DNA of 64,000 bases from Clostridia bacterium (GTDB lineage Bacteria; Bacillota; Clostridia; Oscillospirales; CAG-272), in NCBI GenBank assembly GCA_017462485.1, contig JAFTRA010000006.1:1275-65274 (forward strand), read 5' to 3'. The position numbers and the translations under genes were made by a program. Under the pieces are notes generated by a model, which worked only from the letters and a program-made list of their open reading frames with translations, made no database searches and was not told the DNA's origin. Below are positions 1-64,000 of the stretch, piece by piece; positions within the stretch are counted from its first letter, which is position 1, and the number at the start of each line of letters is the position of its first letter.

Positions 1-218
1 TTTGTAAATTCGGCAGAATAAAGAATGCCGTTTTTAAAAGGGCGCACGAGAATTCCTTCTGCCGCATTCTCTGCGGAAAGGGCGTCTCTGCCAACAGAAA
101 TGATGCGACGGGTATTTTTATCAATTATAGCAATAGAAGGCTCGCGGCCTACCTCAAGCGAGGCATCACTTACAGTGATATTGGCATATCCGAGGTCAAG
201 ACCAATTTTTGTTACCAT
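1..218 (-). CDS. MreB/Mbl-like actin-fold protein, N-terminal part only; the gene runs off the window start
   Basis: The minus-strand translation from the ATG at 218 reads MVTKIGLDLGYANITVSDASLEVGREPSIAIIDKNTRRIISVGRDALSAENAAEGILVRPFKNGILYSAEFT. This resembles the MreB N-terminus (IGIDLGTANT...EPS..A......AVG..A....P.....RPmkdGvI). An AAGGAAG RBS lies 7-8 nt upstream. The plus-strand ORF at 25..234 is treated as a shadow of this gene. Confidence 0.5.
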   Translation of the reverse strand, partial: MVTKIGLDLGYANITVSDASLEVGREPSIAIIDKNTRRIISVGRDALSAENAAEGILVRPFKNGILYSAEFT

Positions 219-360
219 ATCGCTTCCTTTCTGAAAATTGAAATTCTCTGCTTCTTATATTATAGAATATTTTTTATCAAATTTCAAGCATATTTATAAA
301 AAATTATACTTTTTTCGTGTAATACCCGCACGTCATCATAATTGAGCAGAAAAAAAGGAA

Positions 361-2589
361 TTACGCTCGTTCAAAATACTCTTTGATTCTCTCTTTGAGG
401 GTAGTATATCTCAAAATCTCGCTTTTGTTTTCAACCATTTTCATAACCATATCGGCTCGCCCTACCATAATAACCATTTTTTTCGCTCTGGTTACCGCTG
501 TATAGAGCAGATTTCTCGTCATAAGCATAGGCGGGCAGGAATACATAGGAATTATGACGACGGGATATTCACTTCCCTGACTCTTATGCACCGTTATTGC
601 ATAAGCCAGCTCAAGCTCGTCGAGTAGGTCAAATCCGTATTTTGCCAGCCTATCGTCAAATCTTATCTCCATAACAGAGTTTTCAAAGCTTATGGACTCT
701 ATCGTTCCGATATCACCGTTGAATATGCCCATTCCCTCGGAGTAGCCCTTGGTCCACTCTATTTCATAGTTGTTCACCGTCTGCATAACTCGGTCTCCAA
801 CTCTGAAAAGCGTTCCGTGAGCCGATTTTTCCGCCTTATTTCGCGCGGGAGGATTCATCTTTGACTGCAACTCGGTATTCAAGGCTTCAACGCCGCCAAA
901 GCCTTTTTTCGAGGGCGTAATAACCTGAATGGAATCCTTTATCGCTTTTCCGTAGCTTTTCGGTAATCTTTCGGTTATCAATGAAGCAACGGTAGAAGGA
1001 ATATCCCTCTCAAATCCTCTTGATACAAAGAAGAAGTCTCCGCCGACCGAAGCAAGATTCGGCTTTTCGCCGTTGTTTATCTTATGCGCATTCGTTATTA
1101 TAAGGCTTTCCTTTGACTGACGGAAAATTTCCGTAAGGCATACAGTTCTTATTGCCCCGCTGCCTATAAGGTCGGTAAGCACGTTTCCTGCGCCCACGCT
1201 CGGGAGCTGATTGGCGTCTCCTATGAGAATAAGTCTTGAGCCACGTTTTAAAGCCCTCACAAGCGCCTGCATAAGATTTATATCTATCATAGAAGCTTCA
1301 TCTACGATACACACGTTTTCATCAAGCGGATTGACCGCATTTCTGCCGAATCGCATTTCAAGGTCGTTTCCCTTTTCCATCTCAAGCATACGGTGAATGG
1401 TTTTCGCCTCTTCGCTCGTAGCCTCGCTCATACGCTTTGCCGCCCTACCCGTAGGAGCGGCCAGAACAACCTTTTGACCGAGTCCCGTAAATATTGAAAT
1501 AAGAGCCTTTACTATCGTGGTTTTTCCCGTTCCGGGTCCGCCCGTTATAATCATTACGCCGCCAACGAGGGCTTCGTAAATCGCCCTTTTCTGAAGCCTT
1601 TCGTACGTAATGCCTATTCTTGCTTCAAGATTCTCTATAATTGATTCTATATCGCCAACAGAAAACTTTGCCGCACGGCTATCCATATGGATAAGACGCT
1701 TTGCTAGATAATCCTCCATTGTTGCCGTATCAGAGGTCATAACGTATTTATCGTCGGCTATGGAATACTCGGAAAACTCATCAAGCTTTATAAACCTTTC
1801 GAGCTTTTGCCGAACCGCCTCGGAGCTTATACCGAGAGTCTCGGTTGCCGCAGCTATAAGCTTATCCTTTGGCAAGCAGGTGTGTCCATTAGCAAGAGCA
1901 TTGTAATTCAGCACGTACTCTATTCCGCTTCTGACTCTGTAACTGCAATCGGGCTCAAATCCGAGAGACATAGCAATATTGTCCGCCTGGGTGAAGGATA
2001 TTCCTCCCTCTCCCTCGCAAAGCACGTATGGGTTTCTCATTATGATTCCGACCGCACCCGAGCCGAGACGCTTATATATTTTCGTGGCTTCGGGGATAGT
2101 CATATAATCCTTACAAAACATAACGACGTCACGAAGACCGTTTTGCTCAAGGAACGATTCGGAAATGGCAGCCGCCTTTTTCATAGTGATTCCCGGGATA
2201 TCGGCAAGCCATTCGGGATGCGTTTCTATTACCTCAAAGGTATCCTCTCCAAAGCGCTCTACTATTTTTTTTGCTGTTGCGGGGCCTACGCCCTTGACGG
2301 TGCGTGAAGAAAGATACTGTAATATCCCCTCGGTTTCCTTTGGAAGCGTTTTTTCAAAGGATTCTATAACGAACTGCTTTCCGAATTCCTTATGGTATCC
2401 CCACTTTCCCGTAAGAACTACGCACTCCCCCTCAAACGGAATAGGCATAGTACCTACTGCGGTTATAAGCAAATTGTTTTCAAGCGAGACCTCAAGCACC
2501 GCGTAGTCGTTCGATTCATTGTAATAAACCACGTTCTCGATAGTGCCTTTTATAACTTCATTTTCACCTTTTGCACCTACGTCTGCCAT
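361..2589 (-). CDS. recD2: RecD2-type SF1 ATP-dependent DNA helicase
   Basis: Walker A is GGPGTGKTT, Walker B is CIVDEASMID, and late helicase motifs include AITVHKSQGSEY. There is an N-terminal OB/HhH-like region. The start was moved to the internal ATG at 2589, which has an AAGGAG RBS 7 nt upstream. Confidence 0.85.
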   Translation of the reverse strand: MADVGAKGENEVIKGTIENVVYYNESNDYAVLEVSLENNLLITAVGTMPIPFEGECVVLTGKWGYHKEFGKQFVIESFEKTLPKETEGILQYLSSRTVKGVGPATAKKIVERFGEDTFEVIETHPEWLADIPGITMKKAAAISESFLEQNGLRDVVMFCKDYMTIPEATKIYKRLGSGAVGIIMRNPYVLCEGEGGISFTQADNIAMSLGFEPDCSYRVRSGIEYVLNYNALANGHTCLPKDKLIAAATETLGISSEAVRQKLERFIKLDEFSEYSIADDKYVMTSDTATMEDYLAKRLIHMDSRAAKFSVGDIESIIENLEARIGITYERLQKRAIYEALVGGVMIITGGPGTGKTTIVKALISIFTGLGQKVVLAAPTGRAAKRMSEATSEEAKTIHRMLEMEKGNDLEMRFGRNAVNPLDENVCIVDEASMIDINLMQALVRALKRGSRLILIGDANQLPSVGAGNVLTDLIGSGAIRTVCLTEIFRQSKESLIITNAHKINNGEKPNLASVGGDFFFVSRGFERDIPSTVASLITERLPKSYGKAIKDSIQVITPSKKGFGGVEALNTELQSKMNPPARNKAEKSAHGTLFRVGDRVMQTVNNYEIEWTKGYSEGMGIFNGDIGTIESISFENSVMEIRFDDRLAKYGFDLLDELELAYAITVHKSQGSEYPVVIIPMYSCPPMLMTRNLLYTAVTRAKKMVIMVGRADMVMKMVENKSEILRYTTLKERIKEYFERA

Positions 2590-2665
2590 ATCGGTCTCCT
2601 TTCCCACTTGTGAAAGCATCACAAGTCATAGTTAATTTAAAATTTAAAGCCGTAATTTTTCAAAA

Positions 2666-2696
2666 GGAGGCTGAGTCTGATAATGACTCGGCCTCC
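2666..2696 (-). terminator. Intrinsic terminator downstream of metK
   Basis: The hairpin is GGAGGCCGAGTC-loop-GACTCAGCCTCC, followed on the minus strand by TTTTG. Confidence 0.6.
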
Positions 2697-2706
2697 ACGT
2701 GTTCTA

Positions 2707-3897
2707 TCAAAGGCAAAGCTCGCGAAGCTTATCAGCTATATCGCACTCTTCCCATTTAACTCCAAGATCCTCTCTGCCCATATGACCGTAAGCCGCAAGC
2801 TCCTTGTAAATAGGGCGGCGAAGGTCAAACTTGTTAATTATAGCAGCGGGACGGAGGTCAACAAGCTTTGATACCGCCTCGGAAATCTTCTCTTCGGAGC
2901 ATACTGCCGTGCCGAAGGTTTCTATCATAACGGAAACGGGCTTTGCTACGCCGATAGCATAGGCTATCTGAACCTCGCACTTGGTTGCAAGCCCTGCTTT
3001 AACTACATTCTTCGCAACGTATCTTGCCGCGTACGAAGCGCTTCTGTCAACCTTCGTGGGATCCTTACCGGAGAACGCTCCGCCGCCGTGACGGGAATAT
3101 CCGCCGTATGTATCAACTATGATTTTTCTGCCTGTCAGTCCGGTGTCACCCGCAGGACCGCCGATTACGAATCTGCCGGTGGGGTTAACGAAAATATTTA
3201 CCTTTCCATCAAGAAGCTCGGTAGGAACTACGGGGAGAATAACCTTATCGATTATATCCTTACGTATCTTGTCATTGTCAATCTCTTCGCTATGCTGCGA
3301 TGAGACTACTATGGTATCGACTCTCGTAGGCTTTCCGTCAACGTATTCAACGGTAACCTGCGTTTTTCCGTCGGGACGGAGATATGAGAGAGTTCCGTTC
3401 TTTCTTACTTCGGTAAGCTTCTTCGCAAGCTTATGAGCAAGAGAAATAGGAAGAGGCATAAGCTCGGGGGTTTCGTCGCAAGCGTAACCGAACATAAGGC
3501 CCTGGTCACCCGCGCCCGTATCGAGCTCGTCTGTCATCTCACCGTCCTTGGCTTCTCTGCACTTATCAACACCCATAGCGATATCGGGGCTCTGCGCGTG
3601 AATAGAGCTGAGGACAGCGCAGGTAGTTGCGTCAAAGCCGTATTTTGCTCTCGTGTATCCGATTTCGGTTACGGTATCACGAACTATTTTTTGAATATCA
3701 ACGGTTGCGTTAGTGGTTATTTCACCCATAACGTTTACAATACCCGTAGTTGCAAACGTCTCGCAAGCAACTCGGCTCATAGGGTCCTGACGAAGCATTT
3801 CGTCAAGGATAGCGTCCGATATCTTGTCGCATATCTTATCGGGGTGACCTTCGGTTACCGACTCGGACGTAAACAATACTTTTTTCTGTTCTGTCAT
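2707..3897 (-). CDS. metK: S-adenosylmethionine synthetase
   Basis: Motifs [20 protein letters not shown] and GGGAFSGKD are present. At 396 aa the length is typical. Confidence 0.97.
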
Positions 3898-3924
3898 TTT
3901 ATAATCCTTTCGCTTATCAAAAGA

Positions 3925-4048
3925 AAAACCTCGGAGAGCGCCAACCGTTCCCGAGATCCAAACCTACTCATCTTCAGGAATTGGCACCTTATATACACAG
4001 GTTGCCGGGCTTCACAGGGCCAGTCCCTCCACCGCTCTTGATAAGGCT
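3925..4048 (-). promoter_or_regulatory. SAM-I (S-box) riboswitch with terminator expression platform
   Basis: The minus strand reads CCTTATCAAGAGCGGTGGAGGGACTGGCCCTGTGAAGCCCGGCAACC...GGTGCCAATTCCTGAAGATGAG. This matches the conserved S-box core: P1 CUUAUC/GAUGAG, GGAGGGACUGGCCC, GCAACC and GUGCCAAUUCC. It is followed by hairpin ATCTCGG...CCGAGGT plus a T-run, directly upstream of metK. Confidence 0.85.
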
Positions 4049-4162
4049 ATTTAATTTAACGATAATATTTTAACACATAATACGACAAAAATCAATAGAT
4101 TTGGAACAAAAATATTTGCCGTTTTTTAGCATCACGGCATTACGGGCAAATTCCGATTTGCG

Positions 4163-4191
4163 TTGACATTTAATATTCCGTATGATATAAT
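4163..4191 (+). promoter_or_regulatory. Sigma-A type promoter for the 4228 ORF
   Basis: TTGACA, a 17-nt spacer, then TATAAT. Confidence 0.5.
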
Positions 4192-4227
4192 GAGAACGAA
4201 AAACGAATTATGGATTGGAGGTAGGAT

Positions 4228-5466
4228 ATGTTCAGCGACTACGAATCGAGAAATTCAAAGCTTTTTTACTGCGCTAAGGGTTTTCTCATATTTCTCGCGT
4301 TCTTTGCAATTTCAAGGCTGACGTCTCTTATCACCATGCTGCAAGCCTTGCCCGTAAGAGAAGACCCTTCTCCCATATACGGAGCTCTACCGACTTTTGT
4401 AGTGTATCTTGTTTCTTTTGCTGCAGCAATTTTTATCTTCAATTCGGTATCGCTTGCCTTTGCCGTTTTTGATAAAGACGAGCTTCATAATTTTCTTATG
4501 CGAGAGGAAAAAGAAATTCATTTTTTCCGAGAAGTATCTGATATTCTTAAGACTCCTCACTTGCTTTTTGAAATCATAACCTCACTCGTTTGCTGCGCCA
4601 TAGCAGCGCTTTTGGGCGGTTTTTATGAGGTGGGCGGAATATTTTTCGAGAGCGCACACCGTTCGGGTTGGTTTCCGACGGTTATAATGCTTCCCCTATG
4701 CTTTATTCCCGCCGTTCTTTCAAAATACGAGGCAAGGCGCTACTGGTACAAACTTGAGAGAGAAAACACGCTTGATAAGGTCACAAAGCCTATAAGATTC
4801 TTCTTGAGACTTTCCCTGATATTTGTTCTGTACCCCACACTGTTCCCGCTTTCTCCGCTGCTCGCAGGAGCGATATACAGCATTTTCGCAATAATATTCA
4901 CTCTGTTTGGCGCTTTAACGGTTGTGGGGATCGTGGTAATTCTTGCGCTTATACCTATACTGTTCTTCGTTATTCCCTATCTTCGCTTTATAAAGAGAAG
5001 AAAGCGCTTCTTCAAAAAAATGAACAAAATTGCTATGAGCGAGGGATACGACGTAAGAGACGTAAAAAATCAGTACAACTACTTTATGAATTCTGGAAAG
5101 TGCTGCACTTTCGACTTAGCTCTTGAAGAAACCACCTATAACTGCCTGGTAATAAGCACGTCAAAAAGAAGCGTACCTCTTATATTTACTTCTCCGACAA
5201 GTGCTTATTTTGAACACAAGCTCGGAACAGACGATCATCATATATCGGTAAATCGAAATATAGATTTCTTTCTTCACGGAGACGGTATTAAAATCATAGT
5301 AGTATTACCGAGCCCGAAGCACGTTTACGTTACTGACGGAATAAAACGAAAAAGAATCTCTCAGGCGGATAAAATATGGGATTATACCGTTCACGATGAC
5401 GTATCCTTCCTTGGAGCTATGGACCGAAAATCGCTTCACCGAAACACCTACGGAGAATATCATTAA
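4228..5466 (+). CDS. Polytopic membrane protein with a C-terminal soluble domain, function unknown
   Basis: The ORF is 412 aa and has a GGAGG RBS. The N-terminal ~250 aa form several long hydrophobic segments, followed by a KRRKRFFKK stop-transfer motif. The C-terminal ~150 aa are soluble. I do not recognise a family. Confidence 0.6.
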   Translation: MFSDYESRNSKLFYCAKGFLIFLAFFAISRLTSLITMLQALPVREDPSPIYGALPTFVVYLVSFAAAIFIFNSVSLAFAVFDKDELHNFLMREEKEIHFFREVSDILKTPHLLFEIITSLVCCAIAALLGGFYEVGGIFFESAHRSGWFPTVIMLPLCFIPAVLSKYEARRYWYKLERENTLDKVTKPIRFFLRLSLIFVLYPTLFPLSPLLAGAIYSIFAIIFTLFGALTVVGIVVILALIPILFFVIPYLRFIKRRKRFFKKMNKIAMSEGYDVRDVKNQYNYFMNSGKCCTFDLALEETTYNCLVISTSKRSVPLIFTSPTSAYFEHKLGTDDHHISVNRNIDFFLHGDGIKIIVVLPSPKHVYVTDGIKRKRISQADKIWDYTVHDDVSFLGAMDRKSLHRNTYGEYH

Positions 5467-5480
5467 ATCCAAAAAAATTA

Positions 5481-5915
5481 TAGCCACCGGATAGCGTGAT
5501 ACTCTTAGCGGAGTATCACGCAGCTATATAAATCCCGTGCGGGATTTGCGATATACGCTCACGCGTGCGATATATCTTCGATGCGATATGCCCTGCGGGG
5601 CGTGAGGGGATTTATATCATATCGCGCTGAGCGGCTGGGGTTCCCCGAAACGAGCAAGGCGAGTTTTGGGGTTCGCAGCATAGCGAGGTTATATCGCATT
5701 CGCAAAGCGAATATATATTTCACAAGTGAATATATCGCCTGACAGAAAAAAGAGAGGACATTTCGGCTACGAACCGATTCGTTCTCTCTTTCTGTCGTTA
5801 TTAAGGGTTTGGGATTAGCCCATAATGCGTTTGTCCAGACAAATGCGATGCTCGCACTTAGTAGTGTTTTTTCAAATTCTCCGCTAAAAACCTCACCCTA
5901 TACTCCGGTGGCTAT
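5481..5915. repeat. Hairpin-dense non-coding element bounded by imperfect inverted repeats
   Basis: ATAGCCACCGGA at 5481-5492 is the perfect reverse complement of TCCGGTGGCTAT at 5904-5915. TTAGCGGAG is also the reverse complement of CTCCGCTAA. Inside there are at least 8 short GC-rich hairpins. The motif GCGATAT occurs three times forward (5548, 5567, 5583) and ATATCGC three times in reverse (5619, 5691, 5732). Confidence 0.5.
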
Positions 5916-5998
5916 TTTCTGTGTCTGTTTTTAAAACCAATGTAAAACGTTGCGTCTTTTAAAACGTATTTGATTTATGTTGATGTTAGCTATCCGAT

Positions 5999-7816
5999 TT
6001 AATAAACCTCAAAATTGAAAATGTGCGCCGTTGAGCTTCCGTAATCCTCTGTTTTCGTTTCACTGTGATACGTGCTCAAAGGAATAAAGCGTACTGCTTT
6101 TGCAACGGTATTCAGCTTATGCTTGACAAAGCGCTGATGATTATCGCTTATTTCAAGAACTCTATTCCATACGCCAAGTTCATCCATTACCTCTATAACG
6201 TAATGCTTAATAAGGCATTTGGGGAATCCAAATGACGTATTATTGTGGCTTTTCGGGAAAAAGAGCACCGACGTTGTATGCAAGCCGTCGGGGTTTCCCT
6301 CGGTATATTCTCTGTCAAGGTCACTGTCAAATACCAATCTGACTCCTTTTACAAGTGTTGGCTTCTCAAAGGAGTAGGTTATGGCTTTATTTGTCTTTCC
6401 AAAGTAACCGTTATCGCAGCCCCATATACGACGGTCTATGCCGTTTAAAAGCGCCGTGCAATCTCCGTAGTCGCAGGTAAGGGTTGCCGCAAGCGATAGC
6501 TCGGAGGGGGTACGGCGGAAGCCGGGTAAGAAGCAATCATCCTCAAGAAGAGCGTCTCTTATCTCTCCTATTTTTTCCCTTGCCGCCTCTCTCGGAAGCA
6601 TACCGTGCTTTACGGCAATAGCCGCTGCCGTACCTGCTGCCTGACCTATCACACCGATAGTTCCCATAACACGAGTCGAGCTGAACGCAACGTGCGAGGC
6701 GCTGATATTTCTTCCCGCAAACATAAGGTTATCAATATTAACCGAATACAATGAGCGAAGCGGGATTGAATAGGGCTCACTGAGTCGGCGCTTCTGCAAA
6801 TGCTTGCCGCCCTTTGCGTCCATATAGAAGCCGCCCGGCAGATGATTATCTATTTGCCAGCCTCCGTAAGCAACGGTATCCTCAAAGCGAGGACATTCTT
6901 CAACGTCACGCTGGGTAAGCACGTAGTCACCGACATATCTGCGGCTCTCGCGCTTGCCGGGGAGAAAGCTCACCCACTCAAGCTCCCAATTTTCAGCTCC
7001 GTGATCACCGTGATTTTTGATATGGTCCCAGACACCGAAGGCGATTTTCAAGAGCTCGTCCTTTATCTCTTCCGTATCGTCAATGGAGTTTTGCATTCCG
7101 CCAAGCTCTATCCAATAGAAATTGGTGTTTATAGCGTAAAGGTCGTGAGGCTTGTTTTTCATAGCGTTGTCATCGGGGAAATCGTATGCCCAAGCGGGAG
7201 GAGTATATTTTACGGGACTGTCTGTTTCTCTGCACTGAATGAGAATACTCATACCCATAGTGTGCGAGTCGGCTTCTTCAAGCCCGAATTCCTCACCGTA
7301 TTCGCTTTTGGCTTCTCTGCCAACCTTGTACTCGGCTCCCGTAAGCGGAGCGAGTATGCTGTCTCCCGAGCTGTCAACAAATATTTTTGCGTTTACCTTA
7401 TGCCACGTATAAGTCGTAAGCTGGAAGCCCTTTACACTACTGATTCTGCCCTCTTCCATCTCGGCATCACAGCAGGCGCAGTTCAAAATAAGCTCAATAT
7501 TCTCCTCAAAACGAACCATTTCGTAAAGCAGCGAATCCCAAATGCTGAAATTTCTTTTCGGATTGCGGTACATATTTTCGAGCTGAAGCTCTTCCATAAT
7601 TCCCGTTTCCTGAAGGTCACGCACACGAGTTCCCGCGCCCGATATCCACATTCTTATCTCACTGCTGGCATTACCTCCCAAAACGGGGCGGTCGTGCATC
7701 AGCACAACCTTTGCTCCGTGCCTTGCCGCAGAAATCGCGGTAAACATACCGCCTATACCGCCGCCAACCACGCATATATCCGCATTATGTACCTTGACTT
7801 TTAAAAGCTCTGACAT
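5999..7816 (-). CDS. FAD-dependent oxidoreductase (large FAD_oxidored-type family)
   Basis: The N-terminal dinucleotide-binding motif is DICVVGGGIGGMFTAISAARHGAKVVLMHDRPVLGGNASSE. The protein is 605 aa. Confidence 0.75.
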   Translation of the reverse strand: MSELLKVKVHNADICVVGGGIGGMFTAISAARHGAKVVLMHDRPVLGGNASSEIRMWISGAGTRVRDLQETGIMEELQLENMYRNPKRNFSIWDSLLYEMVRFEENIELILNCACCDAEMEEGRISSVKGFQLTTYTWHKVNAKIFVDSSGDSILAPLTGAEYKVGREAKSEYGEEFGLEEADSHTMGMSILIQCRETDSPVKYTPPAWAYDFPDDNAMKNKPHDLYAINTNFYWIELGGMQNSIDDTEEIKDELLKIAFGVWDHIKNHGDHGAENWELEWVSFLPGKRESRRYVGDYVLTQRDVEECPRFEDTVAYGGWQIDNHLPGGFYMDAKGGKHLQKRRLSEPYSIPLRSLYSVNIDNLMFAGRNISASHVAFSSTRVMGTIGVIGQAAGTAAAIAVKHGMLPREAAREKIGEIRDALLEDDCFLPGFRRTPSELSLAATLTCDYGDCTALLNGIDRRIWGCDNGYFGKTNKAITYSFEKPTLVKGVRLVFDSDLDREYTEGNPDGLHTTSVLFFPKSHNNTSFGFPKCLIKHYVIEVMDELGVWNRVLEISDNHQRFVKHKLNTVAKAVRFIPLSTYHSETKTEDYGSSTAHIFNFEVY

Positions 7817-7826
7817 TTTACACCTC

Positions 7827-8555
7827 TTAAATTATTCTTTCGTGCATACAGTTAGTCGGAAGATAATCAAGACCCAACCTTTGCATATGCTCTACAACTT
7901 TTACACTGTCTGCCGCGCGTAAGCATATTTTGAGTCCCATACTGCGCGCCGCAATTATCTTGCTCTCGGGACAGGAGAAGGAATCGGGAATATTAAGCGA
8001 ATATCCCGCATTTCCAAGCTCGGCAAGCTCTTCAAGCTTACCCTCTTCCGCAAATATCCAATGAATAAACATTTTATCGGTATAACGGCGGCTTTCCTTG
8101 AGTCCCGAGAATTTTATGGCACTCATAACCACCTCGTCATCGGAAAATCCCGCACCTCTGACCGCGTGAATAACACGCTCGGCATCTGCGATTTTCAGCT
8201 CTATAAACGGTACGCTACCAAACCTCTTGCATATTGCAAGATACTCTGAAAACTTTGGTATTCTTGCCTCTTCGTCCGTAAAGAAATCCGCTCTGTTACC
8301 GTTTATAATGCGCATTTTCTTAATTTCGTCCCAAGTCATATCGGCTATTTTTCCGATACCGTCACAGTACGAATCAACGCTTTCGTTATGACAGCATACG
8401 AGCTCTCCGTCCTTCGTCATTCTGACATCGGTTTCGATTGCCCACTGCCCGAGCATTCCCGCATAAGTGAATGAAGGGAGCGAATTTTCGGGCGCCATAG
8501 GCTGAAATCCGCGATGACTTATGTAGCGTGTTTTAGGAATATCAAATATGCTCAT
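7827..8555 (-). CDS. Glycerophosphodiester phosphodiesterase (GDPD) family protein
   Basis: Contains SHRGF...APENSLPSF, IETDVRMTKDGELVCCHN and FIELK-type motifs. Confidence 0.75.
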   Translation of the reverse strand: MSIFDIPKTRYISHRGFQPMAPENSLPSFTYAGMLGQWAIETDVRMTKDGELVCCHNESVDSYCDGIGKIADMTWDEIKKMRIINGNRADFFTDEEARIPKFSEYLAICKRFGSVPFIELKIADAERVIHAVRGAGFSDDEVVMSAIKFSGLKESRRYTDKMFIHWIFAEEGKLEELAELGNAGYSLNIPDSFSCPESKIIAARSMGLKICLRAADSVKVVEHMQRLGLDYLPTNCMHERII

Positions 8556-8677
8556 AAAAATTCCCCTTGAAATTTTTTGTTTCGTTGTGTATAATAAGTA
8601 TAATCCTCACAAATTGCAAATTCTTACGGATTTGTGACATTTAACTTTTATTTTGTGACACATAGGAGAAAAAACAT

Positions 8678-9589
8678 ATGAAGCTTTTTTCAAACTATTT
8701 ACAAAAACCCGACAATACGTCATCGGAGATAACAAATTGGCAGGATAACTGCATAAACGATTCTCTTCTCTACTCATACCGTGATACGTCATATTCACGA
8801 AAGACTTACCCCTCGAATATGCACTATCACGATTATTATGAGATAATCATTATTGAAGAGGGTGATATAAGCTACGTATGTGAATCCTCGGTATATTTTC
8901 CTACCCCTACGGATATTGTGGTGATACCTCCGAGAAAGCTTCATATGTCAAAAATCAACTCGGATTTTACCCGCTATAAAAGGCACGTTTTTTATCTTTA
9001 TCCCGATGCGTTCGACAACGTTGCAAAGGACACACTCGTAAGCTTTATGACAACGGCGCAAAACGGAGCTCTTTTTAAATTCTCCACTCCCGATGACAAG
9101 GCTGAATGTATGAACCTGCTCGGTAAATTAAAAACAGTGCTTAACAAGAAGCACGGAAGTATAGAAAACGCACTCGGATATGCTTATATAATCGAGCTTT
9201 TCTGCCTGCTCAATCAAAGAAACGTGCGCACGCATAACGAGATTTTTGAGTTGCCGCAAAGTATTCTTGAGATAAAAAGCTACCTTGACGAAAATTTTGC
9301 GGAAATTTCATCAGTCACGGAGATTGCCGAGCATTTTTTCTACAGCCGCGAGTACGTATCCAGACTTTTTAAAAAGCATTTCGACACTACGGTAATAGAC
9401 TATATTCACAAGCGCAGAATATCCGAAAGTCAGAAGCTTATAGCAAACGGCTCATCGGTAATTGACGCCTGCTACAAGGTCGGCTTTGGCTCTCTTTCGA
9501 GCTTTATAAGAGTATTCAAGGAGATTACCGATATGAAACCGTCGGAATACCGTAGCTTGACGTGTGGCAATACCCAAACTCAAAAATAG
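8678..9589 (+). CDS. AraC family transcriptional regulator (cupin plus HTH)
   Basis: The C-terminus is an AraC-type double HTH (EIAEHFFYSREYVSRLFKKHF ... GFGSLSSFIRVFKEITDMKPSEYR). It is divergent from the GDPD/FAD-oxidoreductase pair. Confidence 0.85.
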   Translation: MKLFSNYLQKPDNTSSEITNWQDNCINDSLLYSYRDTSYSRKTYPSNMHYHDYYEIIIIEEGDISYVCESSVYFPTPTDIVVIPPRKLHMSKINSDFTRYKRHVFYLYPDAFDNVAKDTLVSFMTTAQNGALFKFSTPDDKAECMNLLGKLKTVLNKKHGSIENALGYAYIIELFCLLNQRNVRTHNEIFELPQSILEIKSYLDENFAEISSVTEIAEHFFYSREYVSRLFKKHFDTTVIDYIHKRRISESQKLIANGSSVIDACYKVGFGSLSSFIRVFKEITDMKPSEYRSLTCGNTQTQK

Positions 9590-9593
9590 AAGA

Positions 9594-9625
9594 AAGGGCT
9601 TCCCTCACTTTTGGGAAGCCCTTTG
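9594..9625. terminator. Bidirectional intrinsic terminator between convergent genes
   Basis: The hairpin is AAAGGGCTTCCC-loop-GGGAAGCCCTTT, flanked by A and T runs. Confidence 0.6.
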
Positions 9626-9646
9626 TATTTTGAATGAAACGTTGTT

Positions 9647-10891
9647 TTAAATAATTACGTGCTTTGGCAAGCCGTTTTCGTATTTAACGGCAGTTTCGCC
9701 TACTATAAGAGGTCTAAGATACTCAAGGCACTTTTCGGTAACACCGTTACCGGCCTCGTTTATGTAGTCCATAGGAACGGTTTTGATTTCGTTCGCTATA
9801 GTTCTGATATCCGCCATACCGTAGCTTACCGAATATTCTTTTTCGGCGCTACGCTCTATCGTTGCCATAACTCCCGTGTTACCGAGAAGAGCAAGGCGTA
9901 CTCCCGCCATACCCACTCCTACCGATTCATTTATATCGGTGAGCGAGCCTATGTGAGCTGCGCATCTTTGCGGAAGGCTGAGCTCAATTGAACGAACCTT
10001 GCAGCCGAGCTTCTCCTTGACGATATTTTCAAGCACCTTGCCCGTGCCCGAGAGGTATTTATGACCGAAAGCGTCAACCGCACCCGACTGACCGCCCGAG
10101 CCAACGTACTCACCGTCAGCAAATCTTATTCCCTCAGAAGCGCATACGAGAACTGCGGGATGCTTTTCCATGGCGCTCTTTACAGAAGCTATAAATTCCT
10201 CCGTGTCAAAGACACGTTCGGGAAGATATATAAGGTCGGGACCGTCTCCGCTTATCTCGGGGAGCGCTGCCGATGCCGTAAGCCAGCCTGCGTCTCTTCC
10301 CATTACTTCAACTATAGTTACCGCCTTGACGGTATAAACGCTTACGTCACGGAGTATTTCCTTGACGGTCGTTGCGACAAACTTCGCAGCCGAGCCGAAG
10401 CCGGGGGTATGATCGGTTGCCATAAGGTCATTGTCTATCGTTTTCGGAATTCCGACTACCCTAAGCTCGTATTTATGCTCCTTCGCATACTCCGAAAGCT
10501 TCAAAACGGTATCCATAGAATCGTTACCGCCAATATAGAAGAAATAACGAATGTCGTATTTCTTAAAGATTTCAAACATTCTCTCGTATGTAGCGGCATC
10601 AACGTCGTGGCTCTTCAGCTTTCTTCTGCAAGAGCCGAGAGCGGCCGCAGGCGTGGTTTCAAGAGTTGCGAGCCATTCTTCGTCAGGAAAGTGACTTCCG
10701 AGGTCAACAAGTCTTTCTTCAAGAAATCCCTCAATTCCGTTTCTCATACCGTAGAGAGTTTTAATAACGCCCTCCTCATTCGCCTTGGCGCATCCTCTTA
10801 TAACTCCCGAAAGAGTTGCGTTAATCGCAGAGGTCGGTCCGCCCGACTGACCTACGACAGCATTTCCTTTAAGCATAATCAAATTCTCCAT
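9647..10891 (-). CDS. pfp: 6-phosphofructokinase, pyrophosphate-dependent type
   Basis: This is a PFK-family protein. It has GGNDS where E. coli PfkA has GGDGS, which is the G104D-equivalent change. It has PKTIDND where PfkA has GTIDND, which is the K124-equivalent change. Both are the established signatures of PPi specificity. Confidence 0.75.
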   Translation of the reverse strand: MENLIMLKGNAVVGQSGGPTSAINATLSGVIRGCAKANEEGVIKTLYGMRNGIEGFLEERLVDLGSHFPDEEWLATLETTPAAALGSCRRKLKSHDVDAATYERMFEIFKKYDIRYFFYIGGNDSMDTVLKLSEYAKEHKYELRVVGIPKTIDNDLMATDHTPGFGSAAKFVATTVKEILRDVSVYTVKAVTIVEVMGRDAGWLTASAALPEISGDGPDLIYLPERVFDTEEFIASVKSAMEKHPAVLVCASEGIRFADGEYVGSGGQSGAVDAFGHKYLSGTGKVLENIVKEKLGCKVRSIELSLPQRCAAHIGSLTDINESVGVGMAGVRLALLGNTGVMATIERSAEKEYSVSYGMADIRTIANEIKTVPMDYINEAGNGVTEKCLEYLRPLIVGETAVKYENGLPKHVII

Positions 10892-10926
10892 TTTTTCTAA
10901 AATTGATATTTATTTCGTAGCAGAAA

Positions 10927-11805
10927 TCAAAGCAAATCTTTTTCAGTAAACTTATATTCAGAATTACAGAAGTGACAAACTGCCGTGAGAGTGCGCGGCT
11001 TGCCCTCTTTTTCCTCTTCGTCAAACATAGCTTTAATCTCCGATTCTCCGAGACCGCGAATCTTTTTTCTCATTCTCTCACGGGAGCAGTCGCACTTATA
11101 TTCAACCTCGATAGTATCAAAGAGGTCAAACTCTATATCACGCATAGCGATGTCTATTATTTCCTCGTTCGAAAGGCCTGAGTCAAAGAGCTTTGATACG
11201 TTCGAGATATCGGCAGCGTTTCTTTCTATGAGGTCAACCGTTTTCTCATCGGGGAAAGGCAAGAGCTGAATGAGTATTCCGCCTGCGGCACGCGCGGTGA
11301 AATCGGTGTCAACAAGAACCCCGAGCGAAAGAACGGTCGGTATCTGCTCGCTTTTTGCAAAATAAGTAGCTATATCCTCCGCAACCTCTCCCGAAACTAT
11401 TTCAATAGTGCCGCTTTGAGGCTCTTTTCCGCCTACGTCACGTATCATATAAAAGGTGCCGTAGCCTACTGCTCCGCCGACGTCAAGCTTTCCGTTAGGC
11501 TTGCGCTTCGGGTCTGCGTTAGGATTGTCAATATAGCTCTTAACGTTACCGAAATAATCCGCAACGGCAATCATTTTTGATATTTCTCCGTTTGAGGAAA
11601 ATCCCACAGTCAAGCTATCGGTGCTTTCGGGAAGCATCGTTCCTATCATTGACGCCGCCGTTACGAGTCTTCCGAGTGCCGCAGTTGCGGTAGGCGCGGT
11701 TTTATGCACCTTTATCATCTCATTGACCATTTCCTTTGAGTTTATAACGAGAACTCTGGCAGAGCCGTCTCTTGTCATACCCCTCGTAATTAATGATTTT
11801 CCCAT
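10927..11805 (-). CDS. hslO: Hsp33 family redox-regulated chaperone
   Basis: The C-terminal zinc centre is CDCSRERM...CHFCNSEY. The start was set at 11805, which has an AGGAG RBS 8 nt upstream. Confidence 0.9.
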   Translation of the reverse strand: MGKSLITRGMTRDGSARVLVINSKEMVNEMIKVHKTAPTATAALGRLVTAASMIGTMLPESTDSLTVGFSSNGEISKMIAVADYFGNVKSYIDNPNADPKRKPNGKLDVGGAVGYGTFYMIRDVGGKEPQSGTIEIVSGEVAEDIATYFAKSEQIPTVLSLGVLVDTDFTARAAGGILIQLLPFPDEKTVDLIERNAADISNVSKLFDSGLSNEEIIDIAMRDIEFDLFDTIEVEYKCDCSRERMRKKIRGLGESEIKAMFDEEEKEGKPRTLTAVCHFCNSEYKFTEKDLL

Positions 11806-11807
11806 AA

Positions 11808-12572
11808 TCAATTCTCCTTTTTGCATCTTGCGACTATATAGAGCCTTTCGCTATCGTCGCTTCCCGCGTCAAATTCAAAATTCGAATAAGCGCCTATAAA
11901 TTCAAGCGAATTTCTCGAAAGCGCGGATTTTATCATACGGAGAGTGTACATTCTCTCACGCTGAATTTCGTCGTATCTTTCGTATCTTCCGTCGCGCGAC
12001 TCCTTGAACAGAGTTATATAGAAGTCACAGCATTTCGTATTTTTATTGTAATAATTTTGCCAAACGCACATAGCGTCTGAGCTTTCCATAACGTACGACT
12101 CGTCACCGTAAATATTCTCAAACTTGTATTTACCGTTAATGTCAAATATAAAAAGTCCGTCGGGTATAAGATAATTATGCACGAGCGAGAGCGTTTTGTC
12201 AAGGTCTTTATTGCTTGTAAGATGATTTATTCCGTCAAGGCAACATACCGCTGCGTCAACCGTTCCGTAAAGCTCAAATTCCCTCATATCCTGACAGAGC
12301 CAGAGCATTTTATCCGAAAGTCCCAAGTCGTTTGTTCTTTCTCTCGCTATATCAAGCATTTCGGGAGAATAATCAATTCCCGTCATATCGTAGCCGCGGC
12401 GAGCAAGCTCAATAGTCATACTTCCCGTTCCGCAGCCAAGGTCGAGAACCAAATCCGGCTTTCCTACTCCATAATGGCGCTCTATTATCTTTTCAATAAA
12501 GTCTGCCCATTCCGAGTAATTTATATCTCCGTTGAATTTATCGTAAAACGGAGCAAGCAAATCGTAAATCAT
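11808..12572 (-). CDS. Class I SAM-dependent methyltransferase (small-molecule type)
   Basis: Motif I is VLDLGCGTGSMTIELA, and motif post-I is GIDYSPEML. Its start is only 17 nt downstream of the helicase gene stop, on the same strand. Confidence 0.8.
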   Translation of the reverse strand: MIYDLLAPFYDKFNGDINYSEWADFIEKIIERHYGVGKPDLVLDLGCGTGSMTIELARRGYDMTGIDYSPEMLDIARERTNDLGLSDKMLWLCQDMREFELYGTVDAAVCCLDGINHLTSNKDLDKTLSLVHNYLIPDGLFIFDINGKYKFENIYGDESYVMESSDAMCVWQNYYNKNTKCCDFYITLFKESRDGRYERYDEIQRERMYTLRMIKSALSRNSLEFIGAYSNFEFDAGSDDSERLYIVARCKKEN

Positions 12573-12589
12573 AAAAACTCCTAAAAATC

Positions 12590-14824
12590 TTATTCGAAGC
12601 GCTCTATAACCTCGTCGGCAAAAAGCCTGTCCCGAGCGTAAGCCTCGCGCAACAGCTCCGGGGGAATATACTCGTCGTATTTATCAAATACCGGGCATTC
12701 TCCGTCGCGGACAAGAGCTAACGTATCAATACCGTCGCGCGCTATGATATCTCTTATGCCAAATAGAATATTGCGTCCTGCATCCTCACGCGCTTTGAAT
12801 TTTATATAATGGCAGCTCTCGCTTTGTATATCGGAAATACCAAGCTCCGAGGCGTATTTTTGCAAAAATCTGCGCAGTGTTCTGAAAGAACGCGTTCCGA
12901 GCCACGGGAAAATGCAATAGCTCTGACCACCGAGATACACAAGCATATTATCGCGCATTTTTGCGTTTTCCGCAACCCGTCTTGCGTTTTCAAGTCTCTC
13001 TTTCGCATTGTCACCAAGGAATGCGTATTCCTTACCGTTGAAGAGAACGTCACGCATAGCGAGAAGAATTTTCGTATGAATCTCTCCGCTGTCACCGGGC
13101 CAGGAAACCTCCATTTTGCCCTCTACTCGCTTGACGAATATGAGCTTTCTCTGAATATCGGTTTCCTTTACCTCCCATACTCGTCCCGCAAGGGCAAATC
13201 TATCGCCTACAGGTGGGGGTGTCGTTATAGTTCCGATTTCTTCACTGTCGCACCTGACGGTGAAATCCTCACTGTCCTTAAACACAGCGTAAAACTTAAA
13301 GCTTCCGATAAGTCTTTCGCCTTTAAGTCCGATAATAAGCTTTTTTTCCTCGGTAAATTCGAGATAATCGTCGTTTATCATTGAAACAAGCAGCGCACGG
13401 TAATCCTCTTTCTCGATAGCTGAAAGGGGTGGAAGGGAGAGCACCTTTGACGCAAGCTCCTTTGCCGAAAGCTCACCGCCGGACGCAAGAATACTGAGCG
13501 TTTGATGGAACGCAAGGCTTAACGGCATTTTTTTGAATCTCGGGGGCTCTATAAAGCGCTCGGTCGAATAAAGCTCGACTATTGCTATGCCGCGAAGCAT
13601 TTCCCAAGGAATTATTTCTGGAAGCGGCGCATTCGGAAGGGGACATTCCTCTCTGTATAGCATTATCATTTCCGGGGGCGTTCCTCTTCTGCCTGAGCGT
13701 CCGAGTCTTTGTAAAAATCCCGAAACGGTCGTTGGAGAGCCTACCTGGCAGACTCGCTCAAGTCTTCCGATATCAATTCCGAGCTCCATCGTTACGGTAG
13801 CGCAGGTAACCGCTCTGACAACGCTTTCGTCCTTCATCTTTGCCTCGGCATCTTCTCTCAACGATGCTGAAAGATTGCCGTGATGAATAAGAAAAACGTC
13901 ATCGTCTCCCCTCGCCTTTGCTATTTGACGAAGAGTTGCGGTAACGTATTCGGTTTCTTCTCTTGAATTGGAGAAAATAAGCGCTTTCTTTCCGTCAACC
14001 GAATCGTAAAGAAATTCATATCCGGGGTCAAGCATTGCTCTGCCGCCTCGCTCCTCCGACGGAGCGGTATCGTAAGACGGAGACTTCGTTTGAAGCTCAT
14101 TTGGGTCTTGTATATAAAAATGCTCAAGTCCAAGCCGCCAACGCAGCTTTTGCTTTTCGGGAACTGGGGCATAGGTTCTCCTACCGCTTCCCGCTCCAAG
14201 CCATTTTGCCGCCGCCTCGACGTCTCCTATGGTAGCGCTGAGTCCGACTCTTCTCGGAGAGTATCCGATAAGCTCGCCTATTCTCGAAAGCTGGCAGATA
14301 ACCTGATTTCCTCTGTCCTCTCCCAGCATTGCGTGAATCTCGTCAATAACAACGTATTTAAGCGAGCCGAAAAGCCTTGGAATATCGTTAGCTCTGTTTA
14401 TAAGCATCGATTCAAGAGACTCGGGAGTTATCTGCAAAATTCCCTCGGGATTTTTCAAGAGGCGTGATTTATGCGACTGGCTTACGTCTCCGTGCCAATG
14501 CGTAACGGTAATTCCCGACATATCGAGAAGCTCCTCGAGTCTATAAAACTGGTCGTTTATCAAGGACTTCAGGGGCGCAATATAAAGCACGGATATGGAA
14601 TTTGGCGCATCTTGGGAATTTACAATATCGGCAATTATAGGGAAAAATGCCGCCTCGGTTTTACCCGAAGCCGTCGATGAAGAAAGCAGCAAATTGTCAT
14701 CGGTTTCAAAAATGGCGTGCGCCGCCGCAAGCTGAATTTCTCGAAGCTCCGTCCAACCGTGACTGTAAATATATTCCTTTATAAAATCAGGAAAAAGCGA
14801 AAAAATCCTATTCGCTTCGCTCAC
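12590..14824 (-). CDS. sngC: Lhr/BrxHI-like DEAD/DEAH-box SF2 helicase, Shango SngC-like
   Basis: Motif I is SSTASGKTEAAF, motif II is VIDEIHAM, motif III is GLSATIG and motif VI is QRLGRSGRRG. A C-terminal extension of about 330 aa follows. The start is GTG with a GAGGTG RBS. It is the third gene of the TerB/ATPase/helicase operon. Confidence 0.8.
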   Translation of the reverse strand: MSEANRIFSLFPDFIKEYIYSHGWTELREIQLAAAHAIFETDDNLLLSSSTASGKTEAAFFPIIADIVNSQDAPNSISVLYIAPLKSLINDQFYRLEELLDMSGITVTHWHGDVSQSHKSRLLKNPEGILQITPESLESMLINRANDIPRLFGSLKYVVIDEIHAMLGEDRGNQVICQLSRIGELIGYSPRRVGLSATIGDVEAAAKWLGAGSGRRTYAPVPEKQKLRWRLGLEHFYIQDPNELQTKSPSYDTAPSEERGGRAMLDPGYEFLYDSVDGKKALIFSNSREETEYVTATLRQIAKARGDDDVFLIHHGNLSASLREDAEAKMKDESVVRAVTCATVTMELGIDIGRLERVCQVGSPTTVSGFLQRLGRSGRRGTPPEMIMLYREECPLPNAPLPEIIPWEMLRGIAIVELYSTERFIEPPRFKKMPLSLAFHQTLSILASGGELSAKELASKVLSLPPLSAIEKEDYRALLVSMINDDYLEFTEEKKLIIGLKGERLIGSFKFYAVFKDSEDFTVRCDSEEIGTITTPPPVGDRFALAGRVWEVKETDIQRKLIFVKRVEGKMEVSWPGDSGEIHTKILLAMRDVLFNGKEYAFLGDNAKERLENARRVAENAKMRDNMLVYLGGQSYCIFPWLGTRSFRTLRRFLQKYASELGISDIQSESCHYIKFKAREDAGRNILFGIRDIIARDGIDTLALVRDGECPVFDKYDEYIPPELLREAYARDRLFADEVIERFE

Positions 14825-14858
14825 TTATCTTCACCTCTTTTCGTGTTTCTGCCTAAAA

Positions 14859-16229
14859 TTAAATGTCTATATCAAACAAACTTACCTTTTTGTTAGGAAT
14901 AATAGGCGTTTCGGATAACTCTTCCTTTGCGGTCTGGTCGGCGCTGTCCGTAAAGCTCGTAGTTTTAATAAGCTCTGAAAACTTTGCGTTCTTATTATCA
15001 CGAAGAACGTTCAGGAATGAAAGAAAATCTCTTATAATTTCTCTTGGCGTAAGCATCTCATCCGCTCCGGCGCGACGTCTGGCTAAAGCCACGAATTCCT
15101 CAATTTCCGCATCAGTAACGAGCGGCTCGCTTCCGTCACGCATAGCGTAGAGATTCGTGAGTCTTTTCACAAGAGCGAGAAGCTCGCTTCCAGAAAGGGT
15201 GCGAAGTCTTATCACGGGAGATGACAAATTCTGATACCCCAAAGAAGCGGCATATTTCGAATCGGCTAGTCGGCTCTTCAAGGCATCGTAGCTGAAAAGT
15301 CCTCGTCTCGTATCCTCGAGAAACTGCGGTGTTCCGCCGAAAATCACACCGAGATTTTTCGCCTTGCCCTGCAAGGTATCGTTAAATATAGCAAGAAGCT
15401 TTTCGTAGTTTGCTTCTCTCGAAATTCTGTTCGGAATTTTGTATAGGTTTACGCACTCGTCGATAAACACTATAAATCCGAGATAACCGAGCTTTACTGA
15501 GAGTGCGGCAAAAAGCTTTATATATCCGTACCAGTTATCGTCGTCGATAACTGTGCTTACTCTGAAGCCGAGAGCCGCATTTGCCTCGGTTTTATTCGAG
15601 AATTCGCCTCGTAGCCACCTAAGACATGCGCTCTTTTTCTCAATATCGTCATTTATAGTAGCGCTGTAATACTCACCAAGTATTCTCGCAAAATCAAAGC
15701 CGCCCACGTCTCCCTCAAGCTCGGAGAGCATAAGCATTACCTTTTTCTTAAGCTCGCTCTCATAATTTTCGGAATCGGGCAAGATTCCTTCATCGGCAAG
15801 CTCGTACTGGAGCTTTGCGTAATGCCTTGAGAGTATTGTCGGAAGCGCGCCGCCGTCGGGCGCTGCTTTACTTGCCATATTTATCATCAGCTCTTTGTAC
15901 GTGGCAAGTCCCGCTCCGTTGCCTCCCGATAGTCTGCGCTCCGGTGAAAGGTCAGCGTCGGCACAGATAAATCCGCGCTCAAGCGCACGTCCTCGTATAA
16001 GCTGTATCAAGAAGCTTTTACCGCTTCCGTATCTGCCTATAAGAAAACGGCACGCAGCTCCACCCTCGGCAACGTCGTCTAGGTTATCAAGAAGCGAGCC
16101 GAGCTCCTCTTCTCTGCCTATCGCTATATAAGGCGCTCCTATCCTAGGAACAACTCCTGCGGAAAGCGAGGTTATGAGCGTATTTAAAATCCTTTTCGGA
16201 ATCTTTACTTCGTTATTTTGCGAAGCCAT
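14859..16229 (-). CDS. sngB: P-loop ATPase (BrxD/DUF2791-like), Shango SngB-like
   Basis: Walker A is IGRYGSGKSF and Walker B is FIVFIDECVNL. The protein is 456 aa. Its start overlaps the upstream gene by 25 nt and has a GAGGAG RBS. Confidence 0.75.
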   Translation of the reverse strand: MASQNNEVKIPKRILNTLITSLSAGVVPRIGAPYIAIGREEELGSLLDNLDDVAEGGAACRFLIGRYGSGKSFLIQLIRGRALERGFICADADLSPERRLSGGNGAGLATYKELMINMASKAAPDGGALPTILSRHYAKLQYELADEGILPDSENYESELKKKVMLMLSELEGDVGGFDFARILGEYYSATINDDIEKKSACLRWLRGEFSNKTEANAALGFRVSTVIDDDNWYGYIKLFAALSVKLGYLGFIVFIDECVNLYKIPNRISREANYEKLLAIFNDTLQGKAKNLGVIFGGTPQFLEDTRRGLFSYDALKSRLADSKYAASLGYQNLSSPVIRLRTLSGSELLALVKRLTNLYAMRDGSEPLVTDAEIEEFVALARRRAGADEMLTPREIIRDFLSFLNVLRDNKNAKFSELIKTTSFTDSADQTAKEELSETPIIPNKKVSLFDIDI

Positions 16230-17842
16230 TCGGTAATCTCCTCATAATAATCATCTATAATCTTATATTTTTCAATATCCGTTTCTTCGAGAATTACGTC
16301 TCCGAAGTTATCGGAAAATGCTTCATTTATTTTTTCTGCTACGGCATCGGGCAAAAGATTTTTCTCCTTTGCCAAGGAATATGCCGAATTTGTATCGTCA
16401 GCCAAGATAAATTCAAGGAATTTGAGCTCGGTTTCTCCGAGTCCGTAGCTATCCGTACAGTCTTCGTCGGAAAAAGCGACCGATTCGAGCTTAGGCTCTG
16501 ACGTGACTTTCGTTTCGTCGGCTTTATTATCCGCGTTGTCCTCTTCCAATTCTTCGATTCCCTCGATAAGCCTTGCCGTCATCTTCCAGGACGCTCTCTC
16601 TATTTCGACGGCGTCCTCAAAGGTTGCTTTTGAATCGGGAGCATCGTAAAGTCGCTCGTATTCGGGAGCGTTGGCACGCTCTTTCTCTCTCCTGAGTCTT
16701 TCAAACTCGGATTCAAAGTATTTATCAATGACGTATCTTACAGAATCGGATAGCTCGCGCACTGCAAGACGGCTTTTTACGCCAAGGCAGGCACGGAGCT
16801 TGTTTTCCGTGTATTTCACAGCTGCTGTAACCTCTCGGCGCAACTCGGGAGAATCCGCAATCGACGAATATTCTATCTCGAGATTGCACTTTACGGTATG
16901 CGTACAAAGAGAGCCCGCAAAGGCACTCCTCGTAAGCTTCGTCGTGCCACTTTTTGATATTATGTCACCCGAAAGCAATATTGAAAATACACGCTGCATA
17001 GCGCCCTCTACGTGCATTCTATACATAACCGCGCTTTCGCCGCCCGCATATTTCCCCCGTCTCCAATCATAGTCGGAAAGATAGGCTATCATAGCGGAGG
17101 CACCGTTCCCCCCCTTATCCAAATCCGAAAGATAAAATTCCTTAAACGAGGATGCGTTTATGACGTCAAAGAGGAAGTCCTTTATTTTATCAAACGGGCA
17201 ATCAAGCTCGTAAACCAGGCAGTAATCCTGCACCCAGAGAGCGAAGCTCACGTCAAGTCTCGGAAGCTCGTCTCGGTATGCTCGCCAAACGTCGCATAAG
17301 AGCGAAAGTCCCTCTTCCTTGCCTATTTTTTCAGGCAAATTCAGAATTTCATAGGCATAGAGGTAGATATACGAGTAATCCGTCTTTAAATAACTGCCAA
17401 GACGAAGTCGGTCACGCCAATAGAAATAGTATTTTTTCTGCTCCGCAGTCATCTGCGAATACTGTGGCTTATAGGAATAAAAGGATACAAAATCACTCTT
17501 TGGGCATTTATAATCGAAATATATGAGAGCCGCTTTTCTGAACGTATCGTAAAAATCAAATCTGTCAATAGACGGCTTTATCGTAATCTTTTTTAAGAGC
17601 TTATTGTTTTTGGGGTAGTACGAATAGGGCTCTTTAGAACTCGTTTCCTCACCTCTTTCAGCTTCGAAGGCGCTGAAATCTATTTTGCGCTCGGACTTTT
17701 TGTTCTTTGCACTTTCCTTGTCTTCGATAACAACTTCGCTGACTCTTATTCCCGTGGAAAACGGAGACATCACAGGCTTTGATTTGGGCACGAGCTTCGA
17801 TACGTCCCAAAAGTCGTCGTACTCATTTTTAAAATCAGCCAT
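16205..17842 (-). CDS. sngA: TerB-N / TerB-C domain protein, Shango SngA-like
   Basis: The central segment YSYKPQYSQMTAEQKKYYFYWRDRLRLGSYLKTDYSYIYLYAYEILN looks like the TerB_N hallmark. The C-terminal segment LLPDAVAEKINEAFSDNFGDVILEE looks like TerB_C. It is the first gene of the operon. Confidence 0.75.
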   Translation of the reverse strand: MADFKNEYDDFWDVSKLVPKSKPVMSPFSTGIRVSEVVIEDKESAKNKKSERKIDFSAFEAERGEETSSKEPYSYYPKNNKLLKKITIKPSIDRFDFYDTFRKAALIYFDYKCPKSDFVSFYSYKPQYSQMTAEQKKYYFYWRDRLRLGSYLKTDYSYIYLYAYEILNLPEKIGKEEGLSLLCDVWRAYRDELPRLDVSFALWVQDYCLVYELDCPFDKIKDFLFDVINASSFKEFYLSDLDKGGNGASAMIAYLSDYDWRRGKYAGGESAVMYRMHVEGAMQRVFSILLSGDIISKSGTTKLTRSAFAGSLCTHTVKCNLEIEYSSIADSPELRREVTAAVKYTENKLRACLGVKSRLAVRELSDSVRYVIDKYFESEFERLRREKERANAPEYERLYDAPDSKATFEDAVEIERASWKMTARLIEGIEELEEDNADNKADETKVTSEPKLESVAFSDEDCTDSYGLGETELKFLEFILADDTNSAYSLAKEKNLLPDAVAEKINEAFSDNFGDVILEETDIEKYKIIDDYYEEITEWLRKITK

Positions 17843-17890
17843 TTCACTCTCCCCTTTCCCTAATTTAAACGTTTAACACATAATCAATAA

Positions 17891-17919
17891 ATTGTAACAT
17901 ATTTTTCGTTAATTGTCAA
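17891..17919 (-). promoter_or_regulatory. Sigma-A promoter of the sngABC-like operon
   Basis: The minus strand reads TTGACA, a 17-nt spacer, then TACAAT, about 50 nt upstream of the sngA-like start. Confidence 0.55.
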
Positions 17920-18017
17920 TCGATTTTCCGGGCTTATGGGCATAAAATCTTTAATTATCATAACTACAGCGCAAAATCGTAGGATTCTAGAATACGGCAA
18001 TAATATAGTGAAAGACA

Positions 18018-18046
18018 TTGAATTTCGTATCGCTGTATAATATAAT
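18018..18046 (+). promoter_or_regulatory. Sigma-A promoter of the giant LamG-repeat gene
   Basis: TTGAAT, a 17-nt spacer, then TATAAT. An AAGGAGG RBS lies at 18063-18069. Confidence 0.5.
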
Positions 18047-18078
18047 CAGCAAAAAACAATTTTAAGGAGGAAATCTCT

Positions 18079-21000
18079 ATGAAGCGAAAACTGATTATAC
18101 TAATTTTCTCTACGTTGCTTGTAGGAATAATTTTCACGCTCTCTGCACTTGCCGCATCCGAAGAAGATAGCGGTATTACGTTTACGAGCAATGATTATTA
18201 TCAAAGCATTAACAATTTGGATTCGGTCCCATTGACCTTTGAGGCTTGGGTTAAGGTTTCAAAAGATGCCCCCGACGGAACTAAGATAGGTGCCATCGTG
18301 GGAACGTACGATGGTGCGGCAAACGGCGACGACTCTATCAACCTTGAGATAGTTGAAAACGGAGCTCCGAAAATTTATATAAGACCGTATGACTCTCAAA
18401 CGGGTAAGGATGGTGATATTCAAGTTATCTTCCCGAACGTTGATATGAGAACCGGTAGTATTACGCATCTTGCAATTACGCTTGACCCTGCTAACAACAG
18501 GGCGTATTGCTACGTTGACGGTGAGCTAAAAGAAACCTACGTGGGATTAAAATATTGGTGGGACTCCGCCAACAATACATACGCAGGTGGCAAATCCCAC
18601 AACACTATGGATATAACGGAGCTTGCCGATTTCAGCGTTATGAATAACGTTGCTCTCGGAAGAGATCACAGAACAGGAAGCGCTAATGCCGTGCTTAACA
18701 GCAATTACGCGGAGGTTTATTCGGTGGCTCTCTATTCCAAAATGCTTGACCAGAATACCATCGCGAAAAATATGCAGAGTGAAGATTACACCGCTGACTC
18801 TCTTTTGATGGCGTATAATCTCACTGCCGAAGGTAAGGAAAGACTTAAGGATAATTCCTCGAATGAAAACCACCTTTATTACACAAATCTTACCGACTCA
18901 AAGCTTAATGATTACTATAAGGATTCGGGAATAAGATTTACAAATAACGATTATTATCAGAGCGTTAATACGCTTACCTCTCTTACTTTAACATTTGAAG
19001 CTTGGGTTAAGGTTTCAAAGGCTCCTGACGGAACAAAAATAGGGCCTATACTCGGAATGTACGATGCCAATGCAAACGGTGATGACGCTATTAACTTTGA
19101 AATAGCCGAAAACGGTGCTCCGAAAATCTACATAAAGCCATTCGATGAGAATACCGGAAAAGATGCCGACGCTATTCAGGTTATTTTCCCCACCATTGAT
19201 ATGAGAGATTACGAAAATATCGCTCATCTCGCAATTACGCTTGACCCTGCTAACAACAAGGCGTATTGCTACGTTAACGGTGAACTAAAAGAAACCTACG
19301 TGGGATTAAAATATTGGTGGGACTCCGCCAGCAATACATACGCAGGTGGCAAATCCTACAACACTATGGATATAACGGATCTTGCCGATTTCAGCGTTAT
19401 GAATAACGTTGCTCTCGGAAGAGATCACAGAACAGGAAACTCTATATATACTCTCAACAGCGATTACGCGGAGGTTTATTCGGTAGCTCTTTATTCCGAA
19501 ATGCTTGACCAGAATACCATCGCGAAAAATATGCATAGCAAAGATTACACCTCCGACTCTCTTTTGATGGCGTATGATCTTACTGCCGAAGGCAAGGAAA
19601 GACTTAAGGATAATTCCTCGAATAAAAACCACCTTTATTACACAAATCTTACCGACTCAAAGCTTAATGATTACTACAAGGATTCGGGAATAAAATTTAC
19701 AAATAACGATTATTATCAGAGCGTTAATACGCTTGACTCGATTCCTTTGACCTTTGAAGCTTGGGTTAAGGTGAATTCAAGCACGCCCGACGGACAAGAA
19801 ATCGGTCCCGTTATTGGAATGTACGACGGTTCGTCAAACGGAGATGACGCTATCAACCTTATTATCGCAGAAAACGGTGCTCCGAAAATCTACATAAAAC
19901 CCTACGATGAGTCCAGCGGCAAGGATATAACTGATATTCAGGTTATTTTCCCCACTGTTGATATGAGAGATTATGAAAATATCGCTCATCTTGCAATTAC
20001 GCTTGACCCTACTAACAACAAGGCGTATTGCTACGTTAACGGAGAGCGTAAAGCAACCTACTCGGGAGAAAAATATTGGTGGAACGGCAACGCATTCCAA
20101 GAAAGCGGTAGCACTATAACCATAGCTTCTCTTTTCGACTTCGGAGTTATGAATAACGTTGCTATCGGAAGAGATCACAGAACAGGAAACTCCCTTTACA
20201 AGCTTAACAGCGATTATGCAGAGCTTTATTCGGTAGCTATATATTCCGAAATGCTTGACCAGAATACCATCGCGAAGAATATGCAGAGTGAAGATTACAC
20301 CTCCGACTCTCTTATTATAGCGTATGATCTCACTGCCGAAGGCAAGGAAAGACTTAAGGACCTTTCCTTGTGCGGAAACAATCTTTGCTATTCAAATACC
20401 GAAACTACAGCCCTTACGGAGTGGTACGGCGATGAAAACAGCGGCTTCGATTTCTCTGCTGAAAAGCTCTACAGAAACGACGATATAGTAACCGATACTC
20501 CTCTGACGTTTGAAGCTACCGTCTTCTTCCCCAGGGCAAACAAAATAAACGTTGCGGGCGGAGTTATAGTAGGAAACCGCGGATACGATAAGCGCGCTAT
20601 CAGCTTTGAAATAAGCTCAAATGGCGCTCCTACGCTCGTTTGGGTAGATGATGACGGCAGTACTATCAACACCTTTACGTTTGATAAGGTTTCCGTTTAT
20701 ACGGGTGAAGAAACCACCGTAACGGTTACTATAGACAAGGATTCAAACAAAGTTTTATGCTACGTAAACGGTGAACTTGAGCAATCTATTGCTTACCAAA
20801 GCATTACGTTCACTTCCTGCTTCTCCGCGTTTACTATCGGCGGTGATTACAGGAAAAACAACAAATTCACCTTTAACGGAAAGCTCTTATCCTGCGCGGT
20901 TTATTCTTCTACTCTTACCGCCGAGCAAATAAGCGCCAATCTTAACGAAACCGAAACAGATAATCTGCTTTTTGCTTATGATTACGCTGATTCTGTAGAA

Positions 21001-22779
21001 AACGGCGCATATCCCGAAAGACTTAAGGATATAAGCGAAAACGGAAACGACGCTATCGTTCCCGTGTACTTCATAGGAGATACTTTGGATAGTAATTTTG
21101 AGGCAGCTTACTCCTTTGCGGTAGTAGGAGATACTCAATCAGTGACCTATTATTACCCGGATAAGCTCTCCTCTATCTACGATTGGATACTCGCAAATAT
21201 TGACGAAAAAAATATCAAATTCGTTATGGGACTCGGTGACGTCACCGAAAAGAACTCAGACACCGAATGGGCTGCCGCAACCCTGCAATTCCAAAAGCTC
21301 CACGGTACTATTCCCTATTCGGTTGCCGTAGGAAATCACGATTCCGCAGCGAAGCTTACGAATTATCTTTCAACTATCGGATACGGAGATATCCTTTCGG
21401 GAAAATTCGGAAACGACCTTGCCAATACTTATCAATTCCTTACCGTAGGGAATGTTAAATATCTTATCTTCACTCTCGACTGCGGAGCATCCGACGAGGT
21501 TCTTGAATGGGCAAGCGGAGTTATTTCCGCAAATTCAGATTGCAACGTTATAATTACGACTCACGCTTATCTTTTCAGAGACGGAACCACTCTTGACTCC
21601 TCCGACCCTTATAACGTTACCGCATACGGATACAGCAACGACGGAAGCGATATATGGGATAAGCTCGTTTCAAAGCACGACAATATAGTGCTCGTTCTTT
21701 CGGGACATATAACCAGTGACGAAATCGTAACCGCGAAGCACGTAGGAAAGAACGGAAACGTCGTTACCGAGCTTATGATAAATCCTCAGGATTACGACGC
21801 CAGATATTCTCCCCTCGGTCTTGTGACTATGCTTTACTTCTCTGAAGACGGAACTAAAGTGCGCGTTGAATCCTACTCAACTATTGAAAAGCAGTACTTT
21901 ATGTACGAAAACCAGTTCGAAACTACTATTGATTCGGTTGAAACGGAAGCTCCTGCATCAAGCTTCAAGCCCCTAGCTAACATAACTCTCAGCGCAAACA
22001 TAGGTTACAATATATACGTTCCCGCTGTGAAGTCGCTTTTGAAATTTACCGTTGACAATGACGAATACACCGATTTCTCCGAGCTTGAAACCAAAATTAT
22101 AGACGGAATCGAATATTACGTGATCAGAACTTCTCTTGCTTCCGGCGAAGCTGCGAGAAATATTAAGCTCAAGGTATGGATTAAAAACGGGAACGACACT
22201 GTTACGGGAACCTTCACATTCAACCTTGCTAAATACGCGGTTAAGGTGCTTAACGGCGAAGATGAAGAGGAAAAAGCTCTTATTATGGACGTGCTTGCAT
22301 ACGTAAAGGCAGCATACGATTACTTTAACGGTGAAAGCCTTTCCGAAATTGACGAGCTCTTAAGTCAATACAGCGCTTCCCCTACTATAGAAGGCTCAGC
22401 CGAAATCCCAAATTGTCCTGCTCTTTCCGAAATAACGATGCAGCTGGCTGAAGATCCCGCAATGATATTCTATCTTGCCGATGGATATACGAAAGACGAC
22501 TTTACGTTTAAGGTATCCGGTAGAAATGTTGAAGCAAAGGAGATTATCTCTGACAGAGGACGTTACCTTGCAGTTACGCTTTACGCTTACGGTATGTGCG
22601 AAACTATTGAATTCACCGTTGGCGGAGTGACATATACGTATCATATAAACGCCTATTATAACTTTGCTTTGGGAGAAAACGACGCAAAGCTCACAAACCT
22701 CGTTCTATCCTTCTGGAAATACTGCCAGAGCGCAAGAGATTATAAAACTTACGTAACAAGTAAATCAGGAGGCAATTAA
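18079..22779 (+). CDS. Giant secreted multidomain protein: signal peptide, four LamG/ConA-like lectin domains (three near-identical), a calcineurin-like metallophosphoesterase domain and a C-terminal domain of unknown function
   Basis: The signal peptide is MKRKLIILIFSTLLVGIIFTLSALAAS. LamG_3-like signatures recur (TFEAWVKV ... NGAPKIYI ... CYVDGELK ... VALYS..L....I). Metallophosphoesterase motifs are VVGDTQ, GLGDVTE, GNHD, TTHAY and SGHI. Confidence 0.8.
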   Translation: MKRKLIILIFSTLLVGIIFTLSALAASEEDSGITFTSNDYYQSINNLDSVPLTFEAWVKVSKDAPDGTKIGAIVGTYDGAANGDDSINLEIVENGAPKIYIRPYDSQTGKDGDIQVIFPNVDMRTGSITHLAITLDPANNRAYCYVDGELKETYVGLKYWWDSANNTYAGGKSHNTMDITELADFSVMNNVALGRDHRTGSANAVLNSNYAEVYSVALYSKMLDQNTIAKNMQSEDYTADSLLMAYNLTAEGKERLKDNSSNENHLYYTNLTDSKLNDYYKDSGIRFTNNDYYQSVNTLTSLTLTFEAWVKVSKAPDGTKIGPILGMYDANANGDDAINFEIAENGAPKIYIKPFDENTGKDADAIQVIFPTIDMRDYENIAHLAITLDPANNKAYCYVNGELKETYVGLKYWWDSASNTYAGGKSYNTMDITDLADFSVMNNVALGRDHRTGNSIYTLNSDYAEVYSVALYSEMLDQNTIAKNMHSKDYTSDSLLMAYDLTAEGKERLKDNSSNKNHLYYTNLTDSKLNDYYKDSGIKFTNNDYYQSVNTLDSIPLTFEAWVKVNSSTPDGQEIGPVIGMYDGSSNGDDAINLIIAENGAPKIYIKPYDESSGKDITDIQVIFPTVDMRDYENIAHLAITLDPTNNKAYCYVNGERKATYSGEKYWWNGNAFQESGSTITIASLFDFGVMNNVAIGRDHRTGNSLYKLNSDYAELYSVAIYSEMLDQNTIAKNMQSEDYTSDSLIIAYDLTAEGKERLKDLSLCGNNLCYSNTETTALTEWYGDENSGFDFSAEKLYRNDDIVTDTPLTFEATVFFPRANKINVAGGVIVGNRGYDKRAISFEISSNGAPTLVWVDDDGSTINTFTFDKVSVYTGEETTVTVTIDKDSNKVLCYVNGELEQSIAYQSITFTSCFSAFTIGGDYRKNNKFTFNGKLLSCAVYSSTLTAEQISANLNETETDNLLFAYDYADSVENGAYPERLKDISENGNDAIVPVYFIGDTLDSNFEAAYSFAVVGDTQSVTYYYPDKLSSIYDWILANIDEKNIKFVMGLGDVTEKNSDTEWAAATLQFQKLHGTIPYSVAVGNHDSAAKLTNYLSTIGYGDILSGKFGNDLANTYQFLTVGNVKYLIFTLDCGASDEVLEWASGVISANSDCNVIITTHAYLFRDGTTLDSSDPYNVTAYGYSNDGSDIWDKLVSKHDNIVLVLSGHITSDEIVTAKHVGKNGNVVTELMINPQDYDARYSPLGLVTMLYFSEDGTKVRVESYSTIEKQYFMYENQFETTIDSVETEAPASSFKPLANITLSANIGYNIYVPAVKSLLKFTVDNDEYTDFSELETKIIDGIEYYVIRTSLASGEAARNIKLKVWIKNGNDTVTGTFTFNLAKYAVKVLNGEDEEEKALIMDVLAYVKAAYDYFNGESLSEIDELLSQYSASPTIEGSAEIPNCPALSEITMQLAEDPAMIFYLADGYTKDDFTFKVSGRNVEAKEIISDRGRYLAVTLYAYGMCETIEFTVGGVTYTYHINAYYNFALGENDAKLTNLVLSFWKYCQSARDYKTYVTSKSGGN
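18169..20430 (+). repeat. Three in-frame tandem repeats of 756-759 bp inside the giant gene
   Basis: Repeat units start at 18169, 18925 and 19684, at SGITF, SGIRF and SGIKF. Long stretches are identical at the DNA level, for example 18870-18990 against 19629-19750. The antisense shadow ORFs also recur with a 759-nt offset. Confidence 0.9.
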
Positions 22780-22780
22780 A

Positions 22781-22921
22781 ATGAAAAAATATCGAAATCC
22801 CGAAATTGAAATAATCGAAGTTGCTTCCGAAGACGTTATTACGACTTCTCCGGGTACGGAAACCTCAACGCAAGACGACTGGGACGGAAGTTGGGAAATA
22901 TCAAGCGCGGTAGAACTTTAA
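22781..22921 (+). CDS. Unannotated 46-aa acidic micro-protein, translationally coupled to the giant gene
   Basis: The ATG lies 1 nt after the TAA of the 1566-aa ORF, with an AGGAGG RBS 8 nt upstream. The product is MKKYRNPEIEIIEVASEDVITTSPGTETSTQDDWDGSWEISSAVEL. A terminator follows at 22951-22980. It is below the 60-aa cut-off of the ORF track. Confidence 0.55.
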   Translation: MKKYRNPEIEIIEVASEDVITTSPGTETSTQDDWDGSWEISSAVEL

Positions 22922-22950
22922 AGCGCAATTAATTTTTTACTTTAAAAAAA

Positions 22951-22980
22951 CGCCTCGGAGGGCATTATTCCTTCGAGGCG
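22951..22980. terminator. Bidirectional terminator between the giant-gene operon and the GH38 gene
   Basis: The hairpin is CGCCTCGGAGG-loop-CCTTCGAGGCG, with an A-run before it and a T-rich tract after it. Confidence 0.6.
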
Positions 22981-23012
22981 GTTCTTTATGTTTTTGTTGT
23001 TGATTTTTAATA

Positions 23013-25403
23013 TCATGCGTCGAACTCGGTCAATAGAACCTCGCGCCATTCACTCTCACCGTCGGCAAGATAATAAGTGCTTATGCTATACGGAGATATT
23101 TCGGCTGAGAGAGCATGCGGCAAAAGAGCTCCACTTATCTTGAGCTTCGTCTGCTTTCCTTCCGTTTCATAAACACGAATTACCGTTCCCTTACCGTCTT
23201 CCGAGCGCTTTATCGCTGATATCTCTACGTTTTTAGAGTTAGATACGATTCCTCTATACTTGCCAGCGAGGTTACCGTTATGGTTATTTTCGAGTACTAC
23301 GTCAACGCGTGTATTAAGCTTTCCTGCCTCTCGTATAACCTCACTAAAGCCTTCTCCGTTGATTTTCATAAACGAGTACTCAAATTTATGCTCACCCTGA
23401 TCGGTGAATACGCATCTATCGTCAGGCGTGCGTCCGTGGTCAGCATAATACGGACTTCTTACAGCGGTCAAATACATTGTGTTTCCATTAGCCGAGAAGC
23501 TGTATTTATTGGAATTTAAAATAGAGTAGCCGTTGATATTATCCTTAAGAGCAATCCATCTCTGACCGCTCTCCTCTTCTCCGTCGGACGGGCGCTTTAT
23601 AACGCCAAACGGAATCTCGTAATACGCTTCGGGATTTTCAAGCGCGGTATCAAAGGCTATCTTAAGCATTTTATGCTCCTCGTGGAAATCAACCCAGGCG
23701 CTCACCTCAAGAATTTTACTACCCGAAGCAAGCGAGAAGCTTTGCTTCAAAACCGACTTGTTATATCTTGACTCCACCATAACGGTTGCCCTTATCGGAC
23801 CTTCCTCAAGAACGGTTATTTTTGCATCTCTAAATCTTCCTATTTCATTCGTAAAGAAATTCTTTCCGTGCGACCACGTATCATGCCCGCTCTCATCGAT
23901 AACGATTGGAACAGCGCCTAATCCCGAGAGCATTTCAGTTGCATTCTCTTTATCGAAAATACTCTTTATATATCCGCTTTTGCTATCAAACTCGACCTTG
24001 ATATACTCATTTTCCAACGAGGTATCGGTAACGCGGAGATTATTTTCAAAGCTTGACGTGGGAGTATCCTTAATATAATAAACCGCATATCCCATAGCGG
24101 GAACGTGGGCTTTAAATAAGGTATCGCTCTTACCATAAGTCAGATATGCCGCCGAATGAACGTACTGAATCGGTATCTCTTGTCCTTCCGGAGATAAAAC
24201 AGAGCTGAGCTGCTTATTTATTTTAACAAGACATTCATTATCAAACGGCAGTGTATTGAAGATAACTATAGGATATCCGCGCTCTGCATCGGAGGTATCG
24301 ATAGCCCAAGAAATTGTCTGATAAGCGCTGTTTTTTACTTTTTCTGCCCTCGAAATACTTTCACCGAGCATATATGAAGCATCGGTATAAGCCTCTTCTA
24401 TTGAGCAACCGCCTATGATGTCATGGAAATGGCAAAACAGCACGTTCTGCCAAGCATTTCCTATCTCGTCCGTTGCGTATTTCTTTCCGGTGAGATTTGC
24501 AGCAATCATATTTGCCGTTTCAGCCGAAATCAAAGCGTTTTCGCTCCTTCTCACCAGGTTTTTAATGAGTGATACAGCAGAATAGCATCCCGATGCGTGA
24601 TGCTGAAGATCATCCTCATAAACGTAAAGCTCACTGCTTTTTCCCTTTACGCTTTCAAAATAATCGAGTATATCCGAGAAAATATACTCTCTGTCGGGAT
24701 GATTTCCGGCACTTTCCTTGATTATATTTATATTCTGCTTCGTAGGTCCGCCTCCGTGATTTCCTACACCGTAAAACACGGGGAAGCTTTCGCTTTCATC
24801 AGGCATATAAGAATCAAGTTTTTCTATCTTCTCTTCAAGCTCCTCGATAGATTGCATATTGTAGCAATAAGGCTCGTTTATTCTATGAGCTATGACATCA
24901 GAGCCGTCGGGCGAGCGCCAACGGAAAAGATTAGCGGGCAGAGCGTTTTCGTGAGGTCCGGGACGCATGAAGATATAATAGTCCATACCGCTCTTTTTAA
25001 GAATCGCGGGCAACATAAGATTATGTCCGAATGAATCTACGTTGTAGCCTATCTTTGCCGTTTTGCCAAATCGGTCATAGAAATATCGCTGAGAATAAAG
25101 GCTCTGACGGGCAAACCCCTCTCCCGACGGAAGATTGCAGTCAGGCTGAACAAACTGACCTCCGACTATGATAAACCGTCCTTCCTCTATTTTCTCTTTC
25201 ATCTCCTCAAACATTTGAGGAGCAAAATCCTCTATGTATTTATAAACCGACGCCGAGGAGCAAACGAATTTAAAATCGGGATACTCCTTCATTCTGTCAA
25301 GCGCACTTCTCACGGTAGCCTTAGCCTCAGCTGAGCCCTCTTGCCATCTCCACATCCACACGGGATCAAGATGCGCATTTCCTATAAAATAATATTTTTT
25401 CAA
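23013..25403 (-). CDS. Alpha-mannosidase, glycoside hydrolase family 38
   Basis: The N-terminus is YFIGNAHLDPVWMWRWQEG, followed by GYNVDSFGH. At 796 aa the length and layout are typical of bacterial GH38 enzymes. Confidence 0.85.
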   Translation of the reverse strand: MKKYYFIGNAHLDPVWMWRWQEGSAEAKATVRSALDRMKEYPDFKFVCSSASVYKYIEDFAPQMFEEMKEKIEEGRFIIVGGQFVQPDCNLPSGEGFARQSLYSQRYFYDRFGKTAKIGYNVDSFGHNLMLPAILKKSGMDYYIFMRPGPHENALPANLFRWRSPDGSDVIAHRINEPYCYNMQSIEELEEKIEKLDSYMPDESESFPVFYGVGNHGGGPTKQNINIIKESAGNHPDREYIFSDILDYFESVKGKSSELYVYEDDLQHHASGCYSAVSLIKNLVRRSENALISAETANMIAANLTGKKYATDEIGNAWQNVLFCHFHDIIGGCSIEEAYTDASYMLGESISRAEKVKNSAYQTISWAIDTSDAERGYPIVIFNTLPFDNECLVKINKQLSSVLSPEGQEIPIQYVHSAAYLTYGKSDTLFKAHVPAMGYAVYYIKDTPTSSFENNLRVTDTSLENEYIKVEFDSKSGYIKSIFDKENATEMLSGLGAVPIVIDESGHDTWSHGKNFFTNEIGRFRDAKITVLEEGPIRATVMVESRYNKSVLKQSFSLASGSKILEVSAWVDFHEEHKMLKIAFDTALENPEAYYEIPFGVIKRPSDGEEESGQRWIALKDNINGYSILNSNKYSFSANGNTMYLTAVRSPYYADHGRTPDDRCVFTDQGEHKFEYSFMKINGEGFSEVIREAGKLNTRVDVVLENNHNGNLAGKYRGIVSNSKNVEISAIKRSEDGKGTVIRVYETEGKQTKLKISGALLPHALSAEISPYSISTYYLADGESEWREVLLTEFDA

Positions 25404-25591
25404 GCTTGCTTACTCCTTGCTTTATTTTAAGTTTATTATACTTCTTGCCCTATGTAAATTCTTCCATAATATTAACAATTCATTATTGTATTCTACGATT
25501 TAGCGTAATGATTTCTATTTTTCTAAGAAATTACTTTACTTTCTCGTAAGTCTATAGTAAAATATACTCAAACACCGAGGTGATAGAAGAA

Positions 25592-26413
25592 ATGAAATAT
25601 GAATTTTTTACTAATGAAAATTACGTAAGTAAAGTACACCACATTTCCGCCTCAGAAAAAATACTGCGCGGAAAAACAGATCCTCATTTCCACGAATTCT
25701 TTGAAATGGAACTGATTACGGAAGGTAACGGAAAGCACGAAATAAACGGAAACGAAAAAGAACTGAAAAAAGGAAGCATTTATTTTTTGCCTCCCGGTAA
25801 TTTCCATAGAATATTCTGCACTCCCGAGCTTAAAGTTATAAACATAATGTTTGACGAAAGCATTATATCGAGCGAGCTTCAAGCAAAGCTTTTGGACAGC
25901 AACGCAAGCTTATGCGCAGTCTTTAACGAAGAGGAGCTTTCCGACGTTATTGCCATAGCAAAACAGCTTATAGAGGAAATTAACGCTCCCGATAATTATA
26001 CCGCGCATTATTCCGCAAACCTGCTTAACTGCATACTCATAAAGATAATGAGAAAAGCGGAGGTTCTTCCATTTTCGGATATAAAAGGCAAATATGAGGC
26101 AATAAATACCGCTATAAACTATCTTTATAAAAACTTCAAAGATGCTCCTACGCTGGACGAGCTTGCAAAAATGTGCGGATACAGCCCGAATTATTTTAGA
26201 AAGCTCTTTATAGATCTGACAGGAAAATGCTATACGGATTTCGTAAACGCCTTGAAGGTTTCTTACGCAAAGGTGCTTCTTGCGTCAAACAATATGACAG
26301 TTTCCGAAATAGCCTTTGATTGCGGATTTACCTCACTTTCAAACTTTTACCGCGTATTTCATAGCGAAACCGGGCTCTCTCCTCTTGAATATCGAAATAA
26401 AATAGTGCCTTAA
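25592..26413 (+). CDS. AraC family transcriptional regulator
   Basis: The protein has a cupin N-terminus and a C-terminal AraC HTH (LDELAKMCGYSPNYFRKLF ... CGFTSLSNFYRVFHSETGLSPLEYR). It is divergent from the GH38 gene. The ATG at 25592 has a GAGGTGA RBS. Confidence 0.85.
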   Translation: MKYEFFTNENYVSKVHHISASEKILRGKTDPHFHEFFEMELITEGNGKHEINGNEKELKKGSIYFLPPGNFHRIFCTPELKVINIMFDESIISSELQAKLLDSNASLCAVFNEEELSDVIAIAKQLIEEINAPDNYTAHYSANLLNCILIKIMRKAEVLPFSDIKGKYEAINTAINYLYKNFKDAPTLDELAKMCGYSPNYFRKLFIDLTGKCYTDFVNALKVSYAKVLLASNNMTVSEIAFDCGFTSLSNFYRVFHSETGLSPLEYRNKIVP

Positions 26414-26522
26414 AATACAAAAAAGCAGAAATAGCAAGAATTATATGACTTCATTTCCTTTTCTTCTTGTTATTTCTGCTTTTTATCTTTTAATCGGTAA
26501 GATTAAGATATCACAAGTGCTG

Positions 26523-27404
26523 CTAAACGCTATGCGCAACCCAAGCTTTATAGCCCTTGCTTATAAGCTCGGTTTTCGCCGATAACGCCTCTTCCATAGT
26601 ATCAAAAAGTGCGAATACCGACGGGCCGCTTCCGCTCATCATAGCCAAGCTTGCGCCAAGCGATAAAAGCTCGTCCTTAAGCGCTTTTGCTTTCGGGCAT
26701 TTTTCAAATATCACCGACTCAAATACGTTATATACGCCTTCTTTTGTTATATTATTCGACGTCAAATCCTCTACTAGTTTTTTATAGCGTTTCTCCCCCT
26801 CGGGTGATGCGTCGTCTTTAAAGTCGTTATACGCAGCGTCAAGCGACTTATACGCTTCGGGAGTTGATACTCTCTCGTCAGCGCCCGCTATAACCGCATT
26901 CAATGATACGTCAGTCTTGATAGGGGTTATTTTTTCTCCTCTGCCCTCGCAAAGCGCAGTTTTCCCTTTTATGCAGTACGGAACGTCACTCCCAAGCTCC
27001 GCTCCCATCTGCAAAAGAGCTTTATTCGTAAACGGTCGGTGATAAAGCTTATTCAATGCTCGAAGCACAGCAGCCGCATCCGATGAGCCGCCCGCAAGTC
27101 CTGCGGAGACGGGTATTCTTTTCTTCAGCCTTACCGTAACGTCAGCGGCTACGCCAAGCCTATCAAAAAACAAAGCTGCAGCCTTATAAGCGATATTTTT
27201 ATCATCCGTCGGTAAAAACCTATTACCGTCTATTAAAATCCGTATGAAGAGCTTTCGTGCGCTCGCAACGGAAACCACGACGTCATCGGACAAGGAAAGC
27301 GAGTGCATTACGGTTTTTATGTCGTGAAAACCGTCTTCTCTTTTGCTTACGACGTCAAGATAAAGGTTTATCTTTGCGTACGCTTTTTCTTTTATGGCAT
27401 TCAT
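26523..27404 (-). CDS. ispE: 4-diphosphocytidyl-2-C-methyl-D-erythritol kinase
   Basis: Contains AYAKINLYLDV and the GHMP kinase motif PVSAGLAGGSSDAAAV. The start was set at the internal Met (MNAIKEK). Confidence 0.9.
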   Translation of the reverse strand: MNAIKEKAYAKINLYLDVVSKREDGFHDIKTVMHSLSLSDDVVVSVASARKLFIRILIDGNRFLPTDDKNIAYKAAALFFDRLGVAADVTVRLKKRIPVSAGLAGGSSDAAAVLRALNKLYHRPFTNKALLQMGAELGSDVPYCIKGKTALCEGRGEKITPIKTDVSLNAVIAGADERVSTPEAYKSLDAAYNDFKDDASPEGEKRYKKLVEDLTSNNITKEGVYNVFESVIFEKCPKAKALKDELLSLGASLAMMSGSGPSVFALFDTMEEALSAKTELISKGYKAWVAHSV

Positions 27405-27549
27405 AAAACTCCCCCTTTCCTTTTTACAATTATAACTTACGGTGTGGATTTTGTCAAGCAAACACGCATTCAAACATATGGTAAATTAATTATAAATACA
27501 AACTGCACTAAATATATTAGTAAAATTTAGATATTTTCTTCAAAAACGC

Positions 27550-27578
27550 TTGACATTTAAGAAAAGTTATGATACAAT
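27550..27578 (+). promoter_or_regulatory. Sigma-A promoter of the rpsF-ssb-rpsR operon
   Basis: TTGACA, a 17-nt spacer, then TGaTACAAT (extended -10). Confidence 0.6.
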
Positions 27579-27661
27579 ACTTTACTGGTGCGAATCGTTT
27601 TGATTCGACTCCTTGCAATTCGGACAGAATTGCCTAATGACCATAAGGAGGTAAAATTCAA

Positions 27662-28030
27662 ATGGAAAACAAGATTTGTTCTTACGAGACCCTCTTCGTT
27701 GTGAGCGGTAACCTTGCTGAAGACGCATACGTTGCTCTCAAGGACAAGTTCGTTACTCTCATCGGTGAAAACTCTTCCGATGTTACTGTTAACGAGTGGG
27801 GCAAGCGCAGACTCGCATATCCTATCAACTACATCACTGAAGGATATTACGTTCTCGTTAATTTCAAGAGCGAACCTAACTTCCCCCGTGAGCTTTCACG
27901 TGTATTCGGTATTACCGAAGGTATCATCCGTTACATGACGACTGCTAAGGAAGTTAAGGCTGCTTCGGCTGTTGCCGAGGAAGTTTCCGTTGAAGAGGTT
28001 GCAGAAGCAACTGAAGCAACTGAAGCATAA
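27662..28030 (+). CDS. rpsF: 30S ribosomal protein S6
   Basis: Contains YETLFVV...WGKRRLAYPI and an acidic C-terminal tail. It sits in the conserved rpsF-ssb-rpsR order. Confidence 0.95.
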   Translation: MENKICSYETLFVVSGNLAEDAYVALKDKFVTLIGENSSDVTVNEWGKRRLAYPINYITEGYYVLVNFKSEPNFPRELSRVFGITEGIIRYMTTAKEVKAASAVAEEVSVEEVAEATEATEA

Positions 28031-28054
28031 TTAAACTAAATTTGGAGGCATAAA

Positions 28055-28510
28055 ATGGCAAGTTTCAATAAGGTTATCCTTATCGGTAACATGACTGCAG
28101 ATCCCGAACTCAAGCAGACTGCCGCAGGCGTTTCTGTTTGCAGCTTCTCTATTGCGGTAAACCGCCGTTTTGCAAGAGCTGATCAAGGCCAGCAGAATGT
28201 TGACTTCATTAACATAGTTACATGGCGTCAGAGCGCTGAATTTGTCAGCCGTTATTTCAAGAAGGGCAATCCCATCCTTATCTGCGGTCAGCTTCAGACA
28301 AGAACCTGGACTGACAATGCGGGACAGAAGAGATATGCTACCGAGGTTGTTGCAGACGAAGTTTCCTTCGTTACTTCCGCAGCGCAGAGCGGTAACGCTC
28401 CCCAGCCTGCAGGACAGGCTTACACGCCCGACGCATACGGCGCGCCCTCTTTCAGCACAGGCAGTGCTAATTTCGAAGAACTTCCCAGCGACGGAGACCT
28501 TCCTTTCTAA
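28055..28510 (+). CDS. ssb: Single-stranded DNA-binding protein
   Basis: The OB-fold N-terminus is NKVILIGNMTADPEL, followed by a Gly/Pro/Gln-rich linker. The C-terminal acidic tip is DGDLPF. Confidence 0.95.
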   Translation: MASFNKVILIGNMTADPELKQTAAGVSVCSFSIAVNRRFARADQGQQNVDFINIVTWRQSAEFVSRYFKKGNPILICGQLQTRTWTDNAGQKRYATEVVADEVSFVTSAAQSGNAPQPAGQAYTPDAYGAPSFSTGSANFEELPSDGDLPF

Positions 28511-28605
28511 TTATATAGGAGTCTTATCCGTCCTCTCTGCCGCAAGACTCACTGCGGTTTGAGTAATACAGAAATCGTGAGTCGGAAAGGTTATGGACCA
28601 TTCTA

Positions 28606-28857
28606 ATGGAAAGAAACGATACACAGCGTCCTTCGTTCCGTCCTATGCACAGAAGAAAGAAGGTTTGCATCTTCTGCCAGGATAAAGTGAACGAGATTGA
28701 TTACAAGGATATCGCAAAGCTCAGAAAGTTCATCTCTGAGCGCGCAAAGATTCTCCCCAGACGTGTTTCCGGCACTTGCGCTCTTCATCAGAGACAGCTT
28801 ACTACTGCTATCAAGAGAGCTCGCCAGATGGCACTTCTTCCCTACGTATCCAACTAA
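28606..28857 (+). CDS. rpsR: 30S ribosomal protein S18
   Basis: Contains [18 protein letters not shown]...[25 protein letters not shown]. Confidence 0.95.
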
Positions 28858-28878
28858 TGCAAACAATTTAAAAGAATT

Positions 28879-28915
28879 AAAGCACTCTGCTAATTTCAGC
28901 AAAGTGCTTTTTTCT
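28879..28915 (+). terminator. Intrinsic terminator after rpsR
   Basis: The hairpin is AAAGCACTCTGC-loop-AGCAAAGTGCTTT, followed by TTTTT. Confidence 0.65.
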
Positions 28916-29122
28916 TTTCCCTATGCCAAAACCGTTAATATATAGTCTTTATATATAACCTAACTGCCCCACTTCCCTTGCCTCTCCCGAAACCCTCAAT
29001 CGACACCCATAGCTCTATACCTATTTCACGAAAAACTTCTTTTTCGTTTTAAAAAACGGTTGACAGCGCCATTAAAAAAAGAGTATAATAGCGGTGATAT
29101 TTAAAAAGGAAGGTGTTATACA

Positions 29123-29761
29123 ATGAAAAGCTTTGGAAACGTACTTATCATTGGTGATAGTTATTCTACTTTCAAGGGATTTAATCCTGACGGGTATGCT
29201 TATTGGTACCCTCAGTGTGAATCGAAACCCCCAAAAACAGACGTCGAGAAGGTTAGCGAAACATGGTGGCATCAGCTTATCAGCGAAACAGAGTCAAATC
29301 TGATTCTTAACGAAAGCTACTCGGGCTCAACCGTATGCTCGACAGAACGTGAATCAATTCCCGGGACTCACTTTAATTTGAGAGCTGACAGAATGATAAG
29401 TAATGGTTTTTTTAAGAAAAACAGAATAGATACAATTTTTATTTTTGGTGGAACGAACGACTCTTGGATTGATTCGCCTATCGGTGATATTAAATACGAT
29501 CAAATCACTGAGGATGATATAAAAATGATTCTCCCTGCTTTTTCGGCTCTTATATCAAAGCTCAAAGCTGCTTCCCCAAATTCGAGAATAATACCGCTTA
29601 TCAATTGCGATATCAAGAACGCAGTTGCAGACGGATTCGAAGAAATCTGCCGTCATTACGAATTAACTTATATAAAATTCGAAACCATTGACAAGCTTTT
29701 CGGGCATCCTAATCGCAAGGGTATGAAGCAGATTAAGGATGCAGTTAAAAACATACTGTAA
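29123..29761 (+). CDS. SGNH/GDSL-family hydrolase
   Basis: Block I is IIGDSYS, block III is FGGTNDS and block V is a D..H-like motif (DKLFGHP). Confidence 0.7.
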   Translation: MKSFGNVLIIGDSYSTFKGFNPDGYAYWYPQCESKPPKTDVEKVSETWWHQLISETESNLILNESYSGSTVCSTERESIPGTHFNLRADRMISNGFFKKNRIDTIFIFGGTNDSWIDSPIGDIKYDQITEDDIKMILPAFSALISKLKAASPNSRIIPLINCDIKNAVADGFEEICRHYELTYIKFETIDKLFGHPNRKGMKQIKDAVKNIL

Positions 29762-30002
29762 GCGCTATGCGAAATCTTTTCCGCGAGGTCGAAAACTTTT
29801 GTACTTTTCAAGACGACGAAGCTTGTTCAACGACAAAATCTGATCCGTAAATCAGCGGGTGGGATTTTTTCGAGCGATAAGGGAGATGCGCCATTCAAAG
29901 CATAGCACGGAGGATTCGATAGGAATATGAAGCTCACTTTCGGAATACAGACAAAGGTTAAAATTGACAAATAAAAACCGAATTTTAAAAATCGGAGACA
30001 AA

Positions 30003-30374
30003 ATGAAAACTATAAGAGAAATACGAGTTAAGGACTTAATTACATATTTTATGATTCCCCTGCTGTTTTTCGTATTCGTTATTACGGGGTATATACTTAT
30101 TTTTGGAAAGCTTACGCTTTTTCTCAAAATAGCAATAGGAGTTTTACTCCTAATTTTGAGCTATTATCCCTTGAAGCGTTTCGTTATAGGCTTAATTCTT
30201 ATGTATAAGGCGTTTGCGCCGAGGAGCATGCGTGACAGATGCCGTTTCGAGCCAACCTGCTCTACCTATATGATAATGGCTATAAACAAATACGGACTTA
30301 TTAAGGGGCTAATCAAGGGTATCGGGAGACTTCTTCGCTGCAAGCCCCCGAACGGCGGTATAGATTATCCGTAA
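30003..30374 (+). CDS. yidD: Membrane protein insertion efficiency factor YidD with an N-terminal transmembrane extension
   Basis: The C-terminal YidD signature is CRFEPTCSTYMIMAINKYGLIKGLIKGIGRLLRCKPPNGGIDYP. The N-terminal ~60 aa are hydrophobic. An alternative upstream start exists at 29964. Confidence 0.8.
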   Translation: MKTIREIRVKDLITYFMIPLLFFVFVITGYILIFGKLTLFLKIAIGVLLLILSYYPLKRFVIGLILMYKAFAPRSMRDRCRFEPTCSTYMIMAINKYGLIKGLIKGIGRLLRCKPPNGGIDYP

Positions 30375-30396
30375 ATTTTATAAAATCATAACAAAA

Positions 30397-30427
30397 GACC
30401 TGTCAAGTGGGTTAAGCCTGACAGGTC
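30397..30427. terminator. Bidirectional terminator between yidD and rpsT
   Basis: The hairpin is GACCTGTCA-loop-TGACAGGTC, flanked by AAAA and by a T-run on the minus strand. Confidence 0.6.
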
Positions 30428-30445
30428 TTCATATTTGCGGCAAAA

Positions 30446-30709
30446 TTATGCCATCTTATTAAGCTTAAGTGTGAGCTCTGACTTCTTGTGAGCAGCGTTG
30501 TTCTTATGAAGAATACCGCGAACTACTGCCTGGTCTATCTTCTTGATAACTACAGGATAAAGCTCGGTAGCAGCGCCCTTATCTTCAGCAGCAACTGCAG
30601 CGTTGAACTTCTTAATGAAGGTCTTGAGCTGGCTCTTTGCCATCTGATTACGAAGAGCTTTTGCACGGTTAACGAGAATACGCTTCTTAGCGGACTTGAT
30701 ATTAGCCAT
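30446..30709 (-). CDS. rpsT: 30S ribosomal protein S20
   Basis: The N-terminus is MANIKSAKKRILVNRAKALRNQ... Confidence 0.95.
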   Translation of the reverse strand: MANIKSAKKRILVNRAKALRNQMAKSQLKTFIKKFNAAVAAEDKGAATELYPVVIKKIDQAVVRGILHKNNAAHKKSELTLKLNKMA

Positions 30710-30926
30710 TTTAGTCTCCTTTAATTTTTCATGCCGACTGCTGCAACTCCTCTTCTACGGCTGAGAGGGTCCGTTTCTGATTGCATTACAACCTAGCCAC
30801 ATTTTTTCACCCAATAATTGTAACACAAAGAATACTAAAAATCAATAGGTTTTTGAAAAAATATTAAGTTTTTTTCGAAGTTTTTTAACCATAAGTAAAA
30901 AATCTTATATTTTTATATAAATGCTA

Positions 30927-30955
30927 TTGACAAATTGGTTTCTCTGTGTTATACT
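30927..30955 (+). promoter_or_regulatory. Sigma-A promoter of the ylxM-ffh-rpsP operon
   Basis: TTGACA, a 17-nt spacer, then TATACT. Confidence 0.55.
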
Positions 30956-31014
30956 TGTAAAGCAAATCGCTTTACAGCTTGTGCTTTTGCTCTTTTTTAA
31001 TCGGAGGTTCGCTT

Positions 31015-31362
31015 ATGTTTGAGAAGAATATGCGTATAGCTTATTTGCTTGACGTTTACGGCGAAGCTCTCGACGAGCACGCAAGGACTATTATGAAGGC
31101 GTATTACGAGGACGACCTGTCGCTCTCGGAAATTGCCACAGACGAGAATATATCCCGTCAGGGCGTGCGCCACATAATAAAAAAAGCCGAAGAGCAGCTT
31201 GATTTTCTTGATAGCAAGCTTATGCTTATAGAACATTTCGCGAAGCTTGACGTATTGCTTGACGAGCTCAAGGAAATCAGCTCTTCCCTTTCGAATATTG
31301 GCGGCGAGGCTGAAGCTTATTCCGAAAAAATAAAGCTTTCGCTGAACAAATTCGGAAAGTAA
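31015..31362 (+). CDS. ylxM: YlxM/p13-like putative DNA-binding protein (UPF0122, sigma-70 region 4-like HTH)
   Basis: Contains YLLDVYGEALDEHARTIMKAYYEDDLSLSEIATDENISRQGVRHIIKKAE and lies immediately upstream of ffh, as in other Firmicutes. The ATG at 31015 has a GGAGG RBS. Confidence 0.85.
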   Translation: MFEKNMRIAYLLDVYGEALDEHARTIMKAYYEDDLSLSEIATDENISRQGVRHIIKKAEEQLDFLDSKLMLIEHFAKLDVLLDELKEISSSLSNIGGEAEAYSEKIKLSLNKFGK

Positions 31363-31379
31363 AACACACGGAGGTCAAT

Positions 31380-32711
31380 ATGTTCCAAGGTCTTACGGAA
31401 AAATTGGCTAACGCCTTTAAAAAATTCAGAGGCAAAGGAAAGCTCACCGCAGCCGACGTCAAGGAAGGTATGCGTGAGGTTAAGCTTGCGCTTCTTGAGG
31501 CAGACGTTAATTTCAAAGTAGTAAAAGAGTTTATTAAAACTGTTACCGACCGCGCGGTAGGTACAGAGGTTCTTGAAAGCCTTTTGCCTGCGCAGCAGAT
31601 AGTCAAGATAGTAAACGAGGAGCTCATAGCTCTTATGGGCGGTGAGACTCCGAAAATCAATATAAGCCCCAAGCCCCCGACGGTTATTATGATGGTCGGT
31701 CTTCAGGGCGCAGGTAAAACCACGCACGCAGGTAAAATTGCGAATATGTACAAGGGCAAGGGTAAGAATCCCCTTCTCGTTGCCTGCGACGTATATAGAC
31801 CCGCTGCAATCGATCAGCTCAAAATCGTTGGTGAGACGATAGGTATTCCCGTTTTCTCGATGGGAGCAAAGATTTCACCCGTTGAAATTGCCAAGGCGGG
31901 CGTTGAGCACGCCAAGAAGAACGGTCACGATATGGTGCTTATAGATACCGCCGGCCGTCTTCACATTGACGAAGAGCTTATGCAGGAGCTGGTTAAGATA
32001 AAATCCACGACGGAGCCTGCGGAAATCTTGCTCGTCGTTGATGCTATGACCGGTCAGGATGCGGTAAACGTAGCAAAGTCGTTCAACGATCTTCTTGATA
32101 TCACGGGCGTTGTTCTCACAAAGATTGACGGTGATACAAGAGGCGGCGCGGCTCTCTCGGTTAAATACATTACAGGAAAGCCTATCAAGTTCATCGGTAC
32201 GGGTGAAAAGATGGATGCTATCGAGCTTTTCCATCCGGACAGAATGGCATCGCGTATTCTCGGTATGGGTGACGTTCTTTCGCTCATTGAAAAGGCGGAA
32301 GCCGCTTTCGACGAGAAAAACGCAAAAGAGCTTGAGAAAAAGATGCGCGAGCAGACGTTCACTCTTGACGATTTCCTTATGCAGATGAGAAATCTCAAAA
32401 AGATGGGCAACCTCGAGCAAATCCTCGGTATGATGCCCGGCGTTAAGCCCAGCGCTATCAAGGACGCAAAAATTGACGAAAATCAAATGACTCATATTGA
32501 AGCAATAATTCTCTCGATGACCAAGCAAGAGCGTAACAAGCCTGACATAATAAACGGCTCACGCAGAAAGCGTATCGCTGACGGCTCGGGTACAAGCGTC
32601 GAAGAGGTTAACAAGCTGCTTAAGCAATTTGATCAGATGAAGAAGATGATGAAGCAGTTTTCGGGTATGGGTAAGCGCAAGATGCCCTTCGGCATGAAGC
32701 TTCCCTTCTAA
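31380..32711 (+). CDS. ffh: Signal recognition particle protein Ffh
   Basis: Motifs GLQGAGKTT, DTAGR and TKIDGD are present, and the C-terminal M domain is Met-rich. Confidence 0.97.
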   Translation: MFQGLTEKLANAFKKFRGKGKLTAADVKEGMREVKLALLEADVNFKVVKEFIKTVTDRAVGTEVLESLLPAQQIVKIVNEELIALMGGETPKINISPKPPTVIMMVGLQGAGKTTHAGKIANMYKGKGKNPLLVACDVYRPAAIDQLKIVGETIGIPVFSMGAKISPVEIAKAGVEHAKKNGHDMVLIDTAGRLHIDEELMQELVKIKSTTEPAEILLVVDAMTGQDAVNVAKSFNDLLDITGVVLTKIDGDTRGGAALSVKYITGKPIKFIGTGEKMDAIELFHPDRMASRILGMGDVLSLIEKAEAAFDEKNAKELEKKMREQTFTLDDFLMQMRNLKKMGNLEQILGMMPGVKPSAIKDAKIDENQMTHIEAIILSMTKQERNKPDIINGSRRKRIADGSGTSVEEVNKLLKQFDQMKKMMKQFSGMGKRKMPFGMKLPF

Positions 32712-32774
32712 TTAACTTGGTATTTTAATTTTAAAATAAAATAAAAAACATTTACTTTTTTGGAGGAAAAAACA

Positions 32775-33020
32775 ATGGCAGTAAAAATCAGACTTAAGAG
32801 ACTTGGAGCAAAGAAGACTCCCTTCTACCGTGTAGTAGTTGCAGACGAGAGATCTCCCCGTGACGGTAAGTTCATCGAAGAGATCGGTTACTACAACCCT
32901 CTCACCGATCCCGCAGACATCAAGATTGATGCAGAGAAGGCTACCAAGTGGCTTGCTAACGGAGCTCAGCCCACTGATACCGTTAGAGCTCTTCTTAAGA
33001 AGTCCGAAATCATCAAATAA
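32775..33020 (+). CDS. rpsP: 30S ribosomal protein S16
   Basis: The N-terminus is [42 protein letters not shown]. Confidence 0.95.
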
Positions 33021-33070
33021 TTTAACTAAAATCGGAAGGAACGTTTCTTTTAAAGAAACCAGAGTGCAGA

Positions 33071-33304
33071 ATGGATCTTAAGCAAGTACTTACAGATATC
33101 GCACGCGCTATCGTAGATACTCCCGATGCAGTTAACGTTATCGAAAAGGTTGACGGTGACAATGTTGAGCTCACTCTCATAGTTGCCGAAGATGACACAG
33201 GTATGGTTATCGGTCGTCACGGAAAGATTGCAAAGGCAATCAGACAGGTTATGAAAGCCGCTGCGAATACGTGCGGAAAGCATGTTACTGTAGAAATCAA
33301 ATAA
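33071..33304 (+). CDS. KH-domain RNA-binding protein (YlqC-like)
   Basis: The KH motif is [17 protein letters not shown]. It sits in the conserved position downstream of rpsP. Confidence 0.85.
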
Positions 33305-33307
33305 AAT

Positions 33308-33342
33308 AAGGTCGGGTGTTTTATGCCCGACTTTATTTTTTT
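33308..33342 (+). terminator. Intrinsic terminator after the KH-domain gene
   Basis: The hairpin is GTCGGG-loop-CCCGAC, followed by TTTATTTTTTT. Confidence 0.65.
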
Positions 33343-33434
33343 ATAGATTTATAACAAAAGGTTATAATTTTCTTTTAGCAATTATCACAAGTTTTTTCGC
33401 TTCAGAAAAAGAATTTTTAAACGGAGTTTTATTT

Positions 33435-34925
33435 ATGAAAAAATATATTATGGCTCTTGACCAAGGTACGACCAGCTCAAGATGTATTCTCTTCAAAAAA
33501 GACGGAACTATCGTGAGCATGGTTCAACGTGAATTTATGCAGATATTTCCGAAAGAGGGCTGGGTTGAGCATAATCCCATGACTATATGGTCAACGCAAA
33601 TAAGCGTTGCAACCGAGGCGCTCCTCAAAATAGGAGCTACCTGGAATGAGGTTTACGGTATAGGTATCACAAACCAGAGAGAAACGACTATCGTATGGGA
33701 CAAAATCACAGGTGAGCCTATATACAACGCTATCGTATGGCAATGCAGAAGGACAGCCGATTACTGCGAGGAGCTTTCACGCGAGGGCTACGAGGACGTT
33801 ATAAAAGAAAAAACAGGGCTTCTTATCGACCCATACTTCTCCGCTACCAAAATCAAATGGATACTTGATAACGTAGAGGGCGCAAGAGAGAGCGCGGAGC
33901 GAGGCGAGCTTGCTTTCGGAACTGTCGATACCTGGCTTATATGGAAGCTTACGGGCGGCAAGGTACACGCAACAGATTACAGCAACGCTTCAAGAACTAT
34001 GATATATAATATAAAGGAGCTTAAGTGGGACCAGGATTTACTTAAAATTATGGGTATTCCCTCCTCTATGCTTCCCGAGGTTTTACCCTCGGCTTCAATT
34101 TTCGGTTATACAGACGTTGACGTTATAGGCGCAAGGGTTGCAATCGGCGGTGTTGCAGGAGACCAGCAGGCTGCCCTTTTCGGTCAATGCTGCTTTGCTG
34201 AGGGTGAATTAAAAAACACCTACGGAACGGGCGGCTTTTTGCTTATGAATACGGGCGAGATTCCGTATATGACCACAAACGGTTTGATTACAACTATTGC
34301 TTGGGGGCTCGGTGGCAAGGTTTATTACGCTCTAGAGGGCTCGGTATTCACCTGCGGAGCTGCTATTCAATGGCTCAGAGACGGTATGAAGCTCATAGAA
34401 TCTGCGCAGGACAGCGAATATTACGCTTCGAAGGTCTCCGACTCGGGCGGAGTTATGGTAGTTCCAGCCTTTCAGGGACTCGGCGCGCCTTGGTGGGACC
34501 CGTATGCCAGAGGCATTATTATAGGAATCACAAGAGCTACGAACAAGTATCATATAATCAGAGCGACTCTCGAATCTATGGCATATCAGACGGCTGACGT
34601 TATTGACCTTATGGAAAGAACGGTAGGAAAGAAAATATCCGAGCTTAAGGTTGACGGTGGTGCTTCGGCAAACAATCTGCTGATGTCATTCCAATCGGAT
34701 ATTCTCGGCGTTTCGATTGAGCGTCCCTCCTGCGTTGAAACGACAGCGCTCGGAGCCGCGTATTTATGCGGACTCACTCTAGGCGTTTATAAATCGGTCG
34801 ATGACATAAAGAAAAACAGAAAAATCGAGAAAAAGTTCACTCCCTCAAAGAACGAGGACTGGCGCGAGGAAAAGATAAAAGAATGGCGCCGCGCGGTAGA
34901 ACGCTCACTAGGTTGGAAAGCGTAG
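33435..34925 (+). CDS. glpK: Glycerol kinase
   Basis: The N-terminus is [17 protein letters not shown]. Also present are [12 protein letters not shown] and [13 protein letters not shown]. The protein is 496 aa. Confidence 0.95.
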
Positions 34926-34956
34926 TTGTTTTTTTAAACAGTAAAACAAAAACGAA

Positions 34957-34999
34957 AGGTTTTAGTGTGTTATCCTTGACGGTGAACACGCTAAAACCT
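34957..34999. terminator. Bidirectional terminator after glpK
   Basis: The 15-bp stem is AGGTTTTAGTGTGTT / AACACGCTAAAACCT, followed by CTCATTTTT. Confidence 0.65.
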
Positions 35000-35026
35000 C
35001 TCATTTTTATCTCTTATGTATAGCTA

Positions 35027-35353
35027 TTATTCAGCTGCAGGTAAAAGCTCTTTTACTTTTAACAAAGCATCTACGATAGTATCAATAGAAAGAGTTCCGC
35101 TGTAAAGCAAGTATGCTACTGCTGCAAGAGCCGCAACAACTACAAGCAATACCCAGCAACCAAACTTTGCATAGCTGCGGCGATTGATATTCTTATCGCT
35201 GCAAGCGTGGCAAATAAGCACGATCCAACCCAATACGGGAATCATGTAGATGAGGTTGCGCCAAAAATAGCTCCATCCTCCCTTGGGACGATACTTCTTA
35301 GGCAATCTGCGAATTTCGGCTTTTTCAAATGACGTCATAGTAAATTCCTCCAT
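35027..35353 (-). CDS. Small membrane protein, two predicted transmembrane segments, function unknown
   Basis: The 108-aa ORF has two hydrophobic stretches (IYMIPVLGWIVLICHA and CWVLLVVVAALAAVAYLLY). Confidence 0.5.
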   Translation of the reverse strand: MEEFTMTSFEKAEIRRLPKKYRPKGGWSYFWRNLIYMIPVLGWIVLICHACSDKNINRRSYAKFGCWVLLVVVAALAAVAYLLYSGTLSIDTIVDALLKVKELLPAAE

Positions 35354-35387
35354 TTATTCTTTTTGTTTTATATTATTAAATTTGCGT

Positions 35388-36248
35388 TCAGTTTTTATGC
35401 TCCGAGAGATAGTCGGAAAGCTTAACAAAATCCTCCGTGCTGAGTCTCTCACCACGTACATTTTCACTCTCGCCTATATCAAGTATAGCGGCGCTTATCA
35501 GCTCCTTGCTATATCCAAGCTTTGCGGACAGAGCGTTTTGCAACGTTTTTCTTCTCATTTCAAATGCGGCTTTTATAGTGTTTCTGAAAAGCTTTTCGTC
35601 TTTAGGTGTATATAGAGGCTCTTTATATAAATCTATTCTTACAACGGCGCTGTCAACCTTAGGTGCGGGAACAAAACAACCCGCAGAAACCTTAAAAAGC
35701 TTTTTTACAGTTCCGTAATAGCCCAAAATAGCCGTTATCGCTCCGTAATCGGAGCTTCCGGGCTTTGCAGCAAGCCTTGCCGCAACCTCGTTCTGCACCA
35801 TTACGGTTATAGATGAAAATTTTACGCCCGATTCAAGAAGATACATAAGTATCGGCGTAGTTATATAGTACGGCAGATTCGCGCATACGCTGACGGGCAT
35901 TCCATCGCTATACTCTTCTACCAATCTGCAAAGATCTATTTTCATTACGTCTTCGTTTATAACCGTAACGTTATCAAACTCGGCAAGCGTTTTGTCAAGA
36001 ATTGGAATCAAACCCCTATCAATTTCAATCGCCACTACCTTTCTGTATCTAGACGCAAGCTCGGCAGTAAGACAGCCGATTCCGGGACCTATTTCTATTA
36101 TAAGACTTTCAGGATTCTCAGTGCAATTATCCGCAATATCCTCGGGAATAATGCGATTCGTAAGAAAATTCTGACCGTATTCTTTTCTGAACGTAATTCC
36201 CGCATCTGACATCAATGTTTTGATGACGGAAAGATTGCATAAATCCAT
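35388..36248 (-). CDS. rsmA: 16S rRNA (adenine1518/1519-N6)-dimethyltransferase
   Basis: Contains YGQNFL, EIGPGIGCLT and NLPYYITTPI. The start was set at the internal ATG at 36248. Confidence 0.92.
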   Translation of the reverse strand: MDLCNLSVIKTLMSDAGITFRKEYGQNFLTNRIIPEDIADNCTENPESLIIEIGPGIGCLTAELASRYRKVVAIEIDRGLIPILDKTLAEFDNVTVINEDVMKIDLCRLVEEYSDGMPVSVCANLPYYITTPILMYLLESGVKFSSITVMVQNEVAARLAAKPGSSDYGAITAILGYYGTVKKLFKVSAGCFVPAPKVDSAVVRIDLYKEPLYTPKDEKLFRNTIKAAFEMRRKTLQNALSAKLGYSKELISAAILDIGESENVRGERLSTEDFVKLSDYLSEHKN

Positions 36249-36277
36249 AAATACTCCCAAAAATATTAAAATTGCTA

Positions 36278-36306
36278 TTGACAAATAAAAAAGAAAATGT
36301 TATAAT
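36278..36306 (+). promoter_or_regulatory. Sigma-A promoter of tRNA-Thr
   Basis: TTGACA, a 17-nt spacer, then TATAAT, ending 10 nt before the tRNA 5' end. Confidence 0.65.
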
Positions 36307-36316
36307 ATACGGGCGT

Positions 36317-36392
36317 GCTGGTGTGGCTCAGTTGGTAGAGCAGTTGATTCGTAATCAACAGGTCACCGGTTCAAGTCCGGTCACCAGCTCCA
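36317..36392 (+). tRNA. tRNA-Thr (anticodon CGU), CCA encoded
   Basis: The cloverleaf is perfect. The acceptor stem is GCTGGTG/CACCAGC, the D arm is GCTC-AGTTGGTA-GAGC, the anticodon arm is GTTGA-TTCGTAA-TCAAC and the T arm is ACCGG-TTCAAGT-CCGGT. The discriminator is T, followed by CCA. Confidence 0.95.
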
Positions 36393-36440
36393 GTTAAGAA
36401 GAGAGTTAACAGCTCTCTTTTTTTCTTTGTTTTCAGTGAC

Positions 36441-36613
36441 CTGAGATTACTAATCAATGTGCTGCTTCACAGCACGATTCGTAATTTGCTCGTCAAGCGA
36501 GCAATGTTCCAACAGGTCATTTTATAGTTAAGGTGAGTCGGTTAAAATCCACGGTCACCAGCTCCAGTTAAGAAGAGAGTTAACAGCTCTCTTTTTTTTC
36601 TTTGTTTTCAGTG
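36441..36613 (+). pseudogene. Degenerate tRNA-Thr-derived copy B (tRNA 3' half interrupted by two insertions) plus terminator
   Basis: It retains GATTCGTAAT (the anticodon loop with CGT), CAACAGGTCA and CGGTTAAAATCCACGGTCACCAGCTCCA in tRNA order. These are separated by a 24-nt hairpin insert (TTGCTCG-TCAAG-CGAGCAA) and an insert of about 19 nt. The 5' half is replaced by unrelated hairpin GTGCTG-CTTCA-CAGCAC. Confidence 0.6.
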
Positions 36614-36890
36614 CAGCCGTAAGAGAACCGAACTCATAAGGTTTTATCGGATGAATTTCTCCATATCCTTCACCGAAATTCCCTTAAATATCATATATTC
36701 CTCAAAAATTTCAGTTCGCCTATGAAAAAATTCATTCCGTTAAAACTGCTTCGCATCTTATGGCGAATAAATTTTTGATGGATTTTGTTGTAATGAGCCG
36801 CAGTAAAGTGCCACTTTACAAGGATTAGTACGACGAAAGACGCTAAAATTTATCGTCTTAAGACTTGTTAGTTCGATTCTCTTACGGCTG
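36614..36890. mobile_element. 277-bp element bounded by 21-bp inverted repeats (MITE-like, or a long-stem RNA)
   Basis: CAGCCGTAAGAGAACCGAACT at 36614-36634 pairs with AGTTCGATTCTCTTACGGCTG at 36870-36890, 20 of 21 positions complementary. The interior is AT-rich and has only micro-ORFs of 18-24 codons. A truncated relative sits at 37060-37098 (CAGCCGTTAGA...GTGGCTG). Confidence 0.45.
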
Positions 36891-37059
36891 GGATTACTAA
36901 TCAATGTGCTGCTTCACAGCACGATTCGTAATTTGCTCGTCAAGCGAGCAATGTTCCGGGCAGGTCATTTTATAGTTAAGGTGAGTCGGTTAAAATCCAC
37001 GGTCACCAGCTCCAGTTAAGAAGAGAGTTAACAGCTCTCTTTTTTCTTTGTTTTCGGTG
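36888..37059 (+). pseudogene. Degenerate tRNA-Thr-derived copy C plus terminator
   Basis: It is nearly identical to copy B. The difference I noted in the body is CCAACAGG changed to CCGGGCAGG. Confidence 0.6.
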
Positions 37060-37374
37060 CAGCCGTTAGAATTATCAGTTCAATTTTATTGTGGCTGGGA
37101 GCTCGAATCAACCCAACATTAAGAGCAAAATACACACAACACCAACTATACATAACAATTATACAACATAATACAGAAAAAATCAAGTAACCGAATAATA
37201 AAATAATCAAAAATTTCGATAATATTATAATTTTGAAAAATAATAACGTACAAGACTTAAAACCGTATGCTTGCAAGTATATGAAAACAATTATATCCAA
37301 GCAATTAATTTCCCTGGCACTTCCGCTTGGTATTTCCAAAAAGCATAGATTGTATTAAAAAATAATATTTTAGA

Positions 37375-37400
37375 GCTGCCGCAAAAATAAATGCGGCAGC
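37375..37400. terminator. Hairpin terminator between the tRNA-Thr repeat region and the ATPase gene end
   Basis: The hairpin is GCTGCCGCA-AAAATAAA-TGCGGCAGC, followed by a T-run on the plus strand. It lies 17 nt from the ATPase stop. Confidence 0.55.
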
Positions 37401-37416
37401 CCGTTTTTTGATATTT

Positions 37417-39993
37417 TTAGCTTATTTTTTTGAATACTCTTCTGGCAATATCGAACGGAATTACACTTAAAGCAAGGAGAATAACGTTCAAAAGCTCACG
37501 AAAAGTCAGAGGCGCGCTTCTGAAAACCTCGCCGCCGAAATATATCATCAATATCTGTATAGTAGCTATTGCAGCCATTATCAGTAAGAACGGCTTGTTT
37601 TTAGACAGATTCGAGAAAAGCGAGAGCCTTTCGGAACGGGTATTGAAGCAATTAAACAATCCGGCAAACACGAACAAAGCATAAAAGCCCGTAAGGAAAT
37701 AGAGATTATTCTCTTCCGTTCTAAAAAGGGCTCGGAAGAAGTCAAGCTTTAGGAACATCACACATAAAAGAAGAGTATATGAGCCGGTAATCAATATTTG
37801 AGTAAGCATTTCACGCGAGAGAATCTTCTCTTCCCTTGACTTCGGCATTTCCATCATATAGTACTCAAGCGGAGCTTCTCCCGCAAACGCCAAACCGCCA
37901 AGCGTATCCATAATTATATTTATCCATAGCATCTGGATAATGGTTATAGGATTCTCTATCCCTATAAACTGACCTATAAGCGAAACTCCGCAGGCAGTTA
38001 TATTCATCATAAGCTGAAACGATATAAATTTTCTTATAGATTTGAATATCGTTCTTCCGTACAGAACGGTTTTTGATATTGCGGTAAGACTATTATCCAA
38101 AATAACTATATCTGCGGCGCTTTTGGCAATATCCGTGCCGCTTCCCATAGCAAAGCCGACGTCGGCAAGCTTCAGCGAGGGAGCGTCGTTTATTCCGTCA
38201 CCCGTCATTCCTACGACGAGTCCCAACTCCTGAGAAAGCCTTACGAGCCTACTTTTATCCCTTGGGAGCGCTCTTGCGACAACGTATAGCGACGGTATTA
38301 GTGCTTTAAGCTCATCATCACTCATTTTTTCGATTTCATCGTGCGTAAGGACACCTCGGTCTATGCCTCTCGGCATAATTCCGCACTCCTTCGCTATAGC
38401 GACGGCTGTTTCCCTTCCGTCACCCGTTATCATAACGATGCGAACGCCTGCCGAGAGCGTTTTTTCAACAGCTTCTCTGACACCCGAGCGAAGCTTATCC
38501 TTAAGAACAGCAAGAGCGAGAAATACACGCTCAGCATCCTTTTCAATACATATCGCAATAACACGCTCGCCCAAAGAGGCGCACTCTTTATATTTTTTGA
38601 AGATATCCGTCATAGAAACTAGAATTTTTCTTCCCGCGGAATCAACCGCGTATTTGCAAGGCGGCAGAACTATTTCGGGAGCTCCTTTTATAACTCTTTC
38701 CCCCGTTGCAAGCGTTACAGATGAGTATTTTTTATCGCTGCTGAACTTTGTGACGTCAACGATTTTCCCACTTTCAAGAGCTTCCGACTCGAAAAATTCG
38801 AAAAGAGCCTTATCCGTGCTGTTTCCGCTTTTTTCCATCTCTAAATCTGATGCGCCTTTTTTAGAGCTTATATTGATAAATTTATATACGTACTGGTTTT
38901 TTTTTAGACTTTTTGCGCTCTTATATACCGAGTCGTAGGTAATTATTCTGTCCACCGAGGTTTTTCCGGTGGTCAAGGTTCCCGTTTTATCGGTAAAAAG
39001 TATGTTCATTGAGCCCGCGGTTTCTATTCCGACTAGCTTTTTGACCATAACGTTATCGCTTAGCATCCTTTTCATATTTGCGGAAAGGACAACGGTTATC
39101 ATCATTGGCAGCCCCTCGGGAACGGCAACTACGACAACGGTTATCATAAGCGTTAAGGCGTGCGTCAGCGTGCTTACAACAAACGGAATATTCTTAAAGG
39201 ATTCGAATATTTTTTCTCCTGAATATCCGTTATCCGAAACAAAGCTGAAAAAGAGGTAAACAAAGCCTACGAGCGCCGCCATAAAATAACCTATCTTGCT
39301 TATCTGCGACGCAAGCTCACCAAGCCTTAATTTCAGAGGGCTTTCACGGGTTTCCGCTTGAACGTCCTTTGCAACCATTCCGTAGTAGGTATCCTTACCG
39401 ACCTTATTCACCTTGACAAGTCCTTCACCGTTGCACACCAGCGAGCCACGAAAAACGTCTTTTTCCGAAGAAAAATCGCCTTTTTTTGATTTTCCGCCCG
39501 AAAATTTCGACGTTTCAACGCCCTCACCGTTGAGCGCGGATTGGTCAACCGATATTTTGCCATCTATGATTTCACCGTCGGCAAAAACGCAATCTCCTGC
39601 CTCTACACGCAATACGTCTCCGACGACTATATCGTTAACGGGTATTTCGCAAATGATTCCGTCACGTATAACACTTGCGCGAGCAGCATTGTTTTCCTCT
39701 TCCATTCGAAGAAATGCTTTCTCGCTTCCATATTCGGATACGGTCGAAACAGTTGTGGCTATCAGAACGGCCGCAATAATTCCTCCTACTTCCAGCCAAT
39801 TACACCGCCCCAGAGTAACTACCACCTCCAAAAGCACGGCAAAAATCAGCACCTTAATTATAGGGTCGGATAGATTTTCAAGGAATTTGCGAAAAAAGCT
39901 CTTTGTTTTCTCTCTCGCTAGCGAGTTGTCTCCGTGCTTTTCTCTTGCTAGTATGACCTCACTCGACGACAAACCTTTTATGTTCTTTATCAT
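37417..39993 (-). CDS. Cation-translocating P-type ATPase (P2, Ca2+-type)
   Basis: The phosphorylation site is FTDKTGTLT. Also present are MITGDGRETA and the hinge MTGDGINDAPSLK. There are about 10 transmembrane segments in 858 aa. Confidence 0.88.
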   Translation of the reverse strand: MIKNIKGLSSSEVILAREKHGDNSLAREKTKSFFRKFLENLSDPIIKVLIFAVLLEVVVTLGRCNWLEVGGIIAAVLIATTVSTVSEYGSEKAFLRMEEENNAARASVIRDGIICEIPVNDIVVGDVLRVEAGDCVFADGEIIDGKISVDQSALNGEGVETSKFSGGKSKKGDFSSEKDVFRGSLVCNGEGLVKVNKVGKDTYYGMVAKDVQAETRESPLKLRLGELASQISKIGYFMAALVGFVYLFFSFVSDNGYSGEKIFESFKNIPFVVSTLTHALTLMITVVVVAVPEGLPMMITVVLSANMKRMLSDNVMVKKLVGIETAGSMNILFTDKTGTLTTGKTSVDRIITYDSVYKSAKSLKKNQYVYKFINISSKKGASDLEMEKSGNSTDKALFEFFESEALESGKIVDVTKFSSDKKYSSVTLATGERVIKGAPEIVLPPCKYAVDSAGRKILVSMTDIFKKYKECASLGERVIAICIEKDAERVFLALAVLKDKLRSGVREAVEKTLSAGVRIVMITGDGRETAVAIAKECGIMPRGIDRGVLTHDEIEKMSDDELKALIPSLYVVARALPRDKSRLVRLSQELGLVVGMTGDGINDAPSLKLADVGFAMGSGTDIAKSAADIVILDNSLTAISKTVLYGRTIFKSIRKFISFQLMMNITACGVSLIGQFIGIENPITIIQMLWINIIMDTLGGLAFAGEAPLEYYMMEMPKSREEKILSREMLTQILITGSYTLLLCVMFLKLDFFRALFRTEENNLYFLTGFYALFVFAGLFNCFNTRSERLSLFSNLSKNKPFLLIMAAIATIQILMIYFGGEVFRSAPLTFRELLNVILLALSVIPFDIARRVFKKIS

Positions 39994-40052
39994 TTTTTCC
40001 TCCGCACATTTTCGTATTTATTTAAATATATGAATAGTGGGATTGTAAAATG

Positions 40053-40085
40053 AAAAGAGCCTGCGAAAATTCGCAAGCTCTTTTT
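40053..40085 (-). terminator. Intrinsic terminator about 60 nt upstream of the ATPase start, which is also the 3' end of the candidate RNA
   Basis: The minus strand reads AAAAAGAGCTTGCG-AATTTT-CGCAGGCTCTTTTC, followed by ATTTT. Confidence 0.6.
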
Positions 40086-40093
40086 AAAATAAA

Positions 40094-40292
40094 CCCGCAT
40101 AGGCCGTGTACAGCAAAAGTTTAACCCTGTTTGTACAGGTGGGTGCTCTCTCGGTTGCTTTGCGCTTCCAACGTCTCTCATAAGGGGTATAAAAACAGCC
40201 TTATTTGAGGAGGCCTGCATCCCGACAACCGAAGCCCAAGCTCCCCGGCAATGTGTGTAGGTCCAAATATGCCATATCACGCACCTCGCAGG
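40094..40292 (-). ncRNA. Candidate structured RNA of about 199 nt, either 6S-like or a cis-regulatory leader of the ATPase gene
   Basis: The 5' CCUGCGAGGUGCGUG pairs with the 3' CACGGCCUAUGCGGG at 12 of 15 positions, GU pairs included. The imperfect helix continues through UUUGGACCU/GGGUUAAA. There is an internal 9-bp helix CUUCGGUUG/CAACCGAGAG. A small hairpin, CCUGU-ACAA-ACAGG, sits on the 3' side of an internal loop. A U-tract and a terminator follow. No credible ORF is present. Confidence 0.4.
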
Positions 40293-40306
40293 AAATCCTG
40301 ATTCAA

Positions 40307-40618
40307 TTACTGCTCGTCGTAATCAACTTCGCTGAAAAGAAGATCGTTGAAATAGTCCTCTACCTTTTCAAATACGTCATCATCCTCGATAGTTTCAAGC
40401 ACGATATCGTCACCGTCCTCACGGTATTCGAGAATAATATACTCGTCTGTCTCCACGTTTGCTTCAACGAGAGCGAAATAGTTCTTATCATCAACAGTCC
40501 CCTGCGCTATTACCTCGAAATCCTGATCCTCGCCGGTCTCTTCGTCGGTAAGAGTGATTATCCAGGGCTCTTCTGTTTCAAAATTCAAGTTCTTGTTTTC
40601 TTCCATGATGTTCTCCAT
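40307..40618 (-). CDS. DUF1292-family small acidic protein
   Basis: The highly acidic 103-aa product contains ITLTDEETGEDQDFEVIAQGTVDDKNYFALVE...EYIILEY, which is typical of the Firmicute DUF1292 family. Confidence 0.7.
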   Translation of the reverse strand: MENIMEENKNLNFETEEPWIITLTDEETGEDQDFEVIAQGTVDDKNYFALVEANVETDEYIILEYREDGDDIVLETIEDDDVFEKVEDYFNDLLFSEVDYDEQ

Positions 40619-40682
40619 TCCTATGTATATTTTATTACCATTTAAATTATATCCCAGAGCATACCGTTTGTCAAGAGGAAAA

Positions 40683-41804
40683 TTAAAGAAGCTCCGAGAG
40701 GATAGAATTGCTCACATAAAAGCCTTTATAAGTAAGAAAAATTCTATCTTCCCTAATTTCAATCAAGCCTTTTTTTGAAAACAGGTCAAGCTCTTTTTCT
40801 TTTCCCTCGGCAAAGCGTTTGCCGAAAATGCGCTCGTATTCGGACAGAGAAAATCCCTCTTTCAGACGAAGCGCAAGCATTGCGTATTCAAACGGGTCCT
40901 TTAACTGCTCTTTTTCTTTACAGTTATAGTTTGCCGAGTCCGACGCAAAATATTCGTCAAAGCTCGAGCTGTTCCCGTATCTTTTTCCTCTGTAGTAGGA
41001 ATAAGCCGCAAGACCTACTCCGATATACTCCTCGTCTCTCCAATACTTGAGGTTATGGCGGCATTCAAATCCGTCCTTCGCATAGTTAGAAATCTCATAG
41101 TGAGAATAACCCGCAAGGGCAAGCTTTTCGTGCGCCGTAGCGTACATTTCATACTCTTCGTCCTCATCGGGAAGCGGTAAGCTTTTTCGCTCTTCAAAGA
41201 ACGGCGTTCCCTCTTCAACGATAAGTCCGTAGCAAGAGACGTGCTCGGGTGAGAGCATAATTATTTTGTCAAGAGTCTTCTCAAAGGAGTCCTTTGTCTG
41301 ATATGGAATTCCGTACATCAGGTCAACGCTGATATTCTTAAATCCGGCATCTCGGAGAGCCTTATAGGTGTTTTCAAAATCTGCAACATTGTGAATTCTG
41401 CCTAACTTTTTCAGCTCAATTTCGTGAATCGACTGAACTCCGATACTAATTCTGTTTACACCGGCTTCTTTATACGCCAATATTTTTTCGTCACTCAGGG
41501 TGGCGGGATTCACCTCGACGGTAAACTCTGCATCGGGTAAAATTTCAAAGCTTTCTTTGATTGTCGAGACGATTTTCAAAAAACGTTCTCCCGATAACAG
41601 AGACGGTGTTCCTCCACCGAAAAAGACGGTGTTAATTTTGATTTTTTCATTCGAGCGATAGCTCTCGATTTCGGATATCAAACGAGCGACGTATTTATCA
41701 ATTTTCGACTCTCCAGCCGCCTCCGACGCAAAATCGCAATAATTACATTTGCGAACGCAGAACGGAATATGAACGTAGAGCCCAAGCCCTTTAGTTTCCA
41801 TCAT
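40683..41804 (-). CDS. hemW: Radical SAM heme chaperone HemW (coproporphyrinogen III oxidase-like)
   Basis: The radical SAM motif is [14 protein letters not shown]. It has the conserved position downstream of lepA, with a 14-nt overlap. Confidence 0.88.
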
Positions 41805-43605
41805 CGAGCTTAAGAACCGCCATAAACGCTTCGGGCGTTACTTCTACGCTACCAAGCTTACGCATTTTCTTTTTACCCTCTTTCTGCTTTTCGAGCAGCT
41901 TCTTTTTACGGGTGATATCACCGCCGTAGCATTTTGCAAGCACGTCCTTACGCATAGCCTTAACCGTTTCTCGTGCAATAATTTTAGAGCCTATCGCTGC
42001 CTGAATCGGTATTTCGAAGAGCTGGCGCGGTATATTTTCCTTAAGCTTTTCGGCAATCTTTCTAGCTCTTCCGTAAGCTCTTTCCTCAAAGACTATGAAC
42101 GAAAGCGCATCGACAACCTCACCGTTAAGCATAAAGTCAAGCTTACAAAGCTTCGATGACTGATAATCCTTAAGCTCGTAATCGAGAGACGCATATCCTT
42201 TTGAGCGACTCTTCAAGGCATCAAAGAAATCGTATATAATTTCGTTGAGTGGCAATTCATAGTGAATTTCAACCCTCTCAGTGTCGATATACTTCATATC
42301 AATGAAGTTGCCTCGTCTATCCTGGCAAAGCTCCATTATGCCTCCGATATATTCGGTTGGCGAAATAACGGAAGCTTTCATAATAGGCTCGTAAGCCGTG
42401 TCAATTTCATCGGGAGATGGGAACTTCGAGGGGTTGTCTATAAGTATCTCTTCCCCGTTTTTCAAAAGCACCTTATATATAACTGACGGAGCGGTGGTTA
42501 TAAGGTCCAAATTGAACTCACGCTCAAGGCGCTCCTCGATAATCTCCATATGCAAAAGTCCGAGGAATCCGCAACGGAAGCCAAATCCAAGCGCAACCGA
42601 GGTTTCAGGCTCAAATACGAGCGCTGCATCGTTGAGCTGAAGCTTTTCAAGAGCATCACGCAAATCACCGTATCTTGCGCCGTCCGCGGGATATATACCC
42701 GAGTAAACCATAGGGTGAACCTCTCTGAAGCCGTCAAGCGGAGCATCCGCTTCTCTTTCGACACCTGTGACGGTATCGCCCACTTTAGTATCGCTTATGG
42801 TCTTTATTGCCGCTGTGAAGTATCCAACGTCGCCTGCGGAAAGCTTATCGCACTTTTTGAGTCCGAACGGCTGCATCGTACCAACCTCGCACACGTCGAA
42901 TACACCGCCCTGGGACATAAGCTTCACTCTGTCTCCTGCCTTAATTTTGCCATCAAAGAGTCTTATATAAACCACGACTCCGAGATACGGGTCGTAGTGG
43001 GAATCAAAGATAAGCGCTTTGAGAGGAGCTTCGGTGTCTCCCTCGGGCGCAGGGATATCGGTTATTATTTTTTCAAGAACGTCTTCTATATTGATACCGT
43101 TCTTTGCCGAAACGGCGGGACAATCCTCCGCCGGAATACCGATAATATCCTCTATTTCACGTCTTGAGCCCTCGATATCCGCACTTGCAAGGTCGATTTT
43201 ATTGATTACGGGCAATATTTCAAGATTGTTATCTATCGCAAGATATGCGTTAGCTAAGGTCTGCGCCTCGACGCCCTGCGTAGCGTCAACTACGAGTAAT
43301 GCGCCCTCGCAAGCCTTAAGAGACCTTGAAACCTCGTATCCAAAGTCAACGTGACCGGGAGTGTCAATAAGGTTAAACTCGTATTCCTCGCCGGCTTTCG
43401 ATACATAATTAAGCTTTACGGCGCGGGCTTTTATTGTTATTCCTCTTTCCCTCTCAAGATCCATATTGTCAAGAATCTGCTCTTCCATATCACGAACGGC
43501 AACTGTACGTGTCTTTTCAAGAATTCTGTCAGCCAAGGTGGATTTACCGTGGTCAATATGGGCTATTATGGAAAAGTTTCTTATGTGATTTTGTTTTTCT
43601 GTCAC
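41791..43605 (-). CDS. lepA: Translation elongation factor 4
   Basis: Contains [28 protein letters not shown] and NKIDL. The LepA C-terminal domain is present, in 604 aa. Confidence 0.97.
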
Positions 43606-43661
43606 TTTCTTTATTCCTGTTCTGTCCTAAGAGAATTTTTAAATTCCCCTAGGATAAAATT

Positions 43662-45401
43662 TTAAAATTCAGCTATTCCTTTAGCGTCAGCTGCGTATGC
43701 TTCGATTTTTTCGTCAAGCGACGCCTTGTCGCTTGCGTGAGCAAGGATATATATTTTGATTTTAGGCTCTGTTCCTGAGGGACGAACTACTATCTTATCT
43801 CCGTTATCCAGAACGTAATAGAGAACGTCGGCGGGCTGAAGTCCCGTGGATTCAGTAGTGTTTTCCTTAATATATCTTATCTCACCGCTCTTATAGTCAC
43901 GCGCTTCGCTCACCGATGCAGGTCCAAAGCTTTCGGGAATATTATCGCGGAGCGACTGCATAACGCGCTTACGCTTTTCTATGCCGTCAAGTCCTTCCAT
44001 ATATATGTCAATTGTGCGCTCACCGTAGAAGCCGTAGGTTTCGTAAAGCTTTTCGAGTGCGTCGATAAGAGTCATATTCTGCTTTTTGTAGTAAGCCGTC
44101 ATTTCAAGAATCATCATAGAAGCTCCTACGGCATCCTTATCTCTGGCGTATGAGCCGAGCAAATATCCGTAGCTCTCCTCAAAGCCGAGAATAAAGGCAT
44201 CAGCCTCGCCCTCTGCCTCATAAGACTTGATTACCTCGCCTATGAACTTGAAGCCGGTATATACGTCGTAAAGCTTAACTCCCTGCACCTCTGCAATTTT
44301 ATAAGCCATATCGGTGGATACTATGCTTTTTACCGCAAATGCGTTGGGCTTAAGCTTGCCCGTAGCCTTTTTCTGACCTATTGCGTAGTCAAGAAGAAGA
44401 GCGCCCATCTGGTTACCGTTGATGGTTTTGAAGCTTCCGTCCTTACCTCTTGCCATAACTCCAACTCTGTCTGCATCAGGGTCGGTAGCGATTATAAGGT
44501 CTGAGCCTACCTCGTTTGCTATATTTATGCCGTCTTCAAAGACGTTCGCATACTCGGGGTTGGGCTTTTCTACCGTCGGGAAATCACCGTCGGGAGTCAT
44601 CTGCGAATCAACCGTATAAAGATGCTTAAGACCGATTCTCTTAAGAATTGCGGGAACAAGCTTGCAGCCTGCTCCGTGAAGAGGAGTGTATACTACCTTA
44701 AGCTCGCTTGCTACGTCTGATACGAGACCGCCGTTGATAGAGGTCGCAAGAACTGCGTGGAGATAGTGCTTATCAAAGCTTTCGTCGAGAACGGTTATAA
44801 GTCCCTCCGCTACGCCCTCGTCAAAGTAATTCATACCCGTAACGTCGAGAACGTTGAACTTTTCCCTCTCGGACGAAACTATCTTCGCCTGCTCGGGATT
44901 AATCTGCGCTCCGTCCTCCCAATAAGCCTTGTAGCCGTTGTATTCCTTGGGGTTATGCGAAGCGGTGATATTTATACCCGCAAGAGCGCCGAAGTATCTT
45001 ACCGCAAACGAAAGCTCGGGCGTAGGTCTCAAGCTGTTGAATATATACACCTTGATTCCCTCTGACGCAAGAATAGAGGCGCTTATACGAGCGAATTCCT
45101 CCGAGTGATTTCTTGAGTCGTACGCTATCGCAACGCCTCTCTTCTCACCCTCTGCCGCCTTGACAAGCGCGGCGATTCCTCTCGTCGTCTGCGCAACGGT
45201 GAATCGGTTCATACAGCCGATACCCATATACATAGTCGAGCGCAAGCCCGCAGTTCCGAAATCCATAGGAGCGGAAAAACGCATAGCCTTAAGCTCTTCA
45301 TTCTTCAATATACCGTAAAGCTCGTCCTTTTCTTCATCCGTAAGCGCCTCGGAGAGAAGCCACTTCTGATACTCGTAATTGTAAGCGTTATTGTAATTCA
45401 T
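43662..45401 (-). CDS. pgcA: Phospho-sugar mutase (alpha-phosphoglucomutase type)
   Basis: The active-site loop is TASHNPKEYNGYK and the metal-binding loop is ATDPDADR. The protein is 579 aa. Confidence 0.88.
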   Translation of the reverse strand: MNYNNAYNYEYQKWLLSEALTDEEKDELYGILKNEELKAMRFSAPMDFGTAGLRSTMYMGIGCMNRFTVAQTTRGIAALVKAAEGEKRGVAIAYDSRNHSEEFARISASILASEGIKVYIFNSLRPTPELSFAVRYFGALAGINITASHNPKEYNGYKAYWEDGAQINPEQAKIVSSEREKFNVLDVTGMNYFDEGVAEGLITVLDESFDKHYLHAVLATSINGGLVSDVASELKVVYTPLHGAGCKLVPAILKRIGLKHLYTVDSQMTPDGDFPTVEKPNPEYANVFEDGINIANEVGSDLIIATDPDADRVGVMARGKDGSFKTINGNQMGALLLDYAIGQKKATGKLKPNAFAVKSIVSTDMAYKIAEVQGVKLYDVYTGFKFIGEVIKSYEAEGEADAFILGFEESYGYLLGSYARDKDAVGASMMILEMTAYYKKQNMTLIDALEKLYETYGFYGERTIDIYMEGLDGIEKRKRVMQSLRDNIPESFGPASVSEARDYKSGEIRYIKENTTESTGLQPADVLYYVLDNGDKIVVRPSGTEPKIKIYILAHASDKASLDEKIEAYAADAKGIAEF

Positions 45402-45495
45402 AAAAACCTCCGTTCTGCCGCCTTCGGCGACCGTACAAAATTAGTTTACCGTAATATCACGGCGTGAAATTAAGCCTTTAAATATTTCCTTCAAA

Positions 45496-45753
45496 TCAAA
45501 CAGATTTCATCGCTTCCTCAATAGCTTTAGCCAACTGGTCGGGGCAAGAGGTCGTTTTAAATCCACATCTTATACCCTTTAGCCTTTCGACAACCTCGTC
45601 GGCCTTCATACCCTTTACCAAGCCGGCAATTCCCGCGGTATTACCTGCGCAGCCTCCCACGAAGGAGCAATCGGTTACGATACCGTCCTCGATATCGAGT
45701 ATAACCATTCTCGAGCAAGTCCCTTTCGTCTTATACTCTATGTGCTGTTTCAT
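45496..45753 (-). CDS. TSCPD-domain small protein (TIGR03905-like)
   Basis: The 85-aa product contains GTCSRMV, GGCAGNTAGIAGL and the C-terminal KTTSCPDQLAKAI. Confidence 0.7.
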   Translation of the reverse strand: MKQHIEYKTKGTCSRMVILDIEDGIVTDCSFVGGCAGNTAGIAGLVKGMKADEVVERLKGIRCGFKTTSCPDQLAKAIEEAMKSV

Positions 45754-45766
45754 CGTTAAATACCTC

Positions 45767-46720
45767 TCATTCTATATTTTTATAAATACCCATCGCAGAG
45801 TACGTATCGGCAAAAATCGAAAGATAAGTGAGAAGCTCGGTAAAGGAGCTGCCGCCATCCTTCAGTATTACCGAAAAATATGAATTTTCATTCTCACGTT
45901 CATCCTCAAAGGTGTTTATTCTGAAAACGGATAATCCAAAATATTCCGAAACCGTCAAAAGCTCGCCAAGCGAAACAGACGAATCGCAGCTTACGTTAAT
46001 TTCAAGATATCTGTCCGTATTTTCGCTTATTTCGGGAATTTTGAAGCCCCTACTGACAAGCGCATACTTCATATCCGCCGTTCCCTCAAATCCGAAAACG
46101 GGAGTTACCGCTACGATTTTCAAATCCAGCCTTGATATAAGATTATAAATGCCCGGTATTCTCATACCTGCGCGCTCTTCAAACGGCAAAATACAGTACC
46201 CGGCCTTTCCGTCGGCAACGGCGAAGCAGGCTTCCTTAAAGCTATCGGAATACAAAACCCTCGGTGAGTCAAATTCTTGCGAGAAAACGTCGTAAGCCTC
46301 GTCGGAAAGAGAGTTTCTTACGTAAATGAAGCTTTCCTTTGCTCCGCTCTCTTCAAGAAAGTCCTTTTCCGAAGCATTTATGCCATTATCCCTAAGCTTT
46401 TCTAACAGCAGCGTGGAAAAATTGGCTTTATCAACACCCTTTAAGAAGGACAAAAACCTCGCCACAGCTTTCCCGCTCTCGTTTGGAGAGCTATCTTCGG
46501 TCAACGAATTTTCAGCGCCAAGCTCATCTGACAGAAGCGCAGCAATTTCCGAAACGCTCATTCCGTCCTCAACCAGCGAGACGGCAGAGGCGGCTATTTT
46601 TTCCGCAGCAAAGCTCATTTCACAGATGCGCATTTCAAGATTCTCACCCTGACGGCAGGAAAGATACGAAAGGTTTTCATCTGTTACACTGCTTATCTCG
46701 AAAATCCGCTCTTCTCTCAT
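45767..46720 (-). CDS. Hypothetical protein with a divergent prephenate-dehydratase/ACT-like C-terminal half
   Basis: Weak resemblance only. FAVADGKAGYCILPFEERAGMRIPGIYNLI compares with the PDT segment aV..g.adygvvPiENs.eG.v. The tail (YFSVILKDGGS) is ACT-like. Confidence 0.35.
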   Translation of the reverse strand: MREERIFEISSVTDENLSYLSCRQGENLEMRICEMSFAAEKIAASAVSLVEDGMSVSEIAALLSDELGAENSLTEDSSPNESGKAVARFLSFLKGVDKANFSTLLLEKLRDNGINASEKDFLEESGAKESFIYVRNSLSDEAYDVFSQEFDSPRVLYSDSFKEACFAVADGKAGYCILPFEERAGMRIPGIYNLISRLDLKIVAVTPVFGFEGTADMKYALVSRGFKIPEISENTDRYLEINVSCDSSVSLGELLTVSEYFGLSVFRINTFEDERENENSYFSVILKDGGSSFTELLTYLSIFADTYSAMGIYKNIE

Positions 46721-46847
46721 AGCTCTGCCTCTCTTTCACTAAAAGTCGCTATTCTCGCATAAAATATTTTACCAGATAAATTATACAACATCATACGCTA
46801 AATTACAATAGACATTTTTATTTTTCCAAAAAATTTCTTAAAAGATA

Positions 46848-46876
46848 TTGATTTTTTCCTCTTTCTATGATATAAT
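46848..46876 (+). promoter_or_regulatory. Sigma-A promoter of tRNA-Leu
   Basis: TTGATT, a 17-nt spacer, then TATAAT. Confidence 0.6.
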
Positions 46877-46897
46877 CTTCGTTGTGTTAAGAAATAT

Positions 46898-46984
46898 GCC
46901 GGTGTGGTGGAATTGGCAGACGCCCGGGACTCAAAATCCCGTGTTCGCAAGGACGTGCGGGTTCGACCCCCGCCACCGGCACCA
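46898..46984 (+). tRNA. tRNA-Leu (anticodon CAA), class II with long variable arm, CCA encoded
   Basis: The acceptor stem is GCCGGTG/CACCGGC, the anticodon arm is CGGGA-CTCAAAA-TCCCG, the variable arm is TGTTCGCAAGGACGT and the T arm is GCGGG-TTCGACC-CCCGC. The discriminator is A, followed by CCA. Confidence 0.95.
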
Positions 46985-46989
46985 AAAAA

Positions 46990-47017
46990 GTCGTATCATC
47001 CTGGTACGACTTTTTTT
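46990..47017 (+). terminator. Intrinsic terminator after tRNA-Leu
   Basis: The hairpin is GTCGTA-loop-TACGAC, followed by TTTTTTT. Confidence 0.65.
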
Positions 47018-47020
47018 ATC

Positions 47021-47420
47021 CAAACCGCAGGTTTGGCATACCATCCGATTTTGACGAGCATATCTCGACAAAATCGAGTATATCATCAGCCCTTAAGGGC
47101 TGGATATCATCACGGCATAGCCGTGTATAACTTTTCCTGCGGTTTGATGATATACCGCAACAAGTTGCGGATGATATACAAGACTCCGTCTTGATGATAT
47201 GCAACGGCAAGCCGTTGATTTAGATGCATACCGCTTGTGATATCTTGCGCCATACGTCGTGTCCGACCGACGAATAGCAAATATACAAGGCTTGCGCCTT
47301 GATAATCAAGCAAAGCCAAGTCGTCAAGCTTGCTTGTCAGCGAGGATGCGAAGATTGCTCTGTGAGCGTTGCATTCATGCAACATAGCACATAGTGCCAA
47401 CGCGTTTTGCGTTGAAGCTC
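47021..47420. repeat. Array of about 15 short variable GC-rich hairpins separated by AT-rich spacers carrying a recurring GATGATAT motif
   Basis: Example hairpins are CAAACC-GCA-GGTTTG, AGCCC-TTAA-GGGCT, ACGGC-ATA-GCCGT, CCGCAAC-AA-GTTGCGG, AACGGC-AA-GCCGTT, AAGGC-TTGC-GCCTT, GTTGCAT-TC-ATGCAAC and CAACGC-GTTT-GCGTTG. GATGATAT occurs at 47146, 47170 and 47193. Its reverse complement occurs at about 47079 and 47103. Spacing is mostly 23-24 bp. Confidence 0.6.
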
Positions 47421-47453
47421 ACAAATAGTATTTAATACCAAAGAGGTGATATT

Positions 47454-47795
47454 GTGCCCAAAAACTATTTATTGATATATTCAGAGCAACTTGCAACTGA
47501 AATAGAGCTGCTTTGTCAAAGCATAAAAGCACCGTCAAATACTATGTTCCAAATCCGAAAAAGTTCAAGCAGTATTTACGCTAATATTCGCGAAGCAAAT
47601 TACGGACAGAGTAAGTCTGATATGGTTTCAAAGTTTGAAATTGCTCTAAAAGAATGCAGTGAAACAGAAGGTTGGCTCAAATTGTTATTTAACACTAACG
47701 TCATAGATGAAAAAACATTCAAAAAGTTACGTAATCTTTGCGGTCGCATAAGACGAATGCTGATTTCAAGTTGTAAGACTTTAAAAGAAGCATAA
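47454..47795 (+). CDS. Four-helix-bundle protein (23S rRNA intervening-sequence protein / Avd-like family)
   Basis: The 113-aa helical product contains SSSIYANIREANYGQSKSDMVSKFEIALKECSETEGWLKLL, which matches the family signature (s..aNIaEG......kd...fl.iA.gS..E....l.l). The start is GTG with an AGAGGTGA RBS. Confidence 0.75.
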   Translation: MPKNYLLIYSEQLATEIELLCQSIKAPSNTMFQIRKSSSSIYANIREANYGQSKSDMVSKFEIALKECSETEGWLKLLFNTNVIDEKTFKKLRNLCGRIRRMLISSCKTLKEA

Positions 47796-47811
47796 ACAGG
47801 AAGGTTATACA

Positions 47812-49500
47812 ATGAATTTACTGGGAAAAGCAACCGATCCTGCCTTTTGGTCGGACACGGTTAGAAATAACGATTGCTATAGGGGATATCTTGAAGAAAG
47901 GCACGAGGACTGGAACAAATACTGCGAAAATCAGCCGATAACCGAGGCAAAATACAAGGATTTCAAGCAGTTCTTCGTCACGGGTGACAGAAGCGCATTT
48001 GAGAGCGTGTACTTCTTCCGCAGAGCGCAGCTTGCGACATCGGCTGTTATGGCGCTTATTTATCCCGAAGAGGAAAAGTACATAGATTTCCTTAACGATA
48101 TAATCTTTGCTATATGCAACGAATATACCTGGAGCGTTTCGGCTCATCACCCGAAGCTTGAGGCTTACGATAAGACGTTTATTGACCTTTTTGCCGCTGA
48201 AACTGGATTTGCCCTCGCTGAAATATACACTATTTTCGGCGATAGGCTGGATACTCTGATAAGAGAACGTATAAGGGTCGAAATAAACGAACGAATTATA
48301 GACTCGTTTATGAGCGAGAGATACTTCTGGTGGGAGAAGAGATGCACTAACAACTGGACCGCTGTTTGCGGGGGCTCTGTCGGCGCGACGTTTATGCTTA
48401 TGCGCCCCGAGCTGTTCCCTACGGTTAAGCCGAGGCTCGACAAGCTTATGGAAGCCTTTCTTTCGGGCTTCTGCTCTGACGGATACTGCCTTGAGGGTAC
48501 GAGCTACTGGCACTACGGCTTCGGATACTTTATTACCTATGCGGATATGTTAAAAATCTTTACGGGCGGAAACGAGGACTATTTCAGGCTTGAAAAGGTA
48601 AAGAATATAGCGACGTTCCTTCAAAAAATGTTCCTTACGGAAAAGTGCGCCGTATCCTTTGCCGACGGCGAATCTACTCTTAGATATCATATAGGAATAC
48701 TGCACTACCTCAAAAAGCTTTACCCAAGTGACGTCAAGGTATATTCCCCGAAACTTTCCTATTACAGAGACGCTTGCTTCCGCTTTGCGCTTCTTCTTCG
48801 CTCGGCTACGTGGCTTGACGAGGATATTTATAACAATCCCGAGCCCGACGGAAATGACGCCGAGTACTATGCCGAGGAATCAAAGTGGTACGTTAAGAGA
48901 AACGAAAGCTACGGTTTTGCCGCCAAGGCGGGATTCAACAACGAGCATCATAATCACAATGACGTCGGCACGTTCATATTCGCAAAATGCGGAAAGCAGC
49001 TCATAACCGATATGGGCAAGGGCGTTTATTCGAAGCAATATTTCAGAAAAGAGACGAGATATTCCTCGTTCATTGAATGCTCCTCTATGGGACATAGCGT
49101 ACCATATTTTGACGGTATCGAACAGAAGTTCGGAGATGAATACTCGGCAAGCGACGTTAAATATTCTAAAGACTGCTTATCTATGGATATCGCAGGAGCT
49201 TACGGTGATGAGAGAATAAGGAGCGTGAAGCGAGTATTTCTTGCAAAAAATGACAGCGTTACTGTAAGGGATTCTTTCGACGTAAGCGACGGAATAGGTA
49301 TAACCGAAAGACTCGTTTCCCTTTATCAGCCAAAGATTCTTGACGGCTCCGTTAAAATCGAGTCGTGCGAGATATTCTTTGATAAAAGCGTCTGCGACGT
49401 GGCTTGCACAAAGACCGAAAAGAGTGACGGTAAGTCGGTTTATCTTATCGACTTTAAGATTCGGGCTGGCGAGCGAGCATTTGAAATTACAATTAAATAA
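47812..49500 (+). CDS. Heparinase II/III-like family protein (putative polysaccharide lyase)
   Basis: The 562-aa product has an alpha/alpha-toroid-like N-terminal half. The central motif is NNEHHNHNDVGTFIF, matching the H.H.D.G.F motif typical of the family. Confidence 0.7.
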   Translation: MNLLGKATDPAFWSDTVRNNDCYRGYLEERHEDWNKYCENQPITEAKYKDFKQFFVTGDRSAFESVYFFRRAQLATSAVMALIYPEEEKYIDFLNDIIFAICNEYTWSVSAHHPKLEAYDKTFIDLFAAETGFALAEIYTIFGDRLDTLIRERIRVEINERIIDSFMSERYFWWEKRCTNNWTAVCGGSVGATFMLMRPELFPTVKPRLDKLMEAFLSGFCSDGYCLEGTSYWHYGFGYFITYADMLKIFTGGNEDYFRLEKVKNIATFLQKMFLTEKCAVSFADGESTLRYHIGILHYLKKLYPSDVKVYSPKLSYYRDACFRFALLLRSATWLDEDIYNNPEPDGNDAEYYAEESKWYVKRNESYGFAAKAGFNNEHHNHNDVGTFIFAKCGKQLITDMGKGVYSKQYFRKETRYSSFIECSSMGHSVPYFDGIEQKFGDEYSASDVKYSKDCLSMDIAGAYGDERIRSVKRVFLAKNDSVTVRDSFDVSDGIGITERLVSLYQPKILDGSVKIESCEIFFDKSVCDVACTKTEKSDGKSVYLIDFKIRAGERAFEITIK

Positions 49501-49529
49501 CCGTATAATCGGATTTTAATAAAAAACAT

Positions 49530-49557
49530 GGTCGAGCATTACGTTCGACCTTGTTTT
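49530..49557 (+). terminator. Terminator after the heparinase-like gene
   Basis: The hairpin is GGTCGA-loop-TCGACC, followed by TTGTTTT. Confidence 0.55.
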
Positions 49558-49598
49558 CTGTTATGTTTTTGTTTTTTGCTATGGAAAATTGACCTTTA

Positions 49599-50747
49599 TC
49601 AATAATCCATACAAGAATAAACTATGTTACGGAGTCTTGGGATAACCGTACCGTGAAGGCTTCCCATATGCTCTGCGTGGAAAATCGAGATTCCCGACTC
49701 GGGGCAGGATGATATGTACGCAAGTCTTGCGCCGTCCCAGCCGAATTCACCTACGGGCATAAGGTTTCCTCCCTCCTCGGGGTGCATATTCGTTCTTACG
49801 CCGTAGCCGTAGCCATAGCCTTTAACCTGCGCTATTTTGTTAAACGACTTGTACTGAACGTCATCGAGAATATTGGTGCGCATAAGGTTGGTTGCGTACG
49901 AGGAAAGTATTCTGTTTCCGTTCTTACCTACGCCGAGGTGAGTGAGAGCGTCAGCCAGAAGAATCTGGTCGTCAACGCATGAGATAAGTCCCGCTCCACC
50001 GCTGTCGTATTCTGTTCCGAAGACAAACGGGTTGTAGTCCTTTGACACTTCCTTTGCGGATTTGGTTTCCGAATCGTAGAGATACTGCGTAGCAAGTCTT
50101 TCAAGCTTACTGTCGGTAAGACCGAACGAGGTGTTCTTCATACCGAGGGGCTCGAATATATTTTCCTTCATATACTCGGAGAGTCTTTTTCCTGATACAA
50201 GTTCAATAATACCGCCTATGATATCAAGGCAAAGGCTGTACTGATAATTCGTTCCGGGCTCAAAGTTAAATGGGTCTTCTGCAAGGGCGCGAACGATATC
50301 AAGAGTCGGAGCTTTTCCGCCCGTTTCCGCCTTTACTCTTCTGATTCCAGGACGGTTAAGGTTATAGTCAAGTCCGCCGGTCATTGAAAGCAGGTGCTTT
50401 ATAAGAAGCTGATTTTTCGCAGGTCTTATTTCCTCTGTTCCGTCGGGATTTTTGACCCTTACGTTGATATTTTTGTACTCAGGGAAATAGGCGCTGACGG
50501 GGTCGGTTATCATAATTTCACCGCGCTCTATAAGCTGGGTTGCCGCAACGCAGGTCGATACCTTCGTTACTGAATACATATGGTAAAGCGCATCGGGGCG
50601 TACGGGAGTTTTCTCTGCTATGCTGTCATATCCGCTCTGATAGCGGAAAACCTCCTCGCGTCCTTTGTAAATCACCGTATCAGAGCCCGGTATGCCAAGC
50701 ATGGGAAGGCAGGTGTCAAGAAATTCCTTAAGCGGTCCAAAATTCAT
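49599..50747 (-). CDS. Serine hydrolase of the beta-lactamase (class C / esterase) family
   Basis: The SxxK motif is YSVTKV. The protein is 382 aa with a family-typical layout. Confidence 0.75.
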   Translation of the reverse strand: MNFGPLKEFLDTCLPMLGIPGSDTVIYKGREEVFRYQSGYDSIAEKTPVRPDALYHMYSVTKVSTCVAATQLIERGEIMITDPVSAYFPEYKNINVRVKNPDGTEEIRPAKNQLLIKHLLSMTGGLDYNLNRPGIRRVKAETGGKAPTLDIVRALAEDPFNFEPGTNYQYSLCLDIIGGIIELVSGKRLSEYMKENIFEPLGMKNTSFGLTDSKLERLATQYLYDSETKSAKEVSKDYNPFVFGTEYDSGGAGLISCVDDQILLADALTHLGVGKNGNRILSSYATNLMRTNILDDVQYKSFNKIAQVKGYGYGYGVRTNMHPEEGGNLMPVGEFGWDGARLAYISSCPESGISIFHAEHMGSLHGTVIPRLRNIVYSCMDY

Positions 50748-50786
50748 TTTATTTTCTCCTTTTACATAAAGCTAATAACTTCAAAA

Positions 50787-53189
50787 TCAATGCTTCAGTT
50801 CAATAACGGTTACGCCTGCGTCACCGTCGCCGTATTCGGCGTGACGGTAGGTTTTAATCCTTTTATCCGTCTTGAAATATTTCCAAAGCGCAGCTCTTAA
50901 TGCGCCCGTTCCCTTGCCGTGTATAATTCTTACCGACGGAACGTTTGCCAAAATGGCATCGTCGAGGTATTTATCTACCACAAACCAAGCATCGTCTCCT
51001 ATCATTCCTCGAACGTCAACCTCAATTCTAAATTCGGATACGATAGAGCGTTTGACCTTTCCCTCGCTCACGGGAGAGGGGCGTTTCTTTTCTTTAAATT
51101 TGGTATTGCCCTCAATAAGACGGAGCTTATCCTCTGTAACCTTGGTTTTTAAAATTCCCGCGCTGACGGCTATAAGACCTTTTTTATCAGCAAGAGCGGT
51201 AACCACGCCCTCGGTGCCTACAGTAACGACGTAAACCTTGTCTCCAACGCGAAGAGGGCGCGGAAGCTTATATTCCTCGTCAAGAGAAAATTCCTTGACC
51301 GAAATGCCCGAATACATATCGTCGGAAGCACGAAGACTTTCTCTTACGGCATCCCTTGCTTCAAGCATCAGCTTATCTCGCAAAGCTTTATCCTCGGCAC
51401 GCTTAACCTCTTCAAGCTGTCTGAATATAAACTCGCTTGAAGCTCTGGCACTATCCAAAATCTGCCTAGCTTTAAGTAGGGTTTTTTGGGTTTCATCCTC
51501 GCTCTTTGAGATTTTCTTTTTCAATTCTTCTTCAGATGTGCGTTTGAAATTCTCGTACTCTGCGCGAAGTCTTTCGGCTTCCTCTCTTGCCGCTTCCATC
51601 TTCATTCTATCGTTATCAAGACGCTCTATAACGTCCTCAAAGCGTTTATTATCTCTTGCTATAAGCTCTCCTGCGCGCTCTATAACGTCCTCCGGAATTC
51701 CAAGCTTTTCGGATATTGCGAAGGCATTCGATTTACCCGGTGTTCCCACTATCAGCTTATAGGTGGGGCGAAGAGTATCGATATTAAACTCGCACGACGC
51801 ATTTTGCACACGGGGGGTATCCAAGGCGTAAGCCTTAAGCTCAGCATAGTGCGTAGTAGCAAGACAAAGAGCACCGAGCTTTTGCGTTTTTTCAAGAATT
51901 GCTATTGCAAGCGCAGCGCCCTCGATAGGGTCTGTTCCCGAGCCCAGCTCATCAAAGAGCACCATTGTATGAGGTCCAAGCTTTCCGAGTATATCGACAA
52001 CGTTAACCATATGCGACGAGAAGGTTGAGAGCGATGCCTCAATGCTCTGCTCGTCTCCTATATCAACGAGAACTCCGTCAAAAACTCCTACCTCGGAATT
52101 TTCGAGCGCAGGTATTTGAAGTCCGGACTGCGCCATAAGAGTGAGAAGCCCGACGGTTTTTAAGGATACGGTTTTACCGCCCGTATTAGGTCCTGTTATA
52201 ACCAGGGTATCGTATCCATCTCCTACTGCTACGTCAATCGGCACTACCTTATCCTTATCAAGCAGAGGGTGCCTTGCTTTCTTCAAATCAACACGTCTTG
52301 CGGTGGTTATTTTGGGCATTTCGGCTTTCATCGAAATAGCGAGCGATGCGCAAGCAAAGACAAATGCTATTTCGGTTATATTATGATAATTCAAGGTTAT
52401 AACAGACGACGCTTCGGATACCTCTTGCGAAAGAGATGCTAAAATTCTCTCTATTTCGTATTTTTCCTTTGCCGCGAGGCTTTTAAGCTCGTTATTCGCA
52501 TCAACTACCGCCATTGGCTCTATAAAAAGCGTTGCGCCTGATGAAGAGGTATCGTGAACAAGTCCCTTCATTTCATTTCTGTATTCAGCCTTTACCGGCA
52601 CAACGTAACGCCCGTTACGCATAGTAACGAGATTTTCCTGCAAATATTTAAGCTTATTTCCCCCGATATAGCTCTGGAGAGTATCTTTAATTTTATTGTT
52701 TGCCTGACGTATTTTACGTCTTATATCGGCAAGCTCCACGCTCGCCTCGTCTGCTATCATATCCTCGGAGAGAATAGATTTCTTTATTTTGTTCTCAAGG
52801 TTTCTTGATACGAGTATCCTGCCAAAAAGCTCATCAAGCGATGTATCAAAGGTTTTATCCGTTGATATATAATCACACAGTGACCTTGCGCTATACAAAA
52901 GCGACGCCACGTCTAGAAGCTCGCGCGGTGAAAGCACTGCGCCCTTATAAGCTCTTTCTGCCGACGGAACTACGCTTTCAGGAGCGGAAAACGAGGGATA
53001 ACCCTTTGCGTTTATAAGTCGCTTTGCGTCATCGGTACGTCTTTGACGCATAACCACCGTATCGTAATCGTCGGTAGGCACGAGCGAAAGAGCCTTTGCC
53101 GCAGCTCCCTCGGTAGCTGCCATTTCGGCAAGGCTTTCCACTATTTTATCGTATTCAAGAGTCGATAGCGTTTTCTCGGTAAAATGCAT
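50787..53189 (-). CDS. mutS2: Endonuclease MutS2
   Basis: Walker A is GPNTGGKTV. Also present are FDELGSGTDP, a long coiled-coil region and a C-terminal Smr domain (VRIIHGKGTGALR). Confidence 0.95.
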   Translation of the reverse strand: MHFTEKTLSTLEYDKIVESLAEMAATEGAAAKALSLVPTDDYDTVVMRQRRTDDAKRLINAKGYPSFSAPESVVPSAERAYKGAVLSPRELLDVASLLYSARSLCDYISTDKTFDTSLDELFGRILVSRNLENKIKKSILSEDMIADEASVELADIRRKIRQANNKIKDTLQSYIGGNKLKYLQENLVTMRNGRYVVPVKAEYRNEMKGLVHDTSSSGATLFIEPMAVVDANNELKSLAAKEKYEIERILASLSQEVSEASSVITLNYHNITEIAFVFACASLAISMKAEMPKITTARRVDLKKARHPLLDKDKVVPIDVAVGDGYDTLVITGPNTGGKTVSLKTVGLLTLMAQSGLQIPALENSEVGVFDGVLVDIGDEQSIEASLSTFSSHMVNVVDILGKLGPHTMVLFDELGSGTDPIEGAALAIAILEKTQKLGALCLATTHYAELKAYALDTPRVQNASCEFNIDTLRPTYKLIVGTPGKSNAFAISEKLGIPEDVIERAGELIARDNKRFEDVIERLDNDRMKMEAAREEAERLRAEYENFKRTSEEELKKKISKSEDETQKTLLKARQILDSARASSEFIFRQLEEVKRAEDKALRDKLMLEARDAVRESLRASDDMYSGISVKEFSLDEEYKLPRPLRVGDKVYVVTVGTEGVVTALADKKGLIAVSAGILKTKVTEDKLRLIEGNTKFKEKKRPSPVSEGKVKRSIVSEFRIEVDVRGMIGDDAWFVVDKYLDDAILANVPSVRIIHGKGTGALRAALWKYFKTDKRIKTYRHAEYGDGDAGVTVIELKH

Positions 53190-53965
53190 CAGCGTTTAAC
53201 CTCTTTATAAAATTCAAGTGATTTGAACGAGCGCTCAAGCTGGTTTACTATATATTCCTCGGTTGCGCGCTCAAGAATTGACATATCCTCGTCGGATATA
53301 CCAAAAGCAAAAATTCTTTCTATCGGGCTGTGAACAAGATAACCGAGGGCAATTTTTGCCCCCTCTGAGAGAATTGTCACAATGCTTCTGTGACCGTCAT
53401 CGGCTATATCCATATGCGTAAGCTGCGCCTTTTTGCGACAGGCGGCGCACTGTATATTTCCCCCCATTATATCGAAGAAGAAATCACCGTGAGTTGCATC
53501 ACAGTCACGGCAGGTAAGCACCTCGGGCATAAATCCTATTATTGAAGTTGCTCGAATCTCAAACGCCGCCTTTATCTTCCCAAGCGGATATTTTTTTTCT
53601 GAAATCGCATACAAGGAATTAAGCGCAAGACGAAGCAATTCACCCTCTGCCTCCTCAGTCGTAACGTCGGAAAGCACCTCTACGATATATCCCGCAAGGC
53701 TTAAGCCCTCTATGGTGTCACGAAGCCCGAAAAAGCTCTCTATAAGATTGCTCTCACGCACCCAATACTTGTCCCCTTTTTTAAAAAGGACAAGAGTTGA
53801 ATAGCAAAACTGCTGGGTTGCGGACATATTTCTGTTTTTAAGTGAGCGCGCTCCCTTTACAAGAGCGCTGACAGTACCCATTTCCTTGGTGAATACGGTT
53901 ATGAGCCTATCAGCTTCCCCAAGATTCACGCTTCGCAAAACAAGTCCTGTCACTTCGGTCAGCAT
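53189..53965 (-). CDS. recO: DNA repair protein RecO
   Basis: It has an N-terminal OB fold (GLVLRSVNLGEADRLITVFT) and a Cys4 zinc motif (C..C...C..C). It sits in the conserved position downstream of era. Confidence 0.88.
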   Translation of the reverse strand: MLTEVTGLVLRSVNLGEADRLITVFTKEMGTVSALVKGARSLKNRNMSATQQFCYSTLVLFKKGDKYWVRESNLIESFFGLRDTIEGLSLAGYIVEVLSDVTTEEAEGELLRLALNSLYAISEKKYPLGKIKAAFEIRATSIIGFMPEVLTCRDCDATHGDFFFDIMGGNIQCAACRKKAQLTHMDIADDGHRSIVTILSEGAKIALGYLVHSPIERIFAFGISDEDMSILERATEEYIVNQLERSFKSLEFYKEVKR

Positions 53966-53966
53966 A

Positions 53967-54851
53967 TTAGTCCTCTCTGTATCCGAGATTAGCTATATTG
54001 AAATCGCTCTCGCGCCAATTTTCTTTAACTCTTACATAGAGGTCAAGAAATACCTTGGTGTCAAGAAGATTTTCTATATCCTCTCTCGCATAGCTTCCGA
54101 TTCTCTTTATTGAAGAACCGTTTTTACCTATAATAATTCCCTTGTGGGTAGCCTTTTCGCAATAAATCTCGGCTCTTATCGAAACAGTTCCCTTTTTCTC
54201 TTTCCAATCCTCAATAACAACCGCCGTTCCGTGAGGAATTTCCTCGTCAAGCGTGCGAAGAAGCTTTTCTCTGATTATCTCCGCTACCATCTGACGCTCG
54301 GGCTGGTCGGTAACTATTTCGTCGGAGAAGAACCAATTACTCTCGTTAAGATATCTTCTGCACTCCTCTACGACTATATCAACGCCCTTACCGTTCTTTG
54401 CGCTGATTGGAACTACGCTATCAAACTCAAAGACGTCGGAATACGCCTTGATGGTTTTTGCTATATTTTCGGGACGAACGGTATCTATTTTGTTAATTAC
54501 GAGAACCGCGCCTACCCCTCTTGACTTTATGCCCTTTATGATTTCGGCTTCAATATCACCTACCTCTTCACGAGCTTCGATAACGAGTATTACTCCGTCA
54601 ACTCCACCTATTGTATCGTTAGTCGTTTTTACCATAAAATCGCCAAGCTTGGTTCTCGGCTTATGGAGTCCCGGGGTATCGAGGAATACGAACTGCTCCT
54701 CACCTACCGTATGTATTCCCGTAATTCTGTTTCTCGTGGTCTGGGGCTTTTTCGAAACTATTGCAACCTTCTCGCCGATTATTGAGTTGAGAAGGGTCGA
54801 TTTTCCTACGTTAGGACGTCCTACTATTGCTACAAATCCTGTCTTTGTCAT
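53967..54851 (-). CDS. era: GTPase Era
   Basis: G1 is GRPNVGKSTL, G3 is DTPG and G4 is NKID. A C-terminal KH domain is present. Confidence 0.96.
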   Translation of the reverse strand: MTKTGFVAIVGRPNVGKSTLLNSIIGEKVAIVSKKPQTTRNRITGIHTVGEEQFVFLDTPGLHKPRTKLGDFMVKTTNDTIGGVDGVILVIEAREEVGDIEAEIIKGIKSRGVGAVLVINKIDTVRPENIAKTIKAYSDVFEFDSVVPISAKNGKGVDIVVEECRRYLNESNWFFSDEIVTDQPERQMVAEIIREKLLRTLDEEIPHGTAVVIEDWKEKKGTVSIRAEIYCEKATHKGIIIGKNGSSIKRIGSYAREDIENLLDTKVFLDLYVRVKENWRESDFNIANLGYRED

Positions 54852-54938
54852 TGTTTTCTCCTTGTTTCTTTACAAAAGCGATAAGTGCCTAAAGCACTGA
54901 AAATGCGGGCTTCAGGGCGAACTATATTATCCCGCTCT

Positions 54939-55415
54939 CTACTTGATACCGAGCGTATCTATTACAGCTCTCTGTATTCTGCACTGAAGCTCGTCCTCTT
55001 CCTCGCTACGCTCGTGGTCATATCCCAAAAGATGAAGCGTTGAATGAACGGTAAGAAAGGCAACCTCTCTTATAAAGCTATTTCCAAGCTCTGCCGCTTG
55101 CTCCGCTGCGCGCGGCACGGAAATGACTATATCGCCGAGCGCTGCTCCAAGCGCACACTCCTCGGGGTCAAACTCACCGTTATCGTAAAGCGGGAATGAG
55201 AGAACGTCCGTCGCTCTGTCAACACCCCTATACTGCTTATTCAAGGCGTGAATATACTCTGCGGAGCACAGAGTTACGGATACCTCAGCCGAATATTCAA
55301 AATTTTCATACGCAAGAGTAGCAAGAATGGCAGCTCTTATTGCGCTTTTAAGCTCGTAGCTTATTTCTTCAAATTTTTCGGTTGCGGCAAAATTTATATA
55401 AAGCTCTCTTTCCAT
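54939..55415 (-). CDS. ybeY: rRNA maturation RNase YbeY
   Basis: The zinc motif is HSTLHLLGYDH. Confidence 0.93.
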   Translation of the reverse strand: MERELYINFAATEKFEEISYELKSAIRAAILATLAYENFEYSAEVSVTLCSAEYIHALNKQYRGVDRATDVLSFPLYDNGEFDPEECALGAALGDIVISVPRAAEQAAELGNSFIREVAFLTVHSTLHLLGYDHERSEEEDELQCRIQRAVIDTLGIK

Positions 55416-55418
55416 TTT

Positions 55419-56435
55419 TTATTCTCCGTCATTTTTTATTTTGGCGCGGTACTTTTTGGAAGCTTGGTTCTTTTCGTACTTTTCATACGCGCCGATAATT
55501 TTTCTCACAAGATGGTGACGAACTACGTCTCTGTCGGTAAACTTGAATATTGATATTCCCTCTATTCCGTCGAGGACTGCCGTAGCTATCGCAAGACCGC
55601 TCTTTTTTCCAAACGGAAGGTCGGTTTGCGAAAGGTCGCCCGTTACTACCGCCTTTGAGTTATATCCAAGGCGGGTTAAGAACATTTTCATCTGCTCGGG
55701 AGTGGTGTTCTGCGCTTCGTCGAGAATAATAAACGAATCGTCAAGCGTTCTTCCTCTCATATAGGCAAGCGGCGCAATTTCTATTACTCCGCGCTCGATG
55801 TATTTCTGATAATTCTCAGCTCCGAGCATTTCGAAAAGCGAATCGTAAAGCGGGCGGAGATAAGGGTCTATCTTACTCTGCAAATCACCCGGCAAAAATC
55901 CAAGCCGCTCACCTGCTTCAACCGCAGGTCTCGTAAGAATTATTCTGGAAACGGTTTTGTTGCGAAGAGCCTCTACCGCCATAGCGACGGCAAGGAAGGT
56001 CTTACCCGTTCCCGCAGGACCTATACCGAGAATAACAGTGTTATTCTTTATGGAATCTATATACTTTTTCTGACCTATGGTTTTTGCTTTTATGGGCTTG
56101 CCGCGGTTAGTAACGCAAATAACGCTTCCGGTATGGCACATTCCCTCGGTATCAAGTCCGTCACGGGCAAGACCTATTACGTACTCAACGCTCTCCTGAC
56201 CGATAACCTCACCGTCGCCTATCATACGCTTAAGATATTCAAGAGTCTTCACCGCAAGCGAGGCGTTATCGCTATCACCCGATACCACGATAGCGTCGCC
56301 CGAATCGGTATCAGAGTTCCTGTTTGACAGCTTTACGTCAAAGGCAGCTTCTATAAGCTTTGCGTTTGCGTCAAACGCTCCGAAAAGCGCCATTGTCGCC
56401 TCATTCGATTTTGTCATTACTATCTTTTCCGCCAT
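55419..56435 (-). CDS. phoH: PhoH-family ATPase
   Basis: Walker A is GPAGTGKTFLA and Walker B is IILDEAQN. The start was set at the ATG at 56435, which has a GGAGA RBS. Confidence 0.9.
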   Translation of the reverse strand: MAEKIVMTKSNEATMALFGAFDANAKLIEAAFDVKLSNRNSDTDSGDAIVVSGDSDNASLAVKTLEYLKRMIGDGEVIGQESVEYVIGLARDGLDTEGMCHTGSVICVTNRGKPIKAKTIGQKKYIDSIKNNTVILGIGPAGTGKTFLAVAMAVEALRNKTVSRIILTRPAVEAGERLGFLPGDLQSKIDPYLRPLYDSLFEMLGAENYQKYIERGVIEIAPLAYMRGRTLDDSFIILDEAQNTTPEQMKMFLTRLGYNSKAVVTGDLSQTDLPFGKKSGLAIATAVLDGIEGISIFKFTDRDVVRHHLVRKIIGAYEKYEKNQASKKYRAKIKNDGE

Positions 56436-56596
56436 ATTATCTCCATTCTGTCGCCATAGGCGACCGAGTAAAAGGTTAATGAATTTTCGGTATCGCTTTC
56501 GCGACGATTTTGAGTAAGGGTCCAAATCACGAAAATTCGCTGCGTGAATAACCGTAAGTCCTAAAATCATATATGACTGATTTTCACGCTATCTCC

Positions 56597-57748
56597 TCAA
56601 TTTGAAATGAAGCGTTCCTCTCCCACGTCTTTAAGCTGGGATACTGTTGACGCCATTCTGTAACCGCCGTCGGTGAACTCTCCGTACGTTCTTATTTTGA
56701 TAAGCTCCGAATCCGAAAGCTTCATAATTCTCAGCTTCGCAAGGCGCGACGATGCTACCGTGAGAAGCTCCTTATCGCTATAAGTTCTCTCGTTTACGGC
56801 AACGTCGGCACTGTAAGTTTTATATATTCCGAACGGCAGACGGTACTTTCCAAGCACCGTACATTCTTTTACATCTTCTATTATAACATAATCATTATTG
56901 CTTTTTCTATAATTTTTAAAAATATTTATCGAAAATTTGAAAATTTTCACTCTTACGGACAAAAGCTTCTCCTCTCCGTATGACTTGAAGCTTTCTCGCC
57001 TTGGCACTTCGACCGAAATTTCTTCCGAAAAGCTGCCGAGAATTTCACCCTCCGCACGAACGAATCCGCCGCCAAGCTCTGCGGGTATAACACCCGAAAT
57101 CAGAAGCTGCCCTGCTTTTACGGTATCTCCCGCTTTCACGTGAGCTATACCCTGCTTTACCGTTATTTCCTCGATAACACAATCGCGCGATGCTACTAAA
57201 TTTGAATATAAGCCGGAGTCGTCGGATTGCTCGTAAACGGTTTTCTCTTTCACGGTTACGTATGCCACGTTTCCACGTCTGTTTATATTGAGCCAGCCTA
57301 TTTTTTCGGATTTTTCAAGGGTACTCCTTTCCACTTCACTAAACGAAAGTGAACGCCACGAAGCTCCCACCGAAAGACCCGCGGCAGCAAGCTCTTCTTC
57401 TACGGCAGCGGTGGGAACCTCTTCATTTCCGGATACTCTTACGTCCCACACGAAAAGTGAAGAAAAAATCATATATACCGAAACTATCAAAAGAGCGGCG
57501 AGAATTCCGCGCCTCTTTGAAAGATTTATGGCAAAAGCAGGCAAGCACTTTATTTCTTCTTCGGTATATTCTATGCCCGAAAGAGCGCTTCTGTATTTCT
57601 TCAAGCGGAAAAGAGGAACTGTAAATTCTCCGTCCTCCGAAAATTTTGCCGTAAGTCCAAGACTTATGAATCTGCCCGCAACACGAGAGACGTCTCCTTT
57701 ATCAACCCGAAAGCGTTTTCCACCGAATAAAAACGTATCAATTCTCAC
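56597..57748 (-). CDS. yqfD: Sporulation protein YqfD
   Basis: The 383-aa protein has a single central transmembrane segment. It has the conserved yqfC-yqfD-phoH-ybeY order, and its start overlaps yqfC by 4 nt. Confidence 0.8.
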   Translation of the reverse strand: MRIDTFLFGGKRFRVDKGDVSRVAGRFISLGLTAKFSEDGEFTVPLFRLKKYRSALSGIEYTEEEIKCLPAFAINLSKRRGILAALLIVSVYMIFSSLFVWDVRVSGNEEVPTAAVEEELAAAGLSVGASWRSLSFSEVERSTLEKSEKIGWLNINRRGNVAYVTVKEKTVYEQSDDSGLYSNLVASRDCVIEEITVKQGIAHVKAGDTVKAGQLLISGVIPAELGGGFVRAEGEILGSFSEEISVEVPRRESFKSYGEEKLLSVRVKIFKFSINIFKNYRKSNNDYVIIEDVKECTVLGKYRLPFGIYKTYSADVAVNERTYSDKELLTVASSRLAKLRIMKLSDSELIKIRTYGEFTDGGYRMASTVSQLKDVGEERFISN

Positions 57749-58041
57749 TTTGATTTCCCCCTGCGATAAGATTTTGAAACGAATGATATGGTTTCGATAT
57801 CTCCCGATATTTCCACGGTTTTTGCCTCAAAAACCGATATTCTAAGTCCCTTTCCCGTGAGTTTTATACTTTCTCTTCGAGTTATTACGCCAACTTCCTC
57901 GGAAGAAAATTCCTTGACTCCTATTATTCCAGAAATCAAGACCGACAGGTAGCTGCCACGTCCGTCAGCCTCAATGTGAAAGGCAGGAAATATTTTTTCT
58001 CCGTGCGAAAGCTTTCGTTCCCGTTTGTTTTTTTCAGTCAT
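57745..58041 (-). CDS. yqfC: YabP/YqfC-family sporulation protein
   Basis: Contains a YabP-like segment (GVKEFSSEEVGVITRRESIKLTGKGLRISVFEAKTVEISGDIETISF). The start was set at the internal ATG at 58041. Confidence 0.8.
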   Translation of the reverse strand: MTEKNKRERKLSHGEKIFPAFHIEADGRGSYLSVLISGIIGVKEFSSEEVGVITRRESIKLTGKGLRISVFEAKTVEISGDIETISFVSKSYRRGKSK

Positions 58042-58097
58042 TATTTTTCCTTTCCTTTCATAGTTTCTAGTAAAGTGTATGAGTGAGGAGATAAAAA

Positions 58098-59066
58098 ATG
58101 ACGAAGAAAACGGCAATACAAAAAAATATATATTACCGAAAAGAAAAAAAGGGGCTATCCCCCATTCTTACTCTTTTTGCTTGCTTTTTCGTTTTTATGA
58201 CCTCTCTTTTTCTTTCGGACAAAATAGCTCATTCGGTACGCTCCGGGCTATCTTTATGCGCTAAAGTTATAATCCCGTCAGTATTCCCTTTTATAGTGCT
58301 TTCGGATTTTTTATACGCTCACGCTGACTTTAGTTCGCTAAATCGTACGGGCGCGTTTTTTGAAAAAATATTCAAAATAAACAGAGTCGGCATTTACCCC
58401 TTTATGCTCGGTATTCTTTGCGGTTTTCCTCTGGGAGTTAAGTGCGCTAAGGAGCTTTATGGGGACGCAAAGCTTACAAAAGACGAAGCGGAGCGCATAA
58501 TCGGCTTTTGCAACAACACGGGTCCTGCCTTTCTTGTTTCGGGTATAGGTCTTGGACTCCGAGGTAATATTTTAGAGGGTTTTTTACTCTATTTCGTTAT
58601 GGTTGGCTCTGCGGTGATAACGGGAATTATATTCTCCAAAAGCAGCGATAACGTAGATTGCAACGTGTCATTTTCCGGCAGTGGCAGATTCTCATTCACC
58701 GAGTCAATAAAAAGCGCAGGAATTTCAACGCTCGTCATATGCTCCTATCTTACGTTCTTTGCGTGCGTTGTAGGACTTTTGAGAAATACGATAGGCGAAA
58801 ACCTTATATATATCCTTTTGGTGCCTTTGCTCGAAGTTGGAAGCGCTGCAAGTATTCTTTCAAAAACAAAGGTTATCTCCGATATACTTACGCTTTCATT
58901 AACCTCTTTTGCGGTAGGCTTTTCGGGTTTTTCGGTTCATTTTCAGGCTTTATCCTATCTTGATTCCTGCGATTTGTCAACAAAGCGTTACTTTTTAATG
59001 AAAATTACGCAAGGTATTCTTTCCTTCCTTTTAACGTTTATTATATCTTTTATTGCGCGCTTATAA
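58098..59066 (+). CDS. ylbJ: Sporulation integral membrane protein YlbJ-like (nucleoside-recognition/Gate-type domains)
   Basis: This is a polytopic membrane protein of 322 aa with IIPSVFPFIVLSDFL and CGFPLGVK motifs. It is divergent from the yqfC operon. Confidence 0.65.
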   Translation: MTKKTAIQKNIYYRKEKKGLSPILTLFACFFVFMTSLFLSDKIAHSVRSGLSLCAKVIIPSVFPFIVLSDFLYAHADFSSLNRTGAFFEKIFKINRVGIYPFMLGILCGFPLGVKCAKELYGDAKLTKDEAERIIGFCNNTGPAFLVSGIGLGLRGNILEGFLLYFVMVGSAVITGIIFSKSSDNVDCNVSFSGSGRFSFTESIKSAGISTLVICSYLTFFACVVGLLRNTIGENLIYILLVPLLEVGSAASILSKTKVISDILTLSLTSFAVGFSGFSVHFQALSYLDSCDLSTKRYFLMKITQGILSFLLTFIISFIARL

Positions 59067-59106
59067 CTAAATCTATATAATATCGGTTAGGAAAAGCAAT
59101 CAAAAC

Positions 59107-59198
59107 ATTTCAACCTTGATAAATTTAAATCTTCATAATTTTAAAGCGAAGCTTCCAGTTTTTTTTATGGAAACTTCGCTCTTTTTCGGTTCTACCTT
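59107..59198 (+). repeat. Dispersed ~90-bp repeat containing an intrinsic terminator, copy 1
   Basis: ATTTCAACCTTGATAAATTTAAATCTTCATAATTTTAAAGCGAAGCTTCCAGTTTTTTTTATGGAAACTTCGCTCTTTTTCGGTTCTACC is closely similar to 63413-63501. The embedded hairpin is AGCGAAG.TTCCA / TGGAAACTTCGCT, followed by CTTTTT. Confidence 0.85.
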
Positions 59199-59227
59199 AA
59201 TAAAAAGTCCTTTCTCATCGGTATGTA

Positions 59228-59443
59228 TTAAAATTTACAATTCTCCTTTATACAGTTGCCCATAGCAATATTTTCTTTTTCGCCTTCTGGATCAAATTCG
59301 GGAAAACAAAGCAAATAATAGTCGCACTCGTCGCAACAACACTCAAAACCTTGTTCACCGTTGCCAAGACAAAAGGGTGGCTCTCCGGGCGTGATTTCCA
59401 CACCGGTAATATCGATTATCCTTTTTTGAACATTCTTGCTCAT
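59228..59443 (-). CDS. Cys-rich 71-aa protein, function unknown
   Basis: The product is MSKNVQKRIIDITGVEITPGEPPFCLGNGEQGFECCCDECDYYLLCFPEFDPEGEKENIAMGNCIKENCKF, with 8 Cys. A GGGGGA RBS lies 4-5 nt upstream of the ATG at 59443. Confidence 0.55.
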   Translation of the reverse strand: MSKNVQKRIIDITGVEITPGEPPFCLGNGEQGFECCCDECDYYLLCFPEFDPEGEKENIAMGNCIKENCKF

Positions 59444-59678
59444 ATGTCCCCCTATCATAATATAAAAAGGTGCGCAACCGAAGTCACGCACCGAAAAACG
59501 CAAACTCCGATTGCTGCTACACAAAACCAGATAAACGGGATAATGGTATCCGACATACTACCTGATGGAATTTGCGCTTTTACCAAATTCAAAAGTAGTA
59601 TGCCTAAAAAAGGGTATAACATCCCCTATAAAAAATAGAAAGACCATTAGCCCTAAAAGTTTATTCGGTTTTGTGTAG
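59444..59678 (-). promoter_or_regulatory. Candidate riboswitch-like or attenuator leader: a 162-nt three-way-junction RNA plus an intrinsic terminator
   Basis: On the minus strand, the P1 helix pairs CUACACAAAACCGAAUAAAC with GUUUAUCUGGUUUUGUGUAG (19 of 20 positions). It is extended by GGGCUAAUGGU/ACCAUUAUCCC. The arms are hairpins AGGGGAU-GUU-AUACCCU and GGCAUACUAC...GUAGUAUGUC, the latter containing GAAUUUG-loop-CAAAUUC. The terminator GGUGCGUGACUUCGGUUGCGCACC-UUUUU follows, about 20 nt before the start codon. Confidence 0.45.
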
Positions 59679-59685
59679 CGTATTT

Positions 59686-59714
59686 ATTATATCACAATTT
59701 TTGTGTTTTGTAAA
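59686..59714 (-). promoter_or_regulatory. Sigma-A promoter firing into the structured leader
   Basis: The minus strand reads TTTACA, a 17-nt spacer, then TGaTATAAT. The -10 ends 7 nt before the base of the P1 helix. Confidence 0.55.
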
Positions 59715-59790
59715 CATTTTTTGCAAAAATTTATTGCATAACCTTCCGAGATGTAGAAAAAAAGCCTCCCTTGTGTAATTAGACAAAAAA

Positions 59791-59826
59791 GAATACGGCA
59801 TACCTCTTTCGAGACATACCGTATTC
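59791..59826 (-). terminator. Intrinsic terminator of the small lipoprotein gene
   Basis: The hairpin is GAATACGGTATG-loop-ATGCCGTATTC, followed by TTTTTT on the minus strand. Confidence 0.65.
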
Positions 59827-59888
59827 TTGCAAAACTTTCCTTTAGGAGACGAGCCTAAAAGTCTGTTTCTCTTCTATTTGTTTTTAAA

Positions 59889-60083
59889 TCAGTCTATTTC
59901 CCAATCAACCAGCGGGCCTTCAAGCTCGGGCTCGTCACCCGTAGTCGTTCCACTGTCTTTATTATTAGTACTGTCATTGTTGTTCGACTTATCATCGTCC
60001 TTGTCATCATTACCAAAAAGGGTACACGAGAACATAGAGAACGTGAGAATCAAAACAAGCAGCAGAATCAAAAGCTTTTTCAT
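59889..60083 (-). CDS. Small secreted lipoprotein with a low-complexity acidic/Asn-rich mature part
   Basis: The signal peptide is MKKLLILLLVLILTFSMFSC with a lipobox-like FSC. A D/K/N-rich region follows. The protein is 64 aa. Confidence 0.55.
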   Translation of the reverse strand: MKKLLILLLVLILTFSMFSCTLFGNDDKDDDKSNNNDSTNNKDSGTTTGDEPELEGPLVDWEID

Positions 60084-60190
60084 AACGGTTTCCTTTCGTT
60101 TTAGACAAACGTCTTTATTTTTAAAGAAACTTTGTTACCGTGAATCTAACTTGGTAAATTCACGGTAAATTGATTCTTTAGGCAAGCCGA

Positions 60191-61984
60191 TTACTTGGAA
60201 AGCCTCTCTTCAAGGGACTTAAGCTCATCGTAAAGCTCTGCGGGAACTCTGTCACCTACCTGAGCGTAGAACTGACGAATGCCTGCGCAGTCTTCGAGCC
60301 AAAGCTCCTTATCAACGGAAAGAAGGTCAGCAAGAGTTTCCTTGGTGATATCAAGTCCTTCAATGTTGATATCCTCTACGTGAGGAACGTAGCCGATAGG
60401 AGTCTCAGTAGCGTCAACCTTGCCCTCGCAACGAGCGAGAATCCAAAGAAGAACACGCATATTGTCACCAAAGCCGGGCCAGATGAAGTGACCTTCATCA
60501 TCGGTTCTGAACCAGTTAACGTGGAAAATCTTGGGGGGATTTGCAAGCTTCTTGCCCATAGCGAGCCAGTGAGCCCAATAGTCACCCATATCGTAACCAA
60601 CGAAGGGACGCATAGCCATGGGGTCACGACGAACTACGCCGACAGCTCCTGCTGCAGCCGCAGTGGTCTCAGACGCCATAATAGAACCAACGAAGGTACC
60701 GTTCTGCCAATCTCTTGACTGATATACAAGGGGAGCAGTCTTTGCGCGGCGGCCGCCGAATACGATTGCGGATACGGGAACGCCTGCGGGATCGTTGAAC
60801 TTATCGGAAATACAGGGGCAATTCTCTGCCATAGCGGTAAATCTGGAGTTGGGATGAGCGCCGGAGGTATTAACCTTATCAGCCTTATCATACTTCTTGT
60901 AATCCCACTTCTCGCCCTTCCAGTTAAGAGCGTTAACGGGAGGATTATTGTCAAGACCTTCCCACCAAACAGTATTATTGTCAAGGTTATGGCAAACGTT
61001 GGTGAAGATAGTGTCACGCATAGCGGTGTGAAGCGCGTTGGGGTTGGACTTCTCGTTAGTTCCGGGAGCAACACCGAAGAAGCCGTTCTCGGGGTTAACT
61101 GCCCAAAGTCTGCCGTCCTTACCTACACGGAGCCAAGCGATATCGTCGCCTACGCACCATACCTTATATCCCTTCTTCTTATAAATTTCCGGAGGAATAA
61201 GCATAGCAAGGTTGGTCTTTCCGCAAGCGGAGGGGAATGCAGCAGTAATGTACTTAACCTCACCCTCGGGAGTTTCCACACCGAGAATAAGCATATGCTC
61301 TGCCATCCAGCCCTCTTTTCTTCCAAGGTAGGAAGCTATACGGAGAGCGAAGCACTTCTTACCGAGAAGAACGTTTCCGCCGTAACCGGAGTTAACAGAC
61401 CAAATGGTATTGTCCTCAGGGAAATGACAGATGTATCTGTTCTCCTGGCTGAGCTCTGCTCTTGCGTGAAGTCCCTTGATGAAATCTGCGCTATCTCCAA
61501 GAGCGTCAAGAACGTTAAGTCCTACTCTTGTCATAATAATCATATTGAGAACAACGTATATAGAGTCGGTAAGCTCGATACCGTATTTTGCGAAATCAGA
61601 GCCAACTACGGACATCGAATAAGGAATAACGTACATGGGCTTTCCCTTATAAGAATTCTTGTAAAGCTTGGAAAGCTTCTCATAGCATTCCTTGGGGTCC
61701 ATCCAGTTATTGATGTTACCTGCGTCCTCTTTCTTGGATGTGCAGATAAACGTTCTGTCCTCTACTCTCGCAACGTCGTTGATTGCGGTTCTGTGAAGGT
61801 AGCAGTTAGGAAGAAGCTCCTCGTTAAGCTTGATAAGGTCGCCGCACTTGCAAGCTTCAGCGCGAAGCGCTTCGGTCTGCTCGGGAGTACCGTCGACAAG
61901 AATAATGTCAGAGGGATTAACAAGCTCTGCCATCTCTGCAATCCAAGCGTTAACATAACTGTTCTTTGTTACATTTGTGTTCAT
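60191..61984 (-). CDS. pckG: Phosphoenolpyruvate carboxykinase (GTP-dependent type)
   Basis: The 597-aa protein has the kinase-1a motif FPSACGKTNLAM and the GTP-PEPCK-type N-terminus WIAEMAELVNP. Confidence 0.93.
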   Translation of the reverse strand: MNTNVTKNSYVNAWIAEMAELVNPSDIILVDGTPEQTEALRAEACKCGDLIKLNEELLPNCYLHRTAINDVARVEDRTFICTSKKEDAGNINNWMDPKECYEKLSKLYKNSYKGKPMYVIPYSMSVVGSDFAKYGIELTDSIYVVLNMIIMTRVGLNVLDALGDSADFIKGLHARAELSQENRYICHFPEDNTIWSVNSGYGGNVLLGKKCFALRIASYLGRKEGWMAEHMLILGVETPEGEVKYITAAFPSACGKTNLAMLIPPEIYKKKGYKVWCVGDDIAWLRVGKDGRLWAVNPENGFFGVAPGTNEKSNPNALHTAMRDTIFTNVCHNLDNNTVWWEGLDNNPPVNALNWKGEKWDYKKYDKADKVNTSGAHPNSRFTAMAENCPCISDKFNDPAGVPVSAIVFGGRRAKTAPLVYQSRDWQNGTFVGSIMASETTAAAAGAVGVVRRDPMAMRPFVGYDMGDYWAHWLAMGKKLANPPKIFHVNWFRTDDEGHFIWPGFGDNMRVLLWILARCEGKVDATETPIGYVPHVEDINIEGLDITKETLADLLSVDKELWLEDCAGIRQFYAQVGDRVPAELYDELKSLEERLSK

Positions 61985-62252
61985 TGGTCTATCTCCTTAA
62001 TTATTTTATAATCAATTTCAGGCAAAACGCAAACAAAGTCCACGTTCCACAGCTACATTATATCACACTATTTCGTTTTTTGCAAGCGATATATAAAAAT
62101 ATTTTGTAGCATATGATAATTAACATTAATTTAATAATTCATTCATTTTCTGTCCCCTTTACATAAATTTATTGTTTTCGCTTCGGTACGAAATAAAAAT
62201 TCAAAAATGCCATTCTTACGCCATTTTTCTTTAGATTGGTTTTGATTTTTTG

Positions 62253-62269
62253 TGTCGAATTTTGTCGGA
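62253..62269 (+). promoter_or_regulatory. Two putative Spo0A boxes upstream of spo0A
   Basis: TGTCGAA at 62253-62259 is an exact 0A-box consensus (TGNCGAA). TGTCGGA at 62263-62269 has one mismatch. The pair is followed by palindrome TTGGTAAA-T-TTTACCAA. Confidence 0.35.
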
Positions 62270-62414
62270 ATTGGTAAATTTTACCAATTTTCGCTCGAAA
62301 TCTTTGCAAAAGAAGTGCTAAAATTAGTATTGCCTTAGTTGGAAAAATGTGGTAAAATGTATTTGTTCCCAAAATTTACCAATTAAAAATCAAAACAAGG
62401 AGAATTATTGACAA

Positions 62415-63179
62415 ATGGAAAAATCACTTAAAATTCTGATTTGCGACGAAAACACAGAGGAAAGGAAGAAAATTGCCGACATTTTGATGAAAAACATCAA
62501 GTGCAGAGCCGATGAAAGTACCGACGGTGAAAACGCTCTTCATATGGCTGGCTCCACGAGGTACGACATTATTATATGCGACTTGTGGATTCCCGGGCTC
62601 GACGGAATAGGAATAATCAAAGCTGTGAAAAAGCTCTCTCCGGAGACCTCATTTATACTTATGTCACCTATAAATAAAGAAGCCGTACTTATGGAAGCAA
62701 CCGAAGCGGGCGCTGATATATGCATATTAAAGCCTATATCAGAGACTTCACTCGTTTCTCACGTAGAGGCTATAACGAGAACGAGAGAAAAAGCAAAAGA
62801 CGAATTTGCTTCCGCACGCCCAGATATAGAATCTCACGTAACGAAAATTATTCATCAGATAGGCGTTCCCGCTCATATTAAGGGCTATCAGTATCTTCGC
62901 ACGGCGATTATTATGACCATAAACGACAATGAAATAATCAATTCGGTAACTAAAGTTCTCTATCCCTCGGTGGCTAAAAAATACAAAACTACTACCTCGA
63001 GAGTTGAAAGAGCTATCCGCCACGCAATTGAGGTTGCCTGGGACAGAGGCGACGTTGACACTCTGAACTCATACTTTGGCTATACAATTCAGAACAGCCG
63101 CGGAAAGCCCACGAACTCCGAATTCATCGCTATGATTGCGGACAATCTTCGTCTTAAGTATAAGTACAGTATGGTATAA
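62415..63179 (+). CDS. spo0A: Sporulation master regulator Spo0A
   Basis: The receiver domain is ILICDEN...[13 protein letters not shown]. The Spo0A-specific C-terminal domain is [20 protein letters not shown]...[20 protein letters not shown]. Confidence 0.95.
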
Positions 63180-63265
63180 AGCGTGTTTTCAAAAAATCTT
63201 TATGAGCTTTTCGCAAAATCTCTGCTTAAAGCGTATTCAAAGCGATAATGAATTTACAAACAAAA

Positions 63266-63294
63266 AAGAGCTGTTGCCACTAGCAACAGCTCTT
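63266..63294. terminator. Hairpin terminator downstream of spo0A
   Basis: The hairpin is AAGAGCTGTTGC-CACTA-GCAACAGCTCTT, flanked by an A-run and a T-containing tract. Confidence 0.55.
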
Positions 63295-63412
63295 TGGGGA
63301 CTGCTTAATTCTGAGGAGAAATCGCCCGTTGAGAAGCGATAACCGTATACAAATACGGTGAGCGACAAAACGACGATAGAAAAAGAGCATAAAAAAGGAA
63401 GAAATTCAAAGA

Positions 63413-63501
63413 ATTTCAACCTTGAGAAATTTAAACCTGCATAATTTTAGAGCGAAGCTCCGCGTTTTTTATGGAAACTTCGCTCTTTTTAGGTTCTACC
63501 T
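63413..63501 (+). repeat. Dispersed ~90-bp repeat containing an intrinsic terminator, copy 2
   Basis: ATTTCAACCTTGAGAAATTTAAACCTGCATAATTTTAGAGCGAAGCTCCGCGTTTTTTATGGAAACTTCGCTCTTTTTAGGTTCTACC aligns with copy 1 at 59107-59198 with scattered substitutions. Confidence 0.85.
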
Positions 63502-63534
63502 GAATGAAGCATTCCCTTTCGGGTAATCTCATAT

Positions 63535-64000
63535 TCAGTTTCCGTAATATTTTCTGCCTTCCATAGCGCGATAAAGCGTTATTTCGTCGGCATATTCGAT
63601 ATCTCCTCCAACGGGGATTCCGTAAGCTAAGCGGGAGACCTCGGTGCCGTAAGGCTCGAGAATACGCGCTATATATGCCGCGGTAGTATCGCCCGAGGGG
63701 GTCGGGTTAGTCGCAACTATGACTTCCTTAACCGCTCCCTCTTCTATCCGCGCGACAAGCTCTTTGATATTAAGGTCGTCGGAAGAGATATTATCAATAG
63801 GAGATAATACGCCGCCAAGAACGTGATACATTCCGCGGTAGCTTCTTACCTTTTCCATTACCATAATATCCTTTGCGCTTTCGACGACGCATATTACCGA
63901 AGAGTCACGGTTTTCGTCAGAGCATATTTCGCATTTGCCCTCCGAAGCCGTGAGCCCACAGCATACAGGGCATACTCTTATATCTCTTTTTGCTCCGATT
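63535..64000 (-). CDS. recR: Recombination protein RecR; the 5' end lies beyond the window end
   Basis: The frame stays open upstream of the listed Met. My translation gives ...RVCPVCCGLTASEGKCEICSDENRDSSVICVVESAKDIMVMEKVRSYRGMYHVLGG. That shows a C4 zinc finger followed by a Toprim domain, as in RecR. Confidence 0.9.
   Translation of the reverse strand, partial: IGAKRDIRVCPVCCGLTASEGKCEICSDENRDSSVICVVESAKDIMVMEKVRSYRGMYHVLGGVLSPIDNISSDDLNIKELVARIEEGAVKEVIVATNPTPSGDTTAAYIARILEPYGTEVSRLAYGIPVGGDIEYADEITLYRAMEGRKYYGN

Follow-up and report, generated by a model that had tools for sequence, protein, structure and literature searches.

Competing, covarying helices in a putative transcription-attenuation leader family of gut Clostridia

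The minus strand of the window (the whole 64,000-nt stretch of DNA that was analyzed) carries a complete unit: a promoter, a 162-nt RNA with a three-way junction, a terminator capped by a UUCG loop, a ribosome-binding site (RBS), and an ORF of 71 aa. This element is probably the 5′ leader of a cysteine-rich microprotein gene. It would belong to a large family of gut Clostridia RNAs, as yet uncatalogued, that attenuate transcription in cis. Sequence comparison across the family points to five mutually exclusive helices (P1, H0, H1, H2, and H3) that compete with the terminator, each of them covarying. The features of the window copy are as follows.

59709–59714 (minus strand): −35 hexamer TTTACA, with a 17-nt spacer to the extended −10
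59686–59694 (minus strand): extended −10 TGaTATAAT
59659–59679 (minus strand): 5′ strand of P1 (GCUACACAAAACCGAAUAAAC), from the fold, helix energies, and family covariation
59638–59653 (minus strand): 5′ strand of P2, in which the rod continues past an internal loop; partner strand 59551–59537
59610–59627 (minus strand): P3 hairpin (GGG...UAUACCC), with a conserved U-run (59609–59605) directly after it
59552–59604 (minus strand): P4 arm, in which a 12-bp outer stem is capped by the hairpin H1
59567–59590 (minus strand): H1, made of GAAUUUGG (59590–59583), the loop UAAAAG (59582–59577), and the switch strand CGCAAAUUCC (59576–59567)
59567–59582 (minus strand): switch strand with the A-rich loop, whose partner is either the P4 5′ strand (H1) or the linker (H2)
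59516–59536 (minus strand): 3′ strand of P1, whose UUGU (59524–59521) alternatively pairs with GCAA (59514–59511) as helix H0
59494–59512 (minus strand): linker AAUCGGAGUUUGCGUUUUU, the strand common to H0, H2, and the antiterminator H3
59476–59512 (minus strand): antiterminator H3, the linker AAUCGGAGUU paired with GACUUCGGUU
59464–59492 (minus strand): intrinsic terminator GGUGCGUGAC-UUCG-GUUGCGCACC followed by U5, stem energy −15.4 kcal/mol
59228–59454 (minus strand): RBS GGGGGA (59454–59449) and ORF of the 71-aa cysteine-rich microprotein (ATG 59443, stop 59230–59228)

A first-pass annotation, made from the sequence alone, had described the order of promoter, structured leader, terminator, and gene, and this order is real in the window copy. 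Its TTTACA-17-TGaTATAAT promoter is present on the minus strand (59714–59709 and 59694–59686), matching the consensus at 11 of 12 positions with the TG extension in addition, and the transcript is predicted to start ~6 nt upstream of the P1 5′ strand. The long closing helix with a continuation that it reported corresponds to P1, in which 59679–59659 pair with 59536–59516 as 14 bp, a single bulge, and 6 bp, and then P2; the two hairpin arms inside are P3 and P4. The GC-rich 24-nt hairpin with a U-tract is likewise found, at 59492–59469, with a 10-bp stem containing six G-C pairs, a UUCG loop, and T5 behind it. The RBS lies ~10 nt past the U-tract and ~5 nt upstream of ATG 59443. Since the RBS is placed just past the U-tract, read-through would be the only way to express the cysteine-rich gene. 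Another strong terminator, at 59828–59789, separates the leader unit from the upstream gene. The 246-nt leader has a fold energy of −88.3 kcal/mol, compared with −54.6 ± 4.4 kcal/mol for shuffled sequences (z = −7.6; 0 of 200 as stable), and H3 is present in the minimum free energy fold of the complete window leader. The GACUUCGGUU strand of H3 consists of the terminator 5′ half, the loop, and the first 3 nt of the 3′ half. In the window copy, the helix energies are −6.0 kcal/mol for H1, −19.6 for H2, −12.8 for H3, and −15.4 for the terminator.

How widespread is this leader? Covariance-model searches found nine diverged copies in its own 2.2-Mb genome (64–72% identity). Within the same order, 98 of 151 genomes have matches, and a single genome can contain up to 15 copies; six genomes from the genus of the source organism, each at least 92% complete, have no match. 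Of 150 genomes drawn from the class Clostridia at large, 37 have matches, and these represent 26 of the 108 genera. A phylum-wide draw gave no match outside the class; its only matches were the source genome and one other Clostridia genome. A further 107 matching stretches occur in public metagenome-assembled genomes of Clostridia, Oscillospiraceae, and Acutalibacteraceae. Copies in related uncultured gut Clostridia thus number in the hundreds. The promoter is part of the unit across the family: a −10 stands at a fixed distance from P1 in 99 of 109 members, with a TGn extension in 95, and a −35-like hexamer occupies the corresponding position in 66. Long-form members fold around a common three-way junction, at which nucleotides are conserved, and UAUACCCUUUUUU is almost invariant among them. 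Short forms without P3 and P4 make up ~29 of 110 members; they retain only a hairpin and the linker mimic, with the same strand-exchange logic. The family appears to be uncatalogued. Within 59465–59685, no Rfam 15 family reaches its gathering score, and none matches even at E ≤ 10; in 20 other family members, the element is likewise without an Rfam match at E ≤ 0.1. A weak PyrR match (22.7 bits; gathering score 54) falls upstream, at 59758–59866, over the terminator of the previous gene. The earlier failure to match the RNA to a familiar riboswitch class is thus borne out, with the SAM, cobalamin, c-di-GMP, M-box, yybP-ykoY, NiCo, ZTP, lysine, glycine, T-box, and PyrR models all below the gathering threshold in Rfam 15. 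Full-text literature searches by keyword or sequence string found no description of the leader family, and neither did a search of Fremin & Bhatt 2021 (PMC8040213) that covered the main text together with the first 200 of its 408 supplements.

The helices, their mutual exclusivity, their covariation, and their gene context are all seen in silico. Covariation among homologous leaders had been set beforehand as a check, and double changes occur in 51 of the 52 pairs of the family model, although the covariation statistics are inflated by kinship among copies. Across the family alignment, 91.6% of cells are paired, as opposed to at most 52% when the partners are slid, and the pairs with the highest mutual information are those of the model itself. 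G·U pairs outnumber A·C mismatches 6.6-fold across the family (578 versus 88), and this large excess indicates that the structure works as RNA on this strand rather than as a DNA palindrome. Among 110 members, P1 is 98.1% paired, with double changes in all 13 of its pairs. Model helices 2 and 3, in the P2 region, are 84–85% paired, with double changes at each pair; P3 is 84.6% paired (double changes in 3/3 pairs), and the terminator stem is 97.1% paired (10/10 pairs). The alternative helices behave in the same way: H0 is 97.2% paired, with double changes in 4/4 pairs; H1 is 87.8% paired versus at most 56% when slid; H2 is 95.8% paired versus at most 69%, with double changes in 9/10 pairs; and H3 is 86.4% paired versus at most 62%, also with double changes in 9/10 pairs. 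Each of H0, H1, H2, and H3 exceeds both the shuffle and the slide controls. Individual columns of the alignment can covary with two partners, and four distinct joint column states leave P1, H0, H3, and the terminator all paired. An attenuator calls for a conserved helix that excludes the terminator, and H3 is such a helix, with linked states at 311:395:352. H2 and H0 would be pseudoknotted or would be rivals of the very stable 20-bp P1, and only from covariation and geometry do we infer that they form co-transcriptionally.

The gene context has the layout of an attenuator: a promoter, a leader, a terminator, and a same-strand gene without room for a promoter of its own. A same-strand ORF with a Shine-Dalgarno (SD) sequence begins within 250 nt of 170 of 193 leaders, its start lying a median of 22 nt past the terminator, a gap that leaves no room for a second promoter. 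No ORF is called within 250 nt for the other 23, and behind seven leaders, at 30–80 nt, stands another complete leader unit rather than a gene. Given these seven leader-leader tandems, the terminated RNA may have a function of its own. The downstream genes fall into classes that include surface lipoproteins, membrane proteins, and an orphan family of cysteine-rich microproteins, and zinc-ribbon and zinc-knuckle proteins are numerous. The mean cysteine content of the downstream proteins is 3.7%, versus 1.7%, and 25% of them have two or more CxxC motifs, versus 5% (13% versus 5% with one representative per cluster). The earlier guess at metal or redox biology, made from the cysteine-rich product in the window, agrees with this enrichment. 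The window product itself is, as first described, a 71-aa protein with eight cysteines following an RBS, but the C-terminal CIKENC pair to which attention had been drawn is peculiar to this copy; the cysteines conserved in the family are C25, C35, C36, C37, C40, and C46, six of the eight. Clustering of the microprotein family gives more than 1,134 representatives, none of which has a relative in Pfam, NCBIfam, or PDB. Searches against Pfam, NCBIfam, and PDB profiles gave no significant match to the microprotein (best E = 0.08, to the cysteine-rich zinc region of NSD3), and an AlphaFold2 model from a 49-sequence alignment was unusable (pLDDT 41).

How might such a leader work? A constitutive-looking sigma-A promoter would start the RNA 6 nt ahead of the 162-nt rod (P1-P2, P3, and P4), behind which come a linker of 19 nt and the strong terminator with its UUCG loop. 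The linker would have three possible partners: the terminator 5′ half and loop, forming the antiterminator H3; the 3′ strand of the P4 tip with the A-rich loop, forming the ~15-bp H2, for which the weak H1 must open; and the UUGU of the P1 3′ strand, forming H0, for which the lower half of P1 must open. In the ON state, the rod and junction would be closed (P1 and H1), leaving the linker free to pair with the emerging terminator half, such that H3 forms and transcription reads through. In the OFF state, lower P1 and H1 would be open, H0 and H2 would take the linker, and the terminator would form, releasing an RNA of ~215 nt. Both the direction of this switch and its regulation by anything at all are what we infer from these pairings. 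The effector could plausibly be a protein or an RNA that binds the conserved 5′ strand, the internal loop, or the UGGUAAAAAUGC hairpin. It is somewhat doubtful that the effector is a small molecule or metal ion, and rather unlikely that there is no specific effector, the leader serving as a kinetic or constitutive damper. The existence of short forms without P3 and P4 argues against a single conserved ligand pocket.

Several candidate effectors were considered and rejected. A Pfam six-frame search of the genome detected no Hfq, CsrA, or cold-shock-domain protein, and tblastn of the genome with B. subtilis Hfq, CsrA, and cold-shock queries detected none either. The cysteine-rich microprotein was rejected as an autoregulatory trans factor: of the 37 genomes in the class draw that have the leader, only 10 encode it, and so do two to three that lack the leader. 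A genome-wide search for trans decoys, in which the linker or the switch strand would stand apart from a leader, gave only chance matches within coding regions. The genes that recur beside leaders are just the regulated-gene families, an ABC transporter, and housekeeping genes, with no regulator candidate among them.

The proposed attenuator resembles several known systems. S-box/SAM-I, T-box, and the PyrR-bound pyr attenuators of B. subtilis likewise have a promoter-proximal structured leader ending in an intrinsic terminator, a mutually exclusive antiterminator built on the terminator 5′ half, a further upstream strand that sequesters the antiterminator strand, and a gene whose RBS comes right after the terminator. 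In contrast to those leaders, this family has two separate pairings of the anti-antiterminator kind, the P1 3′ strand taking part in H0 and the P4 tip in H2, and a closing helix of at least 20 bp; it has no sequence or structure match to them in Rfam 15, and its copies, up to 15 per genome, precede unrelated accessory genes rather than those of one metabolic pathway. The c-di-GMP-I/II regulons of Clostridioides difficile and its relatives similarly have many copies per genome that control surface, adhesin, and envelope genes by termination, but the source genome lacks GGDEF domains, and the family has a different fold and no Rfam match to either class. LhrC1-5 of Listeria, Qrr1-5 of Vibrio, and the streptococcal csRNAs are also paralogous units of ~100–200 nt with their own promoter and terminator, some of them in tandem, whereas nearly all units of this family are joined to a same-strand ORF ~22 nt past the terminator, and they have a covarying antiterminator.

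Alternative readings of the leader as RNA have evidence on both sides. The junction, with UAUACCCUUUUUU and GGUAAAAAYG, could form a riboswitch that binds a small molecule or metal ion (Zn2+ or a thiol), locks P1 and H1, and permits read-through. We consider this possible but doubtful. Nucleotides at the junction and in the P4 loop are conserved although unpaired, the multi-copy regulon is like those of second-messenger riboswitches, and the downstream proteins, many of them of the zinc-ribbon or zinc-knuckle type, are enriched in cysteine and CxxC motifs; however, P3 and P4 are missing from about a quarter of the members, most of the conserved “loop” nucleotides are accounted for by the H2 and H0 pairings, and P1 is much longer and more stable than the usual P1 stem of an aptamer. 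Moreover, c-di-GMP is excluded as the ligand because no GGDEF domain is encoded in the genome, which is 98% complete. The original suggestion of a riboswitch or attenuator hence survives in its second half, on the strength of the covarying antiterminator, while a metabolite-binding riboswitch fits poorly with the members that have no three-way junction. A more ambitious version, in which gut Clostridia would have a hitherto unrecognized global regulon and the leaders would be its sensor, with a riboswitch-like relay whose ligand chooses between the closed rod and the captured linker, is improbable; Zn2+ or a thiol/redox signal would be the most attractive ligand, because the regulon is rich in zinc-ribbon, zinc-knuckle, and cysteine-rich proteins. 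It is also unlikely, though less so, that the units are independent genes for trans-acting sRNAs, with their position upstream of genes being incidental or with cis and trans roles combined. Each unit has its own promoter and strong terminator, seven directly precede another unit rather than an ORF, 23 of 193 have no called ORF within 250 nt, and the conserved single-stranded motifs could be seed regions. The units nevertheless lack the independence from a downstream gene that would be expected of sRNA genes: 170 of 193 have a same-strand SD and ORF at a median of 22 nt past the U-tract. In addition, covariation between H3 and the terminator would be purposeless in a pure sRNA gene, Hfq is undetected in the genome, and a search of the rest of the genome gave neither complementary targets nor decoys. 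The seven tandem units without an intervening ORF could reflect a dual cis/trans role.

Readings in which the RNA fold is secondary fare much worse. The first-pass annotation had cautioned that the long outer helix might mark a MITE-like insertion, and that many copies in unrelated contexts would indicate a repeat. MITE- and REP-type repeats are near-identical dispersed copies, symmetric palindromes with no set relation to their neighbors, and integron attC sites have invariant AAC/GTT core triplets (R''/R') and lie 3′ of promoterless cassettes. The unit is indeed multi-copy, in unrelated genomic contexts, with a long, near-perfect outer inverted repeat; its leader-gene units can stand in tandem, as cassettes do, and P1 variants of the form GCUCAAC...GUUGAGC match the attC pattern RYYYAAC/GTTRRRY. 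Even so, that it is mobile or repeat DNA (a MITE, a REP-like palindrome, or an attC-like site carrying a promoter and hairpin) is highly improbable: copies within one genome are only 64–72% identical, compensatory changes occur at 51 of 52 pairs, the 6.6-fold excess of G·U over A·C implies a fold of one strand, and orientation and spacing relative to the downstream ORF are fixed. As for attC in particular, CAC/GUG replaces the AAC/GUU core in 40 of 110 members (C-G at pair 11:298), and the units lie 5′ of their gene, with a promoter and terminator. A scan of IMG/VR viral contigs with the conserved long-form pattern gave no exact match. Divergence, compensation, strand specificity, and the fixed gene context together indicate a multi-copy regulatory RNA rather than a MITE, such that the multi-copy part of the caveat held and the repeat-element part did not. 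Least credible of all is that a hydrophobic 55-aa ORF in the window copy (59622–59455) encodes a type I toxin or leader peptide, the folds being control elements of its mRNA. Type I toxin mRNAs do typically have long 5′-3′ closing helices, as this RNA does, but no SD precedes the ORF, which crosses the terminator; most paralogues have no ATG; ATG ORFs ending at the conserved loop UAA occur in 11 of 85 cases, versus 19 and 9 of 85 in the other frames; and Pfam gives no support. The lack of ORF conservation refutes the peptide reading.

What would the attenuator family mean for these organisms? If the proposal is correct, many Clostridia of gut and rumen, abundant but uncultured, place as many as 15 genes per genome under the control of a single undescribed RNA family, and the gated proteins are the likeliest mediators of contact with the host, phage, and neighboring cells. 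The relay of strand exchanges, P1-H0-H3-terminator together with H1-H2-H3, would be an unusually well-determined multi-step example in silico. Identification of the effector would expose a new global signal in these organisms. Were the leader a global sensor, dozens of cysteine-rich envelope and microprotein genes would be switched together, and were its ligand zinc, it would be the first zinc-responsive riboswitch, with an RNA-based zinc-sparing or zinc-loading program. With no Rfam model, the leader family is invisible to current annotation. Its terminators do leave a trace in annotated proteins: gene callers translate the leader terminator as spurious N-terminal extensions of downstream proteins.

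The element in the window is a real, undescribed, multi-copy leader RNA that is predicted to act as an attenuator. The first-pass annotation had read it as a candidate riboswitch or attenuator made up of a promoter, a three-way-junction RNA, a terminator, a ribosome-binding site (RBS) and an ORF, and this layout is present in every detail:

59714-59709, minus strand: promoter -35 element TTTACA, with a 17-nt spacer to the -10
59694-59686, minus strand: extended -10 element TGaTATAAT
59679-59659 with 59536-59516, minus strand: closing helix P1, beginning six nt past the -10 and prolonged by P2
59627-59610, minus strand: arm P3, enclosed by the closing helix
59604-59552, minus strand: arm P4, enclosed by the closing helix
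59492-59464, minus strand: terminator hairpin (10-bp G+C-rich stem, UUCG loop, five U's)
59443, minus strand: ATG of the Cys-rich ORF (71 aa, eight cysteines), with an RBS ahead

The promoter fits the consensus at 11 of 12 positions and carries the extended TG as well. The leader's fold energy is -88.3 kcal/mol, whereas dinucleotide-shuffled sequences give -54.6 +/- 4.4 (z = -7.6). A separate strong terminator with an 18-bp stem (59828-59789, minus strand) closes the upstream gene, so the leader and its ORF form their own transcription unit. Between pckA (60191-61984, minus strand) and the leader lies a 64-aa lipoprotein-like ORF (59889-60083, minus strand), in which a signal peptide is followed by a cysteine and an Asp/Asn-rich tail; its Pfam similarities are limited to weak ones, to Conotoxin and YxzE. 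On the other side, a hairpin terminator, AAAGAGCGAAGTTTCC-loop-GGAAGCTTCGCTTT (59107-59198), separates the Cys-rich ORF from a convergent 322-aa membrane-protein gene (58098-59066, plus strand).

Is this a structured RNA or a DNA repeat? The 162-nt unit is certainly repeated: BLASTN, the copy-number check proposed at first pass, together with nhmmer and a covariance model built from eight of the copies (R1), finds nine copies in the 2.2-Mb, 98%-complete source genome, one divided over two contig ends and one a degenerate short form. Every copy comes complete with a promoter, a rod, a linker and a terminator that is near-identical to the others; five precede paralogues of the Cys-rich microprotein and the remainder lipoprotein or membrane-protein genes. 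The caveat that the unit might be a MITE-like insertion is answered by its pattern of variation, since the copies are just 64-72% identical to the window copy and their paired positions covary. Across 110 matches that the model collected by itself, with no sequence pattern to guide it, double-sided changes occur in 51 of the 52 pairs modelled. Paired cells make up 91.6%; sliding the partners by 1-3 columns lowers this to 31-52%, and shuffling to 70%. The modelled pairs rank top in a blind mutual-information scan. Moreover, G·U outnumbers A·C in these pairs by 578 to 88, so the fold works on the transcribed strand only. MITE, REP and attC readings are rejected on these grounds: the leader structure is real and works as RNA.

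The RNA matches no catalogued riboswitch class, as had been surmised. A scan of the window element against Rfam 15 returned nothing, even at E <= 10, and twenty further family members had no match in Rfam either. The same scan recovered a SAM-I riboswitch (3965-4047, minus strand, 68.5 bits), so ordinary riboswitch classes are present and detectable in this organism; a 6S RNA also lies in the window (40088-40297, minus strand, 69 bits). No description of the family was found in full-text literature searched by keywords and sequence string, nor in Fremin & Bhatt 2021 (PMC8040213) and those of its supplements that were searched.

How might the leader switch? P1 and the terminator are separated by a 19-nt linker (59512-59494, AAUCGGAGUUUGCGUUUUU) that can pair in three alternative ways, and covariation backs each of them. 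H3, the antiterminator, joins the linker to the terminator's GACUUCGGUU (86.4% paired versus at most 62% slid; double changes in 9 of 10 pairs) and is included in the minimum-free-energy fold of the window copy. H2 joins it to the P4 tip, at the 3' strand and the A-rich loop (95.8% versus at most 69% slid; 9 of 10 pairs), displacing H1, the local apical hairpin of P4, which is 87.8% paired and less conserved than H2. H0 joins ACAA at the linker start to UUGU of the P1 3' strand (97.2% paired; double changes in 4 of 4 pairs). Single alignment columns covary with two partners; for example, columns 15, 293, 311, 395 and 352 show at least four joint states, all of which preserve P1 (15:293), H0 (293:311), H3 (311:395) and the terminator (395:352). 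In the window copy, H1, H2, H3 and the terminator have energies of -6.0, -19.6, -12.8 and -15.4 kcal/mol, respectively. We infer two states. In the ON state, a closed rod would leave the linker free to form H3; in the OFF state, lower P1 and H1 would open, H0 and H2 would capture the linker, and the terminator would form. H0 and H2 are probably cooperative by geometry: with P1 fully zipped, the linker would exit ~20 bp from the P4 tip, and with H0 formed, beside it. Roughly 29 of the 110 members lack both P3 and P4. In these short forms the tip is a hairpin, GYAUUUUUA...GGUAAAAAUGC, and the linker, GGAGnUAUGCAUUUUU, is once more a mimic of the 5' strand; judged by inspection, they follow the same strand-exchange logic.

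This arrangement would work by the same terminator, antiterminator and anti-antiterminator scheme as the S-box, T-box and PyrR attenuators of Firmicutes, although the family belongs to none of them. It is unusual in its two-branched relay, its very long P1, its portable promoter-leader-terminator cassette, and the placement of that cassette before numerous genes that are unrelated to each other (accessory, envelope and Cys-rich).

The family is large. R1 has matches (>350 in total, up to 15 per genome) in 98 of the 151 genomes scanned from the same order, among them 77 of the 90 from the same genus. It also hits 37 of 150 genomes drawn evenly over the class, spread over 26 of 108 genera. A phylum-wide draw gave matches in the source genome and one other of the same class, and in no genome outside it. 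Scanning 185,579 species genomes for an exact pattern gave 107 stretches. Every one of the 80 matches listed comes from a metagenome-assembled genome of human or animal gut origin; their labels are Clostridia, Eubacteriales, Oscillospiraceae, Acutalibacteraceae, Ca. Scatosoma, uncultured Ruminococcus and, once, Lachnospiraceae. The same pattern had no match in IMG/VR viral contigs.

What might these leaders control? In 99 of 109 members the distance to the promoter is fixed, and 170 of 193 leaders have a same-strand ORF with a Shine-Dalgarno sequence within 250 nt. These ORFs start a median of 22 nt past the modelled U-tract, so the downstream genes would depend on read-through. Their proteins form 84 clusters, including Cys-rich microproteins (27 members), zinc-knuckle lipoproteins (21), copper-amine-oxidase-N1-like wall proteins (8), zinc-ribbon membrane proteins (7), SHOCT proteins (6), MazE/AbrB-like proteins with a zinc ribbon (5) and SLOG (5), besides 68 singletons. 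They are rich in cysteine (3.7% versus 1.7%), in proteins with at least two CxxC motifs (25% versus 5%; 13% versus 5% with one representative per cluster) and in N-terminal hydrophobic segments (40% versus 18%). Seven leaders are followed 30-80 nt on by another complete unit. In head-to-tail loci such as L191 (G232:C6:110812-111882), L213, L220, L196, L069 and L099, two or three complete units follow one another with no ORF between, every unit carrying a promoter and a terminator of its own; this resembles tandem attenuators. Given these seven leader-to-leader cases, the terminated RNA may also act in trans. Some other leader-to-leader gaps, of 170-210 nt (L024:1067-1500, L029, L021), hold just what is left of a truncated downstream gene, for example a 25-aa N-terminal piece of a PPPSKRHK-family protein, which points to leader-gene cassettes decaying or turning over.

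Several effectors can be set aside. A six-frame Pfam search of the source genome matched no GGDEF, Hfq, CsrA or cold-shock-domain protein; c-di-GMP is excluded there because GGDEF is absent, and the three RNA-binding candidates because none was matched. A leader peptide is excluded for the family, as is the Cys-rich protein, which is present in just 10 of 37 leader-positive genomes. No trans decoy was found in the source genome, and no recurrent regulator gene beside the leaders.

The 71-aa product falls in an orphan family whose >1,134 cluster representatives are without exception uncharacterised proteins from Clostridia; it has no relative in Pfam, NCBIfam or PDB. The conserved core reads M.K.IQK.IDITGVELTPGEP.VCLGNGEQGFECCCDECDYYLLCFPEFD and includes six conserved cysteines. 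The AlphaFold2 model has a pLDDT of 41; from the cysteine pattern, a metal-cluster or zinc-binding module is plausible. In some relatives (among them the ORFs of L009, L017 and L093), a basic C-terminal PPPSKRHKIRMNRLFRERVGG... domain (PPPSKRHKIRMNRLFRERVGGSFLPFPE...KLKINE..RRKKRR) is joined to the Cys-rich domain. This basic domain also occurs behind leaders as a stand-alone protein, was found in 11 loci, and falls in no Pfam or NCBIfam family. Public gene calls run these microproteins (P0009, P0046, P0076, P0109 and others) upstream through the leader terminator, giving false N-termini such as ...VCVFRCVASVAHLFYMLIGGYM; the 55-aa ORF in the window (59455-59622, minus strand) is the same gene-calling artefact.
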